Source: Candidatus Hydrogenedentota bacterium
GTDB lineage: Bacteria; Hydrogenedentota; Hydrogenedentia; Hydrogenedentales; SLHB01
Assembly (NCBI GenBank): GCA_034408725.1
Contig: JAWXCN010000077.1
Location: forward strand, 1-11,146
Length of the DNA stretch: 11,146 bases
Direction of reading: 5' to 3'
In this document: one piece after another, positions 1 to 11,146 of the stretch
Position numbering within the stretch: position 1 is the stretch's first letter
Layout of the letters: every line of letters starts with the position of its first letter
Notes under the pieces: model-generated
Seen by the model: only the letters and a program-made list of their open reading frames with translations
What the model was told of the DNA's origin: nothing
Databases searched by the model: none
Made by a program: the position numbers and the translations under genes

Positions 1-20
1 CTCTCCGGAAAGGAGACTTT

Positions 21-128
21 ATGGCAACCGACCCGCCCGCAACGCCGTCGAATCCAACTCGCCGGGCATTTCTACGGACGACCGGAACAACTGCGGCGGC
101 CGCAATCGTTGCGGGGCGAGCACCGGCG
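21..128 (+). other. Tat signal peptide of the 2Fe-2S subunit
   Basis: T-R-R-A-F-L at nt 57-74, followed by an Ala-rich h-region (TTAAAAIVAG) and a candidate A-x-A cleavage site (APA|Q). Confidence 0.8.
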
Positions 129-659
129 CAGCCGACCGTCACTCCCAGTGAGAGCGCGCCAGCCGGGGCACATACGGACGGGCTAAATAACCAAGGCGCT
201 GTCCCAATCACTTTACGGATCAACGGCGAAGATCGCTCACTGAAAGTCGACCCGCGCACGACACTCCTCGACTGCCTGCGCGAAACCGTCGCGCTCACCG
301 GAACGAAGAAGGGTTGCGACCACGGACAATGCGGGGCGTGTACAGTCCATGTGGACGGCCGGCGCGTGAATTCGTGCCTCAGCCTCGCGCTCATGCACGA
401 CGGGGCCGAGATCACGACCATTGAAGGGTTGGGGACGCCCGGCGCGCTACACCCGATGCAGGAGGCGTTTGTCGCGTGCGACGGCTACCAGTGCGGCTAC
501 TGCACGTCCGGGCAGATCATGTCGGCCGTCGCGCTGTTACAGGAACCGTGCGGGCCGGGCGATGCCGATGTGCAGGAGTTGATGAGCGGCAACATCTGCC
601 GGTGCGGGGCGTATCCGAACATCGTCGCGGCGATCCAACAAGTCCGCAACGGCGCGTGA
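21..659 (+). CDS. paoA: Aldehyde oxidoreductase 2Fe-2S subunit with Tat signal (PaoA/YagT family)
   Basis: Xanthine-oxidase-family iron-sulfur motifs GTKKGCDHGQCGACTV...NSC and QCGYC...GNICRC. N-terminal twin-arginine motif TRRAFL. RBS AAGGAG at 11-16. Confidence 0.93.
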   Translation: MATDPPATPSNPTRRAFLRTTGTTAAAAIVAGRAPAQPTVTPSESAPAGAHTDGLNNQGAVPITLRINGEDRSLKVDPRTTLLDCLRETVALTGTKKGCDHGQCGACTVHVDGRRVNSCLSLALMHDGAEITTIEGLGTPGALHPMQEAFVACDGYQCGYCTSGQIMSAVALLQEPCGPGDADVQELMSGNICRCGAYPNIVAAIQQVRNGA

Positions 660-674
660 CGGGAGCGATGGATC

Positions 675-1673
675 ATGCACACCTTTGAGTTCATCCGGCC
701 AGCAGACCCCGAAGAGGCGGTTGCAACGGCGGCGCGGGCGAATACAGCGCAGCAGGGCGCTGATCTGCGATTCGTCGCGGGCGGGACGACCCTAATCGAT
801 CTGATGAAATTAAACGTCGAAACGCCTGCGCGCCTTCTTGACATCAACCGTTTGCCGCTCGACCAGATCGAAGCCGCGGCCGACGGCGGGTTGAAGATTG
901 GCGCCACTGTCCGGAATTCGAATCTCGCCAACCATCCGGCCGTGAAACGGGATTACGCCGTGCTGTCGCAGGCGATTCTTGCGGGCGCATCGGCGCAACT
1001 TCGCAACATGGCGACAACGGCGGGCAATCTGCTCCAACGGACGCGGTGCGTATACTTTCGCGACACGGCGATGCCGTGCAACAAGCGCGAGCCGGGTAGC
1101 GGGTGCCCCGCCATCACCGGTTTTAACCGCTCGCTCGCCATCCTCGGCACGAGCGAACGCTGCATCGCGAGCAATCCGTCGGACATGTGCGTCGCAATGG
1201 CGGCGCTGGAAGCGACGATTCACGTGCAGGGCGCGAATGGGCCGCGCGCGATTCCGTTCGGCGAGTTTCACGTGCTGCCGGGCGAAACGCCCGAACGTGA
1301 AACCGTGCTTGAGCCGGGCGATCTGATCACGCACGTGACGCTTCCTTCGCCGGTGCTGGGAAGCAAGCAGGTCTACCTGAAGTTGCGCGACCGCGCATCG
1401 TATGAGTTCGCGCTGGCGTCGGCGGCGGTCCTGCTGACCGTTGCGGCCGGCAACGTAAGCTACGTCCGAATCGCGCTCGGTGGCGTAGGAACCAGGCCAT
1501 GGCGATCGCTGGAAGCGGAGAGCGCGCTCACGGGCCAACCCGCCAACGAAGCGAACTTTCGTAACGCCGCCGAAGCGGCGATGCGCGACGCGAAGCCGCA
1601 AAGCGAAAATGGTTTCAAGGTCGAGTTGGCCAAGCGTTGCCTGACCCACGCGTTAAAGACCGCCGCAACGTGA
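675..1673 (+). CDS. paoB: Aldehyde oxidoreductase FAD-binding subunit with 4Fe-4S insert (PaoB/YagS family)
   Basis: FAD motifs AGGTTLIDLMK and ASAQLRNMATTAGNLLQ. Cys insert C-x9-C-x8-C-x18-C. C-terminal KLRDRASYEFA and NGFKVEL. RBS GGGAG at 661-665. Confidence 0.93.
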   Translation: MHTFEFIRPADPEEAVATAARANTAQQGADLRFVAGGTTLIDLMKLNVETPARLLDINRLPLDQIEAAADGGLKIGATVRNSNLANHPAVKRDYAVLSQAILAGASAQLRNMATTAGNLLQRTRCVYFRDTAMPCNKREPGSGCPAITGFNRSLAILGTSERCIASNPSDMCVAMAALEATIHVQGANGPRAIPFGEFHVLPGETPERETVLEPGDLITHVTLPSPVLGSKQVYLKLRDRASYEFALASAAVLLTVAAGNVSYVRIALGGVGTRPWRSLEAESALTGQPANEANFRNAAEAAMRDAKPQSENGFKVELAKRCLTHALKTAAT

Positions 1674-1690
1674 CCGGCGGAGGAGCAAAC

Positions 1691-3976
1691 ATGGCAAACA
1701 TAAAAGACAGCAAGGCCGGGTCCGCGACGGGCCGCGGCACGCCGCGCGTGGATGGGCCACTGAAGGTGAGTGGCGTCGCGCAGTACACATCCGATTTTCA
1801 TTTTCCCGGCATGGTTTACGCCGTGCCGGTTGAAGCGACGATTGCGAACGGCCGCGTGACGAAGATTGACACGTCCGCCGCCGATGGCATGCCGGGCGTG
1901 CGCGCGATTTATCATCGGGCAAACATCGGAACCATCTCGCGCTCGGTGCAAGGAACCGGCTTCGAAGGGATCACCGACGAGCGGCGCCCTCCGTTTGAAG
2001 ACGACATTGTGCGTTATTACGGGCAGTACGTCGCGCTCGCCGTCGCCGATACATTCGAGCAAGCGAAGGCCGCAGCCGATGCAGTGCGCGTGACATACGA
2101 GAAAGAGCAGCACAACGTCGAGACGGAATTAAAAGCCGACGACGAGCAGGATGACGTGACGACGACCTCCGAACCCGATCCGCGCCTGCAAAGTCAGCGC
2201 GGAGATTTCGGCGGCGCGTTCGCAAGCGCGCCGGTGAAAGTCGATCAGACGTACGTCACGCCGGCCGAAACACATAACCCGATCGAGTTGCACGCGACAA
2301 CCGCCTCGTGGGACGGCACGACCCTCACGCTCTATGAAACATCGCAGGCGATCTTCAACCATCGCGGCGTTCTTGCGCAGATGTTCGGGTTGCCGATCGA
2401 GCGAGTCCGTGTCGTAAAGAAGTTTCTCGGTTCCGGCTTCGGTGGAAAGCTCTGGCCGTGGTCGCATAGTCCGCTCGCGGCGGCGGCAGCGATGAAGCTC
2501 GGCATTCCGGTAAAACTCGTCGTCAGCCGCAGGATGATGTTTCAAACCGTCGGACACCGTCCACGCACGCAGCAGCGGGTGCGGCTCGGGGCGAGTCCCG
2601 ACGGTAAGCTCCTCGCACTCGAACATGACTACGTAAACCACACCGCGATTCGCGACGGGTATCACGAGAACTGTGGCGAAGCGACGCCGTTCTTCTACAG
2701 CGTGCCGAACCTTCGCGTTCATTTTGGACTTGCCAGACGCAACGTCGGCTCACCCACCGCTATGCGCGGCCCTGGCGCCGTGCCCGGATTGTACGCGACC
2801 GAATCGGCAATGAATGAGCTGGCCGACGCGCTTCAGATCGATCCGGTGACGCTCCGCGAGATGAACGAACCGGAGATCGATGAGGGGTTAAACATTCCGT
2901 TCTCGTCGCGTCACTATCTCGAATGTCTTTCGGTCGGCGCGGAGAAGTTCGGCTGGTCGAAGCGGACGCCCGAAGTCGCCTCAATGAAGCGGGACGGCCT
3001 GACGCTCGGCTGGGGCATGGCGGGCGCCGCCTGGCTCGCGGCACGCTTCCCTGCCGAAGCGAACGTGCAGCTTCGCGACGATGGCGCCGCGCGTGTCGCG
3101 ACCGGCACGCAGGATATCGGCACGGGCACGTACACGGTCCTCGCGCAACTCGTCGCGCAGAAGACGGGGCTACCGCTCGATAAGATCGAAGTGGTGCTCG
3201 GCGATACTTCGCTTCCTCCGGGGCCGATTTCGGGAGGATCGACGGTAACCGGATCGTTGGTGCCGGCTGTCTTCGCGGCGGCAGACAATGCGATCGCGTC
3301 GCTATTCAAGATCGCGACGGCGGCGGATCATAAACCAAATGGAGGGGAAGCCGGCGTCAACGTATTCGCAAATCGCAAGCCCGAAGAACTCGGTATCGAG
3401 AATGGGCGCGTGTTTGTGAAAGAGCGCGGCGCAGACAGCGGCGTCGCGTTCGCCGACGTGCTGCGCCGCGCGAACGTCCGAATGGCGTCGGGGAACGGAA
3501 CGGCGGAAGGGACGTTCGGTGATCCGAATCCGAAACTCTCGACGCACTCCTTTGGCTGTCACTTCGTTGAAGTCACCTGGCAACCGGAGATCGCGCGGCT
3601 GCGCGTGAGCCGCGTCGTCACCGTGATTGACGCCGGTCACATTGTGAATCCGCTGGCTGGGCGTAATCAGATTGAAGGCGCGGTAGTGATGGGGATCGGC
3701 ATGGCGCTGTTCGAGCACACGGTGTATGACAAGATGAGCGGCGCGCCGATCAACAGCAACCTGGCAGATTACGTGGTGGCGGTGAACGCAGATGTGCCGC
3801 CGATCGACGTTCACTTTTTGGATTATCCCGACAAGGAAATCAACGAGCTCGGCGCGAGAGGCATCGGCGAGATCGGCCTGGCTGGTATCGCATCCGCGAT
3901 CACGGCAGCGGTCCACCACGCGACGGGCATTCGCGTGCGGGAGCTGCCGGTGAAGATCGAAGACTTGCTGATGTAA
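1691..3976 (+). CDS. paoC: Aldehyde oxidoreductase molybdopterin-binding subunit (PaoC/YagR family), 761 aa
   Basis: Motifs RVDGPLKVSG, HNPIELH, GSGFGGK, MRGPG, QDIGTG, SGGS, NQIEG and ARGIGEIG (catalytic Glu). Start moved from the ORF-track 1637 to the ATG at 1691, which follows RBS AGGAG at 1681-1685 and removes the overlap with paoB. Confidence 0.93.
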   Translation: MANIKDSKAGSATGRGTPRVDGPLKVSGVAQYTSDFHFPGMVYAVPVEATIANGRVTKIDTSAADGMPGVRAIYHRANIGTISRSVQGTGFEGITDERRPPFEDDIVRYYGQYVALAVADTFEQAKAAADAVRVTYEKEQHNVETELKADDEQDDVTTTSEPDPRLQSQRGDFGGAFASAPVKVDQTYVTPAETHNPIELHATTASWDGTTLTLYETSQAIFNHRGVLAQMFGLPIERVRVVKKFLGSGFGGKLWPWSHSPLAAAAAMKLGIPVKLVVSRRMMFQTVGHRPRTQQRVRLGASPDGKLLALEHDYVNHTAIRDGYHENCGEATPFFYSVPNLRVHFGLARRNVGSPTAMRGPGAVPGLYATESAMNELADALQIDPVTLREMNEPEIDEGLNIPFSSRHYLECLSVGAEKFGWSKRTPEVASMKRDGLTLGWGMAGAAWLAARFPAEANVQLRDDGAARVATGTQDIGTGTYTVLAQLVAQKTGLPLDKIEVVLGDTSLPPGPISGGSTVTGSLVPAVFAAADNAIASLFKIATAADHKPNGGEAGVNVFANRKPEELGIENGRVFVKERGADSGVAFADVLRRANVRMASGNGTAEGTFGDPNPKLSTHSFGCHFVEVTWQPEIARLRVSRVVTVIDAGHIVNPLAGRNQIEGAVVMGIGMALFEHTVYDKMSGAPINSNLADYVVAVNADVPPIDVHFLDYPDKEINELGARGIGEIGLAGIASAITAAVHHATGIRVRELPVKIEDLLM

Positions 3977-3999
3977 AGCTCGCGCGCCGCCGTGCCGAA

Positions 4000-5355
4000 C
4001 TACTTCCCCTGATACTCGTTCAACTTGTTGCGGAGGGTGCGGACAGAGATGCCGAGAACTTCCGCGGCGCGGGTGCGGTTCTGACCGTGTTTGTCGAGGG
4101 TGCGCATGATGAGTTCGCGTTCCATTTCGTTGACCGTTGTGCCCATTCGCACGCTGACCATGTTGCCTTCCATCTTTTGGCTGAGCGCAGGGCCGAAGGT
4201 GAATTGTTCGGGACCGAGTACGCGCACAGACGAAAGCACGACCGCGCGTTCGATGATGTTCTGCAATTCGCGCACGTTGCCGGGCCAGTCGTAGTCCATG
4301 AACAGTTCGACGGTGTCCGGTGCGAACCCGGTAATCGCGCGATTGTTTTCCTGCACGTAGCGTTTCAGAAAAAAGTCCATAAGCGCGGGGATGTCTTCCT
4401 TCCGTTCGCGCAACGGCGGTAGCACGACGGGGATGACGTTGAGCCGGAAGAACAAGTCCTCGCGCAACTGTCCTTTTTCCACCGCGTCTTCCAGGTTTCG
4501 GTTGGTGGTGCAGATGATGCGCGTGTCGACCTTGATCGGGGTGCTGCCGCCGACGCGTTCGAATTCACGTTCCTGCAACGCGCGGAGAAGTTTTGGTTGC
4601 AACTCGACGCCGATCTCGCTCACCTCATCGAGCAGGAGCGTGCCCGTGTCAGCCAGCTCAAAACGGCCTATCTTGCGTTCGTGCGCGCCGGTGAAGGAGC
4701 CTTTTTCATGCCCGAACAATTCGCTTTCAAGCAGGCCCGCGGACAACGCCGCGCAGTTGACCTTGATGAATGGCCTGTCGCGCCGCGCACCGCCGTAGTG
4801 AATCGCGCGCGCAACCAGTTCCTTGCCGGTGCCGCTTTCGCCGCGAATCAGGATCGTCGCCCTGCTGTCGGCGACTTTCTGAATCTGTTCGTGGACGCGT
4901 TTCAGCGCCTCGCTCTCCCCCACCATCGCGGAAAAATCGTAGCGCCGGTTCAACTCATCTCGCAGGTACCGGTTTTCGCGCGTCATGCATTCGCGCTCGA
5001 TCGCGCGGCCCACGACCAGTTCCAGTTCATCCGGCGTGAACGGTTTCATGATGTAATCGAACGCGCCTTCTTTCAGCGCAGTGACCGCGGTCTCGACTGT
5101 CCCATACGCGGTCATGATGATGCACGCCGTCGCGGGACTCTGCGCGCGCACGGCGCGAAGCACCTCGACGCCATCCACCGGCTGCATCTTCAGATCGGAT
5201 ACGACTACGTCGTAGGTTTTCTTGCCGACCGCCTCGATGCCGTCGCGTCCATTGCCGACCGCGACCACCTCATGCCCCGCGCGCACCAATGCTTCCTGCA
5301 CGTATTCGCGCATCAGCGATTCGTCGTCAATTACCAGTATCGTCGCCTTCGCCAT
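4000..5355 (-). CDS. Sigma54-dependent response regulator (NtrC family; FleR/FlgR/FlbD-like)
   Basis: REC domain (VIDDE, SDLKM, MTAYG, KPF). AAA+ domain with Walker A GESGTGKE, ESELFGHEKGSFTGA, Walker B LLLDEV, DLFFRLNV and WPGNVRELQN. Fis-type HTH NRTRAAEVLGISVRTLRNKL. RBS GGAG overlaps the kinase 3' end, with 2 nt between the genes. The flagellar subfamily call is inference. Confidence 0.93.
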   Translation of the reverse strand: MAKATILVIDDESLMREYVQEALVRAGHEVVAVGNGRDGIEAVGKKTYDVVVSDLKMQPVDGVEVLRAVRAQSPATACIIMTAYGTVETAVTALKEGAFDYIMKPFTPDELELVVGRAIERECMTRENRYLRDELNRRYDFSAMVGESEALKRVHEQIQKVADSRATILIRGESGTGKELVARAIHYGGARRDRPFIKVNCAALSAGLLESELFGHEKGSFTGAHERKIGRFELADTGTLLLDEVSEIGVELQPKLLRALQEREFERVGGSTPIKVDTRIICTTNRNLEDAVEKGQLREDLFFRLNVIPVVLPPLRERKEDIPALMDFFLKRYVQENNRAITGFAPDTVELFMDYDWPGNVRELQNIIERAVVLSSVRVLGPEQFTFGPALSQKMEGNMVSVRMGTTVNEMERELIMRTLDKHGQNRTRAAEVLGISVRTLRNKLNEYQGK

Positions 5356-5357
5356 GC

Positions 5358-6581
5358 TTACTCCGCGCGCGGAATTCCGATTACAAACGTGGCTCCCGCG
5401 CCCGCCTCGCTCGTTGCCCCAATACGTCCGCCATGCGCCTCGACGATCTTCGCCGCGATGGCAAGGCCGAGGCCCGTGCCTTTTTCCTTCGTCGTGAAAA
5501 ACGGCATGAACACTTGTTCAAGCGTCGCCGCGCTCATGCCGCAGCCCGTATCGCACACGCGCAGTTCGACCAGCCCGTCTACGTTCGCGGACTCGACTCG
5601 AATGACGCCTTGTTCCGAAATGCTCTGCACGCCGTTCAACACGAGATTCAATATGACCTGCCGCAGCTTGTCGCTATCGGCCAAAACACGGAGACTGTTA
5701 TCGACATGATTCTCAATTGCGATGGCCTTTTCGCCCGGCTGGACATAGCTGATCGCCGAATCCACGAGTTCGCGGCACGGCACGGGTTGAATGCGCAGTT
5801 GGAGCGGATGGGTGAACTCGAGGAGATCGGTCACCACGCGTTCGAGCGCTTTCGAGCCTTCGAGTATTTTCTCGACCAGCCGCGCGCGCGGATCGACGGC
5901 GTCGATGTCGCGCGCGAGCAATGCGGCGAACCCGCGAATGCCGCCGAGCGGATTGCGGATTTCGTGTGCAACCGTAGCGGCCATCTGGCCTACGGCCGCG
6001 AGGCGATCCTGATGCCGCAATCGCGTGCGCAAGGATTCGATTTCGGTCTGGTCCTGAAACACTTTCACCGAACCGATGCGGCGTTGCGTGCTGTCGAACA
6101 GCGGCGAGTCGCACTCGTTCACGCGCACGTGCCGTCCATCTTTTGCGCGCAATTCCATGGAATGCCGGCCGGCGGGCACTGCGAACTCGCGACCAAACAC
6201 TTCGCGGAACGGCCGGCCGACCGCGTCGATTCGGCCATAACCGAGGGCATGGCTCGCGGCGCGGTTGAAGATCGTGACTACGCCGTGCGTGTCGACCGCG
6301 ATCACGCCGTCGGACATGCTCTCCATGATCGAGCTGAGGTATTCGCCGGTAAGCGCGAGTTCGCGGTTGGTGGAATCGAGTTCATCGTCGAGTTCGCGCA
6401 GCCGCGTCTCGAGCCTGCGATACGACTCTTCCATCGTCTGCGTCGTGCGCGTAAACGCGTCAAACGCATCCGCGAGCGCGCGGATGTCCGCGTCGCCCCC
6501 GGAGAGTCCCTTCCCCAATGCGCTAGGCGCGTCTGTCAATTCGGTCCGGTTCACTGCTGTCCATCGTACGGTATCGGTCAA
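5358..6581 (-). CDS. Soluble coiled-coil/PAS sensor histidine kinase (FleS/FlrB/FlgS-like); start uncertain
   Basis: H-box AHEIRNPL, N-box QVILNLVLNG, G1 DTGCGM, F/G2 FMPFFTTKEKGTGLGL. PAS-like SIMESMSDGVIAVD...FNRAA...FQD. No TM segment. The start may be TTG 6581, GTG 6554, TTG 6539 or TTG 6518; the last removes the overlap with the upstream gene. Confidence 0.9.
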   Translation of the reverse strand: MTDTVRWTAVNRTELTDAPSALGKGLSGGDADIRALADAFDAFTRTTQTMEESYRRLETRLRELDDELDSTNRELALTGEYLSSIMESMSDGVIAVDTHGVVTIFNRAASHALGYGRIDAVGRPFREVFGREFAVPAGRHSMELRAKDGRHVRVNECDSPLFDSTQRRIGSVKVFQDQTEIESLRTRLRHQDRLAAVGQMAATVAHEIRNPLGGIRGFAALLARDIDAVDPRARLVEKILEGSKALERVVTDLLEFTHPLQLRIQPVPCRELVDSAISYVQPGEKAIAIENHVDNSLRVLADSDKLRQVILNLVLNGVQSISEQGVIRVESANVDGLVELRVCDTGCGMSAATLEQVFMPFFTTKEKGTGLGLAIAAKIVEAHGGRIGATSEAGAGATFVIGIPRAE

Positions 6582-6957
6582 TTACATTTTGTCCGCGGCG
6601 TATCGCTTCCCACTCGCGCCGCACGGCCTGACGCTTTTCGCGGGTCTGTCCGGCAGCGCCGTTCACGAGTTGCTCGAGTTGTTCCGCGAGAGCGGCGGCT
6701 TCGGTCGCCAGCGCGCGCACACCCTGGTGACCATTTCCGCTGGGCGCTTTCGATTGCCATTCCCGCAACAGCACGCCAAATTCCTGCTCGAGGGCCGCGC
6801 TGTCGCGCGCATGCGTGGCGGACAACGCTTCCGCCGCGTCGAGATTATCTTCCGTAAGAAAGCGAATGATCTCCGGCTGTTCCTTGAGCATCCGTTTGTA
6901 CAGCGCGATCTGCCGCTCGAAGTAATCGCTGAACCTTTCAAGAATTCCCATGTCCAT
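6523..6957 (-). CDS. Small alpha-helical protein, possibly a FlgN/FliT-like flagellar export chaperone
   Basis: 144 aa, predicted helical/coiled-coil. ATG directly abuts the upstream stop (TAAATG). N-terminal RQIALYKRML and C-terminal Y...RIDRRA resemble FlgN-type chaperones. The CDS is well supported by operon packing; the family call is tentative. Confidence 0.6.
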   Translation of the reverse strand: MDMGILERFSDYFERQIALYKRMLKEQPEIIRFLTEDNLDAAEALSATHARDSAALEQEFGVLLREWQSKAPSGNGHQGVRALATEAAALAEQLEQLVNGAAGQTREKRQAVRREWEAIRRGQNVIDRYRTMDSSEPDRIDRRA

Positions 6958-9900
6958 TTATCCACCCGCCGTTGGCGCGACCTGTTTGCGAAGCCGTTGT
7001 TCGAGTCGCGCATATTCGGCCTTGATGCGCGCATCGTCCGCAAACGCTGAATCGGATGCGGCAAGCTCTTCCAGAATCGGCACGCTGTTCCAATAGTCAT
7101 CCAGTTTCAACATCGTGTTGGCGCGTTGAAACTTCGCCCATACCATGTCCGGACTTGGCGCGGCTTCCTCGGCCTCGCCTGCATCCGCGATCGCTGCAAC
7201 GTTCGTCGCAGCGGTGGCCGGTATAGCCGCAAGCGCGTACGCATCAAGCGCGGCCCGGTAATCGCCAGAGTTGTACAGCGCATCGCCCCACAGCGCCGCG
7301 GTCCGTTGCAATCGCTGGCGTTCTTCCGGGTGCGTCTGGACAAAGCTGTCGAAATCGGTGATCAGCACACGCGCGCGCGCGGTCTTTCCCGTATCGAGAC
7401 AGGCGCGCACGAGGAATTCAAAATCTTGCGGCGTTCTCTCGACGGGGTACGATTCGAACGCCTGCTGCATTTTGGTGAGCGCCTGTTCCGCGTCCACGTC
7501 AAGCAACGCGCGCCCCTGCGCCATCAACAGATCGAACCCCGATTTCGAGGACAGGCGCGTCGCGTCTAACTTTCGGATTACCGGCAGCGCGGACCCCAGC
7601 GCGCCGTTGTTCAGCAACGCCGTCGCCGCGTGGGCCAGCAGTTCCGGATCATTGCTGAGCGACGCAACTTTTTCGTAGGCCGCCGTGGCGCGGCGAGTGA
7701 GCCCAAGATCGCCATAAATGTCGCCGAGCGCGGACTGTATCGCGAGACCATGCGCCTCCGCCCACGGTGAATTCGCGAGCGCCGCTAGCCGGTCTATCGC
7801 GGGCGCAAGTTCGCCACGCTTGTACTCGATTCGCGCAAGCTCGACGGAAGCCTCGGCTGACTGCGGTGTTTGCGGGAACGCATCGAGCACGCGTTTGAAC
7901 AGGATTTCCGCTTTGTCGTTTTCCTGAAACTCAAGATAAATCTTACCGGCGTCGAGCACGAGCACCGGATCGTTGGCGCCTAGTTCATCGGCCTTGACCA
8001 TCGCCTCCGCCGCGCCGCGTGTGTCACCCGCGCTGCTCAACATCAACGCGCGGTTGCGCGCGACATCGGCATTCGTGTCAAATCGTTTCGCGGCCTGCTC
8101 GGCAAGTTCAAGCGCCTGGCCGCGGTCGCCGGTCGCTTCAAGCCCTCGCGTCAACTCGACAACCGCCTCCGGCACATGCGCGCTCTCGGGAAAGAACCCA
8201 AGCAACTCCCGCGCAACGCGCACCGATTCCACCGGCTTTCCCGCCGCGCGATAGGCTTTGGCAAGTTCGATGTAGACCCCGTCGTTGCCGTCCACAGTCG
8301 TGGCGGATTGTAGCCGCGATTCCAGCGCCTGAATCGCGCGCGGCAGGTCGCCCGCCTTTTTCGCGATCCGCGCAAGCCCGAGGGCCGCTTCCGCGCCTAT
8401 ACGCGAATCGGCACGCGCGGCCGCGACCTCACTGTATGCCGCCTCGGCTTCCGCTGTCCGTCCGCTGTCCTCGTAACTCTTCGCCAGCATCATTTGCGCA
8501 TTGCTCTTGTGCGGCGAATCCGGAAATTCCTGCACGATGCGCTGAAGCGAGGATGCCGCCTCGTCCCAAAAATTCAACTCTAGTGAGAGGCGCGCATGTT
8601 GCAACAGGATACTGTCCGCGTTTGGCGTGGCCGGATAGTTCCCCAAGATGCGCGCATAGGTGTCGCGCGCGGTTGTCGGCGATCCCGTGCGCGCATACAA
8701 CTCCGCTTTCCACCCGAGGGCTTCGGGATTGCGCGCATACGCCGGATTCAATGCGACGACGTCTTCTATATTCTTGAGGACCGTTTCGGTATCAAGGTCG
8801 CGGGGTATCGGGGGCAGGGAGCGGTATCCCGACTCGACGTGCAGGAACCGTGCTTCGTCCAGTAACGGGCTGTGTTCCGCACTTCGAATCGCACTTCCCA
8901 ATTGGCGCATCGCGGACACATAGTCGCCTTTGCCCATGAACTCTTTGGCAATGATGATTGCGTCTTCCAGATTCACAGGGCTGGCGTCCGCGGCCATCGG
9001 GGAAACGTCAACGTCTGCATCGCTGCCGGGCCAGAAAAACACCAGCGCGCCAACTCCCGCAATCAGCGAGGCCGCCAACGATGCAACAAGTTTGGCTGGC
9101 AATTTCGCGCCGCGTTTGAGCCGACGCTCGATCACCGGCGATTCGCCTTCGACGGCTGCTTCACCAAGCTCGTCGGGAGTCTCGCCTTCTAACGCCGGTG
9201 TTTGACGCCCCGGCATTCCCATATCGGCGAAATCATCGTCAGACAGCTCGACCGCCATCGTTTCGCCGCGTGACACATCGACACCCCTGGCGGTTCCGGC
9301 CGCGTCTTTTGCGGGCGGCGCCGTGGTGGCCGCGGCCTGCGCGGCCTGCGCAAGCAAGGAGTCGATTAAGTCTTTTCCAAGCGGTTGATCCGCGGCTTCG
9401 GGGTTGGGGACCGCCGCCGCGAGGTTTTCGCGTCCGACATTTGCAATTTCGCTTTCTTGCGCGGCCCGATCCGCCACGTCGTCCGATTCGCGTCCGAGCG
9501 TCAACGGTTGCGGTGCATCCTCGCGGACCATGGGGTGCGCCGCGAGCAGCGCATCGAGTTCGCTTTGTCCCAGCGACACTGCTGCGGCATTTTCCTGCGT
9601 TGAAGTCTCTACCGATGCCGCAATGACAGCGTCCAGATCGGTTTCGCTCAGGCGTTCCGCGGCGGGGGGCAACAAGAGGGCGTCAAGTTCATCTTCCGAC
9701 TGTAGTTCAGTCGCGTCTGCCGGAAATTCCACTGGCTCCGTAGTTGTGCCAGCACGCGAGGTGCGTTTCGTATCGATCTCCACCTGATCAATCCGGCGCA
9801 ATGCCGCTTCCGCCGCGACAAAGTTCGTGGGTTCTGCGTCCGCAAGCGCGAGAAGCGTATCAATCTCTGTTTGGTCGACCGCCTCCGATTGCGCTCTGGC

Positions 9901-10164
9901 ATCTTCCCGCTTGAATTCCGCGGCGTCCGTACGCTTGTTCAGCGCCCGATCAATTTCCGCTTGGGTCAGTATCCCAAGGTCCACAGGCTTGCGAGTGCGA
10001 GGCGCGATCGAATATTCGGGCGGATGCGTTAGCGAGGTCAGCCGCTTCGATTGACTCGTGGCGCGCGCGTTCAATGCCTTCAACGCGGCATCGATTTCGG
10101 CCTGGTCAAGTAGCGGCGGTAAGGATGGCGTCACATTCGATTCCGTATTTTGGTTGTCCGCCAT
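6958..10164 (-). CDS. Single-pass membrane protein: repetitive acidic N-terminal region, TM helix and large TPR region (1068 aa)
   Basis: aa 1-345 are acidic and Ala/Pro-rich with repeated xQxEIDALL-like motifs. A basic patch RRLKRGAKLPAK precedes a hydrophobic helix LVASLAASLIAGVGALVFFW (aa 359-378, nt about 9031-9090). From about aa 400 onward there are many TPR-like units (e.g. YARILGNYPATP, LQRIVQEFPDSP, FKRVLDAFPQTP). GGGGG RBS-like at 10174-10178. Confidence 0.88.
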   Translation of the reverse strand: MADNQNTESNVTPSLPPLLDQAEIDAALKALNARATSQSKRLTSLTHPPEYSIAPRTRKPVDLGILTQAEIDRALNKRTDAAEFKREDARAQSEAVDQTEIDTLLALADAEPTNFVAAEAALRRIDQVEIDTKRTSRAGTTTEPVEFPADATELQSEDELDALLLPPAAERLSETDLDAVIAASVETSTQENAAAVSLGQSELDALLAAHPMVREDAPQPLTLGRESDDVADRAAQESEIANVGRENLAAAVPNPEAADQPLGKDLIDSLLAQAAQAAATTAPPAKDAAGTARGVDVSRGETMAVELSDDDFADMGMPGRQTPALEGETPDELGEAAVEGESPVIERRLKRGAKLPAKLVASLAASLIAGVGALVFFWPGSDADVDVSPMAADASPVNLEDAIIIAKEFMGKGDYVSAMRQLGSAIRSAEHSPLLDEARFLHVESGYRSLPPIPRDLDTETVLKNIEDVVALNPAYARNPEALGWKAELYARTGSPTTARDTYARILGNYPATPNADSILLQHARLSLELNFWDEAASSLQRIVQEFPDSPHKSNAQMMLAKSYEDSGRTAEAEAAYSEVAAARADSRIGAEAALGLARIAKKAGDLPRAIQALESRLQSATTVDGNDGVYIELAKAYRAAGKPVESVRVARELLGFFPESAHVPEAVVELTRGLEATGDRGQALELAEQAAKRFDTNADVARNRALMLSSAGDTRGAAEAMVKADELGANDPVLVLDAGKIYLEFQENDKAEILFKRVLDAFPQTPQSAEASVELARIEYKRGELAPAIDRLAALANSPWAEAHGLAIQSALGDIYGDLGLTRRATAAYEKVASLSNDPELLAHAATALLNNGALGSALPVIRKLDATRLSSKSGFDLLMAQGRALLDVDAEQALTKMQQAFESYPVERTPQDFEFLVRACLDTGKTARARVLITDFDSFVQTHPEERQRLQRTAALWGDALYNSGDYRAALDAYALAAIPATAATNVAAIADAGEAEEAAPSPDMVWAKFQRANTMLKLDDYWNSVPILEELAASDSAFADDARIKAEYARLEQRLRKQVAPTAGG
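9352..10110 (-). repeat. Eight degenerate 10-aa peptide repeats, consensus (L)xQxE(I/L)DALL
   Basis: LDQAEIDAAL (aa19), LTQAEIDRAL (66), VDQTEIDTLL (96), IDQVEIDTKR (125), QSEDELDALL (155), LSETDLDAVI (172), LGQSELDALL (198), LGKDLIDSLL (262). Confidence 0.85.
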
Positions 10165-10195
10165 CCGATAATGCCCCCGATGCTTAGTCTACAAG

Positions 10196-10210
10196 GCACG
10201 AATCGTGCCA
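10196..10210 (-). promoter_or_regulatory. Sigma54 (-24/-12) promoter of the TPR/chaperone/kinase/regulator operon
   Basis: Minus strand reads TGGCACG-ATTC-GTGC against consensus TGGCACG-N4-TTGC, with exact GG-N10-GC spacing. Implied TSS near 10184, about 20 nt before the ATG at 10164. Confidence 0.8.
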
Positions 10211-10312
10211 CCAACTCAAATTATTTGCATACTATATATTGTATGCTTGCTTCATATTAGTAGGTTATGTTGAGCATGCTATCAGAATCAACGCAGAGTG
10301 GCAAGCGGATTC

Positions 10313-10388
10313 CGGCAAATTTTTCCATATTGCGGCAAAAATTGCGCACGACAGGTTTGGCAGGTGGCCCACACAGCAAAATTTGCAG
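10313..10388. promoter_or_regulatory. Three putative enhancer (UAS) boxes for a sigma54 activator, core GCAAWWWTTGC
   Basis: CGGCAAATTTTTCCA (10313-10327), CGGCAAAAATTGCGC (10333-10347) and CAGCAAAATTTGCAG (10374-10388). They lie about 130-205 bp upstream of the predicted TSS. Confidence 0.55.
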
Positions 10389-10423
10389 CCGCGAAGTGCA
10401 CATGTTTCGTATACTTTTGGTAG

Positions 10424-11146
10424 TTATTGCTGAACATATTTTGTGCCGGATAGTTCAGCTTCTATTTCAATCGCTGCGAGTATCAGACTTGCTGCATACC
10501 GTGACTGGTGAACGTCAAAGGGCAAAATCGGTTCCCGGACCCGGCTGGTTTTATAAATCCCTTGGGCTTGAAGCAACCGTTTGAAAAAATGGATCGAAAT
10601 GTCCAGGTGCTGATTCGAGAACATCAAAATTGGCGCCAACCGGTGAAACAAGGCGCACGCGCTTTCCCTGTCCCCACGAGCGTGCGCTTCAATGATGTTC
10701 ACATAGGCCCGGTGCAACCCCGTCGGCATTACCGCATGAATGCCGCGGTCCAATCCCTCGATCAACTGCGTGACCGCCCACCCACCAGACACGTGCAAGC
10801 GCCCTCCGGTCGCCTCCAGCACGCGCGAATACTTGCCGCCAGCCTGCGCCGTCTCAATCTTCAAACACCGGAATGCAGGCACCTCGTCGAACAACCGGAC
10901 GATTAAATCGAGCGGGAGGCCGTCGCCGGTAAAATCCCAGTCCTGCAACATCAGGAAGCCGGGATCGATTTCGGCGAGCGCGCAAACATCGGCGCGGTAT
11001 TGCTCGTTCGATTCAAACGGAATGCTCACCAACACGCCAGCGCAACCTAATCCGCGCATTGCTCGCGCAGTCGCAATCCTCTCAGCCTGCGCCGGCGCAG
11101 AAGCCCCACCGATCACCGGCACCCGCCCCGCAGTTTCGGCAATTAC
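10424..11146 (-). CDS. DapA/DHDPS-family (class I aldolase-like) protein, 5'-truncated by the window edge
   Basis: The frame stays open to the window end and reads VIAETAGRVPVIGGA, the classic DHDPS AGRVPVIxG motif. Also GCAGVLVSIP, Schiff-base Lys in CLKIET, and C-terminal VREPILP. Confidence 0.85.
   Translation of the reverse strand, partial: VIAETAGRVPVIGGASAPAQAERIATARAMRGLGCAGVLVSIPFESNEQYRADVCALAEIDPGFLMLQDWDFTGDGLPLDLIVRLFDEVPAFRCLKIETAQAGGKYSRVLEATGGRLHVSGGWAVTQLIEGLDRGIHAVMPTGLHRAYVNIIEAHARGDRESACALFHRLAPILMFSNQHLDISIHFFKRLLQAQGIYKTSRVREPILPFDVHQSRYAASLILAAIEIEAELSGTKYVQQ

Follow-up and report, generated by a model that had tools for sequence, protein, structure and literature searches.

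The window, an 11,146-nt stretch of Hydrogenedentota DNA, encodes a 1068-aa bitopic TPR protein whose N-terminal tail carries an array of eight peptides resembling the N terminus of FliM. In textbook accounts, chemotaxis signaling ends at the FliM peptide, which binds the REC-domain surface of CheY and is viewed as occurring once per switch subunit. From sequence features, we modestly favor the reading that the tail is a membrane-tethered, multivalent dock for phosphorylated CheY (CheY~P), built on a flagellum-linked regulatory scaffold specific to Hydrogenedentota. The window features given below with coordinates lie on the minus strand.

The gene occupies positions 6958-10164, with its stop codon at 6958-6960. 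The ORF translation, Pfam matches and an AF2 model order the protein as a predicted cytoplasmic repeat tail, a transmembrane (TM) helix and a predicted periplasmic TPR solenoid. The tail (aa 1-345; 9130-10164) is mostly disordered: the larger part of aa 1-394 was modeled at a pLDDT under 50, interrupted by short helices that coincide with the motifs. It contains 67 D+E against 28 K+R, and there is only one strong hydrophobic window in the protein (KD 2.34 at aa 359), so the first-pass annotation of an acidic repeat region ahead of a sole TM helix holds. The helix spans about aa 359-377 (9034-9090) and is flanked by the basic segment RRLKRGAKLPAK on its N side and by SDADVD on its C side. By the positive-inside rule, these charges suggest an N-in topology that would place the repeat tail in the cytoplasm and the TPR part in the periplasm.

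The predicted periplasmic part is an all-alpha TPR solenoid of ~660 aa (aa 399-1058; 6991-8970), modeled at a pLDDT of about 85-93. Pfam matches in the protein are to TPR families only (aa 477-976). Foldseek likewise returned a generic TPR solenoid, with at least 500 TPR matches led by Ctr9, Ski3 and OGT; the Campylobacter jejuni motor periplasmic scaffold 9hmf_K, the match that bears on a likeness to PflA/PflB-type flagellar scaffolds, ranked 14th among these (E 1.3e-11, TM 0.19/0.26). An ESM Atlas search with the TPR part gave generic TPR clusters only. The YbgF/CpoB model TIGR02795 scored 95.0 bits against a cut-off of 90.1, but over just aa 522-615 of 1068, and a Pfam scan of the window found no tol-pal genes. 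We read this match as reflecting shared TPR repeats rather than identity with YbgF/CpoB.

A 12-mer scan resolved seven clear copies and one weaker copy of L-x-Q-x-E-(I/L)-D-A-L-L in the tail, bearing out the earlier count of about eight EIDAL-type motifs. Copy 1, LDQAEIDAALKA, lies at aa 19-30 (10075-10110) within an AF2 helix at 21-34. Copy 2, LTQAEIDRALNK (aa 66-77; 9934-9969; AF2 helix 68-75), contains the residues DLG..Q.EID that are invariant across 11 homologues. It is followed by copy 3, VDQTEIDTLLAL (aa 96-107; 9844-9879; AF2 helix 98-110), and by copy 4, IDQVEIDTKRTS (aa 125-136; 9757-9792), the C-terminal half of which is degenerate and which is preceded by a conserved island, AEPTNFVAAEAAL, at aa 108-122. 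Copies 5, QSEDELDALLLP (aa 155-166; 9667-9702), and 6, LSETDLDAVIAA (aa 172-183; 9616-9651), again coincide with AF2 helices, at 157-164 and 175-182. Copy 7, LGQSELDALLAA (aa 198-209; 9538-9573), is the best match to an HMM built from the family's arrays (17.4 bits). The membrane-proximal copy 8, LGKDLIDSLLAQ (aa 262-273; 9346-9381), lacks the acidic residue ahead of I/L; it is the best conserved of all, with a mean pairwise identity of 0.88.

Successive copies are spaced by 47, 30, 29, 30, 17, 26 and 64 aa. Hence, the ~30-aa spacing that was noted earlier for copies 2-5 holds for those copies only, and the range 9352-10110 assigned to the array spans copies 1-7 but takes in most, not all, of copy 8. 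Three regular expressions gave 5, 5 and 7 matches in the tail and none in the other 723 aa. When the tail was shuffled with its composition preserved, 0 of 20000 shuffles reached any of these counts.

The first-pass annotation also counted LSDDDFADM (aa 307-315; 9220-9246) as a degenerate ninth copy. We rejected this candidate: the segment aligns as its own separate island, which takes the form LS(D/E)(D/E)DFAD in close homologues and is conserved there. A further element, the ENLAAA box (aa 246-251; 9412-9429), sits within an island ERAA..GRENLAAAVP, and its strict pattern is present in 39 of 79 complete tails. Conserved tail islands outside the repeats include these two and AEPTNFAAAEAAL.

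Could the array be functionless, a product of neutral expansion in low-complexity sequence? The tail is disordered, and copy number is very variable, with 0-23 copies per tail in a set of 95. However, the motifs are conserved above the linkers, a comparison that the first-pass annotation had left to be made: in 11 close homologues, mean pairwise identity was 0.68 in motif columns and 0.50 in linker columns, and 156 of 10000 random placements reached the motif value. Sidedness also argues against neutral expansion. Among 47 distinct homologues there were 270 motif matches in 20358 residues preceding the TM helix and 7 in the 33056 residues following it, a 63-fold difference in density; all 47 carried at least one copy and 44 at least two. 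Moreover, the repeat consensus is kept across families that share just 25-40% identity. Neutral expansion, already disfavored, is on these grounds highly improbable.

We compared the repeats with FliM through the positions that our search left free. The search pattern for repeat instances fixed Q and the residue classes at +3, +4, +6 and +7. Across 237 distinct instances, the columns read L (0.58) at -2, S/D at -1, E/D (0.74) at +2, I/L at +3, D (0.94) at +4, A (0.47) at +5, L (0.76) at +6 and L/I at +7. The pattern-free positions (L at -2, S/D at -1, E/D at +2 and A at +5) agree with LSQxEIDALL, the type of N terminus, ILSQAEIDALLN, found in the solved FliM 8umd_C. The repeats share L-(S/D/T)-Q-x-(E/D)-(I/L)-D-A-L-L with the EIDAL peptide of FliM, FliY and some FliN proteins. 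Like the FliM peptide, they are predicted short helices in a disordered, predicted cytoplasmic segment. They differ from it in number, with eight copies here and 0 to 23 across the family as against one, and in their carrier, a bitopic TPR membrane protein in which Pfam detected no switch-protein domain, whether FliM middle, CheC-like or SpoA.

Profile searches set bounds on this likeness. We trained an array HMM on repeats of the homologues, leaving this protein out, and searched the genome's 45855 six-frame ORFs with it. Copies from this protein took ranks 1, 3, 6 and 12, and the N terminus of the genome's own FliM came 7th (9.0 bits). The same HMM also scored 10-15 bits at single sites of folded, unrelated proteins, so one motif copy carries little information. 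The first-pass annotation had proposed scoring the repeats with a FliM N-terminal HMM, and on this measure they failed: a narrow model, made from 12 distinct N-terminal 14-mers of Hydrogenedentota FliM only (DILSQ[DE]E[VI]DLLL), gave them at best -1.4 bits (rank 574) and the genome's own FliM 28.5 bits. The FliM alignment, searched against contigs with a broad model in view, recovered 80 loci, every one a close relative of the phylum's own FliM. That variant has V at +3 and L at +5 and in this differs from the tail repeats. We conclude that the repeats resemble FliM at the level of the general LSQxEIDALL consensus, which 8umd_C exemplifies.

Perhaps, then, convergence made the repeats, as acidic amphipathic helices, resemble the FliM N terminus? 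They would in that case serve as a generic polar scaffold or bind another partner: the FlgN-like protein or PAS kinase encoded downstream (see below) or, in the manner of HubP repeats, a ParA-like ATPase. The failure of the narrow HMM, the shortness of the motif and the further conserved islands in the tail are all consistent with convergence. Against it stand the agreement of the pattern-free positions with the FliM consensus, the tight association with flagella and CheA presented below, and the presence of arrays of the same motif on other flagellar-domain proteins. These are a FliN-domain protein (P0030, 12 copies) and a FliL-domain membrane protein (P0031, 9 copies) from other lineages. 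We consider convergence unlikely.

These other arrays show that the motif is not limited to one copy per protein, as the earlier annotation had supposed. They resemble the TPR tail in having 8-12 copies of the same motif with linkers of ~30 aa and, in P0031, in lying N-terminal to a TM helix; they differ from it in being borne by other carrier domains in other phyla. A literature search, subject to noise from surnames and with supplementary files outside its scope, found no description of tandem or multivalent EIDAL motifs or of this protein, and the FliN- and FliL-domain array proteins are likewise undescribed. In architecture the TPR protein also recalls HubP/FimV: each crosses the membrane once, has an anchoring domain in the periplasm (predicted here) and extends a long region of acidic, repetitive sequence into the cytoplasm, to which flagellar or chemotaxis proteins could be drawn. 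Unlike HubP/FimV, the TPR protein has its tail at the N terminus, in the opposite orientation, and its repeats are 10-aa FliM-like peptides rather than longer acidic repeats. The two are not homologous; Pfam and NCBIfam scans of the TPR protein detected no LysM or FimV family, its periplasmic part being TPR.

The TPR repeat-tail family is confined to Hydrogenedentota. A phmmer search with aa 1-345 against 1.84 billion representatives returned 5 proteins only, every one a family member or a fragment of one, and was of no use for locating arrays elsewhere. Within the phylum, the family tracks flagella. In a hand tally of 135 genomes, 100 had both the TPR protein and FliM and 26 had neither, whereas 2 had only the protein and 7 only FliM; joint absence occurred in four taxonomic families. 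The source genome itself encodes FliM, a FliN-type protein, FlhA/FlhF/FlhG and a CheA/W/Y/X/R/D/B operon, and it has two CheY-like proteins. It thus possesses the flagellar and chemotaxis genes on which the original CheY or FlhG proposal depended.

Copy number co-varies with CheA. Among 95 tails, the 62 from CheA-positive genomes had a median of 4 copies (mean 5.9; 1.52 per 100 aa), and the 33 from CheA-negative genomes had medians of 1-2 copies (0.46-0.62 per 100 aa). All 21 arrays of at least 8 copies were in CheA-positive genomes. In the seven genera that hold both CheA states, five contrasts were positive, two were ties and none was negative, and a genus-level Mann-Whitney test gave p = 0.0014. 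Because the genomes share ancestry and not all are complete, this association is correlative, and its p-values exaggerate the evidence. There are also exceptions: 0-2 copies occur in some CheA-positive genomes, and 4-7 in some that are CheA/CheW-negative. Furthermore, 35 of the 102 genomes with the TPR protein gave no CheA match and yet retain the protein and its operon, which argues that the core role of the protein is independent of chemotaxis.

The FliM N terminus has two classes of known partner. CheY binds its EIDAL motif (PMC6946799). FlhG, the MinD-type regulator of flagellar number, associates with FliM/N by way of FliM's N terminus and also inhibits FlrA/FleQ (PMC12826062). We wondered if the repeats might dock FlhG instead, coupling its availability to the co-encoded sigma-54 activator, much as FlhG/FleN is coupled to FlrA/FleQ. 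The genome carries flhA-flhF followed by a MinD/ParA-type gene, 51 of the 61 phylum genomes sampled had an FlhG homologue, and the operon with the sigma-54 regulator is conserved. The FliM N-terminal motif is kept in all five CheA/CheW-negative genomes whose FliM N terminus was inspected, and the TPR tails there keep 1-2 copies, often the membrane-proximal one. However, FlhG goes with flagella everywhere, and its presence regardless of CheA leaves the variation in copy number unexplained. An FlhG dock is therefore possible but rather doubtful, and for the variable part of the array the co-variation with CheA favors CheY over FlhG. Complex predictions for tail aa 150-215 gave an ipSAE of 0.01 with both FlhG and CheY; run without controls, they are evidence neither way.

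The TPR gene heads a four-gene operon found across the phylum, which the first-pass annotation had overlooked along with a small gene lying between the TPR gene and the kinase gene. The order is TPR gene, small helical protein, soluble PAS kinase and sigma-54 response regulator. The first three occur in this order in 28 of 30 loci, the 2 exceptions stopping at contig limits; the regulator follows in longer neighborhoods, and the operon flanks vary. The small gene (6523-6957), conserved in its position directly after the TPR gene, encodes a soluble helical protein of 144 aa that is weakly FlgN-like: its match to PF05130 (E 0.0054) scored 17.6 bits against a gathering threshold of 30.5. FlgN matches with E of at most 0.1 occurred in 8 of 21 homologues of the small protein (best 0.0008) and were the commonest among noisy coiled-coil matches; a PDB profile search with this protein returned no chaperone. 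The kinase (5358-6581) has a PAS-HisKA-HATPase arrangement by Pfam and no TM helix (KD maximum 1.15). Its listed TTG start overlaps the small gene, and the true start may lie downstream.

By Pfam and NCBIfam, the last gene (4000-5355) encodes an NtrC-type sigma-54 response regulator with REC, AAA+ and HTH_8 domains. Its top NCBIfam model was AtoC (514 bits, below the cut-off of 714), and FlgR (319.9 bits) and FlbD (381.3 bits) were both far under their cut-off of 750. The genome has an rpoN-like ORF, and one strict sigma-54-type site was located 181 nt upstream of a gene of rod type. This site and the co-occurrence of the TPR gene with FliM are indirect pointers to control of flagellar genes. 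The TPR-gene start has a sigma-54-like palindrome, TGGCACGATTCGTGCC, 46 nt upstream of it; the palindrome is kept in only 1 of 27 homologous loci, and we rejected it as a conserved operon promoter. The operon resembles the FlrBC, FleSR and FlgSR systems in pairing a soluble PAS kinase with an NtrC-type regulator beside a flagellum-linked gene, but differs in that its regulator falls below the FlgR and FlbD cut-offs. To our knowledge, those systems lack a membrane TPR/repeat-tail partner, and their operons include no FlgN-like gene.

The strict conservation of the operon throughout the phylum raises another candidate ligand, the REC domain of the co-encoded regulator. The repeats might hold it at the membrane and so act as an anti-activator or as a scaffold for phosphotransfer from the soluble kinase, which has no membrane input of its own. 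Such binding would draw on the same kind of REC surface that FliM-type peptides occupy on CheY, though no NtrC-type REC domain is known to us to bind them. The regulator is always present, yet copy number (0-23) follows CheA, so this ligand would not account for the variation either. We regard it as quite improbable.

We return to CheY~P as the favored ligand. The TPR protein would be an inner-membrane scaffold linked to the flagellum, on which the periplasmic solenoid and the conserved membrane-proximal elements may act with the FlgN-like protein, the PAS kinase and the sigma-54 regulator, probably in control of flagellar genes. Its disordered tail would present a variable number of FliM-type helical peptides, which may serve as a sink, buffer or local concentrator of CheY~P at the membrane. 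A pure chemotaxis sink leaves the conserved sigma-54 linkage unexplained. A bolder proposal is that membrane-tethered FliM-type arrays, on the TPR scaffold and on FliL and FliN proteins, form a recurrent, undescribed class of "CheY~P antenna" and that in Hydrogenedentota its occupancy is read by the co-encoded soluble kinase and sigma-54 regulator; we offer this only tentatively and think it rather unlikely to hold.

What sets this family apart is a FliM-type peptide multiplied up to 23-fold on a membrane protein that is not part of the switch and whose gene is tied into one operon with those of a sigma-54 two-component system. If FlhG were the ligand, the array would be a new landmark for the control of flagellar number. 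If the repeats bind CheY~P, they would give cells a tunable, tethered means of buffering or concentrating the chemotaxis signal at the membrane and possibly link chemotaxis output to flagellar gene control, both of which lie outside current models. And should the kinase and regulator indeed read the occupancy of such antennae, chemotaxis signaling would feed back on flagellar gene expression in Hydrogenedentota.

The minus-strand ORF at 6958-10164 encodes the 1068-aa TPR protein, in which TPR-type families, at about aa 477-976, are the sole Pfam and NCBIfam matches. The first-pass annotation had counted eight copies of the FliM-type EIDAL motif, L-x-Q-x-E-(I/L)-D-A-L-L, in the tail (aa 1-345), and we recovered all eight. 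A 12-residue scan found seven (E/D)(I/L)D-centred copies, at aa 19, 66, 96, 125, 155, 172 and 198; the eighth is LGKDLIDSLLAQ at aa 262. Three regular expressions of differing stringency gave 5, 5 and 7 matches in the tail and no match in the remaining 723 residues, and 0 of 20,000 tail shuffles matched these counts. The tail carries 67 acidic versus 28 basic residues. The protein has a single prominent hydrophobic window, at aa 359 (KD 2.34), with the basic stretch RRLKRGAKLPAK before it and acidic residues after it; because of these flanks, the positive-inside rule predicts a cytoplasmic tail and a periplasmic TPR part. In an AlphaFold2 model (11 homologues in the alignment, mean pLDDT 68.8), aa 399-1058 form a confident all-alpha solenoid and aa 1-394 mostly score below 50. 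Short helices were modelled at all eight copies (21-34, 68-75, 98-110, 115-138, 157-164, 175-182, 200-209 and 263-279).

Are the repeats conserved above their linkers? Among 11 close homologues (57-61% identity), mean pairwise identity was 0.68 in motif columns versus 0.50 in the rest of the tail, a level attained by 156 of 10,000 random placements. The same alignment revealed further conserved tail islands: AEPTNFAAAEAAL, ERAA..GRENLAAAVP and LSDDDFAD. The last of these had been proposed as a degenerate ninth repeat (LSDDDFADM); it aligns as a distinct island of its own, and we rule it out as a repeat. Across 47 distinct homologues, the general pattern Q-x-x-[ILVM]-[DE]-x-[LIVMA]-[LIVMF] matched 270 times in 20,358 residues preceding the TM helix and 7 times in 33,056 residues following it. 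All 47 had at least one copy and 44 had at least two. Thus copy number can vary freely with the motif itself retained, as is typical of linear-motif arrays. A (V/I)G(S/R)ENLAAA box (window 9412-9429), 56-176 aa N-terminal to the TM helix, is kept in distant families of the TPR protein, with the strict pattern in 39 of 79 complete tails; we know of no motif that it matches.

To compare the repeats with FliM, an HMM trained on the homologues' repeats, minus the window's TPR protein, was run on 45,855 six-frame ORFs of the genome. TPR-protein copies ranked 1, 3, 6 and 12, and the FliM N-terminus ranked 7th (9.0 bits); the other matches between those ranks were single sites within unrelated folded proteins. 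Positions left free by the search pattern match LSQxEIDALL, the consensus found at the N-terminus of the solved FliM 8umd_C. The reverse comparison suggested by the first-pass annotation gave no such agreement: a FliM N-terminus HMM built from this phylum only (12 distinct 14-mers, nearly invariant DILSQ[DE]E[VI]DLLL) scored the genome's own FliM at 28.5 bits and the repeats at best at -1.4 bits. The repeats thus resemble the general FliM consensus and not the local FliM variant.

Full-length relatives of the TPR protein, where named, come only from Hydrogenedentes, Hydrogenedentota or Hydrogenedentales, and the family's edge shows as a drop in TPR-domain E-values from 4e-67 to 1e-14. The TPR protein was found in 102 of 135 phylum genomes and FliM (PF02154) in 107. 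By hand tally, both are present in 100 genomes and both absent in 26: 21 of the 23 genomes of family f3, two in f8, one in f13 and two in f1. In those 21 f3 genomes, FliM, FlhG and the TPR protein are lost jointly. Two genomes have the TPR protein without FliM (G097, G126) and seven have FliM without the TPR protein (G091, G106, G114, G131 and three of family f7), several of these being incomplete assemblies.

The TPR gene is directly followed by a gene for a small soluble helical protein of 144 aa (6523-6957), then by those for a soluble PAS-HisKA-HATPase kinase (5358-6581) and a sigma-54 regulator with REC-AAA+-HTH architecture (4000-5355). The kinase follows in 28 of 30 homologous loci, the remaining two stopping at contig limits, and in eight longer neighbourhoods these four genes, in this order, are the sole conserved block, with varying flanks. 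The small protein scored 17.6 bits against Pfam FlgN, below the cut-off of 30.5, and 8 of 21 homologues matched FlgN at E up to 0.1; this makes "FlgN-like" a lead and no more. The regulator did not attain the cut-offs of the curated FlgR and FlbD models. With the listed TTG as its start, the kinase ORF shares 59 nt with the end of the small gene (window 6523-6581). Since the pair abuts or is separated by a few bases in other loci, the true kinase start is probably further downstream. A perfect palindrome, GGCACGattCGTGCC, within TGGCACGATTCGTGCC precedes the TPR start codon by 46 nt on the minus strand (window 10195-10210). It matches the GG-N10-GC spacing of sigma-54 promoters and is present in just 1 of 27 homologous loci. 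Three plus-strand genes at 3-3976, for the 2Fe-2S, FAD and MoCo subunits of a xanthine-dehydrogenase/CO-dehydrogenase-type molybdoenzyme, converge on the regulator gene; this adjacency is not kept in other genomes.

The flagellar and chemotaxis genes on which a FliM-type reading depends are present in the window's genome. FliM has the N-terminus MADILSQEEVDLLL and a FliN-type neighbour; flhA-flhF is followed by a MinD/ParA-type gene, by position FlhG; and a chemotaxis cluster reads cheA-cheW-cheX-cheY-cheR-cheD-HDOD-cheY-cheB. The 308-aa FliN-family protein adjoining fliM (locus L001, contig C2, 249-1175, minus strand) has no N-terminal motif and carries an internal MSQDEISAL directly before its SpoA domain. 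An rpoN-like ORF is present, as are 17 strict sigma-54 sites, one of them 181 nt upstream of a rod-type gene.

The EIDAL motif of FliM is described as bound by CheY (PMC6946799), and the FliM N-terminus as bound by FlhG, which inhibits the sigma-54 activators FlrA/FleQ (PMC12826062). Of the 135 genomes, 69 had a CheA (PF02895) match and 82 a CheW (PF01584) match. About one third of the flagellated Hydrogenedentota genomes G001-G134 have no CheA match, many of them no CheW match either. Since 35 of the 102 genomes with the TPR protein have no CheA match, both this protein and the operon can be retained where CheA is missing; the kinase gene is kept in 9 of 9 CheA-negative genomes among the first 30 loci. 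Does the array follow CheA? We retrieved 98 tails, leaving out the fragmentary matches G005, G033, G122 and G127, and removed G118 and G085 (longest ORF not the homologue) and G040 (masked residues). CheA-positive genomes (n=62) had a median of 4 copies (mean 5.9, range 0-23, 1.52 per 100 aa), versus 1 copy (0.46 per 100 aa) in CheA-negative/CheW-positive genomes (n=9) and 2 copies (range 0-7, 0.62 per 100 aa) where both are missing (n=24). All 21 arrays of at least 8 copies were in CheA-positive genomes, and complete N-termini alone gave the same pattern. Seven genera contain both CheA states; five contrasts were positive, two were ties and none was negative. In one genus, g57, genomes without CheA (7.2-7.4 Mb) have 3 and 6 copies and those with it (6.1-8.0 Mb) have 8-23. 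Single-state genera had median copy numbers of 4 versus 2 (CheA-positive versus -negative, p = 0.0014). This is a correlation only, because kin are not independent and CheA absences may be assembly gaps.

FlhG was found in 51 of 61 sampled genomes and was missing only where FliM was missing. Because FlhG and the operon regulator are present regardless of CheA, whereas copy number follows CheA, the data point to CheY as the predicted partner of the variable array. FlhG, or some other partner that is always present, could still bind the one or two copies left without CheA: what remains there is often the membrane-proximal copy following the ENLAAA box, and FliM retains its N-terminal LSQ(D/E)E(V/I)DLLL in all five CheA/CheW-negative genomes whose N-terminus was inspected.

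A word-based search that covered shorter proteins only, and whose query was the 14-copy tail of the homologue P0013, returned 15 proteins of other architectures with 4-12 motif copies. P0030 has 12 copies and then a FliN C-terminal domain (PF01052, 73.8 bits versus a cut-off of 23.8). P0031, whose name derives from a Desulfobotulus record, combines 9 copies with a TM region and a FliL domain (25.8 versus 24.6). P0029 and P0033 have 8 copies preceding a TM helix, and several Lentisphaerae and Victivallales proteins have an unannotated N-terminal part of 300 aa and then 8-12 copies at the C-terminus. Because arrays sit on FliN- and FliL-domain proteins of other lineages, the motif module recurs on flagellar-motor proteins. 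The papers found in our literature search discuss the EIDAL motif exclusively as one N-terminal copy in FliM, FliY and FliN, and nothing was found on EIDAL arrays or on the TPR protein.

We propose that a constant core, formed by the TPR domain, the TM helix and the membrane-proximal islands, would have a flagellum-specific role alongside its operon partners, the FlgN-like protein, the soluble kinase and the sigma-54 regulator; we infer that this core and its operon are linked to flagellar gene control. The distal tail would present FliM-type peptides in variable number, as a multivalent array that may capture CheY~P at the membrane. Such a tail may serve as a sink or buffer shaping the chemotactic response or, provided that the TPR protein is located at the motor, as a local concentrator; alternatively, its occupancy by CheY~P may be an input sensed by the operon's kinase and regulator.
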